A stretch of DNA of 64,000 nucleotides from Anthoceros angustus (Eukaryota > Plantae > Anthocerotophyta). Location of the stretch: positions 372,001 to 436,000 of the forward strand of contig MU008172.1 of NCBI GenBank assembly GCA_010909165.1. The letters are read 5' to 3'. The notes under the pieces were generated by a model. That model was not told the origin of the DNA, did not search any database, and saw only the letters and a program-made list of their open reading frames with translations. Shown here piece after piece: positions 1 to 64,000 of the stretch. The stretch's first letter is position 1. Every line of letters starts with the position of its first letter. Made by a program: the position numbers and the translations under genes.

Positions 1-60
1 TATTGTTTCTTTGCTATTCTAGCCAACTTTGGTTGAAGTTGCTGGCATTTGTCTTGGCCA

Positions 61-574
61 GGTCTCTGCTGGTGGGATGGCTGTGAGCTGCTTCCTTGTG
101 GGTTTTTCATTCTACCTGAAGGTCAGAACTCACCTTTAATCGCATGCTTATTCCGCTGTCGCTAACTTGTTTTTCTTTCCTAACGGAATGCATTGGCTCT
201 GATTCTTGTTCCAGGGGCAGATGGCCATGATGTCAAGCCCGAACATGGATATCTATGTGAATGTTTTAGCATTGACCAGCTTACTGGTGTACATCATCGC
301 GTTCTCGATGGGCATGGGTGCCATACCGTGGATAGTTATGTCTGAAATCTTTCCAGCAAATGTTAAGGGTATGGCAGGGAGCTTGGCGACTCTAGCGAAT
401 TGGTTTGCAGCTTGGACAGTGACTATGGTGTTCAACTTCATGTTGCAGTGGAGCTCTGCGGGCTCCTTCTGGATATTTGCAGGGGAGTGTGCTTTAACTG
501 TGGTGTTCGTGGCACTGTTTGTGCCTGAGACAAGGGGCCGTACTTTAGAGGAGATAGAGGCTTCCTTCGAATGA
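61..574 (+). CDS. MFS sugar transporter (ERD6-like), last two exons; 5' part outside window
   Basis: Motifs FSMGMGAIPWIVMSEIFPANVKG and VPETRGRTLEEI; GT-AG intron at ~122-214; stop at 574. Confidence 0.9.
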
Positions 575-1284
575 GATCATCAGCTCAAGGGCAGTGATCA
601 GATCATTCTATTTTTGCGGCATTCCCTTACGGCTGGGCGTGGTGTTACGATCAGGTAGGGCGCCAGCAGTGCTCTGAGATCGTTTGTCATACACCTAGAC
701 GTCCGCAAAGACAAACCGTAAGAACAGTAAGTTAACGCCGCGGTAAATTTGAAATAGAGGCAGTAATTGTGGATAGTAGATCGACATAGGTTAAATGTAC
801 AGACACCACCTGTGACGTGGTACAGAAGATATGGCCCTGATGAACGCTTACAGAACGGTCTGACAGAAGGCCGCGTCCAGGTTGACACATCCTTGCATTG
901 ACGGTGGAGGACCATTGTTTTCATACTTGTGGTCTGAAAATTGTGTATCCTCATAGGCGCAGAATCTAGATGCGTAACCCTGCTTGCCCAACTAGAGGAA
1001 GTTGGCGATTACAATGAAGCGGGAGTGAAAGAAGAAAAACTCTCTAATAGGTTTTAGGGTCCTCATCCAGGTTTTGGGTACCTGGAATAATTTTTACCAC
1101 TTGTGGCCTCGGGCGGCCTTTCAATTCATTGTATGCTGATAGATAGCACAAGGAATATTTAACTAGAAAATAATAAATTAGTATTATTATTATTATTTAA
1201 ATTACTCAATAGATAATATTAGCATGATTATAAGTTAAAAAAATCTAGTCAGTAATCTATATTGCTTTAACAATGTCCATCTAG

Positions 1285-2256
1285 CTATGGTAGGCTATCA
1301 TCATCATCTTCCCATAGCTCATCATCAAAGTGGTCGTCATAATATTTGCACCTACATCTTATTCCTCTCCTAAGTTTAAGTTCTGGCTTTTCGTCACATG
1401 TTGTTGTGGGAATGAGCTCGTGCTCACGCCCTATTGATGCCAATGGCATATCTTGCCAAAGTATCTCCTCTACTTCCTTTGCCTGCAAAAATATTGCCAT
1501 TTCAAAGGTAGGGTCCAAACCCTTCTCTCTCACGACACAAGCTTTGAACAAGTCCAATAAGATGGCGGTGTCGTTTGCCGCGTATTCTTGTTGCTTGTAA
1601 GATAAGTTCATGCCTCTCTTGAAGGTCATTTGCATGGCCTTTGTCAGTCCCTTCCCCAAGAAGTCCGCCGCGCATCTATGAAGTGAAGGCATGTCTTCCA
1701 ATCCCATCAATTTCTTTGCCCATACCTGTAAGTCCACGACAGAGCGATGTAGGAGCTCCCTTTGTTGGCTGCAAGCCACTTCAGATCTGGGCGTCTAGCA
1801 AATCCAAATTTCACCACCTTTTCATTGGCCATCAATGAATGGAAGTCCTCCGCCCAATCGTTTGCTACTTCCATTGCAAGATCACTTGAAGGCGGAGCCC
1901 TTATCGCAGTTCCAATATCCATGATGGGGTCCATGATCTTATTCACAGAAATATCTATCAGGAATGTCATGTTGGCGTTGTTTGCCATATTGCCCCTTAA
2001 AGAAAGTTGAAGCAAACATGGTATGTTTGACTTCCTGTACACCATCTCTGTCTCTACGTCGAAGCTAGCACAATATGCTTGCTTAACACTTTGGTGCAAT
2101 TTCTTCCATTGGACCTCCCTGGTTTTCCTAGGAATATTTGGATACCCTATGTATATCAAGCCTCCTTGAGGCCTCCTATACGGCACTCTTAGTTTCCTCC
2201 TCCATCCTTTGTTTCTTCAACCTTTGATTAGCTCGACTCAACGCACCTTTCCCCAT
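1285..2256 (-). pseudogene. Intronless DEDDy 3'-5' exonuclease (WRN/Mut-7/EXD/RNase D-like), frameshifted
   Basis: ExoI SFDVETE, CLLQL and ExoII DLKWL in ORF 1707-2186; VVDLQ, SL...FLG and ExoIII QQEYAANDT in ORF 1285-1779. Frame change near 1760; the upstream ATG at 2256 is in a different frame from ORF 1707-2186. Confidence 0.75.
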
Positions 2257-2410
2257 TATTTAATACTAGTCCTAAAACGGATTGTATTAGGTGATACATC
2301 GCGGCATCCGAGGAGTAATGACTTCCTAATTTCTATTATCCAATGGACCTTATATAACTATTGATTCTCCATCTCAATTCGGCTTAAAGCTCCGCCGCAT
2401 GTTCGCTTTT

Positions 2411-2566
2411 ATCCAAAATAGCTTTTCCTTGTACTCTATATTTGTAGAGATAATCCAAAATAGCTTTGCCTTGTACTCTATATAAGTAAAGATGATCTAA
2501 AACAAAATTTCTTTTCGATATATATGTAGAGATGATCTCGAATAGCTTTTCCTTTATTCTCCATAT
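2411..2566. repeat. Degenerate ~42-bp tandem repeat (about 4 units), interrupted by the MITE
   Basis: Unit atccaaaatagcttttccttgtactctatatttgtagagata repeated with decay; gatgatccaaa resumes after 2978. Confidence 0.7.
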
Positions 2567-2970
2567 CAGGGTGTCATTTTGACCCCGTCCCAAGCTCGGT
2601 CCCGGTCTCGGCATGTGTTAAAAAAAACATGGGACCGAAGGTTCTTCAGGAGTCCGGTCCCCACCCTCGGTCCCCTATTTTTTTCGGGGACCGAGAGTTC
2701 ATAAAAGGTCCGGTTTAAAATTAGTAAATTACTTAATTTTATATCCAAGGATTTATATTTATTATGGACACATGGACCCATCTTATCATGGACGCATCAT
2801 CGGTATCTGCGGACTCAGCGTCTGCTCTTTATATTATTATTTATAAATTATTTATTTAATATTTATTATATTTAGTGACCAAGGGTCGCAAAAGGCAGTC
2901 CCTCCTCGGTCCGAGACCAGCGTAGCCTTGGCGATCCGGACCGAGATAGTACTCGGTCAAAATGACACCG
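2567..2970. mobile_element. hAT-family MITE
   Basis: TIRs cagggtgtcattttgacc (2567-2584) and ggtcaaaatgacaccg (2955-2970); perfect 8-bp TSD ctccatat at 2559-2566 and 2971-2978. Confidence 0.9.
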
Positions 2971-5226
2971 CTCCATATGTCCGGATGATCCAAATGCATA
3001 AATGAACTTATGAACTATTGCTAGGAAGGCGGGTTCCTTCCATTTAGGGGCGCCTTACACCACTCACCGGGTTTCGCTTAGGCGATCTATTTTGATCCGT
3101 GGGTTTTGTTCTTGATGTGGTTATAACCGATCCCACCCGGGGATGTCTGCCATGTTATTCTTAACTCCTCAAGTTGGGCGGCGGAGGGATGCACGGCTAA
3201 GGTCACAAGTACTCTCCTATGTGACGGCCACGCCGTCCCCATTGAGACTCATGGAGCCATGGGCAAGGATTTCTTTAGGTTCGTCAAGGCTGCGCCAAGG
3301 CTTATCATTCAAGAATGGGGTTGGCCTCCCCTTGTATTGTTGCTTTCTTTTCCGAGGGTTCCCATCGCTCTGCAGGCGTTATGTGATATAGAACCAATGA
3401 CGCGGAGATGCGACTTCTTGACGGTGGTAAGTAGGCCTTTTTACATCCCTGACCACGAAGTTCTTCGGGCGGTTGGTAGTTTTGAAATGCGTGATTGTGG
3501 GGGCTAGTCCCCCTGGCATGGTGCCCTTTGTTGGGTTTTTTCCCCTTTGTTTTGGGGTGGATGGGTTTTTCCCACCTCTTTCTCATAATTAAGTCTTCTT
3601 TTCCAAACTTATGAACTCAAGACTTAGGTATTGAGTTCTCCATAGGGCCATGAGGCATACAATAGAACATTAGAAGTTTTCTCAATTCATGTGCATTCTT
3701 GGGCTCAACAGTCTGATACTTTATGGATCCATAATGCCACTTGGGTCATCCTTGCCCATGTTGGGCAATCACAGTTGGATGAGGGGAATGATGATCCATA
3801 TGGGCAATCACAGTTGGATGAGGGGAATGCCCTCTACACAATCTTCAAATCACCCCTATCACTTTCTACTCTTGCGGCCTCACCCAAAATCAGCATGTGT
3901 TTGAAATCAAGTGAGCCAGGCGCCTCGCCTCATGCTCGCCCAGCCGCCATCACAGTGCACATCCCGGTGCGTGCTCCCGAGCCTCGCAATCCCACGAGGC
4001 AACCCACCACCACCTTGTTGGCTTCGCTATTACCCCCCTTTTACAGATTTAGGACTAGGCTCTTCCTCTTGCAGGTTCTAAATCACACACACCACGCATA
4101 GCCAGATTCCTTCACCATTGTTTAGTCATCCTCTCGGACTTGGCCTGGACTGCTCTAAAGTTTCTTCAACCTCGATGGTGCCACCGCTGGACGCTCCATT
4201 CCGGTTCTTAACCACTTCCTTAAGCAACCTCGCAAAGGACCTAGCGAGCTCTTCCTCGCCAACGTTCTCATCCTCTCTCCATACTTACGAACCTTATAAA
4301 TACAAGTTCAATTTATATTCAACATTCAAATGTAGAAGCCCCTCCCAATAGAAATGGAATAATTCTTAATGAACTGACATTCTTAGCCTTTTTATAAAGG
4401 CTAAGTAATTTGTAGGTCAATTAGTGATCACCCTATTGATGTTATACTGACAAGAAGCTAGCTTTAAAATGCTTTTACAAGGAACCTTACAAACCTTACA
4501 AACATATTTTTCACTTAGAATTCATTCAGTAGTTAGAGCCGGTTTGCCATGTGTGCTACTTCAAAGCGCAAGACCACCCTGAAAGTTTAGTTCATTCATA
4601 CTTAGTGGAAATGGAAAGGTATATTAATAATAGACTCATTCAACGATTTGGTCACTGAGTTGTTGTATTGAAGAAAGTTTTGACCAATTAAACATGGTGA
4701 TATTTGAATTCCGCAGTTGAGTCCTTAGAGCGGATCAACGTACAGGGATGGAGATCCTACCATTAGCTTGCTTTGTTCTGCTTACTCAACTTACAAGAAG
4801 GCCCACATGGATTAGTCGCCCGGGATAAGCAGGCTCCAGTTGCCCTGTCATGAGATATTCAGGCGTGCAACCTTCTTTTTGTATTCAGTGAGTTTGGACA
4901 TTTCCTTTCCTTTGGCATGAGCGAGAAAATCCTTAAGGCTAACGCTCTATGATATATAGGAGATCCAATAGGACCTGAGTTGGCGTGTTGAAAGCTATAA
5001 AGCAGCTTTCTATGATATTTTTTACACTATAACCAGTAACTCGATATAGGTTGGACATATCAATCTACTCAGATGCACACAAACAGGGCTCAACACTGAA
5101 GAGAGGGACCCTTTATTGACCTTCTATCAACCCTCAGTTGAAAGGTTAATAATCTATTCCTTGCACGAGGTTTTCTACATCTGGCTGCAAACAACCCTGT
5201 CAATTAGACATTGCATACATAATTAC

Positions 5227-5248
5227 ATATATATATATATATATATAT
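5227..5248. repeat. (AT)n microsatellite
   Basis: Direct inspection. Confidence 0.9.
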
Positions 5249-5250
5249 TA

Positions 5251-5599
5251 GGCCTAGACAAGGACGTATGCCCTCAGCATCGGAGTGTGCACACTTGGCA
5301 CCAAGTGTTAGACCTCACATCATATCATGAGGATCGCAAAATACAAATTTAGTAATTCAACCCTGATTTGAAAGGTTAATAATATAATTATTCAGAATAT
5401 AAAAATAAGGAGTTCACTTATGGGATTTATAGCCGCAATTAGATAAGTGCCAAGATATAGGTATATAGAAGTTTATATTGCTAAATTTATATTTTGCAAT
5501 CCGGTACTTTAGGTTATGATGTGAGATCTAAGGCTTGGTGCCATGTTTGGCAGTGAGCACACTCGGATGCTGGTAGGGGCATACAATTCTTGTCTAGGC
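5251..5599. mobile_element. Foldback/MITE-like element with ~80-bp imperfect terminal inverted repeats
   Basis: 5251-5326 (gcctagacaaggacgtatgccc...gacctcacatcata) is the imperfect reverse complement of 5514-5599; AT-rich interior; no clear TSD. Confidence 0.65.
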
Positions 5600-5914
5600 T
5601 GTTGGCATCGTGGTTAACGATGATGGTTGATGCTAACGTTTCTAAATAGCACGTCTCTTCTTCCAACGCAAAGTCAAGATATTTCTTCTTCCAAAGCCAA
5701 CTCCGAAAAAGACCCCTTTCGTTCTCGGCACCATGAAAGCTTCGTTGCCAAAAGACTTCAAGCTCGGGTTGTCCGAAGCTTTCAAGCACCTACCAATGTT
5801 TTGAAATGTGAATGAGAATAACCAAAAGATCCACTCAATCAATATCAACTGAAAAAAAGGGGTGATTTGTGTTGAAGGCCCGTCCTAGCTGGGCTGGCAC
5901 CCATATTTATGAGC

Positions 5915-6112
5915 TGTACATGTAGGGAGGGTGCAACGCTTCTCACCTCACACACGAGTTTCTGAGACGTCCATGTATGAAGGATGGAACGTTTCTTACC
6001 TCACTCTCAAGTTTCTAAGACGTACATGTATGGAGCATGCAACGCTTCTCACCTCACTCTCAAGTTTCTAAGACGTACATGTATGAAGGATGCAACGCTT
6101 CTCACCTCACAC
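5915..6112. repeat. 53-bp minisatellite, about 3.7 copies
   Basis: tgcaacgcttctcacctcac-like core at 5932, 5985, 6038 and 6091. Confidence 0.9.
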
Positions 6113-6496
6113 TGCCACGACAACAACCGTCACGACTCGTTGTGTACACCTACAACTTCCTATTCCAACACCATGGCCGCCAGGTACGCCTCCCCCGGCT
6201 CCGACACCCGGCCGCACCCAGCCCCACGGCCAGCACCCCGAACCCCAGCAGGCTGCCGCTGGGGTCGTTGGCCAGCTACAGGCTCTTGACCAGGATGAAA
6301 TCCGAGGGCGGGGGTTTGTAGGCCCTTCTCATTCACACTGCGCTCTGCTGCGCTGAGATTGCATTTCACACATCAGATAACAATCGAATCACACACCGGA
6401 CACTAAACTACGAACTTGGACAGCGCTCCCAACGGCACGTAATTTATTGCATGAATGCACGCTTTACAGGTTCGAACATGGAAACGAATTCTCCTC

Positions 6497-8287
6497 TCAA
6501 ACAACGAAGTCAATTGGTCGGAAGAGATAGGACACTTGGATCCAGAGTGAGGTACCCACGCCTTCGCAAATGAGGCTCCATGTATTGTCCAGAATGTTAT
6601 ATCCCACCAAGTCCGCGCACCCACCGAGCAGGTCAAAGCCAGTCTCAATAGTGAAGTACAGTGTATCACCCATCAAGGAAGCTCCATCCAAGGTGACCAC
6701 CCGCTCAGTCATCTTCAACCGCTCCTTTATCTCCAACGTCTCGAGCGTCATTGGTTTCATGAGCATCTCCTGCAAATGCTTAGGCAGAAACGATACCTTC
6801 CGCCAGCTATAAGGGCTCCTTTCCAGCTCCCAAACTCCAACATCCACCTTGTGCCGGTCGAGGCCTTGTTCAAGACCAAAAAGTCTCCCCCGCCACGCAA
6901 AGACGTTGCAGATATGTCCCGGCTTCGTACTCTCCTCTTGATGGAAAATGTCATCATCCCACTTCCCATCCCAAATAATTTTGCCACTTTTGAGACTGTG
7001 GATGTTCATACAGTTGTCCTCCTCTGCTGTGCAAAGTTCACCATTGCACAAAACATATTGAGGCCAGTGAAAGCCATCGTCGTCCCTGCCGATAAACCAG
7101 AGTGGTCGAGTCAGGGTCGTGGCTTCCCAGCTATTATCCTTGGACCTGTAGATGGTTACAGTTGGTTCATTTTTCCGCATACACAAAACCATGACGGTAA
7201 AGTGCCCGCTTGCGTCCACCTCAAGCTGGACTCTCCAGCGGGCTCGGTGGTCATGAAAGTCATCTTCCTTCCCAAACTCCTGGGGCAGCTCTGTGAACGT
7301 TCTTGTGACAGGATTGGCAACGCAGAAACTCATCCCTACTACGTCATGCTCCTCATCATAATCCTCGTTGTCTGCCATGAAATATCCCTCCTCATCCCTC
7401 TCCTCGTTCTCCTCATAATTATCCCCCTCCCTGTTTGCATCCCCATCCTCATTTGCATCCCCATCCCCGTCCCCGTTCCTGTCCCCATCCCCGTCCCTAT
7501 TCCCCTCCTCCTCCTCCTTCCCCTGCTCCTCACCCTCCTCCTCCTCCTCCTCATCCCCGTCCCCATCCCCCACCCCACTGCCATCTGAACGAGACGGAGA
7601 CACCTGGAGTTGCTGAGTTTCCTTAGGTTTTCCAGTCTTCTGTCTATCAACCTTAAAGATGCAAACCAACCCGTCGTGCACAACGTACTCTTGAAAATGG
7701 AAAGCCTGGAATTTGGGAGGAAGAAAGGATAAGCCAACCTTGACATCCTCCAACTCCTCGGTCTCAGACGCCCTTTGAGCGCACGGCTTGCAAGGAACCA
7801 GCTTGCCGGGCTTGTACTCCAGGTTGCAGACTGGAGGTTCAGGTGGCTCCACGGAATCACACAAGCGCTTGAAATCTGAAGATGCCAGGAGGGACTGCCA
7901 GGTCTTGCAAACTATGGAGAAGCGTACGCGGCTGCCCAATGGCACCCTGGCCAGAATTATATGTAGACATTCCAAGGGCAGATTGCTCCACAGAGAAGGC
8001 TTCATCTCGAAGCTGTGAGGATCCAAGGGTTCTCCCAACTGACCATGCAAGACATCGAGCAGGAAATAGGGATGCTCGAACCAGCTTCCACACTTGGTGC
8101 AGGTCCTCTCCTTCACTTCGTCCCACTCCACCGAAGAGTCCCACCCTCGTGAGTTGCGCTCTTCACATTCGTCGCACAGCTCCATGCTCAAGGAATTCCT
8201 CTTGGTCACTGGCGGACGATCACCGGCGCACACCGGCTCCGTCTCAAGTTCCCAGTTCAGGCTGGAAAGGAATGAGAAGCATCTCAA
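6497..8287 (-). CDS. Intronless F-box protein with kelch/FBA-like C-terminus, acidic insert and N-terminal CxxC...CxxC; true start may be the MELCDEC Met (~8185)
   Basis: 596-aa ORF; F-box LWSNLPLECLHIILARVPLGSRVRFSIVCKTWQSLL; HDGLVC, VANPVTRTFTELP, YRSKDNSW and YNILDNTW motifs. Confidence 0.85.
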   Translation of the reverse strand: MRCFSFLSSLNWELETEPVCAGDRPPVTKRNSLSMELCDECEERNSRGWDSSVEWDEVKERTCTKCGSWFEHPYFLLDVLHGQLGEPLDPHSFEMKPSLWSNLPLECLHIILARVPLGSRVRFSIVCKTWQSLLASSDFKRLCDSVEPPEPPVCNLEYKPGKLVPCKPCAQRASETEELEDVKVGLSFLPPKFQAFHFQEYVVHDGLVCIFKVDRQKTGKPKETQQLQVSPSRSDGSGVGDGDGDEEEEEEGEEQGKEEEEGNRDGDGDRNGDGDGDANEDGDANREGDNYEENEERDEEGYFMADNEDYDEEHDVVGMSFCVANPVTRTFTELPQEFGKEDDFHDHRARWRVQLEVDASGHFTVMVLCMRKNEPTVTIYRSKDNSWEATTLTRPLWFIGRDDDGFHWPQYVLCNGELCTAEEDNCMNIHSLKSGKIIWDGKWDDDIFHQEESTKPGHICNVFAWRGRLFGLEQGLDRHKVDVGVWELERSPYSWRKVSFLPKHLQEMLMKPMTLETLEIKERLKMTERVVTLDGASLMGDTLYFTIETGFDLLGGCADLVGYNILDNTWSLICEGVGTSLWIQVSYLFRPIDFVV

Positions 8288-8542
8288 ACCCGTACGCGAT
8301 TATGTAGGGCAATTTCATGGCAGAAGTTGCGAGCTCAGTCTCAGTCTCAGTCTCAAGTTCGCAGTTCCGGCGGGAATGAGAATGACAGGCATTTCAAACC
8401 GGGACGCGATGAGGTATGTACGCAATTTTCATGGCAGAAGTTGCGAGCAAATATAATAAGAAGTACATACATAGTCTTTTCAAAGGTTCACACATCCCAA
8501 GCCCACAGGTTTCCCAGGCCGCGGCGGCATTTGGTTTCCTTG

Positions 8543-8797
8543 TTCGGATCTGCCCTGCTGTGTCTTTTGTCGCGTCCATTTCACTAGGAGAGCTGCTCTT
8601 CTTTCATATGATTCTCACACGCAAGGGCATCTGCACCTTTGAGTATCTGATTGCTATGAGAGCAGAGACAGATGATCAGGGAAAGTCCGTCCAAGTAGCT
8701 GTCCCGGCCAATCCTTGTTTCTAAGGGGATTACAGGTCTCTGGCAGCACAAAATTCAGACTGCTGTACTGGAGCGGCCACTGGGTCAACATCACCGT
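8543..8797 (+). pseudogene. DHHC protein S-acyltransferase C-terminal fragment
   Basis: SLGELLFFHMILTRKGICTFEYLIAMR matches the post-TM4 TTxE region of plant PATs; no DHHC domain upstream; early stop. Confidence 0.65.
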
Positions 8798-9829
8798 AAG
8801 GGGCTCTCATTATCTGCACCTGAAACTCCTCCAACTCCCCACCATTTGCTGGTGTTCATAGACCAGTTATGAAAACCGTGGAATAAAAACATGATTCGAG
8901 CATCTGAAATGTTCTCTTTGTACAAGTTAGCAATCTGCTGCATCCATGAATCTCCCCCTAGTCATTGCATCCATGCTGCCGCCAAGTATACCGATGAAGG
9001 CAAGTAGGCTGCGATGGACTCGTAAAGCATCGGTCAGTGGCACACAGGAAGAGACGGCCAGCACTTTGTTTGCACCAGGAGTTCTTCTGTTCTTGTTGTC
9101 TTTCATTTCTTCCTACAAGACGCAACCATGAGCCGAAAACGAGGGATCTGACAAGCTGGGGGTGTCCAGGCTTTCTCAATTCATCGAAGTTCACTTCATC
9201 CCTGCGGTGTCGCTGCAAACGACGGGCAACAACAGCAATGCTTGATAGTCCTCTCGCTGTGTGTTATCTGACCCAGTAAATGACCAATGCATGTGTTCAG
9301 GGAAGCCAGCTGCTGCAAGACAAGCAGCTTTTCCATAGTACTATCTCCAAGTTTCCCTTGCATCCTGAGAGGACAGAAGTCAAAACCCCATTCAGAAGCA
9401 ACATTAATTGCAAAATAAGCATGGTGCTCCCTCCCGTGGAATTCAAAGAAATCGAGCCTTGCATATCGTTACGACCTCGGATATGCACCTCACAAGCCTC
9501 GCATGGCTACCTACTAAACTGACGATAAGCCATCATATGATGTAAAGGGTACTTTGGCGTATTGCAGGCTAGGCAAACCAATTTGGAACAGCAGGGACAA
9601 AGCGGAATGTTCTGGACACAAATTGTTCACATTGTTACCAGAGTTTGTCACAAAAATTGTATCCCCGTCCCGAAACAGAGAAACACCTATAGCTTTCGGC
9701 CTAGGCGGATGAAGTCCCCGAATGTCTCAGCGAATGTAGAGAAATCTGGGCATTATAGGCCTGAGCAGTCAGCTACGGTGGACGATGCTGGCTTGTGGTG
9801 GAGGATATCCCATCACTGGAATGGCCCTC

Positions 9830-10150
9830 GGTTTGGCCAGGCTCACGATCCACAGCTAGGTCTGATCCGTAGAAGGTCCTCTTGGAAGGTTAGTGGTGGC
9901 TTCCTCTTCCTCATCCATCGGCTCTGCCTAGGCAGTAAGTAAGCTCCTGTCCAGAGATTCGCAGTGCTGAGGCTGGGCAAGCAACGAAGGACACATATCC
10001 TGCCGTGGCTACCTGTTCGCTGCCATCCAAGTCATCGAGAGAATCCTAAAGAAATCGGCAGAGGTGCGCATGGCTCTTGGCTGAGTGCTTGCCGTGCATC
10101 CCCAGCGATAAGGGCATCCCATGCAACCAACTCAATAGCAGCCATCATGG
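9830..10150 (-). pseudogene. Highly decayed PLS-class PPR relic
   Basis: ELVAWDALIAGDARQA resembles DLVSWNAMIAGYAQQG; CLGRA downstream resembles LGRAG; many frameshifts. Confidence 0.35.
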
Positions 10151-10156
10151 CAAATG

Positions 10157-10615
10157 CATGTTTCACACATCAGATGCACATTCGAATCACACACCCTCGT
10201 TTAGACACTCAACAACGAACTTGGACAGCGCTTCCTACAGCGGGAGCTTAATTGTTTGAATGGATGCTTAACAGGTTTGAACACATGGAAACGGATCCTC
10301 CTCTCAAACAACGAAGTCATTTGGTCGGAAGAGAAAGAACTCTTTTATCCAGAGTGAGGAATACGCGCCGTCGCAAATGAGGCTCCAATTTTTATCCAGA
10401 ATGCGTCCAGGTCCAAGCCATTCTCAAAAGTGAGGTACAGTGTGTATCACCCATCAAGGTGGCTCCATCCAAGATGACGATCCGGGCAGTCATCTCCAAC
10501 CGCCCTTTGTCTGTAACGTCTCGAGGTCATTGGTTTCATGAGCATTTCCTGCAAACAGAAACCATACCTTCCTCCGGCTATATGGGCTCCTTTCAAGCAC
10601 CCAAAACTCCAACAT
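10157..10615 (-). pseudogene. Partial duplicate of the 3' end and 3' flank of the F-box gene
   Basis: Colinear with 6361-6843 (e.g. tttcacacatcagat, acgaacttggacagcgct, ctctcaaacaacgaagtca, tcacccatcaagg, cattggtttcatgagcat), with indels. Confidence 0.85.
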
Positions 10616-11279
10616 TAACGTGTCATGAGTCTCACCTCATGGTTCAAAACGCCAAGTTAATAGTACAGCTACAATTATTGTACACAGCCCCGAATGCCAC
10701 ATAGTTGTTCAGAATCTTCCTGATCATTTTTTATCAACCAAGGCTTCCTAACTAGCTAAGAGATCACAATAGTAGGATACACCAAAGCAAATCACCACAC
10801 CAATCCACTCATCCATTAGCAAATCTTTTTAATTAAGGCAACGCATTATCATCTCATTCTCATGGTTTACAGAGCCAAGCTAATCGTTCGGCTACAAATC
10901 TAATCGATGCAGTGCCCATTTTGACATTAGTAAAATTTCTCAGCGGAGTCAAGTCTTCTAAATTATTTAAGAGTGCAACTATAAATCTACTATAAGAAGC
11001 CGAACACGCCCACCAAACTTATGTATATATTCGGTTAAAAAATGTATTTATATTCATAAAATACTTATTTAATGTCACATGGTATAAATAATGTATAAAA
11101 TTTGGATTTCACTATAGAGAGGTACCGGAGAAAAATTTAAATCTCATACAGCAGGAGGCGGTGCGCATTTGGTACACCATACGCCCCTTCCAACAACTTG
11201 CATTTGCATAACTTGCATTTGCACATCAGGAGAAGGTTCTCATTTTGTTTGCGTTGTTTTTTGTGCAAGGAATGCTTGT

Positions 11280-12840
11280 GAAGAAACTATCCCCTGCATT
11301 TTCTAGCAGATCATCATTTCAAACTAGGAGTCCACGCTCCAAACCCCAGGCAAAAGCAAGCTCTGCATATCTAGATTGTGGAGTGAAGAATCTCAGGAAC
11401 TCGTGCGGCTTTGATGTAAGGAACTGGAGAGTGCTCGTTGTGCGTTCCTGATACTCGAGGGCTTCTGAGAGTACTGAATCTTATGCTCGATTTCAAGTTT
11501 GGCAACAACTGCAGGGCCGTGGGAGAATACCAAACACCACAAGCACCAAGCAACTGGCAATGAAGAACTACAACGCATCTAGAAAGCGGGCACAAAGAAT
11601 CCTGACTTCATGAATCACGAAATGGACTTGGGACATTGGCTTATCATAAGAACTGAACACACAGCGATGATAAGAACTGAACACATTGCACGCTTGTGGC
11701 ATTCCTTGACCAGTATTTATACAAGCTCGTACTCATAATCATAACACAACGCACATGGTTGCCCATGTGCTCACCTATCTATGATTGGCATTTAGTTGGC
11801 AGTCATGTGCCAAGTGCACTTAATGTTTAAACTTAATGTTTAAAGCAGAATTCCTAGATTACAAGCTGCCCACTATTTTTGTCAGCACTCCCACTTAGCT
11901 TGAAAATCCATCAATTGGCCAAACCAAAGACATACGAATCTTCTCATGGTGGTCTTAAGGAAGGGCTTGGTCAAAGTATCTGCAATCATACCTTCCGAGT
12001 TACATTTGAAATAGAATCTCAATATCATTACCTACCCGCTCTCATACAAAATGGTGTTGTATGTCGATATGTTTCATCCTGGACTGATATTTAGGATCTT
12101 TCGCGATTGCCATGCATGCTGCCCTGGTTGTCCGTATACATCAGTATAAGAGTAGGTTGCTCGAACCCTAAGCCCTAAGGCTCGAAGCCATATGGAGCGC
12201 TATGCCCATTGGCAACCCCGAGGGTCAACTTGAGGTCCTTCGTGCCCTGCAAGTACCGACAGAAACGTTTGGCGACAGCCCAGTGCTAAGGAGCTAGGTT
12301 GCTAATAAACTGCGAAACATGTCCAATGGAAAACCCAAGATCGCCTCATGTCGTCAAACAATAAACAAGGCTACCTACAACACTTTGATAGGGCACATTT
12401 GCCATGAATTGCTGCTCCTCATGAGTGAGCGGGTCCGTTCGCTATATAATCTTGCTACCGGTATCCAGAGGGGTGCTCACAGGAATGCGATCATGCATAT
12501 TGAAGCGCTTCAAAATGGTCTTGATGTAGGCAGTTTGGTCAAGCCATAGAGCGTTGCCTGGTTGCATGATTCTTCCGTCTCACCTGGACTCCTAAAAGAT
12601 GCTCAACCTCACCTAGTTCAACCATCTCAAAGCATTTCTGCAGCTCCGTTTTGACATGGCAAGCTTTTCCAAACTGTTGCTGATCAGTAGTAGTTCATCC
12701 ACACAAACAGCCATCCATACAAAACCATCGAGCTCTTGAAGTACATAGATACTATGGTCAATCTCAAGCCTCTCAAACCCTAATGCACGGAGATCAAAGT
12801 CAACGATCTTATACTAGTCATGTCCCAACTATTTTAAGTT
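11280..12840 (-). mobile_element. Ty1/Copia LTR retrotransposon relic (RT, RNase H, PPT, probable 3' LTR)
   Basis: Minus-strand HSIYV...AVCVDELLL (YVDD equivalent), LDQTAYIKTILKRFNM, VPYQSVVGSL, YTDNQG, MKHIDIQHHFV; purine tract aagtgggag then tg near 11887; left LTR boundary approximate. Confidence 0.85.
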
Positions 12841-14026
12841 GTGCACTTCGAGTAAGCACCGAGCATCGAAAGGAAGAAATGACAGGCGGTGCGTTGGTGG
12901 TCCGGCAAGATACTTGAAGCTTATGTAAACAACAATGTCACTCGACACCAGTGAAACAAATCTAATATGTTACATAAGTCCGATTCACAAACTCAGGGTC
13001 TGATTCCGCATTTTACACTGAACTCCGCCTGGCGGAGTGGGAACACGTTGCCCGAGTCACCGAGCGAGCGGACTGCCCCGAAGAGGAACATCTTGGCTCT
13101 AGTGACGAGCCCTAACATGTGGTGGTGAGTGTAGGTACTGAAGAGCTTCGCTCGCTGTTCCTTGCGAGCCGGAAGGAGGAGTTAAGCGTGCCGGAGCGGT
13201 TGCTAGCGACGAGAGCAATGGAGCCAAGGAAGGGAGGAGCCCAGACTGGCCTTGCTTATGCAGACGCGACCACGGAGGTACTGCGGTTGCCTAGCCTCAT
13301 CGGAATGTGAAGCCATACACCGAACGAACCATGGAAGGGAGGAATCGAGTGGAGAGTGATGAATGGGAGCAGAGCAAGCAAGGGGGGCTAGCAGTTGCTA
13401 GCCGAAGGACGCGGACAAATGCTTAAACGTTTGGTAGCGCGGACCCTACGGTCTATGGGATCAGAGAGCATAAGAGGAAAGAGAGTGTGCGGAAGAGGCG
13501 GGTGGGGATCGACACCGAGGTAACCTTAGATTGCGGAAGGTGAGCCGCAAAGGGGTCCGGTTCGTTGATCGGGTCGGGCTGTACCCCAGGTACTTCTTTT
13601 GGCACAAGGTGAGCCTGGGCGCTCGGGCTCACTTGTGGGTCCTGTCCGCTGACATCGACTGGTGAAGGACCCATGCGATTGTGCGCTCTTTCAAGGAAGC
13701 GTCGGGAGTATCGCTCCGCGGCTAGGGGTCCGGGGAATTTGCCGGTGCCCGGTGGACCGGGTCCGACTAGACAGTCTGGGCTTTTGGCCTAGTGTCCACG
13801 ATAAGTCCGTTACTGTTGGTCCGGACCAGACGGAGTTCCACCCAAAGTAGTTAGAAATAATAGGCTAACGGTGTGGCATGAAACATTCCCTTAGGATCAT
13901 ACCACTTACTACATGATATGGGATATAGTATGCACCTGGATGGTCCGCCAGCAAAAGTACGTCAGAGAAGAAATAAGCTCACTCAGTAAGTGCACAACAA
14001 TGAAAGGAAAGTATGGGTTATTAATA

Positions 14027-14375
14027 CCGTACCCCGAGAGGTGGTTCAACAGGATAATGCCGAAATAAATATTTTTTGAAAAAAATAAGGTTCAACATAA
14101 ATATTTATATTTTTAAAATTTCAACATTTACAAAAAATAATTTTATCAAATTTCAACATTTATTAAAATACATAGGTATATATATAAAACTAATGGATAT
14201 GTATAGACCTCGCCTAAATAGGCCCTAATTTTCCACACAAACCCTAGTTTCCTTATTTTCGACATCATAAACTCATAAATTTTTACCTATTCAACATTTT
14301 AAGTATAATAATTTCTGGATTTTTAAATTTTACTAATTTTAATTAATTAACGTCGAATCACCCCTTGGGGTACGG
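14027..14375. mobile_element. Tc1/mariner-type MITE
   Basis: ~24-bp imperfect TIRs ccgtaccccgagaggtggttcaac and gtcgaatcaccccttggggtacgg, flanked by TA on both sides; AT-rich interior. Confidence 0.85.
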
Positions 14376-15931
14376 TACTCCAGGTCGTTATGAATGGGGT
14401 TGTTGTCTCTCTCAATCTTTCTGCGCTTTAAAAGAATATTGTATTCTCTTCCAGGTAGTTTAATAGGAAAAAAAATAGAAGTACATGTGTACGCACAGGG
14501 CAATACTTCAATAAAGGCAAAGCTCAAAAATAGTTAATATGGTGCAAATGATATTTCACGGTGCAAATCTACCTCTTGTTCAAAAACTATGACGAGTCTT
14601 ATATGGTAGTAGAATACGAAAAAGACCAGGTAACTCCATCTTGTTAGAGATTCAGAATATGGTTGGCTGCGTAATTGGCTGGCCTAATTTATTTCTTATC
14701 TCTAATTGAGCTTTTCAACCCAACTCAATCCGAAGAAACTTAGAAATCCAAGTTTATATGATTGAGGGCTTGTACACTCTTTCAAGAGCCACATGAATTT
14801 GATGAGATTGGCTGAGATGATGCTCTATTCTTGTCCACAACTGAGTGATTCTTGAAGAGGGGCAGTCCATCCGTCAAGATCCTTAAAATTTCCACCTGAA
14901 TCTTAATGATCAATTTTTCATAGTATCGTGAGAATTGTTGACCTTAAGGTACCCACATTGAGCTCACAATGGAAGTGTTGTGAATTTTTGCTGTCCAGAT
15001 TGTGTCGCTTTATCTGTGAATTCCCAACTCATGCAGATCAGCCTAAATGTGTTTTTCTAGGCTTGACACTTCTACTCTAACAATTGTTGCCTCAAAAGCG
15101 GAGCCATCGCGTTGATTGCCCCTCAACAGGAAGGAATGTTTCATTTTTGCTCAATTGTATGTGCGCCGTTGTGCTTGTGCTACTAATGGGCATTAGTGCA
15201 ATGCTGGTCAAGCCAGACAGATTGAGCCGGTGAAAGGTCGCATGTGAAGCAATTTGCTAACGCTGCTGGTCAAGATTGGTGTAATGCTGACTAGGCTAGA
15301 GAGATTGGCCTGGTTAGTTGGGAGACGATATTGCTAATACCATGACAATTGTGGCGAAGCCCTTTTAAGACAATAATTAAATATATACTATTTAATCTAT
15401 CATTACTAAATACTTGAGAAAGCATGAAATATGAAATACAAACTAAATTACTTGGTTACAGTCTTATCCGCAGTTTGAAAAACTTTGAACTTCGACCGGA
15501 GTTAAGTATAACAAAATATCCACGTCTTTCATCCGTGGGATAGAAACTCAACTGATTATCAAAGTATAGTTTACTTCTTCAATATGTAGGGGCCGGCGGT
15601 CCACGTGCAACACCATAAAGCGTGAAATCATCTTTCAGTTCAGTTGAGTAGGCATAGTATTAAGTCATAAAGTAAATGACAACTACACAAAACTCGTTTA
15701 CACAAAAACAATGATAAAACTCAAACTTACCTTAAACTATTCTTCCAGAGACTCCATCGAACTCGTCTATGGATGATGTGGACCATGTGAAACTGTTGTA
15801 GTTGAGCTCCACAACAGTTTCACTCCTCAAATATTCTAACCTTGCAACATTTGAAGAAGATGATGTGGACAACATGAAACTGCTAAATTTGAACTCTTCA
15901 AACACTTTGACCTCTGCGATATTTGAAGAAC

Positions 15932-16562
15932 GTCAGCACAGTTTATATCTCCATGTGTGTTGCACAAGTTTATGCTTCGATGGAAAAACCAATCTACAGT
16001 CTTTGCGAGGATGAATAAACTGATGTCGTTGCACATGAAAACTATCAGAGGTTGACCACGTAAAATAACTTTTGTAAGATGAAAATTAAAATTATAAATA
16101 AATATTAGAAACTAAGAGATAATACATGATATTCATACAGTACATGGTCGACTATGAATAAATAGCTATGAGTTAAAAATAAATCATAATACAACTAAAA
16201 ATTAAACATTCAAATTATGAATTCCAAACTTCCTACTCTCTCTCAAGGTCAGCACAGTTGATATCTCCATGTATGTGCTATACAAGTTTATGCTCCGATG
16301 GAAAAACTCATCTAGAGTCTTTGTGAGGACAAGTAAAATGATACCGTTGCACGTGACTATGTACTATCAGAGATTGACCACATAAGATAACTTTTGTAGG
16401 ATAAACATTAAATTATAAGTAAATATTAAAAACTATGAGATAATAAATTGATATTTAAACATCCATGATGTATAAAAAACTATGAGTTGAAAATAAATCA
16501 TAATATAACTAAATATTTAAACATTAAAATTATGAATTTCAAACTTCCTACTCTCTCTCAAG
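15932..16562. repeat. ~315-bp diverged tandem duplication, AT-rich
   Basis: Both units start gtcagcacagtt and end ttcctactctctctcaag. Confidence 0.85.
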
Positions 16563-16776
16563 GTAAGCAAGTGTTTCTTAACAAGGGCGATACGAGAAGT
16601 GCGGTGAGGAGCGTAGTGAGGCGCCAGTTAAACGGCTGTTAGGAGCGAGGTGAGGCGGAGGGGTGGTGAGGAGCATGGTATGGGGCCCGCGGTAGAGGGA
16701 GTAGAGGAAGTAGAGGGAGCTTGGTAGGCGCGAGGCGTGGTCTCACAATGGAAGGCCGTGTGTGGAGGCGTAGGGG

Positions 16777-18960
16777 TTGCGTGGCTTTCTTTGGGTGGTC
16801 TGTTGGGAACGGTCTATGTCTAGCTCCAAAACTATTTTACTCCCGAGGATCTCTCTAGTAACTCCTCGGAGCCCTCTTCATTATCTAGAGGGGGATATTG
16901 CTTCTCCGCAGGGACTTCTTGTTCTAGGCGTCCTAGTAGGGCCCTTGGCCTTTATACAGGAATACGTGGACACGGGTTTGAAAAAGGATTTGGTGCCTAT
17001 TGGTGATCTTTCTCACTTGGGAGACCCGCATCTAGCATTGGGTAATTTTTCTTCCTGCCTCGCGCGTTGGTCGAGGTACCTTATCCGGATGGTACCTCCA
17101 TCCCCGGCTTTTTTGTCTACCCTAAGAGGCTTTGACAAACAGGTTATGCAAGCGTTGGGCGATATCATCGGCCCGAGCATCTTCGAGTGCGTCGCTTGGG
17201 ATCTTGCAAGGCGGCAAGCATCCTTATGTATCACTTTTGGGGGAATAGGTCTTCTGGCCACGGAGGCCTCTGAACCGGCGGCCTTTCTAGGAAGTTGGGC
17301 TCTCTCTCTCCCCATCCTAGCCTCCCATTTCTTAGTCAGGGATTCCCGCAGCTTGGAGGCCTTCGTCGTTGAGAAGGGAGCTTTCGCCTTGGAGGTGTCC
17401 TTAAGGTTGGCTAGAGGATTTTTACCCTCCTAGGCTAGGGCAGCCATGCCTTATTTTTCCTCCTTCCTCGAGGTTGGGTCGCATGGGCTTCAAGCATCTG
17501 TCCTTATGAAACAATATGAGCAGGCGCAGCTAGTCATTCTTCGAGACTCCTCCATTCCCGGCTCACTCGACGTCGCCTCCGTTCTTCCTCGGGGAAGGAA
17601 GCAAGTTCCTAGCTTTTGGCCTGTCATACGAGCTAAGCACTTGCTCAAGCATGAGTGTTTCCTCTACCGACAACCAAGCAAAACAAATCTATGCATATGT
17701 AGGTGCAAACCAAAACAATAGGAGACAATAGCTCGCACGTTATAGCACAAACACAGTCTCCACACGAGAACAACATCGCTATCTGATTCATAACTTTGGC
17801 CTCCTCACAACACTCTTGTATTGCATGTCTAGAGGACAAGCTATGATCTGAGCTCGTCTTTTGTGAAAGGTCTATATATACTAACCTTTAGCATGGGCAT
17901 TTTCGTAAGATATCGTATTGGCATCAACATATGCTAGAAACATCCTAAGAATACATTATAATATGCAAGGAATATCCTAAAGCATATTACTAGTGCTTAT
18001 CCACTTAGCTATCACTAATTAATTTTTAATTAAGAGTAAGCAATTATTATTAACATAAGTACTTTAAATAATTAATACTAATTATTTACTTAAATATAAA
18101 TAATTTTATTAATTAAAACTAATCAATAATTAATCCCAAGGGCTTAGATTATGTCACACGACATGACAGATCCGACCTTGCATCCAGGCTTTTCGATTCG
18201 CATAAGCCTTTTTTTCTACCGCTACGAAGTTCCATTTGGGCTTAGTCCAACCCCTAGCCTGCTTTCTCTTAACTTACAGTTGTGGGGATCCCCTCGACGA
18301 CTCTAGGACCCACCTAGCTCATTTGTCCACAGCGGGCAGCCCATTGCTATACGCCTTGCATTTAGTTCGGCCGCCGGTGGCGTGCTACGGTGTCTCGACG
18401 ACTTTGGGATAGTGATCGACGGGCGTTTGACCATGGGCTGTACCTGTATAACATGCAGACGCAGTCTGCGACGTCATGTTTTTTGTGGCTGCGGAGAGTG
18501 GGTTTTTTTTCTTTAGGGAACGCCCATATACCCTGCTCAACGGTGTTTATCTCAGGGCTGATATGTTTTTGACCATGGGAAACCAGGTTTCTGTTGCAGA
18601 TGAAGTTGTAATAGACGCCATCAAGGACACCGTTTGCGAGCATGTTATCCTCAACCCACCGAGTTAGGCAGCGGAGGAATGCGCAACAGCCAAGGTCCAC
18701 AAGTACTCTCAATGCAGGTCGGCCACACCTTCATCCCTCTTGCCAGCGAAACTCATAGGGCCGTGGGCAAGGAATTCTCAAAGTTCATTAAGGCTTGTGC
18801 CAAGCCTTACTGCAGCCACAAGAATAGGGTCTCCCCCTTTCTTGCAGTGTAGCTTTCTTCACACAGTGGGTGTCCAGCCCTACAGAAGGTGCTGTAATGT
18901 AGTGTACAGGACGATAGAGAGCATAGGGGATGTGGCATCTTTGATTGGCAATAGTAGGTA
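16777..18960 (+). mobile_element. Decayed CRE-like non-LTR retrotransposon (RT C-terminus/thumb, CCHC remnant, restriction-like endonuclease)
   Basis: GLLVLGVLVG...ARRQASL.ITFGGIGL...AAFLGSW; CGDPLDDSRTHL; RADMFL...VADEVV...AKVHKY...FIPLASETH (RLE PD..D-type core); stops and frameshifts. Confidence 0.75.
17622..18168. mobile_element. Probable solo LTR inserted in the CRE-like element
   Basis: Termini tgtcat...atgaca; CRE coding sequence (ASS*LLA / PTLHPGFSI) resumes across it; TSD not clean (tggcc vs gatcc). Confidence 0.55.
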
Positions 18961-19136
18961 GGTACTTTCATACCCCACACCACAACATTCTAGGAGTGGA
19001 AAATGATTTCAAGATGGTGATCATGGGACTAGTCCCCAAGGCCGGGTGCCCTCCTAAGGGTTGTTCCCTTTTGTCTCCAATTAGATGGGATCGGATCTCC
19101 CATCAATCAGGTTCCTCTCTTTGACATGTGGTAACT

Positions 19137-19222
19137 AAGTGCTTCTTCACATAGGGTATGACAAGTCGTAAACAAGTGGTTCTTCACATAGGGTCGGACA
19201 AGTGGTTCTTCACATAGGGTCT
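19137..19222. repeat. Three short direct repeats aagtg(g/c)ttcttcacatagggt
   Basis: Direct inspection. Confidence 0.8.
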
Positions 19223-19346
19223 GTACCTAGTTTGATACTTAGAAAAGACCATATATAGTGCGTACATACATGGAGATAACAGCACATACATGGATAGGGG
19301 CACAATACCTATTAGGTAGATGAATACTCAGAGCTTTGACAAAAGA

Positions 19347-20639
19347 TCACTTGTCCGAGCGTGACCGTGACCGCGACCGTGCGGTGCTTGAAGGAAATGG
19401 TTGCAACAATCCCTCACGGAGACAGTAATCCAATGCCACAGCGGCGAAAGCAATGGTCACCAAACTTTCCCCTGCGTCAAGACAAGCTTGCAGCACCTCA
19501 CTTAAACCTTGGTCCGGGAAGCTCACCAAGGCCTGCGTTGTATCCACTTGCGCAATACCTTCACAATCGTCCACACTTCGTCAGGTATAGTCTGTTCAGG
19601 CGCACGACAGTCCAGACAGGAGTCGCTGGTGAGATTTGCTGACCTCGGACAAGGGCAAACGCGGCTGCAGCCCCGGCTTTGAGCTGAAAGTTGCCCAGAT
19701 CTCGCCTCACGATGTATCGGTAGCACACGCCAAAGAGAGCGCAGCTCAAAAACACGCCCGCTACCCCGACGATTCCGGACAGTCCTACATTCCTCTCCGA
19801 GAGAAGGAAAGGGAGGCTAGCGACGCTTCCCACCAGAGACGACACAGTAGCTGCCTTGCCTGACTCTATCCTTTCCGCATCCTCATCCACGGTAGCACTT
19901 TCCCACTTTCCGGAGATTTCCTCCGAGCTGTCGCCAACTCGAGCAGACACCAGAGCTATGCTAGCTTCATACAATTCCTGCTCAGCATCCGCTACTTCGT
20001 CTCGATACTTGGCCACCTGAATCACCACAAGGATGCGAGCAGGCTTAGAATCCACTTGGCCTCTCCACGTCCATAAGCAAATGCTACGACTCACGGGAGC
20101 TGAACACATTCAGCCCCAAACCGCAAAGAACATCCTGGAAACAGTGTTCATACGGCAGAATCTGCAGCAGCTTGTTCCTCAGCATAACGTTCTATTTCGG
20201 CCCGCAAGTCCGCAATCTCTTGCTCTCTCTTCTTATGCTTTTCCAGGTCCGACTGTAAGGACGAAACTCTTGCTGCTGCTGCCGCCAAGTCCTTGAGCAA
20301 TGCCTGTGACTCCTCATCATTCAACACCTTTCCTGCCTCGGACTCGACATCGAATCCTTCCTTCCCATCGTGCCATGTTTCCTGCTTTGCTACATTTTCG
20401 ACTCCATTCTCGTCCAGTGGTCCATTTTCCTTGCCGTTGCTGGCATAAGCACAGCCGTCACGCTTACTTCTCACAGCGGCCTCCTGCACCCAACTGATCC
20501 TAGGGAATGCGTGCCAGACCCATGTTGAGCCCACTGCAGGGGCCATAAAAACCTTGAAGCTGCCATGCACCACTCCCTGATGCTGTGGTCCGCATCTCTG
20601 GGAGAGGGCCAGGCGGGGTCCGCAACCCATGGCAGCCAT
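19347..20639 (-). CDS. Conserved plastid-targeted protein with coiled coil and membrane domain of cyanobacterial type; 3 exons
   Basis: Transit-peptide-like N-terminus; ERIESGKAA...SCALFGVCYRYIVRRDLGNFQLKAGAAAAFALVRG; last exon ends ALDYCLREGLLQPFP...DK*. Confidence 0.8.
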
Positions 20640-20695
20640 GGCAACTAACTTCTGTCATCTGACTGAAAACTTCAGCCTTCACTGGACTGGTCGTT

Positions 20696-20708
20696 AAACC
20701 CTAAACCC
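20696..20708 (+). promoter_or_regulatory. Telo-box (AAACCCTAA) in a 135-bp divergent intergenic gap
   Basis: aaaccctaaaccc between the two head-to-head ATGs (20639 and 20775). Confidence 0.6.
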
Positions 20709-20774
20709 AGGAGCATCCCGCGCTTAGAAGTTCAAAACTGGCATGGTCGCGTGGCGGTGGCCAGCCCGTCCTCA

Positions 20775-23700
20775 ATGCTGCAGCTGCCGGAGGCGGACGT
20801 AGTTTTGCTGCATTCCATAATCGATGATGAAAAGTTCCTGCCTGTGTTGCTGCGTTGGATTGATCCTCAGAGTCATGGACGGGCAGAGCTTTTACCCGAT
20901 CCGACCTCCCTAGAGACTGAGGTACTATCTAACGCTCATCCGCAAGTTGCGATAACAGACTATCCTTCTCTGCTGAAGGCATAGATGGCCTGTTACAGGT
21001 CCTGTTTTACTCACCAGTGAAGTCAACTTCTCTGGACACGGCTGGAGGTTGGAAGGACAAGTTGAATGGCACTTCTCCTCAGTCCTTTGCGTTGTCTTTC
21101 CTGCATTACATGCGGGCACAGCTTCAGCCATATTTTTCTAGTCCTGACCAAGCTTCTGGAGATGCACATTGTGGTTCCAGAAATAGGCTCAATGCAATGC
21201 TGAAGTCAGTTGGAATGCCAACCGAGGCCAACAGTACGCCGCGTACGAATGTTGGTCAGGTTGAACCCCGATTGGGAAAAACAGCTACCTTGGACGCCTC
21301 GTTCGAGCACAGGGAAGAACGAAGGAAGGCACTGCCCAGAACGAGCCTGTACGAAGATGAGTTCCCTGTGCTTGGGGCGCCATGCTCAACTACCATACAA
21401 CCAAGTGCACCGCAAGAATCAAAACAGGTTATTTGCATTCTCTCTGGGATCAGTTCACGTCTCCTCCTTTGTCAAGACTGACCATATGCATCGTCTTCTT
21501 TCAGAAACGGAGAGTCACCCCCACTCAAACGGCAGATCTGGCTGTGAGTAGCGCATTTGTTCTTGCAAAAGTGGAATCAGCTGCAGTCAATCATGGCCAC
21601 ATTCAGGCAAAACGCTTGGGACCCAGAAATCTAGAAGTGGACATGGGAATTCTTATGGAGCGATGTGACAAAAACCGAAAGCCAAGGCCACGGGAGAAAG
21701 TTCGACGTGGTAAAAAGAAGAACCAGGTATCTTCGGATGATGTCATACCATCTGAAATTCTGGGACCTTCAAATGATGAGTCTTCTCAGAGGCAACATGA
21801 TTCTCATAAAGTTCCCCCTTCAGCTGATGAGGGCTCATGTGCTGCACGAGATGCTGGCCCTGAAAATGCTGTAACGAGGCATGCAGAATCTGGCACCAAT
21901 CTCTTGTCGAGTATGCAGCTGTCTGGAGGCGATTTTCAACATGATGCCAGCAATGGTCCTTGTCGTTCCCTCCCAGGAAGGCTTCTCAGGTTGTCTACTG
22001 TGCATGCAAAACTCATGGTCTCGAGAATGGTTCCATCCTTGCTTGCGGAGCTTCAATTTCTGCTTCAGCTTCTATATATAGTAGGGACACCGGCTAGCAG
22101 TCACACCGAACAAATTGCTCACGGCAATATAGTGTTTCATGACTGCGGTGACTGTCCTCTATATGCGTGTGCCGTCCTGGAGCAAGCTGGGCCAATCGTG
22201 GAATATGGTACATACTGGTCGAATGTTGGCAGTTTGTGCTGCAATGTATCTTTTCGTAGCTGCATTCGTGATTTCCATGTTCCGTTGGTTGACAGACATT
22301 TTTGTTTCGTTGAATCAATGGTGATGTGCATGCAGTTGGTGAAGCCCTACTTGCTGCACTGGTTGATGAGCCTGCAATATCCAAGCATACACCAGAACTA
22401 CTTGCTCGTTTAAAGGCAGCCCTAATAGGCCAGCAGGCTGCATCACTACGAAGTGACAAAGCATATGAGCATGTTGTTCCGACTGATGCTGCTCACTCAT
22501 CACCCCGTATTCATCTGCGTCTGACGGCAATACCTGGATTGCCAGTCTCCCTGCCTTTCCAGTCAGCACGAGATTCCCGCCATAATTTTAAAACACCTGT
22601 ATGGAGATCTTCATGACAAAGCATTTCTTTGCTCTGAACTTGTGCTTTAAATGTTGCTGGTATAATCCAACCTCGTTGTGTGCAGAAGGAAATCAAGGTC
22701 TATAACAATCGTGAGCAATGTCGTGACCTCTTCTACTCTGTCATTCGAGAAGGTGCTGCAGCCTACAGTGCGTTTGGTTGTGGTGCACATGAGTCAGAGG
22801 AACAAGGCTACACAAAGATAGAAGAGTGCTCCAAGCAGTTTCTCAAAGTCTTGCTACTTGACAATTATTCATGGTTTGCAGGTTTTTTCTTCAGACCCTC
22901 AGTGATGAATTTTAGTTCATTGTCAGTCCATTGATGGATATTCGGTCTCACACATTATAGTTTAGACAGTGTAGAACAGTGTTTTAGATTTCAATACTGA
23001 ATAGTCTTCCTTACCTATGCCATCGTGGGGTTTGTTCAATGCACTGCAGAGTTATTTTTGGAGCAAGTTTTGCAGGTAGGCATTTCTTCTGTGAGGTTAC
23101 GGTTCTTAGATTGCTTACATCACAGCTTGTAGTGACTAACTCGATCGTGATCCTCCAGGTTTATATATGTGGAGATGCAGACCCAGTTGTAGTGGGTTTG
23201 GCCCATCAAGACCAAATGAAGCTGCAGAAGCTCCATGATAGGTTAACAGGAACAGCCGGTTGCACTGGTTCAGCCCGAAACCAAAAGCAGCCTTTCTCTG
23301 GCAATGGAAACGGTGATGTTCGGCTTCAATTGTCCCCAAGTAGTCCCTGGAGTCAAGTAAAGAATATTCACTCCACTAATTTAAAGAAGGGGAATAATCT
23401 TGCAAGTTTGCAAGCTATGCATGAGGAAAGAGCAGCTCTCTCCAAAGAGCATTTGGACTTTCAAGAGAACCTGAAGAGCAGGTTTTCGAGTTTTTTCCCT
23501 CAATTTCTGAGGGTTTACATATGGTTCTTGGAAGTCAATGACAGCCATCGGTTGAATGCCCATCTTATATGGAGCATAACACACAAGATCTCCAACTTAA
23601 CTGAGTAAGTTTTACAATCAGAAGGGGAAGAAAAATGGGTGATGGTTTTGTAACATCTAGCATGATCTGACGACTATCCATGCATGGAACTCTTTGTTTC

Positions 23701-26700
23701 AGGCTTTCACCTGATACTGGAAGTGCCACAGGTTTTACGCAAAGGGTCCTTGCATTAAAAGCTTTGGCTGGATTGCTAGGGTACGTGTAAAGCGCGGCAG
23801 CTTTAACAGGTTTCACTTTGTTAAAAACCTGACAAGACCTGTTCTGTCAGGTTCCTTGTATTCTCGCCAGGAGCTGGAACCCTGCCTCCAGTTCTTGGAC
23901 TTTCTTCGACGGCTTGGACTGTGTCCAGAAATACAATTCCTATTGATGTTGAAGGCACACTGTCTGCAGCAAAAGACAAGGGCATCATGCTTCTAGTGCT
24001 GCCCTGGGTTTTGGAATTTCTTCGTTTGACAAAGGTGTGGGTACTCTCATAAAACCTATAATTTTTGACAGTGGTAAGATTTGTCTTTTAGGTGCTGATC
24101 ATCAACAGCTGTTCAGGCTGATGAGCAAGTACATTATCAACCATATTTCCACAATGCTGTCTGTGCTTTGAGGGATGTGTATAGGCTTCCAATGCTTGAT
24201 CCTCTGCACCCGGATTTTGGGGTAATACAACAGTCTCCTGCCCATACCATGGGTTTTTTTTTCCAGTGCTCTTACGTTATTTGTGGCCTGACTGTGTAAG
24301 TGCCCGCGTAGGTTGGAAGTGTCTGCATCCTCGCTGCTTTGGACAGCTTTTTTGAGTACATGGACCTCCATTCATGCTTCGATAAGAGGATGTCCTCGAA
24401 GGATCAGGTGGCTGAACGCATTGCAAGAAAAGTGGTGCCAGGCGATAAGATTGTGGCAGGACAGCAGTTTATTGGACTTGACAAGGTTCCTGGTATTGTG
24501 GACAATACCTACATTAGGCATTGTTGCCCTATCCTAGTAGTAAGCCACCCACTGTTGTCTCTGTGTTACGTCACAATTGATAGCTGCTTCGTAGTCTGCA
24601 GTAGACAATCTCCAGCTGATGAAACGTGCAGGGCATGAGGATGGAAGTTCTCGAGGGCAAGAAGCGGAGGCAGAGAGTCCCTTCCAACTTGCAAAGTCCG
24701 GGGTCAGGGAGACAAATGCGGAAAATAACTCCTGTGCCTAGTCACAGTGAGTGGCAGCGTGAAAGGGCATCTCCACGGATTTCTGGGAAGAATCTGACTA
24801 CTTGCCATGTGGTGGCTGAACCGGAGACGTTTAAAATCAACCTTCAGGTGTGTGGCTCCTTCTGGTGTATCACAGCCGTCATGGTTCAATAGCATCCTGT
24901 TCCTTGACCAGGGAAGGAATTGGGTTGGATTCTATTGTCCTAGCTCAAATGATGTGTCCAGAGGGCAGTAGAATTGATCTATTGGTGACCCTTCTGTCGG
25001 ATATGTTGCAGAGAAGCTTTTTGGAACAGTGGCCGCAATTGCGGCGACTAGTTGATTTCATAGTTGATATTGTGGCAGTGAACGCTGCATCTGCTGCTGT
25101 CTCAAAGTTTGTACCACAAGTTTTGAAAGGTGCATTGAAGAAGCTTGACAGTACACTGTGTACAGAATCCAGAATGTCTGGAGTGGACTGCCTTAACACC
25201 ATCAGCAGCCCGGAATTGGCTGCGGAACAAGTAAACCCTTGTTGTCACCTTTCTACCAAATGGGATTATTTGCTTCATGGATTGTCTTTGAGAAATATTC
25301 TGAGTTTCTGCTCTTCACTGCCCCCAGATCATTGCATCAGCAATCTGTGAAGCGTTGCTTCCAGCTTCAGATTTCCTGCATAATTATGCAGCAGAGAAGA
25401 CATCTGAAGCTTTATCTCTTCTGGTCTATCCACACGAGGCTTCTTATGCTGTTGGGGTTGCTGCAGGTCTGATTCTCTTCCATCGCAGGGAACCTTGTTT
25501 GCTTGTGCATGTTTGCCACTTCTAGCACACGGCATTTCTGTGAGCCCAAGTTGGAAGGGTCTGGTGCCGTGGGACTTTCAGGCATGTCATGCTTGCTGAA
25601 AATGATGAATGTGAATTAACTTCTCTTGTTGTGATAGGGATCGCGGCCGAAACAGCAAGCATATCAGCATATCAAAAAGCTCTAGCAAGAATGTCAACAG
25701 AAATTAGGAGGCAGATAACTGAAGAAGTCCAACGCTGGAGAACACAACGAGCATTTTTGGATGTCAGGTCAAAGCTGGCTCTTCCTTTCACAGAGTCTAC
25801 CAGCCATATCGCTGGGCCAGAGGCTCCTGCAAGGGGTTCATTTAGGGATCCAGTAAACTCATCACAAGAAGAGATCAGGTCAGGAGATGACAGTCAGCAT
25901 GGTCTGCAAAGGTATCAGACTGTGCAGCTCAATGGAGAATTATCTACTCATCAAAGTCTCGAGCAGCTGACTATTGAAGTTCGAAAAAGAGACTGCAAGG
26001 TGGGACGAGCAATGAAGTTAGCTGCTCCTGTGAAGCGGCAGCTGGCCTTTGCTGGAAGCAGCAGTGACCTATCATACCAGGCCAATGGCAGTGCTTATGT
26101 TCCTCCAGGTAAAGAGCGAGAACTTCGGCTTGTGGACAATATCATTCAGGCATGTTCAAAGGCACGAAGTTGCATTACTTCAGGCCCTTGTGCAGATGAC
26201 GAAAGGAATTTGTTGCGCCAACGGTTGTCGGTTGTCTGCATGGCAATTGAGGCATTGCTGGCTCAAATGGGAGGAATTCCTGCTGGGGGCGCTGACGGAT
26301 TGGTGATTGAGCGAAGTGGAGTGGTTTTGCTTGAAAGATTGTCCTTGATTAGGAGTGCTGATGGTCCCCACCAGTCAACTCCTGGAAAGGTGAAAGTGGG
26401 TGGTAGCTTTACAGCTCCATTCAGGGTTGAATTGGGGCTCATACGACGATCTCTTGCCCTGGCTTTGAGACTGGCCTTTACATCTCCACAGCTGGCCTTT
26501 GGGTTGACACCAAGGACACCGATTCTGCAGTGCTCTTGTAACTCAAAGATGCAAGGAAATGCCGTCTGGAGAATGTTTATGGAATCCTCTCTGAATGCAA
26601 AACCATTTGCTGATGCAGATCGGAAACCAGAATCATCTCCTTATAAGCAGAACCACAATCCAATACAGGGGGTTGGGACATCAGACAGAGAATCTGCAGG

Positions 26701-27115
26701 GTGTGAAGAAGCTCTCCGGTTCTCATCGCAACTTGCAGGCCCCATGCTGGAACTGGTTGAGATGTGGAAGGCCTTGATACAGCAAAAGATCTGCTGTGTG
26801 AAGTTTGTCATGGGTGAACTCTTGGCCCCTTGGCGTTGGGCCTTGGCATTTCATATGGGTTCCTGGCAACCCGACCATTCATGGCTGGAAATACCGAAAC
26901 ACGGTCTCATTGGTGTAATGCTAAACATTATGGGAGAAAGTCTTGGCGTCGAAGAGGTTCAGGACGTTCCATGTCATTTTCTTCGGACCCTGTGTCTGGA
27001 GGTTGAAAGTGAAACAGCTGAAGAACAGGTAAGGAGGTCAGAGGTCAAGAACGTCGCTGCAGCTGTGGGTATGCATATCCTGATGTGGTGCACTCATTTT
27101 GGACGCCTCCATTGA
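20775..27115 (+). CDS. CDAN1: Codanin-1 (CDAN1 / Discs lost) homolog, multi-exon
   Basis: In-order motifs recalled from animal codanin-1: FALSFLHYMRAQ; EDEFPVLG...KRRVTPTQ; ELQFLLQLL; LPFQSARDSRHNF...REQCRDLFYSVIRE; KLQKLHDRL; LKALAGLLGFLVFSP; LVLPWVLEFL; GLDKVPGIVDNTYIRHCCPIL...MRKITPV...LQRSFLEQWPQLRRLVDFIVDIVAVN (Codanin-1_C). The junctions I spliced by hand stay in frame. Confidence 0.8.
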
Positions 27116-28612
27116 ATGCTTGGTGGATCATGGGTCGTCTATTAATTGGGTTCCAGGCGTACCCAACTAATTAAAAGTTGACCAGACCAGACCTACTCGA
27201 GGTTTCAACTTCTGAGCTATGAGGAAAGGGTCTGCTTCGAGGTATGAATCCTGTGTGAAGCAGAATAGGTACCACATATAAACGGTGGATCAGGTTTTGG
27301 GATATGTAAATCTATTAAAATGTCACATAAGTTTTGTTCGTTAAAGTAATCAACATATTACTGGCCTCACAAGCGGTGAAACATGAGTTCCGAGATGCAG
27401 GAGTGGTAATATTTAACTTGGAGATTACGACCGAATTGCATCACTCAGCTTCTCGTTGCACTGATGTACATCGAAACATAACCAATGCTTTCAACCACCC
27501 CATCTCTTCTATTTCTTAAATAAAACACCTACGCTTACCTTTCAACCACTCGGCCATACCTCCTTGTCGCGGAGTGTCCTTTGCTTTCAACCACTCAGCA
27601 TTCCTTGTCATGGAGCATCCATCGTTCCAAAAAATAGATTAATTGATCCATCGGCACGGGACCCCACCTCTCCCTCCTTCCCCCTGTCCCCTTCCCCCTG
27701 CCCCCATCTCATCTACAATGTGGGAACTGGAAATACCAAAAATTAACGAGTTCAACAACACCTGGAAGTTTTCTATTTCGACACAGTATGTAATGGTTTC
27801 CTCAGTACCAGCAGTGAAACATGAGTTGCTACACGCAGGAGTGGTAATACATATGTAACGGACATGTCCCGCAAAATAAACGGTTGTCCCGAAGGAAGGA
27901 CCAACGACATTGCACGGTGGTGGCTACAGTAGGTACTGAGTGTGACACCTGAATTGGTTCTACTGCTTCGTGGTGGGCAAAGAAATCCTCAAAGGAATGT
28001 GGTTGTTCCTACAACGGGTCTTTCCATGCATTATGGAAGGAGTGCTCCCCACCTGAGAGGTAGATTGCCAGGCTGGATTTTGATGTGTTAATGACAGTGA
28101 AAGCTCCCCAGTGACGGCAGCCGCTCCGCCCAAGTGTCCCTCCGGACATCCATATGCAAGGGATGACGTAACTCCAACCAAGAGCCTCCAGAAGTACTTC
28201 AAATTGTTGTGAATCTCGTCGGGTATGCATACATAGTAGTAGGTCAGTCAGCAAGTCCACGCTCCCTGTGAGCTAGATTCTGTGTCAAAAGAAGAGGACC
28301 CTGTGTACTGACTTACCAATGACGTAGACTAGACTGCCAAGCTTTACCAGGTGGTTGAATTGAGAAAAAATTAGTCATTGCAGTATGCAAGTCTTGGGTT
28401 GCTCTCATGGTGAAGAGCGTAAGCACCTCTGCAGAGAGGGGCAGGATCTTTCCGCCGGGTGGAGAAGACGGATGACGCTTTATTCCCTCGTGCAATTGTT
28501 ACATGGCTGCAGCATTGCAAGAATAACATCGCACTATGCACATGTTACCAAGTCTACAAGTCCCTTGAAAGCAGAAGGACTAGAGATCGTTGAGGGAAGG
28601 AGGGAAAGGAGT

Positions 28613-29250
28613 CTAAGGTGAAGAATCCTTGGGCGCATCTTCTTGCACGTCCGAGGTAGACGACGGTGTATAAGTTGCTGGTCCATTAGAGCCCCGAGCT
28701 GCTTCGATGGCTGCTTTCACCATTGCCTTCCTCGCCCTATCTTGCACCTCCTCCTGAATGTCGTTGTATTCAGTGCATGACACGCAAGGCAGAGTCACCA
28801 GCATACAGAACAGCAGCTCACCCACTACCTGAAATTCGCGAACTGTCTTCTGCTGCTCTGCTTGCCGTCTGCCAACGTCGCTCAACAATTCCCCCAAGGC
28901 GCTGCCCACGCGTTCAGTCACTGCCTCCGCCAAAGCTTTGCCAAGGAAGAAAGCATCCAGCACCGCCTTGCTTTCCTGGTTCCCTGCCCAAAGACAGGCA
29001 AGGCCGCAAATTGAGCGCCTCCTCACGCACACAGCAAAGGCGAGGAGCCTCCAGGAAGTAACCCACCTGAGCCATCAGGTTTGCACTGCGCCCTCACCGG
29101 GTTGACAGACGCGGTGCTCATGCGCCTGCGGCAAGCAGCACGCGCAGGGATGGCAGGGCTTAACCTCGAGCACGAGCTCAGAGGAGGAGCACATGAGCTC
29201 CAGCAGCGGGGCTGGGCCATCGTGGACATGCTCATTGTCGTTCCTGCCAT
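28613..29250 (-). CDS. Plastid protein, At4g13200-like; 2 introns
   Basis: Transit peptide; NQESKAVLDAFFLGKALAEAVTERVGSALGELLSDVGRRQAEQQKTVREFQ|EEVQDRARKA. Confidence 0.85.
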
Positions 29251-29366
29251 TCCGATGATGCGACAGCTACGAGCTACAAGGGCATGAGAACTCTCCACCA
29301 CAAAGTGGAACAAGCCCTCGCGCTAGTTAAGCAGGAGACAGTGGAAATCTCCACACGAGCGCTACC

Positions 29367-30820
29367 ATGGCAGCATTGGGTTCCCTACCCTCCTCATTGT
29401 GGACCGGAGCTGCAGCTGGCAGGGCTCAAGTGCAACGTCACGGGCTTGCGGCTGTTTCACATGGCTTCCGCTCACTGTACCCTCTCGGTCCTGCCAGTTT
29501 CGGCACCCAAGCTCATGATTCCACCATTAGGCGGGACTGCTGGAGGCCGCTTCAGGCCTGGCAAAGTGCATTTGGTCCTCTCATTCTGCCCCCACATCCA
29601 GAGCCGGTGCTGTTCCCTCGGAGATTGCTCAACATGAAATTTGCTGTTCTTCTCATGCGCTCTTGCTATGAGGCTGTGGACGCCCTGGACTTCATCCCCA
29701 TGGACAGGTTCCAAGTGAAGGTAAATGCACTTCTGCACTATTCCAGCTCTAGAACATTTGGGACGATTCTCTTTCAGCTGATTCTCTACAGCATGAGTAT
29801 GACAGGCATTCCTCAATGCAGTGACCTGTCAAACTTTCAGTTCTGGAAACTGCGGCGAGATGAGGTGGAGCCCTACACTCTCCAGTACCGGAGCGCGAAA
29901 ATCAAATATGGCGACCTGACTGACCCGGTAAGCTCCCCTGAGCTTGCAGACCTGAGCTTACCCGATCCACTGCAATGGCTTTGGTTTCACTGATGCCTGT
30001 TAATGCAGCTCTATTTCGACTTTATCAGCTTCGCACAATTTGCTACCATCTCCAACGAGATGCGAGTAGGCGAATTGGTGTTTCAAGTAAGGCTCAAATG
30101 CATGCTATGTTGAAAGCTTCTGTCTGCACAGCTTGTGGGAGACGGACATGATGACTATTTTGCCCATGGCGGCAGGAAAAGCTGGGTGTTGATGGTGAAC
30201 TGAGGACTGTCCGCAGAGACGAACGTCTCAAGGATAACTCAACCCTTCCTGCGGCGTTTTACAAAGTGGCTGGAGACCTGATATATGCACGACTTCTGAA
30301 CGGATTCGAAGGCCAAGCATTTGATGCTCCTCTTGCCTGCACGTCTTCCTCACCTTTTACCGAGGTACCCCTTCAGCAGGGTCTGAGATCTACCAACTAT
30401 GTGCTTTGCTGTAGGCAAGTGTTCTAAGAAGATCCTTAGCAGGTGGTGGAAGGTGTTCAAAAGCTGCTACAAGTGTTTGTAGATAAGGGCTATGCCCTTA
30501 AGGCAAGTGTCGAGGACATCCAAGTATCTGGAAACAGTGGGAAATTCCGGGTAAGTGGTTCACTGAAATTGGCTCACCTCAACTTCTCGTCTTGCTTTGC
30601 TGCGAGGCTTATCCCCACCTTTCATTTCATGAGGCAGGTCAGGCTTGAAGGACCTGCCACTCTCTGGGGATCTCTGGAGCTTGCAAGCAGGAATTCTTCG
30701 GTCTCAACTCATTTTGAGGTTTTTGCAATTGATGCCTACATGAGGGCCAGTAGAAGGGTTGCTGTCTACTCGGTCGAGGACTCCAGAACTAGCACTGAGA
30801 GTAGCTGGAGTGTAACCTGA
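29367..30820 (+). CDS. Uncharacterised, probably plastid-targeted protein; about 6 exons
   Basis: Transit peptide; FPRRLLNMKFAVLLMRSCYEAVDALDFIPMDRFQVK|FWKLRR...GDLTDP|LYFDFISFAQFATIS...LEGPATLWG; canonical introns. Confidence 0.75.
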
Positions 30821-30992
30821 ACAGCTGTCTACTATCTTTAGTCTTCCAGCCTTAGGTCACCACAGCTTAGATCATATGGATTGATAGCTCCGCTGGGCCG
30901 TGAGACGAGAGCAAGATTTCTAAAGCCGGAGCGCTAGCCACCACGTAGGAAAGAAACGAGTCCGAGGAGGTTCCGAGAGAAATTTCACATGC

Positions 30993-32001
30993 TCAGTATA
31001 ATGAACCACCACGAAGGCGCCTCGCCAACCGCATGTCTTTAGGCACTGTCATCAATTTACAAGAAACAAGCATAAACCTCACCTTCGAAGAACTCCTCAC
31101 CAGAACATCTTCGGAAATGGGAAATGACAATCTCAGACAAGGGTCGTGGTAGACACATACTTATTGTCACTCTTTTGGCATGAATGGCACACAGATTAGT
31201 GTCATCGAACAGGTTGACTAGATACTCTTCTGTAGCCTGCCAAACCGTCGCAGGCAATTCCCAAAGCCCATGTCAACGACGGACCAATTCATCAAGTGCA
31301 CATTTGCGTCATACACTGCGCATACGAGAAAAGAAGGTCACGATGAAAAAGAACCGTGAGGGAATGGCACCTCACCTCCTGAAGCGCGATCAGAGCTTCA
31401 GCAGTCCAGCGATTGGCAAAAGTGGAATGATTGGCAGCAATCTCCCTCACCTGCGACAGCGAAAATCATGACCTCCTGGCACCAAAGCAGCTATAGCTGA
31501 GCTTCTATCAGGCATGTGAGAAATTGGAAGAAAGGGGCAATTCACAATCGCAATCGCACCAGACGTGCGAATGGCAGTGTCCTGAGAAGAAGCTCGTACG
31601 ATTTTTGATACTTCCTTATCTCCTTGAGAGCAACAGTCCCAGGCCTGGCCCGAACTTTTTGCCCAGGCCGCCTCACAGCCTGAGGCCTTTGATTTTGGCG
31701 TTGATTAGGTCGGCGTGCATTCCTCCCTCCTGCATTTCAACCAAAGGCAATGATGAGATGGAGAGGTAACACGACCGCACCCCGCGCCAATACCAGCACC
31801 CGGATAGCACAAGAAGAGACATTTCCCCGCTCAAATGCATACGAAATTGCTTACAACCAACGGTGAGCTACGGTAAACTTCCTGGCGGGAGCCTCTTGAG
31901 AGGTTTCTGACATAACCTGATGACGAGGGTCCAGCCGTGGAGTTGCGTCTTGCCTGAATCCGAGTGGCGCGTGCCGGCGTTGTGGATTTTCTTCTCGCCA
32001 T
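30993..32001 (-). CDS. CENH3: Centromeric histone H3 variant
   Basis: Spliced product [14 protein letters not shown]...[31 protein letters not shown]|[25 protein letters not shown]|[25 protein letters not shown]|[17 protein letters not shown]. Divergent tail, FARL in place of FQRL, W in place of H3 F84, altered loop 1. Confidence 0.9.
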
Positions 32002-32513
32002 CGCTACAGCAGCTCAGACGGCTAGTTGCTTGCAGGAGTGGCCAAGATTCCCAAACCAGCAACCGGAGGACTCGTCTTGTGCGAAGGTCACCCTTGAAAG
32101 CAACAAGCTCGACGTCATCGATAACAGCTCGCTGTGCCAAGGCGGGAAACTCCACAACCAGCGCCACCAACACCACCAGCAGGCAGCAATTCCATACGAT
32201 GGGCTGGCTTCCTTTTAACGGGCAGATCCCCCTATAGAGGGGAACAAAGCAAGAAAAATATTTCCTCGGACTCTGTTTTATGAAGGCTTCCGAAAAAGAA
32301 ACTACATAGGTAGGTAGTAGTATGTACAATTCTCTATAAATCAAACAACTTGGTCTACAGAGATACCTACATATTAGGTTTGACATCCCGTGGACTCGAC
32401 TCGGCCAGGAAGGGAAGGATTAGCCGATATGTGTATATGATACCACCTCGCCACGCCCAAATCAAAAACGCCTCACATAAGTCCGTCATGCAAGAAGCGC
32501 AGTAAGCTGTATC

Positions 32514-33302
32514 ATGGGGAGCAGCCAGCAGCAAGAGGAGGTGCAGACACGGAAAGCGGAGACAGAGGAGGAGGCTCGGCAACGGTTCCTCCTGGAGCTG
32601 GAATTTGTGCAGTGTCTGGCCAATCCGACCTACATCCACTGTATGAGAAGCGGCTGTGAATTCAGTGTCTTGCTTGGTACCACTGCATCCCCGTGCCTGA
32701 CATGCGGCAAGGTCTTCACTGGCGTGACAGATTTAGCTCAGCATCGGTATTTCGATGACGAGGCGTTTGTAAATTACCTCAAGTACCTACTATATTTCCA
32801 GCGGCCCGAGTATGCCCAGTTCATCGTGTGAGTGACGCTCTTGGAAACCCTAGCTGTATGCCATAGGATGGTTGGTTAGGATGGCGGCGACCTCACCTCC
32901 TGCCCCTCCATGTGTCCAAATCGACAGGTACCCGCACACGCTCTACTTCCTTGTTCAACTGCAAAACCCGAATTTTCGAAGCGCAATGGCGCATACTGGA
33001 AACAAGGTCTGCTCTGCTTCCAGCATCTGCTATGGCTAAGGCTGTTGCTGCTTGTCAGCGTGGGACCTGTAGGGGACGCTTATCCACATCCGTGACTGGG
33101 CTGCCCGCAGGAAGTAGCTCATAGGCAGCAATTCTACTTTTGGAAGCACTACCGCAACAACAGGCTGAAGCACGTCCTGCCCCGGCCCCTCCCCGAAGAA
33201 ACTCCCGCACCTCCTGCACAGCCCGCGCCAGCGCCTGTCAAGGTGGAACCGCCACCCCGACCTGCCGTGGGCGGACGCAGGAAGCGCAAACACAACGGCT
33301 AG
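32514..33302 (+). CDS. MED31: Mediator subunit 31 (SOH1); 4 exons
   Basis: RFLLELEFVQCLANPTYIH|YLAQHRYFDDEAFVNYLKYL...YPHTLYFL...HRQQFYFWKHYRNNRLKH. Confidence 0.95.
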
Positions 33303-35777
33303 CTCCCCTGGCCCCGCGCCTCTCATCATCTGAAAACGCTAGCATCCCAGTCGAATGACCAGTTGGCCTGCATCGCGGCCGCTTCGTGTCGCGGGTAGCG
33401 ACGCATGCCGCCATCAAGTGCCGAGTCCCCACGCGGGTGTAGGTACATACTCGGGAGTGGACACGGCTCTTTTGCGTAGACGAAGATTGGGATCCAGATT
33501 CCAGCTTCGTTCCTTGACTGGATGCTGCAGTGCGGAAAGTTATCACACGCTGTATGACAGCCACATCATCTTCCAAAGTGCACGTAAGTATTTTGTATAG
33601 GTAGATTTTTGCAAACCCCGATGAGACGGAGAAGCTTTGATTTTTTTTTTTCTCAGACCATTTAGGATTTTATACTGTGTTCAGGACTTTAGCTAAGATT
33701 AGGAGGTAGTAAGTGATAACATTATGATTATGATAATGGGGGCTTTTATAGGTGGTCTCGAAGGGGTGTGTCCTTCTGCTAGTCTAGTTCACTAACTATA
33801 CTAACTGCTAGGTTTGCCTGACTGACCAGCACGGTACAGAACCAACGTGGTCTGCTATTATTTCTAACTCTCCCTCTCAGATGGTGCGAGAACAGGAAAG
33901 AGGCTGGGAAGCGTAGAGAGAAGCCGCCCATACAGTAATGGGAAGTGATGAAAACAAATCTTCTTCACAATTTCTTGTCTAAGGATCACAAAGAAAGGTG
34001 TTGGTTAGTGGGGTACGCTCTCAAGCATACTGGTACACTTGAAGAATTTCATTTGCAGTTCAAGAAGGCTATGCTCAAAATACCAGACCTAGAGGAGGAG
34101 GGAAAGCTCGCCAAGTGCTTGACGCCGTCAAGCAGGAGTATAAGCTCAGCATTAAGCAACAAGTAACAAGCATTAAGTATTGCACCACTGTTGAAGAGGT
34201 AATGCAGGCTGCGATGGACATCGAGAATTATGGAGTCAAGCCGGCTAGATGTGCAATTGTGACAACTCAACAGTTTGGGCAAGCCCAAGGACTGCAAGGT
34301 GTGTTTCACAGGCAATACCAAGCTCAAGGAGCCAAGTACAACCCTTCTCACACTTTGAAGCATAGAGGTCCAGAGCCTGCAGCTAGATCCACAGCACATA
34401 CTAGTCAGCAAGTTGAGCTCAAGCCTATCGAATTTAGACAGCATGATGAAAAGGAGAAGAAGGAATAGAAGGCAAAAGGCTTGTGTTTTATTTAATTTGC
34501 TTGATTACATTTCCGCACCTCCTGCACAGCCCGCGCCAGCTCCTGTCAAGGTGGAACCGCCACCCGACCTGCCGTGGGCGGACGCAGGAAGCGCAAACAC
34601 AACGGCTAGCTCCCTGGCCCCGCCTCTCATCATCTGAAAACGCTAGCATCCCAGTCGAATGACCAGTTGGCCTGCATCGCGGCCGCTTCGTGTCGCAGGT
34701 AGCGACGCATGCCGCCATCAAGTGCCGAGTCCCCACGCGGGTGTAGGTACATACTCGGGAGTGGACACGGCTCTTTTGCGTAGACGAAGATTGGGATCCA
34801 GATTCCAGCTTCGTTCCTTGACTGGATGCTGCAGTGCGGAAAGTTATCACACGCTGTATGACAGCCACATCATCTTCAAAGTGCACGTAAGTATTTTGTA
34901 TAGGTAGATTTTTTTGCAAACCCCGATGAGACGGAGAAGCTTTGATTTTTTTTCTCAGACCATTTAGGATTTTATACTGTTCAGGACTTTAGCTAAGATT
35001 AGGAGGTAGTAAGTGATAACATTATGATTATGATAATGGGGCTTTTATAGGTGGTCTCGAAGGGGTGTCCTTCCGCTAGTCTAGTTCACTAACTATACTA
35101 ACGCTAGGTTTGCCCCGACCAGACGCGATGCAGAACGCGTGATCGCTATTATTTCTAACTCTCCTCTCGGATGGTGCGAGAGCAGAAAGAGGCTGGAAGC
35201 GTGAGAAGCCGCCCATACAGAATGGGAAGTGATGAAAACAAATCTTCTTCACAATTTCTAAGGATCACAAAGAAAGGTGTTGGTTAGTGGGCCTCAAGCA
35301 TCGGTACACTTGAAGAATTTCATTTGCAGTTCAAGAAGGCTATGCTCAAAATACCAGACCTAGAGGAGGAGGGAAAGCTCGCCAAGTGCTTGACGCCGTC
35401 AAGCAGGAGTATAAGCTCAGCATTAAGCAACAAGTAACAAGCATTAAGTATTGCACCACTGTTGAAGAGGTAATGCAGGCTGCGATGGACATCGAGAATT
35501 ATGGAGTCAAGCCGGCTAGATGTGCAATTGTGACAACTCAACAGTTTGCAAGCCAAGGCAAGGTGTGTTCAGGCAATACCAAGCTCAAGGAGCCAAGTAC
35601 AACCCTTCTCACACTTTGAAGCATAGAGGTCCAGAGCCTGCAGCTAGATCCACAGCACATACTAGTCAGCAAGTTGAGCTCAAGCCTATCGAATTTAGAC
35701 AGCATGATGAAAAGGAGAAGAAGGAATAGAAGGCAAAAGGCTTGTGTTTTATTTAATTTGCTTCTGATTACATTTCC
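33205..35777. repeat. ~1.3-kb tandem duplication (33205-34512 and 34513-35777) covering the MED31 3' end and a gag relic
   Basis: Near-identical copies that differ mainly by short deletions. Confidence 0.9.
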
Positions 35778-36240
35778 AGGCACTGTCCATATGGATCGAT
35801 GTATGGGAAATGGCTGAGAGGGAGGAGGACAACTGATCCTGCAGGGACAAAAGCCAATGCAGTTGTTGTCAAGGCATATGAATTGCTGGAAATGAGCTCA
35901 GGTGTGAAGGCAGGTGACATGGAGAATTTGGTGAGCAAGGACCTAACCACAGCTGCTAGAATGGAGAGTGATCAGAAGGAGAGTTGTGAGCACCTCAAGC
36001 ATCAATCCTTAATGGTGCAAGGTCTGCTTGGTCGGAAAAAAGTGCTCTTCCTTATAGATGGTGGCTCATCTCACAGCTATGTGAGAGCTGAAGTAGCTCG
36101 AGACCAAAAGCCATGTGGTACTGCACAGAGACAAAGCAGCAGATGCAGTTGGCCAATGGAACAATGGAGCAAATTGTTGTGCATGAGATAATGACAGAAA
36201 TCAGTTTTCAAGAGTATGCTGACTAGATTCGCTTAGAAGT
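33880..36240 (+). mobile_element. Ty3/Gypsy gag-protease relic; gag part present twice because of the duplication
   Basis: WEVMKTNLLHNF...LKHTGTLEEFHLQFKK...TVEEVMQAA (retrotransposon gag); VQGLLGRKKVLFLIDGGSSHSYV (aspartic protease). Confidence 0.8.
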
Positions 36241-37949
36241 CATTTACGCACTTGCTCCTGAGGTTAAGATCCAAGAGACTCTCCTGTTCCCAGCTTGCCA
36301 TGCTCCTCGTGCTTCAGGTCGCCCATCTCAGAGGATGCCGCTTACAAGTGAACCTTGACACTGCCGCCGAAGTTGATGTCGAACCAACTAATAGTTCTGC
36401 CCCCATTGCCACATGGACGCGAAGCCGAGGCAATGGAAAAGCTAACCCAAGTGGTGATTTCGAAGACATGTTTGAGGATAGCCCGTCACCTGACAACCTG
36501 TGCCTTCGGCCGCCCCTTCGCCCCTTGCGCGCAAAAAACCTAGGAGAGAAAAATTTTGACCTCTTTTTCTCGTACTAAGGCTTCGTTTATGCCAAAACCA
36601 ATAGCCGCCGCCAAGCGTGTGGCCGCCTAAGCAAAGGAAAAGCTTAAAGCTCACAAAGGGTGTTTCCCAATTCTTAGCTCTTAGGGTAGATCTATAAGGG
36701 TGATCTAGCTGAATCTTTGCATGTGAAGGCCGGATGGTCTCAAAATAAATTTTGCAAACCCTAAGCCTTACAAAGTTGAGTTGTTCTAAAACGTATGCCA
36801 TTTCAATTGTTCTCTGAGGTTGGTGTGTGCACAAGTTTGCGCACCCACCAAGGCAGTGCGCAACCTTGTGCACACTCCAATGTCAGGCACCTCGCTTTCC
36901 AACAAAAACGACTAAAGTTAATTATAGGTAGACTTGCAATTAAAATACCAGGAAACGGATGGTTACGAACTTCACCACCCGTTATAATTTAAGGCTTTCA
37001 CATTTATATGAGGCACAAAGTGACCGAGAGAACATGCAGGAAGTAAATCCACGAGTTTGAACACATGTTTTGAATTAGTGAACACCCTCCAACAAAGTCA
37101 AAAAAACTTTAAATAGACGTTTTCACCCCAAAAAAAATGGGACTTTAGCCAAATCCCTTTTTGCCTAGAGAAACCCCTTTCTACCCAGATGCCGTTCATG
37201 TTCCTCCTTTTGGCACGCTTTTGACATGTTTTTGAAGTTTCCAATCATGCATCTTCCTCTTGCTCATGTTGTTCTCTTCCGTATGAGGAGTATATTCTTT
37301 TTGGTGAATACACAAGCCATATTTGATTATAAAAGCTCAAATACAACCAAGAGAGAGGCTAGTAGCTTTCAATCATCTTCAATTGAGTTGGCTTGACCTC
37401 AAGAAAACTAACATGTGACAAAACCATTGGCTCTACAATCACTAACCGTTTATAGGCATTGCTCTATCCTTGATTCAAGCAAATCAATAGGTTTGTCCAT
37501 CAAATCATTCTCAATTACGCGCTACAACTACCAATGGTTGCCGACTAACAAATCCCATTAATGTTACGCATAAACTGGTTCATCTCATCAGGCTGCAAAA
37601 TTTGAACTGATAAATAGCCAAAGGCATGGAAATGAGCATGATGTCCAACAGCTTGAATCGCCGCCATCAAACTTTGAACGTTCTCCAAGGGCACATGGTG
37701 AAACACCAAATGAGCAAGCAAAAACCGAGTTTTTTTAATAAAAGCCAAAGGTTTGCAACAACGCTCACCCCTCAAGCTTAAGGATCGCAACACACTCCAT
37801 TCACCAACATGGACACCTCATCACGGGCTAACTCTCGCATTCGAACCAGCAACTCCTTGCCCAAATGAAAGGAGATTTTACCAAAGGGATGCTCCCTAAT
37901 TTGGAGAAGTTGGTCCAACTCTAGCCGAGGCGCATTTAGCTCTGGCAAG

Positions 37950-38019
37950 CTCTGACAATTCAAGACAAAGGCAGCATCTTCCTAAATGAAGATGCTGCCT
38001 TTGTCTTGAATTGTCAGAG
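37950..38019. repeat. Perfect 32-bp inverted repeat with a 6-nt loop
   Basis: ctctgacaattcaagacaaaggcagcatcttc-ctaaat-gaagatgctgcctttgtcttgaattgtcagag. Confidence 0.95.
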
Positions 38020-39998
38020 GCATGACCACGCCCAAAGTCATGGCGGTTCTCCTTTGACATACTCTCTAACGAACTTCCATCACAAGCGGGACACAGATGA
38101 GACGAGTTCAGATCCTCAATCTCTAAGGCATCCTTGGATTTGTCTTGCTATAGCTGCCCAAATGCGGGGGGTCGGTAGGAGCAGCAGCAACCACAAACAT
38201 TTCAGAATCCATCTGTGCCATGGCAGTACAAGGAGTATGATCCAACATTTTACGGGAAAAGAATTCCTTTAGATCATCCTTGGATAAATTTTCAAAATCA
38301 AATTCCATACTCATGATGTCTTCCTCCACATGAAAACTTGACACTTAATCAAAACCTTCAAAAAAAGGATACTGTAAAGCCTGTTCTACTGTTATTCCAT
38401 CTTGGGGTTTATCGGATAGATTAGTGCAGGGGCACGCCCTTCTGGCCTAGTAAAGGCAAGAAGTTGTCTAAGTAAGGACAAAGCAGTACGATCAGCTTTT
38501 ACGATATCTTTTGGAAATGGAACTGAGCATGGAAATGAGCTCATATGATGCCCAATAACTTGAATCGCCGCCATCAAACTTTGAACGTTATGCATGGGCA
38601 CAATGTGAGCCGCCACGCGGGGGGACGAGGGTAGGATTTAACCCCATGAGGCCTGACCCTTTTTCTGGCTTGTATTAGGTGAATAAGCGTTATTTTTGAA
38701 TAACTAATTTCACAAAAATCTGTGCGTGTTGCTCTTACATCCACAAATATCAGCTCACCAAGATCTGCATTCCCATATCTGGTTCGAAAAATAGAAACCA
38801 ACCATCTCTCCACTAATTTCCAACTACCTTGGGCCACATTTGCGATGGCGGAAGCGGTGTGAGCAGTTCCTCTGGTTTTGAACTTCTACTTCGGATTGTT
38901 GAGCAAACTTGTTCGGAGCTGCATCGAATCACGACCCACAAACTGCAAAAAAACGGGTCTGGTTGGAGCTCCTAGGCAAAAATATGGGGGAGGCAGGACT
39001 ACCGTGTTGTACCATTCTGTGTGTGCAAGAACAAGGCCTCATGCCGAGTGGTTGAGGCGAATCTTGAAGCATCTTTCCATGTTTCGGCGTGTAAGCTCAC
39101 GATCCATGGCACTGATTGATTTTTGTCATGTAAAATTTCACATTACCACAAGCCCTCAGCATAGTTTGCTCAAGTGTCCCCTGGCTTAAAGCTCTCAAAA
39201 AGAATTCACGGTCCCTAACGACTGAGATTCAACGACTCAATTTCACTCAGTTCGTCCATGTGGGTTAACCCCAAGTAACCCCGCAAGACTCTTACAACAA
39301 GCGCCTCTTAAGGCCATGAGCTAGTTCAGGTACAAAGTGCGTCTTTCTTCCCACTTCTGCTCCCTTTCTCTCTTGTTGATTTCCAACTGCAAAGCTTTCG
39401 TCTGTGCCTGTTCCATTGCTTGCTCTGCCCGTTGCCTGGCTTTTTCAACTCTGTCATTTGCAGGGCTTCCTGCTTCTCCAATTTCTCCCTCCGCTTCCTA
39501 TACCCTGGCTTCCGTGGCTTTCATCGAAGGACGCTTGACTCTAGAGTTCCAATGAACTTATGTATGTACTCAGGACATGGATGTAACTCCTTGAAGGGAA
39601 CACATTAGGGCCGTTTCACTTGCCGCCCTAATTTGTCTGGGCGACCGTTGTAAATGTGCACGTCCACGCTGGGGTATTTTTCTCCGGACTCCGTCCATTT
39701 GTTATAAGGTCTTGCACCCTGAGGTCTTTGGCCGGTGTTTTGAGACAAAGTTTTGTACTCTGAGCTGGCGCACACGTAGTTCGGGGTTTTGTCGGTCCCC
39801 CAATCACGTGAGCCCTGGTTTGAGAGCCCCCGCCGAGCTTCGCCATTTGAAATGGCCCTTACAATCGAATCCCACCCTACAGCACGGAGGAGCTCACAAG
39901 TGATTGATTCTCAGGACACGGTGACCAGAGTTCCTCCGAAAATGAAGCGGGAATAGCAGGTGCTGGGCAAGCAATTGACAAAACGTCAAGGTAGCAGG

Positions 39999-42900
39999 AT
40001 GGACGACGAGAAGATGGAGAAGATGGTACAGGACTACCTACGGAAAAAGGGGTACAAGAATGCCGAAGTTGCCTTCGAGGAAGAGAAAAATTCACAGCGG
40101 CAGCATTTCAGTCAGACTTCCTCCAATTATGATCTCAGCAATCCTGTGTACTGCTGGTCTCACGATCCTCCCGCTTCCTACAAGGCTACATACGGCAAGC
40201 TTCAGTCTTGGGTGCATTCGTCCCTTGATTTGTACAAGGTTTGTGGGCGTTGACTGAAATCCATGTACAATTAAAAAAAAAGCGCATGAACCGGGAATTC
40301 ATGTCTTCCTGCCTGCCCCTGTACGCAGAACGAGTTGCTGCGGATACTTTATCCAGTGTTTGTGCATTTATTTCTGGACTTAGTGGGCAAGAACTCTTTA
40401 CAGGAAGGTATGGAACTCGCTGGTTTCCCATGGACGTATCACTTATCCAGGTTATGTTATCTGTATCTCAACATTGACAATTCTGCCCTGTGCTTACAGC
40501 TCGGGCATTCTTCCAAAGCTTTCGTGAGGATCACGAGGCGTTACATGTGCATGACTTGATTAAGCTTGAGGGTCTGTCCACCCCTCAGCACCTTGAGGTA
40601 GTTTTAGCACATGATGCAAGCTGGTGGACTGGTAGTGCTACTGCTTGCTAGAGTTTCACTAATAACTAGGTGGTTGTGGTGAAGCAGGAGAGCGAGCTTG
40701 CTTGTTCACTGCGTCAAACAAAGATGGCAGTCACAATGTGTCAGGTGCGGCTTCACTGTTTACACTCTGAAGGAATACCTTCAACTTTGTGTAACAGCTG
40801 GACAACGTGAGGTGGGATAGGTCGTAAACTGGCTTGTGACATGGTTGCAGTATTCGCTGGACCTGCTCATGCAATTTGTACACAGCTCAGACTCCCGTCT
40901 CATCCTTGGGATAATCAACGCACATATTGATATAAAAGGTGAGAGTCACAGCAGAGTGAGACACTTCACTTTTAAGCTCGCCCTTTGTCACCCTAAGAGG
41001 GGCCAGTGTGTGATAAAGAGGAAGTAAATTGCTCTGTCCAGTTGTTCATGGGCAACCGTCCCCCGTAGCAGAAGAGGATGAGGTACAGGGTATTACAGCC
41101 AGCCTGCCATCACACACGTACAACAACCACAAGGAGATCCGCTGGGGGGTAATGACCATGTCTTCTGACGTTGTTTGTCACTGAAGTGTAGACGTTGTTT
41201 GTCACAGATCTACAGCTACTACGCTGTGCAATCCAACCTTATTTTTTGATAGTTCCTTTCCATAGCCGTAGGCGGTAACTCATACAGGAAACCTGCTTCT
41301 CAGATTGTGATCGGTGCTCACATATGATAGCAGAAATTGGAAGACTCATTTGAAGATAAACTTGAAAAGGAGTTGGCGGCTGAGAATGAGAAGGCTGAAG
41401 CAGAGGGCAAAGCAGAAGGTGAGGAAGGAAAGGTGTGTATCTATCCTTCCCTGGCTGGGTTGGTTGTGGAGAGCTTCAGCAGAAGGATTTTTGAAAGCTA
41501 TGTCCGTTTTGTAGGCCATGGAACCTTATCTGTATCTGATGTTGAAAGGCACGGTGTATGTCCTCCTGCAGAAAAGGGCAGGAGAAGGGAAGGCAGGAGG
41601 GGCTAGTAAAAAATCCAAAAAAGCTTCAGGTGCAGGGAGGGGCGCGAAACAAGATCCAAATGTTGCAGCTACTGCCCCTCGTGTGAAGTCAGAATTGACA
41701 ATGCCTGATGTGTATGTGTCAGTACAAGTGCTTCCCTTAGTTCTGTGGTTGGTGGCCTGATGACGTCGTTTTGCAAATTTGCTGTCTCAAAACGTAACGT
41801 TATGTGTCAATAGGGATGAAGAGACTGAACAGAAAATTTTGGAGGATCTTCGAAACCGTGCCAAGCTGAGCAGTGCTGCCCTTCCATCAGTGAGCTTCTA
41901 TTCGTTTATCAACACACATAACAGGTCTAGTTACTTGATCGCGTCCTTCTACTGTCTCACACTCTTTGTCACTACACCATTGTGATTGAGTATGAGGGTT
42001 GTTAACTTGACAGTTTCTTTTCAGCCTGAACTGCGCAACTGTGTCAGCAGACGGCGCTATTGTAGCTGGAGGTTTTTCTGATTCATCTGTGAAGGTGGCC
42101 TGATTCATCTGCTCATGGTCCTCCTGGTTTCTGAATGTCTTCATTATTGTTTACCGGAAAGAGCCCTATGGCTTAAAGATCGCAATGCATTTGTTGTGGA
42201 AGCCTAACCATATGTGGATCTCTGATGTACTTAAAGCTAAGAATTGATAATGCAGGTGTGGGACATGGTTAAGATTGGGGAGCAACAAGAGCATCAAGAG
42301 AATGGTTGGTGGTCTACGATATTTTTTTCTAATTTTATGGGGTTCCTTCTGAGGTGGATGTATGAAGTTTGTGTTGTATTTTTCCGTGGAGCAAACTCTG
42401 CACTACGACAGTCTTCTGAACTGAGTGGTTGTTTCTTTTGTGCATGTCTCCGCAGGTGTTGCAAATGGCAATGGAACGAGTGAGGGAAAGGCAGCCCTAG
42501 TGGACTCAAAGGCAGCTTACACTCTCCTAAGTGGGCATGCAGGGCCAATTTATGCAGTTGATTTCAGCATGGATGGAACCTGTCTTCTTTCGGCATCAGG
42601 AGATGCTACTGGTGCTTCACCTGCCTGGACGGTTTCTCTTGTGCAGAGATTCCACTATCTTGTCTTTAGTTTCTTGCCCTGATATATTCGTCTTGTGCCC
42701 TTATGGATGCTGCGCTGAGCACAAGGTGTCGTAAGCCGTTAACTAACATTTAGCTTTGCTGGGATTCACAGTTCGACTATGGAGCCTGACTTTCAATGCC
42801 GATCTGGTCGCCTACAAAGGTCACAACTATCCTGTATGGGATGTCAAGGTGCAAATCTACCAGTGTTCACGCTGCAGCTATCGTGGGCTTTTCAAGAAAC

Positions 42901-43920
42901 CTATCCCTTGGCAGGGCTGACAGAATGGTTCTTATTTGTCTTCAGTACTGTCCGATGGGACATTATTTTGCGAGCGCGTCTTATGACAGAACTGCCAGAA
43001 TATGGTCAACCGAAAGGAGTCAGCCTCTCAGGATCATGGCAGGACACCTCTCAGATGTAGATGTACGTGAAGTTCCAACCAAGTGACTTGAGGCCATGAG
43101 ATGAATCACGATCTGTATGCGTGAACATGGAGTGATGAGGTGTGATGCATGACACTTGTGCAGTGCGTACAATGGCATGTAAATTGCAACTACATAGCCA
43201 CTGGTTCCAGTGACAAGACTGTGCGACTGTGGGATGTTCAAACCGGAGAGTGTATGCGGCTCTTCACCGGTCACCGGGGGATGGTTCTGTCTCTTGCCAT
43301 GTCGCCAGACGGACGTTACATGGCTTCGGGGGATGAGGATGGAGCTATAATGATGTGGGATCTGGGAACAGGCCGTTGTGTCACACCTATGCTGGGCCAC
43401 AGAGGATGTGTTTGGTCCCTTGCTTTCAGGTTCGCGGAGGCTCTGGTTTAATAAGCACAGTGATGTAAAGTCAGAGAGAGGGTTCTGGTTGTTTTCAAGG
43501 CTGTGGTGGTAACCTGATGATTGTGATGCAGTGGTGAAGGGACACTTCTGGCATCTGGTTCAGCAGACAACACCGTCAGGCTCTGGGACGTCAATGCAAG
43601 CAACAAAGTGGCGTCACGAAGCGACGATAAGTACGTATATGTTTGCGCTAACGAAGTTGTTATCAGCAATAACAGCCTGTCAACTCATGCTACTTACTGC
43701 AATGCAGGAGCACAGTACGGCGTCTAAGGCTCCTAAAAACCTTTCCGACCAAGGCAACTCCTGTGTACAGTCTGAAGGTACTCCACGCTGTCCCGCTATG
43801 GTGGGTCGGGATATTGTGCTCTCACTCTTGCTTGATGCTGCTGTATCGGCTTTACGTGTGCAGTTCTCAAGGCGCAACCTCTTACTCGCGGCTGGTGCCT
43901 TCAGTCCAATCAAAGCGTAG
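39999..43920 (+). CDS. TAF5: TFIID subunit 5 (LisH, NTD2, WD40 repeats), multi-exon
   Basis: [117 protein letters not shown]. Confidence 0.95.
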
Positions 43921-44519
43921 ATGGGTATCCGATAGTCTGGTCCAACCTCTTACTCGCGGCTGTTACCTTCAGTTCAATCAAAGCTGCTTAGACTGGGTCG
44001 GTAGTCCGGCCCACGTTCGCGGAATGGAATGTGTCCGAACATGCGGTCTTGTCATATTTTGCGTCTATGAAAAGGTCCTTGAGCACAAGCAGACGGCCTG
44101 CTTCCGGGAACATCACTTGGCCTTTCCATCCTGCTCCATCTTGCCTCATGCTCTCGCTTTGCATTTCGGGCCCGGGCAGGCGGGCGGCCCCAAGTGTTGT
44201 GACGCTGTACCACGTTCTCTTCCTCCCAATTCGCGCAGGGGGAGCACCTCGAATTTCACATGCCCACGAACCGTGTGCGCCAGCCACGAGCGGGAAACGC
44301 GCTCGCCATCTCCTCTCAGGCTGCCCGTGCGCACCACATATTTGCTCCAAGTTGCTAGGATCCAGCATATCTCACACCCATAGCTCAGGCCAATTCATAC
44401 GCTCGTTTGGGCAATGACTTCTCGCAATTCTGAGCTCCGCGTGGATCTGTTGCAGGGGATCTAATTTGCAGAATCTGGTACCGGTTTGCATGTAACAGAG
44501 GCGACATTCTGCCCGCGGA

Positions 44520-47500
44520 ATGTCGTGGGGACTCGGGAGTTGGAAGAGGCAAGGGGACGCGTTCCACCTAACCCTGGGCTATGGCCAGCAGCAACCAATT
44601 GTCGATTCTTCCCCGAAATCTGTCAAAGATGGGTTGGTTCTCAAGCTGGGAGACCCCAAGCCACCTGCTGGAGCTGCGCCGGATCTGGCATCCGGTTGCA
44701 GGTATCGGGTGCAACTGGATTGGTCAGCGGGTGACGATGAGGACCAAGTTGTCCTCAAACTTCAGTCTCAGCTGATGGTTACTTTGCCGGCACCACACGA
44801 CGAAGTTAAAGTACATCTAGTGGTGAATGAGGGAGAACAGCCCCCTCTTATCGACGGACTTCTTGCAGATGATGACGCTCGCCAGAATGACTTGCATCAG
44901 ACTGTGGCTGTGGTTCTTCAAGTCTACAAGCGGAGAGAGTCGCTCAGAGTGGTGTCCATGTCCAGGACACCGGGTTCTGGACCTGTCTCCGATGGATTGG
45001 GAGTTGTGGCAAGAATACTGGACCCTGGGGCCCTGGAAAAACTTGCTCTTGGAGGCGTTACTGAAGAATTGCTGGGTTCCACCCAGCATTGGCGCTCAGT
45101 CACAACCCTCAACTTGTCCACTTGCGCTCTCGCTGTAAGTCTGCCACTGGCCAATTCCTCGCTGTCCTGTTTACTAGGCTTTGAAATCAGTCATTTCTAA
45201 TTATCTGCAACCGTCGCGTGTGCAGGCATTGCCTGCAGAGCTTATGCGCCTGCCCATGCTTGAAGAGCTCTATCTTGACAACAACAAACTGACTATGCTG
45301 CCTCAAGAAGTAGGCCAGCTTACACGTTTACGAGTGCTTCGAGTCGATCAAAATCTGCTCATCTCTCTTCCCGGTGAGTGCTTGAACCTGGAATTGGCAT
45401 GCGGCGCTGTCTCACCACTTTGATCTTGTATGAGCTTTCATGTGTTCCACTTCAAGACGATGGCTCTTGTTCTGTGCTGGCCATATATGCAGCGGAACTG
45501 CACAAGTGTGTAGGATTAGTGGAGTTGTCCTTGGAGCAAAATAAGTTAGTCAGACCGCTGCTGGATTTCAGGTGATGCCTTGGCTCGTAAGCTTCCCTAG
45601 CCGGAGAAACTGTCATTAGTTTTGTCGTCCAGCCACAACTTAGCCCTTCAAGTTTTGTGCATCATGATCGTTGAAAGGGAAGCTAACCGACCGTTCTTGT
45701 ACTGTTTTCAAGCAGGGCAATGGTGAAATTAAGAGAACTGCGACTCTTTGGCAATCCTGTAGAATACCTTCCTGAGATTCTTCCTTGTACTAAACTACGT
45801 TATCTCTCATTGGCTAATGTACGGATTGAAGGTGACGAGTCCCTTTCACACGTCGATGTCAGCATCGAGGTGAGCTTGGTTGGGCTGATTTCTTGTCAAT
45901 GTGCTTCATGTGAATGTTCTGACAGGTTCGACTGTCTTTTTGTGGTGTGCTCTGTAGGCTGAAACCGCCTCATATTTTGCTGCTTCAAAGCACAAGCTCA
46001 GTGCTTTCTTCTCCCTAATATTCCGATTTTCTTCTTGCCAACATCCTCTGCTGGCATCTGCTCTCGCAAATATTGCCCAAGATAATAGCAACCGAGCTGC
46101 CATTGGGAAGGACGAGAGTGCTGTTAGACAACTCCTTAGCATGATGCTGAGTGAAAATCGGCATGTGGTGAGTGCAAAAATTGTGGTCGATGTGCAGAAA
46201 TGGCCAACGCCATCTCTCTGGCCTATGTAGAGTCTACAGGAATACTGCATTTGTGTCAAGCTGGCTATACATGTGATTCCAACCCTTACTTTTTGATTGG
46301 GCAGGTTGAGCAAGCATGCCTTGCATTATCATCGTTGGCTGCGGACCCATCACTTGTACTGCGGTTAATGAGGGCTGATGTGATCCAAGCCATAGAGCAA
46401 GTTTTAAGATCAACGATACCGGAGCTACTTATGTCTGTGCTTCCAGTCATTGCCAATCTGGCGTTTACTTCTGATGCAGTTGCTTCAAAAGTGCTGACAA
46501 AGGAGATTTTCAGGCGTCTGAAATTACTGTGCGCTCACAGCCACAGCGAGGTCTGTCTGTTTCTTGTATGCTTGGTCATGTTTGGAAAAGCAATACTGAT
46601 TGCCGGCACACTGGGTAAAATTTCAGTCCTCAAATGGATATCCTGAATGCTGTTATTCATACCTTTTCTAGAGGAACAGGTGCAAAGAAGAGCACTTTTG
46701 GCAGTTGGTAACTTAGCATTTTGTTTGGACACTCGCCGCCAACTGCTTGCATCTGACAGTCTCCGTGAGCTGCTTCTTCGGCTTTCAGCAGCGCCGAATG
46801 AACGTATCTGTAAAGCAGCAGTACGCGTTCTGGCCATTCTTGGTACTTGACACACTGAACGTCTGTCTGAAAGTTTGCTGTTCACTGTATATTGAAATAT
46901 TGTCTGAGTATCAAGCGCATTTTACCTCAGGCGAGAATGAATACCTGCGGCGGGCTGTTAAAGCACGGCCTCTGCCCAAGAGAGGATTGCGTATTCTGTC
47001 AATGGATGGAGGAGGCATGCGGGGGCTGGCAACTGTGCAAATGCTGAGGAGAATAGAAAAAGGGACAGGAAAGAAAATTCATGAGCTATTTGACTTGATC
47101 TGTGGCACATCAACTGGTGGGATGCTTTCTGTGGCTCTGGGCATAAAACATTTGAGCCTTGACCATTGTGAGGAGATCTACAAGAATTTAGGTTCTTTAC
47201 CAAACTCTACATTACCAGGTTATGGTAGTAGCTGACTTTTATGAATGTGAATGTTGAGCTCCAAAATTTGTGTTTGGATTAGGAGACCTACAGCAGCCTT
47301 GTTTGTGTGAACAGGAAAACTGGTTTTTGCTGTGCCAATCCCTAAGGACAACGAAGCAGCATCCTGGAGGGAGAAAATAGACCAGCTTTATAAAAGTTCA
47401 TCCCAACAATTCCGTGTGGTTGTCCACGGCTCAAAGGTGGATTTCAAGATAGGGTTGTCAGTGTTGCAAATGTCATACGCGCGCGTACCTGATCTGACAT

Positions 47501-50500
47501 GTTTTATGGATGTAGCATAATGCAGATGAATTTGAACGACTGCTGAAGGAGATGTGTGCGGACGATGATGGGAATCTCCTGATAGAGTCTGCTGTAAAGG
47601 GTGTCCCCAAAGTTTTTGTTGTGGCAACCTTAGTCAGTGTCACCCCTGCTCAACCGTTTGTGTTCAGGAATTATCAGGTATACCGCAAAAGTCAAGTGTA
47701 TTCTGGAGCACATTGCTTCTCAGCTTTCCTCTTTTTCTCTTAACTCATAACGTTCTTTCCATATTGCAGTACCCACCAGGAACATCAGAGACATCATATT
47801 GGACAACTGACGGACCAGCTTTAGGAACAGCAACTTCTACAGTTCCTTTGACTACGCGGCGTACTGCATTCTTTGGGAGTTGCAAGCATCATGTGTGGGA
47901 GGCCATCAGAGCTTCGTCAGCAGCTCCTTACTATTTGGATGATTTCGGCGATGGTAGTGCCATGGACACATCTCTCATATGCTCTAGTGCAGTATGCAGA
48001 ACAGTAGTTTTCTTGGCAGCTGCACATGCTCACTACACGTGTCGCAGAGACCAATCGCTGGCAAGATGGAGCTATCGTTGCGAACAACCCAGCAATCATT
48101 GCCATTCGTGAAGCTCAACTTTTGTGGCCAGATATACCTATAGCTTGTTTGGTTTCCATAGGCTGTGGTAATCTTCCTGTGAAGGTACATTATTGATTTG
48201 TCAAGGTTAAGAGTGGAATTTGTTATGAATGGTGGGAAACACCTTAGTTGGTGCTGATTGTGTTTTGGCTGTAATCCTGAAGACCCGTGGCAAAGGAGGA
48301 TGGCGTTACATTGATACGGGACAGGTCCTGATTGAGAGTGCATGTTCTGTTGAGCGAGCAGAAGAAGCACTGGACACACTGCTCACCCTTCTTCCCAATA
48401 TACAGTATTTTCGCTTCAATCCAGGTGCACCCCTCCAGCTTTCCGCCACACCTTGCCACATTATATCAGTTTACCCAGCTTATGATAGCATTGACACATC
48501 TTAGTCTGCAAAACTGGAAGTCGTGAATAGTGAGCAGACCATGCATAGGGGTGGCGCTGGTATTTACTTTTTGTGGAGAACAGTGGGCCCTGTTTTCTGA
48601 GATGGGCACTTGCACTTCACAGTGGATGACAGATGTGGAATGGAGCTTGATGAGACTGATCCAATTGAGTGGGTTAAGCTTGAAGCTGCCACACAAGAAT
48701 ATGTGGAGGCTAACAGCAAAGCTTTTGAAGAGGCCTGCAACTGCTTGGTACCCCCAGTATCAGAAGACCAGAGTCTGCCTGAGAGATTTCGAAACAGCCT
48801 CGGAGTAGTGTCATCGCTGAATGGACGAGGTCAACATGTTTTGAGATTTTTGTGCCCCTTTCAAACAATTTGCACTTTGTCATGTGAAGCTGTGTCCAAC
48901 TGACAATCAATTATGTGGTATAGGTTGGGATGAGACAGGTCCCGGGCTAGGTTGGAGACGCAGAGTGCTGATGGCTGAAGCAATTCGATGCCCGGAACTT
49001 GCAAATCCAACACCACATACACGGTACCTGGAAAGCTTTTGTTCACGCCAAAACATAAAGCTTGAGCTTTTCAACAGTGTTCCAGCAGCCTCAAAGGTGC
49101 CTGGTCCTGTTCGGACACCCTTTACATCTCCTCCCTTCATGGGTAGTCTGTCTGTTAGTCCTCATGTTTTCAGTCCTGATTTGAGTGCGCATCCATTGGG
49201 TCGGCTGGAAGTTCCTCATCTGAGCCTAGATGGAAGTTCAACAACGAGAGCAGCTAACTCACCACCTGGGTCCCCTCCCCTGGGTCCACACCAACTTAGT
49301 GGACCTTTGTTGGCAATTCATGAAAAGCTACTCAGCTCACCACAAGTCGGCATAGTGCATTTGGCCCTCCATAGCGAATATGAGGGGCTTGTACTGAGGT
49401 AAGTTCTAGTTAGATGCTTTGTTCACTTGCTTGGCGGCCAGCTTTCTAGTGGTCTAATCGTGGAAGTTGACCTTGTATGGAACAGCTGGAAGACAGACCA
49501 CATTGCTGTGGCGGATCCTGGGGAGACATCGGAAGGATTTTTGCAAAGTGTTGTTACAAGCATCAGGCAGTCTGCTGAACGAAACCGGAGAAAAGGGAGT
49601 ACGCCAGTTCTCAACATTTCAAGTCTTGCCAATCTTGTAACAGAATACCCTTCATTTATGCTGGCAGGGGCCCTGCATCGATTTACTGGCCGCCATACCC
49701 AGGTTTGTAGATTTGTTTGCTTGTAAATCGCTTAAAAGAAACTGTTCGTTGTCGGTGAATGTATCCTGTAGTCTTACGTTGGTTCTGATTTAAGTCGTAT
49801 TTTCCACTTGTCTACGCAGGTACTTGCAGATGGACAGGAAGTTGGAGCCTACTTGTTCCAGCGAACAAGGCCAGCATCGTATCTATCGGCGGAAGATGTA
49901 CACATGATGGTATGACATGCTGATGTTGCATAAGTTGCATGCTCAAAACATACAATTGTTAGACGTCTCATTCTGCTTGTGAATTGTAGTGAAGTCTCAT
50001 GATGCGCACGAACTTTCGACATCAGGCAACTTGAGCTGATTCGTTTTTCACCAGGATGGCTCCGGCATTCGTATGGTGCTTGATGCTTTTGTGTTTTTTC
50101 TTTTCTACAGGTTGGTGATTGGCGTGGTCGAATAGTCATTTGCAGTGGGTCGTATGGTCCTCCTGCATCATTGGTAAAAGCATTTTTGGACGTTGGAGCC
50201 AAAGCGGTGATTGCTCCGGACACAGAGCCAACTGATATGAGTGCGAAAGGGGAGACCGCAACTGGTTCAAGGGATGGTACAGATAATGAGTTTGCGCGTT
50301 TTGTAATAGAGGACGAGGAGATCGATGAGGAGATCACTCCAGGCAGTCCCTGCAGTGACTGGGAAGATGAGGAGCGGCTACTCAAAACGGATGAATCCGA
50401 GGAGAAGGATCTTGCTGCCTTTCTTGGTGTTTTCTATGATGCGCTGTTCAGGGAAGGTGTTGGAGCCGAGGTCGCGCTTAAGCGGGCCCTCGATGTTCAG

Positions 50501-50539
50501 CCCCAGCGATCATACGCCTGTCATTTGCCAACCAGGTAA
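44520..50539 (+). CDS. Phospholipase A I (pPLA-I type: LRR, ARM and patatin domains), multi-exon
   Basis: MSWGLGSWKR; LRRs (LEELYLDNNKLTMLP); ARM repeats; RILSMDGGGMRG, GTSTG nucleophile, ASSAAPYY, WQDGAIVANNP, YFRFNP. Confidence 0.95.
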
Positions 50540-50959
50540 CTGTGTCGCCGCAAACAAACCGACTTCAGCTTTGGGTCCAGGAAAAGGTGGCTGCATTGTC
50601 TAATGGATGCAATGCGTAAGCATTGTATTGTAACACTGCAAGTATCCATTGCACCAGAAGGAGAAAACAGTATTTGTGAAGAGTTTCTGGAAACCTCCCT
50701 TTGCCATGTAACCTGAGCAACGCGAGCTGCGAATACCGCAGTGCCCAGAACCACAAGTAAGCTTGGTCTTCAGATGGACAAGTTGATTGAAGGTTTGTCG
50801 ACATGGGGTCCTTTTAGTCCCCCTTCGACTCGTGCTTAGGCACAATGGAAATGCCTCGCACGATACTCTATTGGAGGCTTTCGTGCGATTTTTGCTAGTC
50901 TTCGCTTCTAAAATACAAGTGGTAACCCCGTAGGAAGCGGGCACTTAGCTAAGCAACAC

Positions 50960-52588
50960 TCACCGCTTTCCACACGGTGACAAACAGACTAGCATGGACG
51001 CCTCCAGTCCAGATTGCAAGTCCTTCATCCGGGTGGGCACATCTGAATATCCCAGCCAGCGATGTAAGGTTTCCTTGACTTGTAACACTAAGAGACACAG
51101 TGAGGACTTTTCACCACTCACCTTGTGTACTTGACGAGCAACACTTTTGGCCGACCGTAATCTGGAGCCATGGAAGCAAATTGATGCTAACAAGTTTCCA
51201 CCAACAAGAAGAAGTGGCAAACTCAGCCAAGTAAGATCCAGCAGCTTGATTCTGTGCCCCCAGTGAGAGGCAACGGGAGGATAGTACAATGGAACCTCTC
51301 CTGCCTCTCCAACCCTTCTAGCCAGATTCTTTATGACCAGCAGTAATCCTTCTGCCTGCCTACCTTCCCGCAACAGTGCTAAACAGTTACCTGGCGTCAA
51401 GCTCGACAGCCATCCATTTTCTGAACCCCACAGATATGTTTGTCTCAATGTCTTCTCTAGAGCTCTGCCGACTTCTACCTCAAGCCTCCCATCAGACCGA
51501 ACGAAAAACAACAAAATGTTGTTACCATCTGATTCCGTGTCCATCTTCCAGAAGCTAAACAACATTTGGGCAAACGACTTGGCTGAAAGAGACGGATTGC
51601 CTATGGCTTCTACTGTCACCAATGTGACCTCTGTTCCTGTGTTGTACCGCAATGCATGAAGAACAGAGTTGATATGCTCCACAACAGCTCCGCTCATTAA
51701 GCCTGCTTGATCTGACACCCAGCACCCCCATTCTCGAGGATCTGGGATTTCGTAGACCGAGTTATAGGCAGCTGCTCTTGCTAGGGTGAGGTCCACTAGG
51801 TAAGCCACATGCTCCATTGATTCCGCGTTGCTGTGCAAAGCAGTTTCAACGTCTGGATCAAACTCTGCTGATCGCCTGTCATGAACTGGCAATCCAGGAG
51901 GGGGAGAACTCTCCGGAAGAGTGCGCCCCTCTCCAGAAAGCCGCGTCCGGATCTGAGTCAAAGAAGGATGCGGAATTAGTGAGACGTCAGGTGAATCCAC
52001 TGGCAGCTTGTGCTTGCCCACCATCGCCATGCTCATGCCGATTCCCAGCATAAGAGACACAGCTGCGGTGACCAAGGCAGCACCGATCGTCCCTTTCCTG
52101 CCACTGCCTGTTCCCCTCTGTGTCACACCCACTCCCTGCACAATGTGCACATCCTCTACTAACCAGCTGGCCCCATTAGCTGGACCGGCAGATGCAGAAC
52201 TGGTGAAGTTGGAGTGGAACCAGGTAGTGCTACTCGATCCTTGTTGGTGCCCAATTTGATCCCTCCGGTGCGACGATCCAGCCGATCTGAAGGGACTATA
52301 GTACGAGAGCAAGGATCTGCGCCGGTTCTTAACCACCAGTCTCCTGTGCATCTGATTCTGCATCCTCATCCTTTCTTGCCTCCGCCTTCTCCACGAACAT
52401 CCTGACTTGTCCACGTCTTGAAATTCGTCACCTGGATGCTGCTGCGATGCACAAGCCTGCGGATTGCCCCAAGCCTTTCCACGTCTCACACTCACCTTGC
52501 TCAATAGTCTGATTCTCACCACCCCTGAGCTTGGGGCACAGGGCCCGGACCCCGATCCCAGATCGTAGTGCACGCTCCAAGTTGCCAT
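50960..52588 (-). CDS. TPM-domain (TLP18.3/Psb32/MOLO-1, YgcG-like) membrane protein with a transit-peptide-like N-terminus; 3' exon structure uncertain
   Basis: WVSDQAGLMS...INSVLHALRYNTGTEVTLVTV...FAQMLFSFWKM...NNILLFFVRSDGRLEVEVGRALE, flanked by hydrophobic segments; possible intron donor gtgagt near 51121. Confidence 0.75.
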   Translation of the reverse strand: MATWSVHYDLGSGSGPCAPSSGVVRIRLLSKVSVRRGKAWGNPQACASQQHPGDEFQDVDKSGCSWRRRRQERMRMQNQMHRRLVVKNRRRSLLSYYSPFRSAGSSHRRDQIGHQQGSSSTTWFHSNFTSSASAGPANGASWLVEDVHIVQGVGVTQRGTGSGRKGTIGAALVTAAVSLMLGIGMSMAMVGKHKLPVDSPDVSLIPHPSLTQIRTRLSGEGRTLPESSPPPGLPVHDRRSAEFDPDVETALHSNAESMEHVAYLVDLTLARAAAYNSVYEIPDPREWGCWVSDQAGLMSGAVVEHINSVLHALRYNTGTEVTLVTVEAIGNPSLSAKSFAQMLFSFWKMDTESDGNNILLFFVRSDGRLEVEVGRALEKTLRQTYLWGSENGWLSSLTPGNCLALLREGRQAEGLLLVIKNLARRVGEAGEVPLYYPPVASHWGHRIKLLDLTWLSLPLLLVGGNLLASICFHGSRLRSAKSVARQVHKVSGEKSSLCLLVLQVKETLHRWLGYSDVPTRMKDLQSGLEASMLVCLSPCGKR

Positions 52589-55500
52589 CCTCGGATTGAG
52601 CTCAACTGCCCACCAACATTCTGGCCGGCAGCTGTGACAGTCACCCTTACACTCTCACTGGATGCCGTCAGGTAGCTCTCAGCCGGCCATTTGGACGGAT
52701 GCCATCGAACATTGCAAGTCAGTGGATGGTTCTGGATAATATTCATGTAGCTCCATCCAACAAGCCGAGGAACGACATCAGAGAAGAACTAAAATTCTAC
52801 TCCACTCAGAGAAATGTAGCAATTGGTGGACAGTTGGCAGCAGGCACTGGCAGACTGGTGCCGGATAACACTGGCTCATCGGACCGTGCACCTCCACCTT
52901 CTCTGTGGCTTTCCTTTGTTCAACGTTTCTGGCTCGGCTTCAAAGGTCCAGACTTGGTTGGGAGTCGGACTCGCACCTTGGTTGGGGTAGGTGGCTGACA
53001 GGTGGCGACCGCATCCCACCCACTTGTGGGTCCCATCTAACAAGTGTTCCAGGGCGCTCTTCCCCTCCGAGTCCATATCATCCAAGTCAGGTCTATGATA
53101 GACCGGTTTTGGAGGGTACTTCTTGTTTCCAGGGTTGGAGCCTTGGAGGGGCCTCCCGTGCTCCTTTTTGTTGCGCGAATTTGATCCCCTGACTTCTGGT
53201 TGATGTAGCGCAGCAACCCTTTCCCCTCCGCCCTTTCTGCCATTCCCAAGCTTCCACAGGCATACAGGCGGTCCTCATCAGGAACAAGTCCTTCAACCTT
53301 CGCTATATGACTCCATTATCCTCCAACGTCCCAGGAAGGGGCAAAGCAACCGATGGCTCGTTTTGGCCCCAAAGTGACCGAGCGACTCAAAACGAGAATT
53401 TGGCCTCCTTTCTTGTCCACTACTATAATTTTACCCTGATTTGGACACGGAGACCCTTGAGCCATTGTATCTCATGCTTTGCTGCGCATTTCAAGATTTT
53501 CAGCGCAAAAGACAAGCATGAGCAAGACCTGGAGTTGGCCCCTCGATTGAAGATTCTAATTGATGCGTTTCAACCCGACACGAGATTCCTGATTTATGTA
53601 TGGTTTGCGACGGCTTTGAAGCTCCCCTACCGCGGGCTCTCTTGTTCACCCGCTCCTACCCAGTCATCATAAACGCACCACAAGAAAATGTCGATCCTCC
53701 GGTCAGTTTGACCGGTGGTTGCCGGGCTTTTAAAAAACCCATGGTCAGCGAGAGTCGAAATGTGACACTTGAATGGCACTTGCGCTTAGGTGTCCAAAAC
53801 ATGGTACATGGAAAAACTCACACTTCATACATGAAAGGGAAGAGAAAGAAGGTGAAGGTAAACTTTTGGTGAATTTGACCGAGTGTTGATCGAGAGGACT
53901 TGAAAGGCCCAATGAACCAGACATCAAAGATCATATGTTAGAACCCTTGCTGAAGATTTCTCCCCTTGGGTTGTTTTGATTTATTTTTAAAATACCAAAT
54001 TAAAAAAAATCAAAGATCATATATGAGGCGGGCCCCGCTGCCCTTTGTACTATATGAAGCCTAACGCGAATCAGAAAGTTAACCCTTAAGTGACCAGGCT
54101 ATTTTTTGGATTTGTTTTTAGGCTAAATGTTTTCATTTTCCTTGCCCAATCTATATACAACTCTTTTTTTTGGGCTCCATGAAAATTTATGTCTTCTGTC
54201 CTCCCTTCAAGAGTGACACCGTACTCAAAAGTTCAACAGACCTCTATGGTTAAGCAACCCTCTGGGGCGGATCATTCCTAGGAGAAGGTACCTCCCACTC
54301 TCGATTACTGTGGTCCTTGTAGGCCTGTCTGTTCTGGAACTCTTCGGGGCCGACCTGCCTTGAGGAATGACATTGTATCCAAGAGTTCATTGGAACTCCG
54401 TAATTAAGCAACCCTGCAGTTGCATCACTACTAGGATGGGTTACTTCCCATTCCTTGTGGCCCTTGGTGGCCCACTTGTTGTGTGCTTTGCTTCATAATG
54501 ACAAGGTGGTTCTCCTCTTCCTTTCCATGTCGTTTGAAAAATTTTCTGCTCCTTCACTATGCTCCCCCTTTTTTTCGAGTCAGTTCACGAAGGCATAGAC
54601 GCTTGAGTAGGCAAGAGTGTCTTTGTTTGGTTCCAGCTCATCTTACCTCAAACATTTGAGCTAAATTTATCCGCAATGAAAGACATGGTCATGTGCACCC
54701 TCGAAAAAAAAGAAGCATCATTCGAGCCTTCTACTATGTCCAAACCATTTTCCATGTACTAAACATGTTTTGAGCAAAAAACTAGAGCTTGGGAAGCATG
54801 CTTGAAAAGCACATTGTAAAATATGTCTGGTCAATGTCCTATAGATGCTCACAGCTATGCACATTTTTTTCAGTGTCAAATCTCGCATGTTGCACATCCC
54901 TCTTGCAACTCCGGTCAAAGGTCTTAGAGCCAATGGCCGTGCGGGAAAAAACCACGTATCTCAAATATAACGAATCCAAACTCGGCAGACTTCTGAGGCA
55001 TCCTGAACGAAGACGAATCTAGACGATATGTTGATATATTACTTAAATAATGAGTAAATACAAAACAAGCTAGTAGCACAAACAGAAATTTATGTAACAA
55101 GGGGTGTGAGCACTAGACAAGATGCATCACACTACATGCACAACCAAATAATAAAGCCTACCTCTGACAATGAAGCTTGTTGAAGACTTTTAGATGAAGT
55201 TTTTGAAAGTTGAGGACTTCTTACAAAGTTTTTTTAGTGTTGCCTAGTTTGATCTAAGGAAAATATACAATACAAAAAACTCCCGAGAAAATGAAGCTTT
55301 AGATCCCTATTTAACCTTAAAGGACGAAGAAGCAACTCATTTTGAGTTGTTTTGGGTGCGTTATGCCAGCTTTGATTTTTTAGCACCGCTTGAAGAGCTC
55401 AGACCTTAGAACAAAGGTATCGGGCACTGTAAGGACCAAGCTCATTTTTGGAACAGCAAAGTTGGATACCATCTTCAAGCCCATCTAAGAGGTGGATAAT

Positions 55501-55614
55501 TCTACCACCTCTAGGTAGCTTGGTTGGCCCATTTTTGTGTTTGGAAAATCCCAAACAGCATTCTTGGATAGAGGCTGAATTTTTTGGTGGATGTCCATGA
55601 TGGTGTCATGTAGT

Positions 55615-55905
55615 TATGGTGAAGTTTGCTCAAATGTCATTTTTTCGTAACATGGAAATCCCATAGTCCATGGTCAAGCTTGCTCAAATGTCGTTTTTTT
55701 GTAATAAGGAAATCCCACAGACCATGGTCAAGCTTGCTCAAATATCGTTTTTTCGTAAGTGTAGCATGGAAGTCCCACATGCCATGGTCAAGTTTGCTCA
55801 AATATCGTTTTTTCGTAAGTGTAACATGGAAGTCCCACAGAACCATGGTCAAGTTTGCTCAAATGTGGTTTTTTCGTAACATGGGCGTTTTTTCGTAACA
55901 TGGAA
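55615..55905. repeat. 54-61-bp tandem repeat, 5 copies, in a TE-like AT-rich block
   Basis: atggtcaag(c/t)ttgctcaaat core recurs at ~55616, 55670, 55724, 55784 and 55845. Confidence 0.85.
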
Positions 55906-56101
55906 GGCCCGCTAACCCACACTATCTCGAAATTGTTGGAAGAGACATGAATAGCCTCTCTTTTTTTCTCATTAGATAAGAGGGTGGAACTCACCATGCT
56001 AGTAATTATACATATGAGAACATAGACATCACATTTTTTTATTCAATTAATTATACTAAAATATGACTAAATCACCCAAGAAACCCGATAATGCAGGAAA
56101 C

Positions 56102-56897
56102 TGTTAGATCAGACAAACTTAACAAGAACGGAGATTTTATTGAGGTGAAAAAACGATGGGAAAAGCCCATCTAGGAGGGGACAACCAAAGGGGACCAAGG
56201 GGTCAAGGTGAAGAGGAGCAACTAAGCTTAACCAGGTACTAAAATAGTATAAGTAGTAACACCCCCTTTTTAGGGAGGTGGGGCAGTCACACAGTTAGTG
56301 ACAAAAACATCACCAGACACCAGCACTAGGCCTCCAAGTAGCCCGCCGTCCTTCCACGGGAAGGCTCGCTGTGCTGCGCTATTTATTCCAGCAAGAGTCA
56401 ACAAGAATACATGAGAGATCAGAGAGAGCTCCTTATCTTTGCCTAAGCTAGGAGCTTAGCTCTCTCCCCTCGATCTCCTCCTCAACAGCTCTCCTCTAGC
56501 AGGCTCACACTCTAGGCTCCCAAGGCCTCTAGGCTCCAAAGTCCTATCCTCACAACAGTGTAGCTCCCAAGTGCTAGGATCCTTCTAGACATGCTCACAC
56601 TCCAGGCTCCCAAGGCCTCTAGGCACCAAAGTCCTATCCTCAAGAGTGTAGCTCCCCATGCTAGGATCACAAGATGCTTCTCTAGGGCTAGCCTCATCTC
56701 CTTATATAAGGAGGCTTACATCATTTCCAAAGTAACTGCTTAAAGCAAATTTTCTTCCTTAAGCCCTAAGCTAAGTCTTACCACCACTACTTACAACTTA
56801 CTAACTAGATCCAGGGCTGCATGCTTCTCATGCAAGGCTTATTACTTAAGTAGTTATAGTTATTATAATTTATCTTTTATTATATAATTAAACAACA
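56102..56897 (-). mobile_element. LTR-like segment with an internal ~90-bp direct repeat
   Basis: tgtt...aaca termini; repeat gctcacactc..ggctcccaaggcctctagg..ccaaagtcctatcctca at ~56503 and ~56593; tatataag box; no TSD found. Confidence 0.4.
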
Positions 56898-57066
56898 AAA
56901 TGTTACAGCACGGCACGTTCCATAGGTTTTTCAGTTCAAGCGATGTGCACCTTTCAGTTCAAGCGATGTACACTGCCTACATTAGCCGTCCTCCTAAGGG
57001 TTTTCTTCCTCTCGTGGGTAGATGGGTTTCCATCTCTTTTTCATAATAAAGTCTCCTGTTCCCCAT

Positions 57067-57119
57067 TAGCTGTCTACGTGTCTACAGTAGCTGTCTACGT
57101 GTCTACAGTAGCTGTCTAC
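57067..57119. repeat. 21-bp tandem repeat, about 2.5 copies
   Basis: tagctgtctacgtgtctacag. Confidence 0.85.
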
Positions 57120-57210
57120 TGTAACGCCAATTAGATAAAAGATAACTGCGTCAATGTTGCCAATGTGGCCATTCGACTGTTCGCAGGAGTGATCCATATA
57201 GTCTTAACAC

Positions 57211-60200
57211 CTAAACTGTCGTGGCAATCTCTGTGCTTGCCGGCTTTTTTGATCCGGTCCCATTCCTAGTTGCTCTTTTCTGTGCTTGCATCTTGCTTGG
57301 TGGAAGGTGCAGTCTGCTAACCAAAGGCTTTGGAGCCCTTGTGATCCTGTCAAAACCTCGTACACAAACGCACGCTGCATTTGTACAGAAACATCCAGTG
57401 AGCAGGTTTACGAGCTGGCCGGGTAACCAATTCCACAATTTTCAAAGCACCAAATAGAGAGAGAAACCGCAATTGTTTTGCAGCATTACCTGACCAACCA
57501 CATTCTCGAATCTCTTCCATGGTCATCCCTGTGACATAGCAGGAGCTTGAGATTCATTGGGGCTAACAACTACTATAGGTTGCTGCCAAGAACCACAAGG
57601 CAACTGGACAAGCCATGCTTGAGCACAGTGTCACTGTTCAGTTGGGGAGACATACCTCTGTAGATGTTTGTGGCCGTTGTTCCAAAGAAGACCTTCTGCC
57701 GTTTCAAACTCCATAGCCAGCCTCTTGGCACTACGAGGGGGTCAATACTACTCCTGTGATCCGCAAAAACCTGGACCATACCACAGGTATAAGATTTGAG
57801 ATAACTTTCAACAAATCAACACCAGCTGAACCTCAGATGCCCACTGAGTTTAAAAGTGCAGGTACTACCTCGTTCTTCTGGAAGTACGTCCCATTCAAGG
57901 GGAAGGTGCCTCTCATAGCTGTTCTGCAAGGTATCTGTCATGAGCAACAGATGAGTGTGAAGAACTATGACTTCCTTTCGTGTGGAACGGGAATGACTTA
58001 TCAGGTCCAACCCAACGTAGGAGGAACTTAACGTCAAAAAGTATTATTGCAGACCCTCACCAGTAGTGTTCCTCTCACAGTCTCTGGGTCCTCCACAGTG
58101 TCAGGTTGAGATGACTTCTCACGACCAAGGGTGCTTGACAGGAACTGTGAGCCTTCTCCTGCAAAATCCAGTTTGTGCATTCAAGCTTACACTGTGCTGT
58201 CCTTTCAGGCAGTTGTATCTTCTGGGTTGCCTAGATGAAAGCTGTACCTGGGCTCCAAATTGCCAGCTGATAGTAATAAGGATCAGCCCCTTCCCTTGGT
58301 TCGACCTGAGAAGACAAGAGTCCTGAACTCAGCACAGTAATAAAATGTTGCATTCCCACTGTTGAATGCTGATACTCAATGCATAGGGGCTAATGCTGAT
58401 TTACCTCTCTCAACAATGGATGATCGTCCGGAAGTACATACCTGCAACCACACAATAAAGATAGTGGCTGGTTGATCAGCAGGATGCTAAAGTGCGGTAA
58501 GCAAACATATCAAGGTACATAGGTTTGAGATCTTACACATCATGAGTTGTTCTCAGTCTCTCTTGTCTCTTTAGTGGTGTCGGTGACCGTGAAGCCATTT
58601 CCGGAGGGATTAGAACTAGCTCTCTGGACGATGAACTACCAAGTGGCAGGTCGTATGATATGGCATCGCCTCCGTTTGTCGTAAACTCTGGAGAGGCAGC
58701 TAAACAATCCCCGCAGTTGTTGGGAGCTGAACACTCCCCACAGTTATTAGGAGCTGAACAATTCCCACAGTTGTTGGGAGCTGAACAACCCCCACAGTTG
58801 TTGGGAGCTGAACAACCCCCACAGTTGTTGGGAGGACCACAAGTTGATTCTCTAGAGTCTAGCTTCCTGCCCAAGCTTGACAAGTGAGCAAGCTCATCCG
58901 TAGGGACCCGGCGATACTGGCTATATTCGTGCATCACCTCTTGATGGGCAGGTGTATCTAGATTCAGGAGGCCGGGCGCTCCAAAGATATTCTGAGATGA
59001 ATGTGGTCCAGCTTGATATGATGTAGAAACTTCCTGATAATAATAATTCTCTATATCGGAGCAGTATGCCTCTTGAACATTAGGCTCAGGCGAGTTAGGT
59101 TCTTCAATGATAGGCTGGCAAGCGGATGACTGGAGATCCACTTTTGAACCTTCCAGAGGAAATCTTGGAGTCATATCTTCTGGACCTGTTTCTGGTGCCT
59201 CCAGTTGCAGGAGTGCACCTCCGTTCCCAGTGGCCTCAGGTCCTTTCAGCAGAAGCCTGGCGCTGTTCACAAGGAACTAGCAGCATTTAGTATTTACAGT
59301 TGGGACCCATACAGCAACACGACTCTTGTGGAAGTTAGGAACTGACCTGGCAGAGCTTTGGTAATGCTGGCATTGGTCTCTCATTGGACAAGCTTGACAA
59401 TTCGGTTTACTTTTAGTGCAGAAAACCTGCATGGTCAGTACTTCTTGAGTTCAGTGTGACCTATCAGCTGTGATCCAAACTGAATAAAAAACTTAGGAGA
59501 GCTATACGTAGTTGACTGGCAGTAAGAACAGATGGGTGAGAAGAAGCAGAGAGAGAATTTACCTTACCGAAGGTGATCATCTGATAATGGAGTTCATATC
59601 TGCATAAGTTACCCCTCAAAAGTCATTGCCCTTCGCAAGCAACAGGATAGGGTCTGAACTATCCAGGTCTCCAGGAGACTTTTGTCAGAAGAGATAACAA
59701 GAGGCAAGAGAAGCGTACAGAGTTTTTTGATCCAGTGAACACAGCCTTGGCCACAAATATTGCTGTATAGTTGCCTGAACCGGATATCTGCAGATAAAAG
59801 AACTTTCTGTAAACAAGAGAGGATGTAGATGGCTTTCGAAGGACACTAGCCAGACAATAGTCTCTCAAGTCTTTGGAGAGGAAAACGTACAGCTCCAGGA
59901 GATGCAACTGAAGTTCCTCTGGTAAAGGTTCTAGAGGCACCCAACCAAGCCTCACAACTATCCTCCCAACATTTGTGTCGACCTGCCACATTAATCATGG
60001 CATTGCTGAAACAACAGGCATGGAAGGATACATAAAGGTGAACTCAAACAGCCAATGCCTACTCACTGGAAATGCGAGATGGTGGAGAGTCAACAAGCGG
60101 ATGCACTCCACACTTTTGAGTCCTAATCCATGGATGCTGAGGAGAAAATCCCTGCATGCCAAACACCAGAACAAAAGTGTCAACCAAGTGTAGCTAAATT

Positions 60201-63200
60201 TGGAAACGCAAATGAAGGAGCACAAGGGCTTACAGCCCAATGACATACTTGGCGATATCCGGTGGAAGATCTCTTAGCCACTCCAGGTCGATGGTCCCAC
60301 GATTTTGCTTGATGCAACTGAGGAAGTTCTGCAGGAGAAAGCACATCAAACAAGGTAGTTCTTGCAACATGAACCAACTTTGGAAAGCGCCTGATCAACA
60401 TCGAGATCATTCTCACTTACTTTGGCAATCAATATGGGTAGGTTCATGAGGAATGGCAACATAAAAACAAACAGCTCAAGCAATCAGTCACTTATAACAC
60501 TCTTGCTAGAAGGGAAGATGAGTTGGCTTACGTGTATTCTTCCAGACAACATATAATTCATTCCTCGTTCCCTGATTACTGATGCAACTTCTTGGACATC
60601 TGCCTTTAACACTGCTTCCCAATCAACAGCGTCTACTGGGGGATCTTTCCTAGGCACCTTTCCAGACGGTCGGGGAGGAATTATGTCTTTAACCAAGTCC
60701 CAATTAATTTCATTCTTCCTCCCTCCAGACATGGCCTCCATTTGTGCTCTCTGCGGCCCGGTTAAGCGAGGCTTCCTTGGTTTCTGTTTAGAAGTGTCAT
60801 GTTCAGCACCCTTCAGCAGAGTTGGTCCTCCATCAGAAACATTATCCCCCACAACTGTGAGAGTTTCGGACATGCTTGCTTTCTGCTCCGGGGAAATACT
60901 GGCAATTGGAACAGCCCCATAATCACATTCTGCATCAACAATCCTGCGATCCTGCATCCGTGCAGAATCTGCATCGTGGTGATCTTCTGAACTGGAAATA
61001 CAACAGAGTCCACTGCCATTATCCACATTAGCGGGCAGGTAGTCCCCGACCTCTATTGCATTGTCAGCATCTGCTTCCTGCTCAAGTTGCTTGTCAAATG
61101 CACCGTTCAACTGCTCACCAACTGTTTGTCTAGACGTGCAATCATTGCCTGCTTGACTAGGTCCACAAGCTGTACCTTGCCCACGGTCAGCAGCAGTATC
61201 CACGACCGCAGACGAGCTACACCGTCCATCATCCTCAGACCAGCTTGATACCAGCACCTCCGAGGACCTGGATGAATTGTCACAGGTGTGCTCGGGTGGA
61301 ATTTGCTGATCAGTACATGCCCTGTTGCGGGCAACATCCTCTTGATGCCGCAATTGCGAAGCGCTTTCCACCTGCAAAGTTGCAGTTGCTTCATGTGTTT
61401 CTATGCTCATCAAGCAACTGCAGCTACTCACCCTAACTCCTGCATCCTCCTGTCGTCTGCCTTGGCAACGACAGTGTTCTCCTTGCACAGGTCTGTTGAC
61501 TGAATTTGCAGTCAACGGCAGGGGACTGTCCAATGGACCGCCTGCGGGAATTCTAAATGACTGTAGGTAGTGGTAAACGGCTTTTCCCTGTTCCCTGCTC
61601 ATGGGATTACCAAAAGAATCAAGGCAACCGAAGTTGCCATTTGAGCGGTGAGGAACAGAGTACCCTATCTCTGCCCTGACCCGCTCCTGATCCTGCTCTT
61701 CCCTGATCCTATTCTCCTCGCTTCCCAGCAGTGGGTTCATAACTGGAGGCAACTGATGGCTTGCACAGCTTTCTTCATGCACACTGGAATCCGGAGTGCG
61801 ATCTGAAGCCAAATCCATGCAACTTGTGACGGAGCTGGGCCTCGTCACATCCATCCTGCAAGCATTGAGCTGGTCCTTGTCTCTGCCAGTCCCATGGAGA
61901 CAGCTAGTGTTTGCAGAGTCGGTTCGTCCATCGTCATCTATGTCACGAAGACTTCCTACAGGATATTTCGCCGCAAGGGCCATGAAGGCGCCACTGCAAT
62001 CCCAAAAGCACATGGAAACACGTTGGCACCTGCTGCTCCTCTATGAAAACAAATGCTGAAGACAAATGAGGCGGGAGCGAGCATACCTGGAAAGCTGATC
62101 AGACACGTTCTGCGTAAGGAATACGCCCACCACAGAATCCACAACTGAGCCCATCCAGGGACAGAATGTATGATCCCCTGCCAGCGGAGGAGAGAAGCGT
62201 AAGGACACCAGAGAGGAGGAGGAAGAGGAGGAGGAGCAGCAGGCAGAGGAAGAAACAGGATGTGAAAGTGCATACCTTGCACTTGGCCCACTCTACACAG
62301 AAACACGTCCACCAAGATTTTCATTTTAGCCCTCTCTCCTTCCCATTTCCTGGACTGGATGCCGTCCTCATCGATAGCCTGGACTTTGCCCATGAGGAAA
62401 TTCCAGCACTTGATCGTTTCTGCATCCAGCACAGTCTTGGCTCTGAACTTCTTCCTCTTGAGCTTGAGGTCTTGATACACGATCATGTCGGTGGCCCCGT
62501 TGTGGGGTACAATTGCCAGCCTGAGCCTGCTGTCATCATCCGTGCATCCAGAGGCCTCCGTAAGCTGCGGCTGGTCCACAGCCTGAGGAGCAAGCGCCAG
62601 CTGCAGATTGTGCGCAGGGGGCCTGCCAGCCTCCAGGCAGTGCTGCTGAGCCATGGCGTTGTGAGACTGGAGGTGGGCATCGTCGGGGAAGGCATTCCGC
62701 ACAGCCAGTGGAGAGGGAGAGATGGGGAGGATCCAGGGCTCCGGAGAGTCCGCATTGTGGAAAGGCTGGATGCTCTCGTCCGCATTGTGGAAAGGTTGGA
62801 TGCTCTCGTCCGCATTGTGGAAAGGCTGGATGCTCTCGTCCACGGTGCGGGCCGAGTGTGCGGAGCTGCGCCACACGGGACAGACCTGATTCCCTGTGCT
62901 GCTGTTGGCGGCATTGCGCTGGAAGGCGTTGGCAGTAACCACGACCTGCGACCAACTTTGGTACAGCCTACAGGAGTCACAGGTGCAGGAGTGCGGGTGC
63001 CCTGGCCCCGGTGCTTGCACCGTCACAGCTGCAGCAGCAGAAGAAGAAGCAGCTTTGGCCCTGCCCCTCCTGCGCGACGGCGCTGCCTGGCCCTCTGCCT
63101 TGCCCCTTCTCTTCCTCGCAGGCTTCTCCTTTTCCACGCTGTTGTCCACGAAGTTGCGAATGCGTTGCTCTGCTGGATCCACAGTCTCCTGCTCCGCAAC

Positions 63201-63631
63201 AGGCTGCTGCTGCTTCCTGGGCCTGCCTTGCCTCTTCCGCGGCTTGTCCGCAGCATCCGGCTTGGGCGGCGCGGCCTTCTTCACTCGCACCTTGCGCTCC
63301 TTGAACACCTTGGGCGTGTACTTTTTCCTGGGCTTGTGCTCCGGAGTGGGCTCGCTGTTGAGATCGAAGAGGCCGGGGCCATCCGCCTTGCTCCTTCGGC
63401 TCAAGGGGACGGGGACGGTGTCGGCCAAGGGAGCCTCCTGTAGCTGCTTCTGCTGCACCTGAAAGGAAATTGGCAGCACCACCTCCAGCTCCCGTTCTGA
63501 GAGCACCACCTCCAGCTCCCGTTCTGAGAGCACCACCTCCAGCTCTCGTTCTGAGAGGACCACCTCCAGCTCCCGTTCTGAGATTTGCAAGAGGGAGGAG
63601 GTGAAGGCGGGGGCCTGGGGAGTGGGGGCCC

Positions 63632-63666
<35 letters not shown>

Positions 63667-64000
63667 TCGGGTGATTCCGGGAGAGAAGCAAGCGGCCTTC
63701 TGAGAGGTTCGCATCGCTTGTGCGGGGTGACAGGTGCCTGCAGCGGTAGCTGCCCCGGGCCTTGTGACTGTGCCTGTCCCGGCCCCGGAAATGCCGGATA
63801 GGAGGAGGCGGCATCGGGCACGGTAGAGCTGCTGCAGTCGACGGAGGTGGAAGGAGGGAAGGCAATTCTGTGCGCCTGCGCCTGCGCCTGCGCCTGCGGG
63901 GGAGGCGGAGCCGTAGTCGGAGTCGGAGGGTACTGGGTGGCTTGTACTCCGTAGGTCAAGCTCCTCCTGGCCGACGGCCTGAGAGGAGGTGTTTCCGCCG
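57211..64000 (-). CDS. DEMETER/ROS1-family 5-methylcytosine DNA glycosylase/lyase; 5' end beyond the window
   Basis: KPRKKYTPKV; domain A WMGSVVDSVVGVFLTQNVSDQLSSGAFMALAAKYP; DAVDWEAV...IRERGMN; HhH GLGLKSVECIRLL; AFPVDTNVGRI; FES motif CTKSKPNCQACPMRDQC; RRM-fold LIPCRTAMRGTFPLNGTYFQ...VCVRGFD. Frame stays open to 64000. Confidence 0.95.

Follow-up and report, generated by a model that had tools for sequence, protein, structure and literature searches.

A probable Codanin-1 ortholog with candidate ASF1-docking B-domains in a non-flowering land plant

Work on Codanin-1 (CDAN1) has treated it as a protein of animals and as the product of a human disease gene, and human Codanin-1 restrains the histone chaperone ASF1. 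A long gene in the window, the 64,000-nucleotide stretch of plant DNA analyzed here, raises the question of whether a land plant carries the same protein and, if so, whether the motifs that would hold ASF1 have been kept. We consider it likely, and well short of certain, that the gene is a native, vertically inherited CDAN1 ortholog in a non-flowering land plant, whose product would dock ASF1 via two B-domains.

The gene lies on the + strand at 20775-27115 and is divided into 15 exons, with short, plant-type introns that are GT-AG throughout the 15-exon model. The CDS comprises 4857 nt (1618 codons), exon phases are continuous across the 15 exons, and there are 0 in-frame stops before the terminal TGA at 27113-27115. 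The splice joints are present in transcript contigs from the same species (organism A; 100% identical, 0 mismatches) and are also carried by transcript contigs of two related species (organisms B and C; 90-95% identical), while a second genomic contig, L001, keeps every exon in collinear order and has its upstream neighbor gene in common with the window. At intron 3, organism B also shows an alternative acceptor. The gene is intact, transcribed, and spliced. A first-pass annotation had read a long, intact-looking spliced gene from the letters and proposed RNA as the check on splicing; the open CDS of 15 GT-AG exons and the transcript contigs from three species bear it out. The exons are as follows:

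20775-20921, + strand: exon 1, with the start codon; its N-terminal helix (DVVLLHSII..LPVLLRW) belongs to the split MIF4G1 domain
20999-21427, + strand: exon 2, FALSFLHYMRAQ helix, then the start of a long low-conservation loop, with DEFPVLG at the end (seen in L001, plant profile, and transcripts)
21505-22207, + strand: exon 3, candidate B-domain, extension, LEVDMGILMERC block, and MIF4G1 resuming (LLRLSTVHAKLMVSRMVPSLLAELQFLLQLL)
22336-22598, + strand: exon 4, helical MIF4G region (..PFQSARDSRHNFKT) (L001, plant profile, transcripts)
22686-22881, + strand: exon 5, NNREQCRD block at 22704-22727 (L001, plant profile, transcripts)
23050-23075, + strand: exon 6, 26-nt micro-exon coding (E)LFLEQVLQ, with AG/GT flanks and in the right phase
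23159-23604, + strand: exon 7, KLQKLHDRL, then the FLEVNDSHRLN block
23703-23780, + strand: exon 8; together, exons 8-11 make up what remains of MIF4G2 and begin the Codanin-1_C region (..GIVDNTYIRHCCPILV)
23851-24034, + strand: exon 9, within the same MIF4G2 remainder and Codanin-1_C start
24117-24221, + strand: exon 10, likewise
24312-24539, + strand: exon 11, likewise, the last of this group
24632-24847, + strand: exon 12, holding RKITP, the C-terminal B-domain (BD-C / BDA1)
25012-25230, + strand: exon 13, Codanin-1_C (Pfam; C-terminal part), together with helix 1 of the three-helix coiled coil
25328-25466, + strand: exon 14, second coiled-coil helix (L001, plant profile, transcripts)
25638-27115, + strand: exon 15, third coiled-coil helix, linker, and C-terminal all-alpha bundle from about 26114

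The start of exon 1 is kept in L001 and its joint is found in transcripts, and the micro-exon is likewise kept in L001, with its letters found between the flanking exons in the transcripts of organisms B and C. The linker of exon 15 covers about 150 aa (exon residues 39-158) and is sparsely conserved. The annotation had also placed an intron immediately before KRRVTP; this motif does open exon 3, and only the 5' end of the intron was off by one, as it runs from 21428 to 21504 (77 nt) rather than from 21429.

Single exons of the window gave no match to the PDB by phmmer. Exon 13 alone reached 25.5 bits (E 1.5e-5) for Pfam Codanin-1_C (PF15296), matching profile positions 71-119 of 121. This, the window's own score, falls just short of the 27-bit cut-off, since three exons, 11-13, share the domain between them. 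Full-length plant proteins from Diphasiastrum, Cryptomeria, Taxus, Ginkgo, Ceratopteris, Adiantum, and Physcomitrium are collinear with the gene exon by exon; the 4 that were scanned carry Codanin-1_C at 42-51 bits, and the remainder are annotated with the domain (precomputed). The Codanin-1_C HMM search recommended with the annotation is thus positive in collinear orthologs, whereas exon 13 of the window alone stays under the cut-off. A plant profile of four full-length proteins gave 15 collinear window-exon matches, covering positions 9-1540 of 1580, including exon 1 at positions 9-42, exon 3 at positions 176-388 (126 bits), exons 8-11 at positions 701-904 with their joints seen in transcripts, and exon 13 (73 bits). 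Against 177,635 PDB sequences, the same profile matched only human Codanin-1 (9cvc, E 2.5e-22; 9imz, E 8e-22), in four ordered collinear blocks that span the N-terminal helices, MIF4G1, MIF4G2, Codanin-1_C, and the coiled coil and end near human residue 993. By this alignment, the plant N-terminus corresponds to human CDAN1 residues about 2-65 (a weak collinear match, domain 1), the MIF4G1 portion of exon 3 to residues 300-412 (domain 2), and exons 8-11 to residues about 574-708 and then about 783 onward (domains 3 and 4). The layout of the protein is like that of the animal one, with a loop-split MIF4G, a second MIF4G, Codanin-1_C and the three-helix coiled coil, and a predicted C-terminal helical bundle.

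For the fold of the MIF4G core, the corresponding region of the Diphasiastrum ortholog was modeled from an alignment that included the window exons; the model is of low confidence (pLDDT 62.5, pTM 0.42). Foldseek ranked the CDAN1 chains 9cvc_A/B and 9imz_A first (probability 0.87-0.99), and VIA likewise placed CDAN1 at the top (Z 12.4 and 10.1, 22-24% identity), superposing model residues 2-258 on human CDAN1 294-515, with the CNOT1 MIF4G as third structural neighbor (Z 8.8). The identification of the gene as a Codanin-1 homolog, made from the letters, is upheld by the exclusive PDB profile match, by Pfam, and by this fold match.

The annotation had further claimed that ASF1-type B-domain motifs are kept, and the elements that bear on this claim are as follows:

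21356-21376, + strand: DEFPVLG, exon 2 end
21505-21522, + strand: KRRVTP, encoded by the six codons that open exon 3; candidate N-terminal B-domain, a possible equivalent of BD-N / BDA2
21631-21666, + strand: LEVDMGILMERC, short block conserved in plants, candidate HMH-N
23219-23245, + strand: KLQKLHDRL, exon 7, candidate H3-mimic helix (HMH-C)
24719-24733, + strand: RKITP, exon 12, C-terminal B-domain (BD-C / BDA1)

As had been noted, KRRVTP follows DEFPVLG, which sits in a block, Y-x-[DE]-[FY]-P-x-L, that the plant alignment shows to be conserved, and a second motif, RKITP, lies in the Codanin-1_C region. RKITP is invariant in 12/12 plant sequences, and its column matches human ..MRKITP.., R825/K826, residue for residue (profile domain 4). 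In human BD-C (820-833), R825/K826 contact ASF1A D58/D37 in two cryo-EM structures (PMC11911400, PMC11880193). KRRVTP is located in a loop that follows the N-terminal helices and precedes the point where MIF4G1 resumes, and RRV[N/T]PT is also invariant in 12/12 plant sequences, followed by a conserved VDSAF[VI]LA extension. Both motifs are unchanged from moss to gymnosperm within otherwise variable linkers. Human BD-N (residues 193-203, R195/R196) and its extension (204-216) lie inside the loop that splits MIF4G1, and the plant order and spacing of B-domain, extension, and short conserved block match human 193-203, 204-216, and 247-264 (PMC11911400). A sub-profile of the BD-N loop and HMH-N block, searched against the PDB at E up to 10, failed to recover human CDAN1 and gave no link to HIRA or CHAF1B chains. 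At the level of sequence, BD-C is the only one of the B-domains aligned to human by statistics, and RRVTP is a candidate BD-N equivalent by motif and position only; the claim of retained motifs therefore stands for RKITP and, in the case of the plant-invariant RRVTP, finds a motif in the equivalent loop whose profile misses the human protein. Against docking, B-domain-like sequence can occur with no detectable ASF1 binding, as for Tetrahymena Cac2/Hir1 (PMC10080907). In its favor, ASF1 of plants has HIRA and TOUSLED as partners too (bioRxiv 10.1101/2022.09.12.507673).

Within exon 7, K-x3-L-x2-R-L is invariant in 11/11 plant sequences and is found immediately beyond the portion of the model superposed on human 294-515. 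The human H3-mimic helices are residues 247-264 and 539-550. The spacing of human HMH-C residues R541/L545/R548/L549 is shared with the plant motif (PMC11880193), and a sub-profile of the KLQRLHDRL region found no CDAN1 match in the PDB at E up to 10; from spacing and position, we only infer that KLQKLHDRL may be HMH-C. The NNREQCRD region, searched as a sub-profile, likewise drew no PDB match, and no CDAN1 hit at E up to 10.

Taken as a mechanism modeled on human cells, the plant protein would dock the H3-H4 chaperone ASF1 by two B-domain strands, one being RRVTP of the loop and the other RKITP, located after MIF4G2, with the paired basic residues of each binding the conserved ASF1 acidic patch. 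One or two helices, for which LEVDMGILMERC and KLQKLHDRL are the candidates, may also occupy the H3-binding face of ASF1. ASF1 would in this way be kept from HIRA and CAF-1, and histone supply would be buffered, while the probable role of the C-terminal bundle is to bind a partner, for example a CDIN1-type nuclease.

The bundle also bears on an alternative reading. An AF2 model of 26084-27112 contains helices only (pLDDT 72.6, pTM 0.74), and fold searches with it (ESM Atlas, Foldseek against the PDB, and VIA wide) returned only generic HEAT/TOG/MA3-like folds at Z 8 or less. From the last exon, an atlas search by language model yielded generic ARM/HEAT-like leads only, at low recognition, a word search yielded one Logan match, and a last-exon profile matched 14 clusters among 1.84 billion representatives. 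No similarity was detected between the plant bundle and the human CDIN1-binding bundle, as the profile alignment ends near 993 and the fold searches are non-specific; the human bundle comprises residues 1023-1202 and is without a solved structure (PMC13463051). The gene could be a true CDAN1 ortholog whose plant role is that of a scaffold or regulator of a CDIN1-type RNA nuclease, as CNOT1 is for deadenylases, with ASF1 docking secondary or lost and RRVTP/RKITP serving another partner. Human CDAN1 resembles CNOT1, CDIN1-Codanin-1 has been reported as an RNA nuclease complex (PMC7092493, PMC13463051), and CDIN1 has both a greater age and a wider distribution than CDAN1 (PMC7092493). The strong conservation of bundle blocks in plants, such as ELLAPWRWALA and KHGLIGV, and the position of the CNOT1 MIF4G as the next structural neighbor after CDAN1 also speak for a nuclease scaffold. 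However, RKITP is identical in plants and human at the ASF1 contact site (PMC11911400, PMC11880193), two B-domain-type motifs have stayed invariant over about 450 My of plants, and both functions are compatible in human cells. We regard a nuclease role in place of ASF1 docking as rather improbable, if worth keeping in mind, and favor the reading of the gene as an ASF1-docking CDAN1 ortholog.

Far less probable is that the protein is a generic MIF4G/HEAT scaffold, Codanin-1-like only by fold and low-complexity motifs and not an ortholog. The lack of PDB matches for single exons by phmmer, the window Pfam score below the cut-off, and the generic helical repeats matched by the bundle could be read this way, but such a scaffold would not account for an exclusive CDAN1 profile match at E 2.5e-22 in four collinear blocks, for Codanin-1_C at 42-51 bits in collinear orthologs, or for CDAN1 as top structural neighbor at 22-24% identity, and we reject it on the profile, Pfam, and structural neighbors.

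Plant members of the family are found in mosses, lycophytes, ferns, and gymnosperms (including Cryptomeria, Taxus, and Ginkgo), and the limit to seed-free plants suggested by the annotation was too narrow, as these three gymnosperms carry the gene. The C-terminal bundle gives a tree that tracks plant phylogeny, which argues for vertical descent. In this tree the window gene groups with L001 in a separate, well-supported clade, to which mosses, the lycophyte, ferns, and gymnosperms do not belong; last-exon identity is 46% to L001 and 19-30% to the plant database entries named below. Word searches, starting either from the Codanin-1_C region of a gymnosperm or from a profile of 8 sequences, returned plants only, with no animals, algae, or angiosperms, although such searches need shared 5-residue words and absence is thereby unproven. 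The family appears to be absent from angiosperms, in keeping with the earlier remark that no characterized Arabidopsis ortholog was known: no angiosperm homolog was found, and a literature search for plant Codanin-1 members found no paper. That the family is undescribed in plants holds in so far as no paper was found, whereas UniProt already auto-names members "Codanin-1 C-terminal domain-containing protein." A phylogenetic survey placed CDAN1 only in animals, oomycetes, and diatoms, with plants unmentioned (PMC7092493). The idea that the locus is a relic, decaying or silent, or else DNA of foreign or contaminant origin, has only the family's angiosperm absence in its favor and is the least credible reading, a pseudogene, contaminant, or transferred gene being rejected by the open frame across 15 exons, spliced transcripts in three species, plant-type short GT-AG introns, a neighbor gene in common with L001, and a tree that matches plant phylogeny.

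If the preferred reading of an ASF1-docking CDAN1 ortholog is followed further, we lean slightly toward the view that the CDAN1 brake on ASF1 is an ancient eukaryotic device and not an animal invention, one that was passed vertically in land plants, keeping both B-domains unaltered between moss and gymnosperm and an RKITP identical to the human one, and was then lost in the flowering-plant lineage. An expressed ortholog across non-flowering land plants with invariant ASF1-docking-type motifs pushes the origin of the protein back. Given the apparent absence from angiosperms, plant chromatin work based on Arabidopsis would never have met Codanin-1, and, if this view is correct, Physcomitrium, hornworts, and ferns would be tractable models for a control of histone supply hidden from Arabidopsis. 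Concrete residues are now named for mutation.

Among known systems, CNOT1, the CCR4-NOT scaffold, has a similar layout of MIF4G, three-helix bundle, and MA3-like parts (PMC7092493, PMC11911400) but differs in having no sequence-level match, no Codanin-1_C, and no B-domains. The B-domains of HIRA and CAF-1 p60 (CHAF1B) are alike as short strands with two basic residues, I/V, any residue, and P, and both human CDAN1 B-domains bind ASF1 D37/D58 canonically (PMC11911400); in HIRA and CHAF1B, however, they belong to WD40 chaperones that take histones from ASF1, whereas the CDAN1 motif sequesters ASF1. Human Codanin-1 (PDB 9CVC, 9IMZ) is closer still, with an identical RKITP at BD-C, a long MIF4G1-splitting loop whose RR[IV]xP-type motif and conserved extension have a candidate counterpart in the plant, and the top rank among structural neighbors of the plant MIF4G model. 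It differs in its length, 1227 aa versus about 1618 aa in the plant, where linkers are longer and variable, in H3-mimic helices that are not alignable to the plant sequence, and in the plant-conserved NNREQCRD..ENYPWF..GETDP, which alone has no PDB match by sequence. The system is not of a new type, and the plant domain is already flagged in databases, in entries that are all uncharacterized. These include the UniProt auto-named proteins of Physcomitrium patens, Ceratopteris richardii, Adiantum capillus-veneris, and Taxus chinensis, as well as Cryptomeria japonica LOC131035393, Diphasiastrum complanatum O6H91_02G047900, and Ginkgo Gb_07520. They share family, architecture, and invariant motifs with the window gene, whose exons map to them end to end.

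The gene at 20775-27115 (forward strand) is spliced, as the first-pass annotation had proposed. Open segments were read from the translation of the three forward frames, and splice sites were placed first by eye and then set from transcript contigs of three organisms. The joined form is present with no mismatches in one run of organism A, which is the same species, and at 90-95% identity in three runs of organisms B and C, two related species, with GT..AG ends at all splice joints. As these contigs lack every intron, unlike genomic DNA, the runs are presumably RNA. The model contains 15 exons with continuous phases and a CDS of 4857 nt, in which the sole stop is the terminal TGA.

Exons of the gene (window positions), as fixed by transcripts
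Exon 1: 20775-20921, +
Exon 2: 20999-21427, +
Exon 3: 21505-22207, +, opens with KRRVTP
Exon 4: 22336-22598, +
Exon 5: 22686-22881, +
Exon 6: 23050-23075, +, micro-exon
Exon 7: 23159-23604, +
Exon 8: 23703-23780, +
Exon 9: 23851-24034, +
Exon 10: 24117-24221, +
Exon 11: 24312-24539, +
Exon 12: 24632-24847, +
Exon 13: 25012-25230, +, part of Codanin-1_C
Exon 14: 25328-25466, +
Exon 15: 25638-27115, +, last exon

The motifs DEFPVLG (21356-21376), KRRVTP (21505-21522), and RKITP (24719-24733) lie where they had been placed originally, and KRRVTP does directly follow an intron, but this intron spans 21428-21504, one base longer than annotated. Transcripts from organisms B and C place the letters of exon 6 between the flanking exons, and these letters are kept in a second genomic contig carrying the gene (L001, from Logan); at 26 nt, such a micro-exon is easily overlooked by automatic gene callers. 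At intron 3 (22204-22336), two runs of organism B differ, with an X3 contig joining 22204 to 22321 and an X2 contig joining it to 22335; the former could reflect a frame-shifting alternative acceptor ~14 nt upstream, or else the alignment may have gone astray at 90-95% identity. The transcripts and the stop-free 15-exon model reject a pseudogene. The protein encoded by the divergent upstream neighbour (19561-20639, reverse strand) contains a conserved coiled-coil stretch (..LLKDLAAAAARVSSLQSDLEKHKKREQEIADLRAEIERYAEEQAAADS..), and this neighbour also adjoins the Codanin-1 gene, on the opposite strand, in L001 (1953-2489), a local gene order common to both contigs. Elsewhere in the window, ORFs at 33238-33576 and 34488-34919 (reverse strand) share a near-identical stretch of ~100 aa (..VAVIQRVITFRTAASSQGTKLESGSQSSSTQKSRVH..), which suggests a repeated element ~1.2 kb apart.

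The gene is almost certainly a CDAN1 ortholog. When it was searched exon by exon, the sole relevant Pfam match was Codanin-1_C on exon 13 (E 1.5e-5), at 25.5 bits just below the cut-off of 27 because the exon holds only profile positions 71-119 of 121, and single exons found no match in the PDB. With the last exon as query, a word search returned one protein, on the 9.4-kb L001, where all exons are kept in the same order. An exhaustive HMMER search with a last-exon profile reached just 14 clusters in a library of 1.84 billion representatives, with full-length matches in Diphasiastrum complanatum, Cryptomeria japonica, Ceratopteris richardii, and Adiantum capillus-veneris, all four of which contain Codanin-1_C (42-51 bits, Pfam). 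Word searches brought in further members from Taxus, Ginkgo, and Physcomitrium, whose precomputed annotation includes Codanin-1_C in every case. A profile of the four full-length proteins matches the window exons in strict order (positions 9-1540 of 1580) and, among all PDB sequences, human Codanin-1 only (9cvc, E 2.5e-22; 9imz, E 8e-22); the four blocks of this match are collinear and run from the N-terminal helices to human residue ~993. The homology first proposed is thus borne out, and this exclusive collinear match rejects a generic scaffold. A model of the Diphasiastrum MIF4G region, made with window exons 3, 4, 5, and 7 in the alignment, is of low confidence (pLDDT 62.5); with this model, CDAN1 chains ranked first in both Foldseek (probability 0.98-0.99) and VIA-align (Z 12.4 and 10.1, 22-24% identity). 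The next neighbour was the CNOT1 MIF4G, consistent with the published resemblance of CDAN1 to CNOT1 (PMC7092493, PMC11911400).

In a tree built from the C-terminal bundle, each of the other lineages (ferns, gymnosperms, mosses, and the lycophyte) was recovered as a group, with the window gene and L001 as a separate, fully supported pair outside them, a topology that argues for vertical descent and, with the same-species transcripts, rejects a contaminant. Many short ENA, JGI, and Logan 'proteins' (P0006-P0012, P0036, P0039) are single exons of this family, stemming from bacterial gene finders run on environmental samples or unannotated assemblies; the tree places P0036 and P0007 among mosses, and P0039 and P0008 among gymnosperms. 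Profile and word searches found the family in a moss, a lycophyte, ferns, and three gymnosperms, so its proposed restriction to seed-free plants is incorrect. No angiosperm member came up in the same searches, the word-based part of which is unable to establish absence; loss in flowering plants is the preferred reading. CDAN1 has been reported in animals, oomycetes, and diatoms, with plants unmentioned (Swickley et al., PMC7092493), and our literature search found no paper on plant Codanin-1. The presumed novelty holds to that extent but not for the domain, which is already on record in plants through automatic UniProt names for several members. The new findings are that this lineage expresses an ortholog and that both B-domain-type motifs are invariant.

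The best-supported reading of its function, and a reasonably probable one, is that the protein would dock ASF1 via two B-domain strands, which would keep ASF1 away from HIRA/CAF-1. IP-MS of ASF1 in Arabidopsis yielded the HIRA complex and TOUSLED (bioRxiv 10.1101/2022.09.12.507673). The chief competing reading, which could also be complementary, is a conserved role as a scaffold for a CDIN1-type nuclease, and in its favour, ASF1 binding is not guaranteed to be detectable for B-domain-like sequences (PMC10080907). The coiled-coil region of the plant family aligns to human CDAN1 (plant profile versus PDB), and the last ~330 residues are predicted to form an all-alpha bundle (pLDDT 72.6, pTM 0.74), for which fold searches returned only generic HEAT/TOG/MA3-like neighbours; the human CDIN1-binding bundle is without a solved structure for comparison (PMC13463051). 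In the whole-library search, the last-exon profile reached no animal Codanin-1 and its named matches were all non-flowering land plants, indicating that this bundle has diverged past sequence recognition between plants and animals.

Regarding ASF1 docking, two cryo-EM studies defined four ASF1-binding elements in human CDAN1: the N-terminal B-domain (residues 193-203, R195/R196, with an extension at 204-216), two histone H3 mimic helices, HMH-N (247-264) and HMH-C (539-550, with R541, L545, R548, and L549), and the C-terminal B-domain (820-833, with R825/K826) (PMC11911400, PMC11880193). At the sequence level, the C-terminal B-domain is present in the plant family, as the plant RKITP column falls on human RKITP in the HMM alignment and is invariant in 12/12 plant sequences with variable flanks. 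For HMH-C, the invariant plant motif KLQ[KR]LHDR[LMI] has the human K/R-x3-L-x2-R-L spacing and lies 14-24 residues past the model segment that superposes on human 294-515, approximately the expected place of 539-550; a sequence search with this region gave no alignment to human HMH-C. At the N-terminal site, RRV[N/T]PT is likewise invariant (12/12) and is followed by the conserved block VDSAF[V/I]LA and, ~40 residues later, by K-x-DM-x2-LM-x2-C. The last of these, as HMH-N, and the KLQ motif, as HMH-C, are candidates only. The order in plants matches that of human B-domain, extension, and HMH-N, and the loop is the corresponding one, which follows the N-terminal helices and ends where MIF4G1 resumes. 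Searched against the PDB, a profile of the plant loop gave no human CDAN1 match at E up to 10, and the case for an equivalent N-terminal B-domain is therefore one of motif type, position, and conservation.
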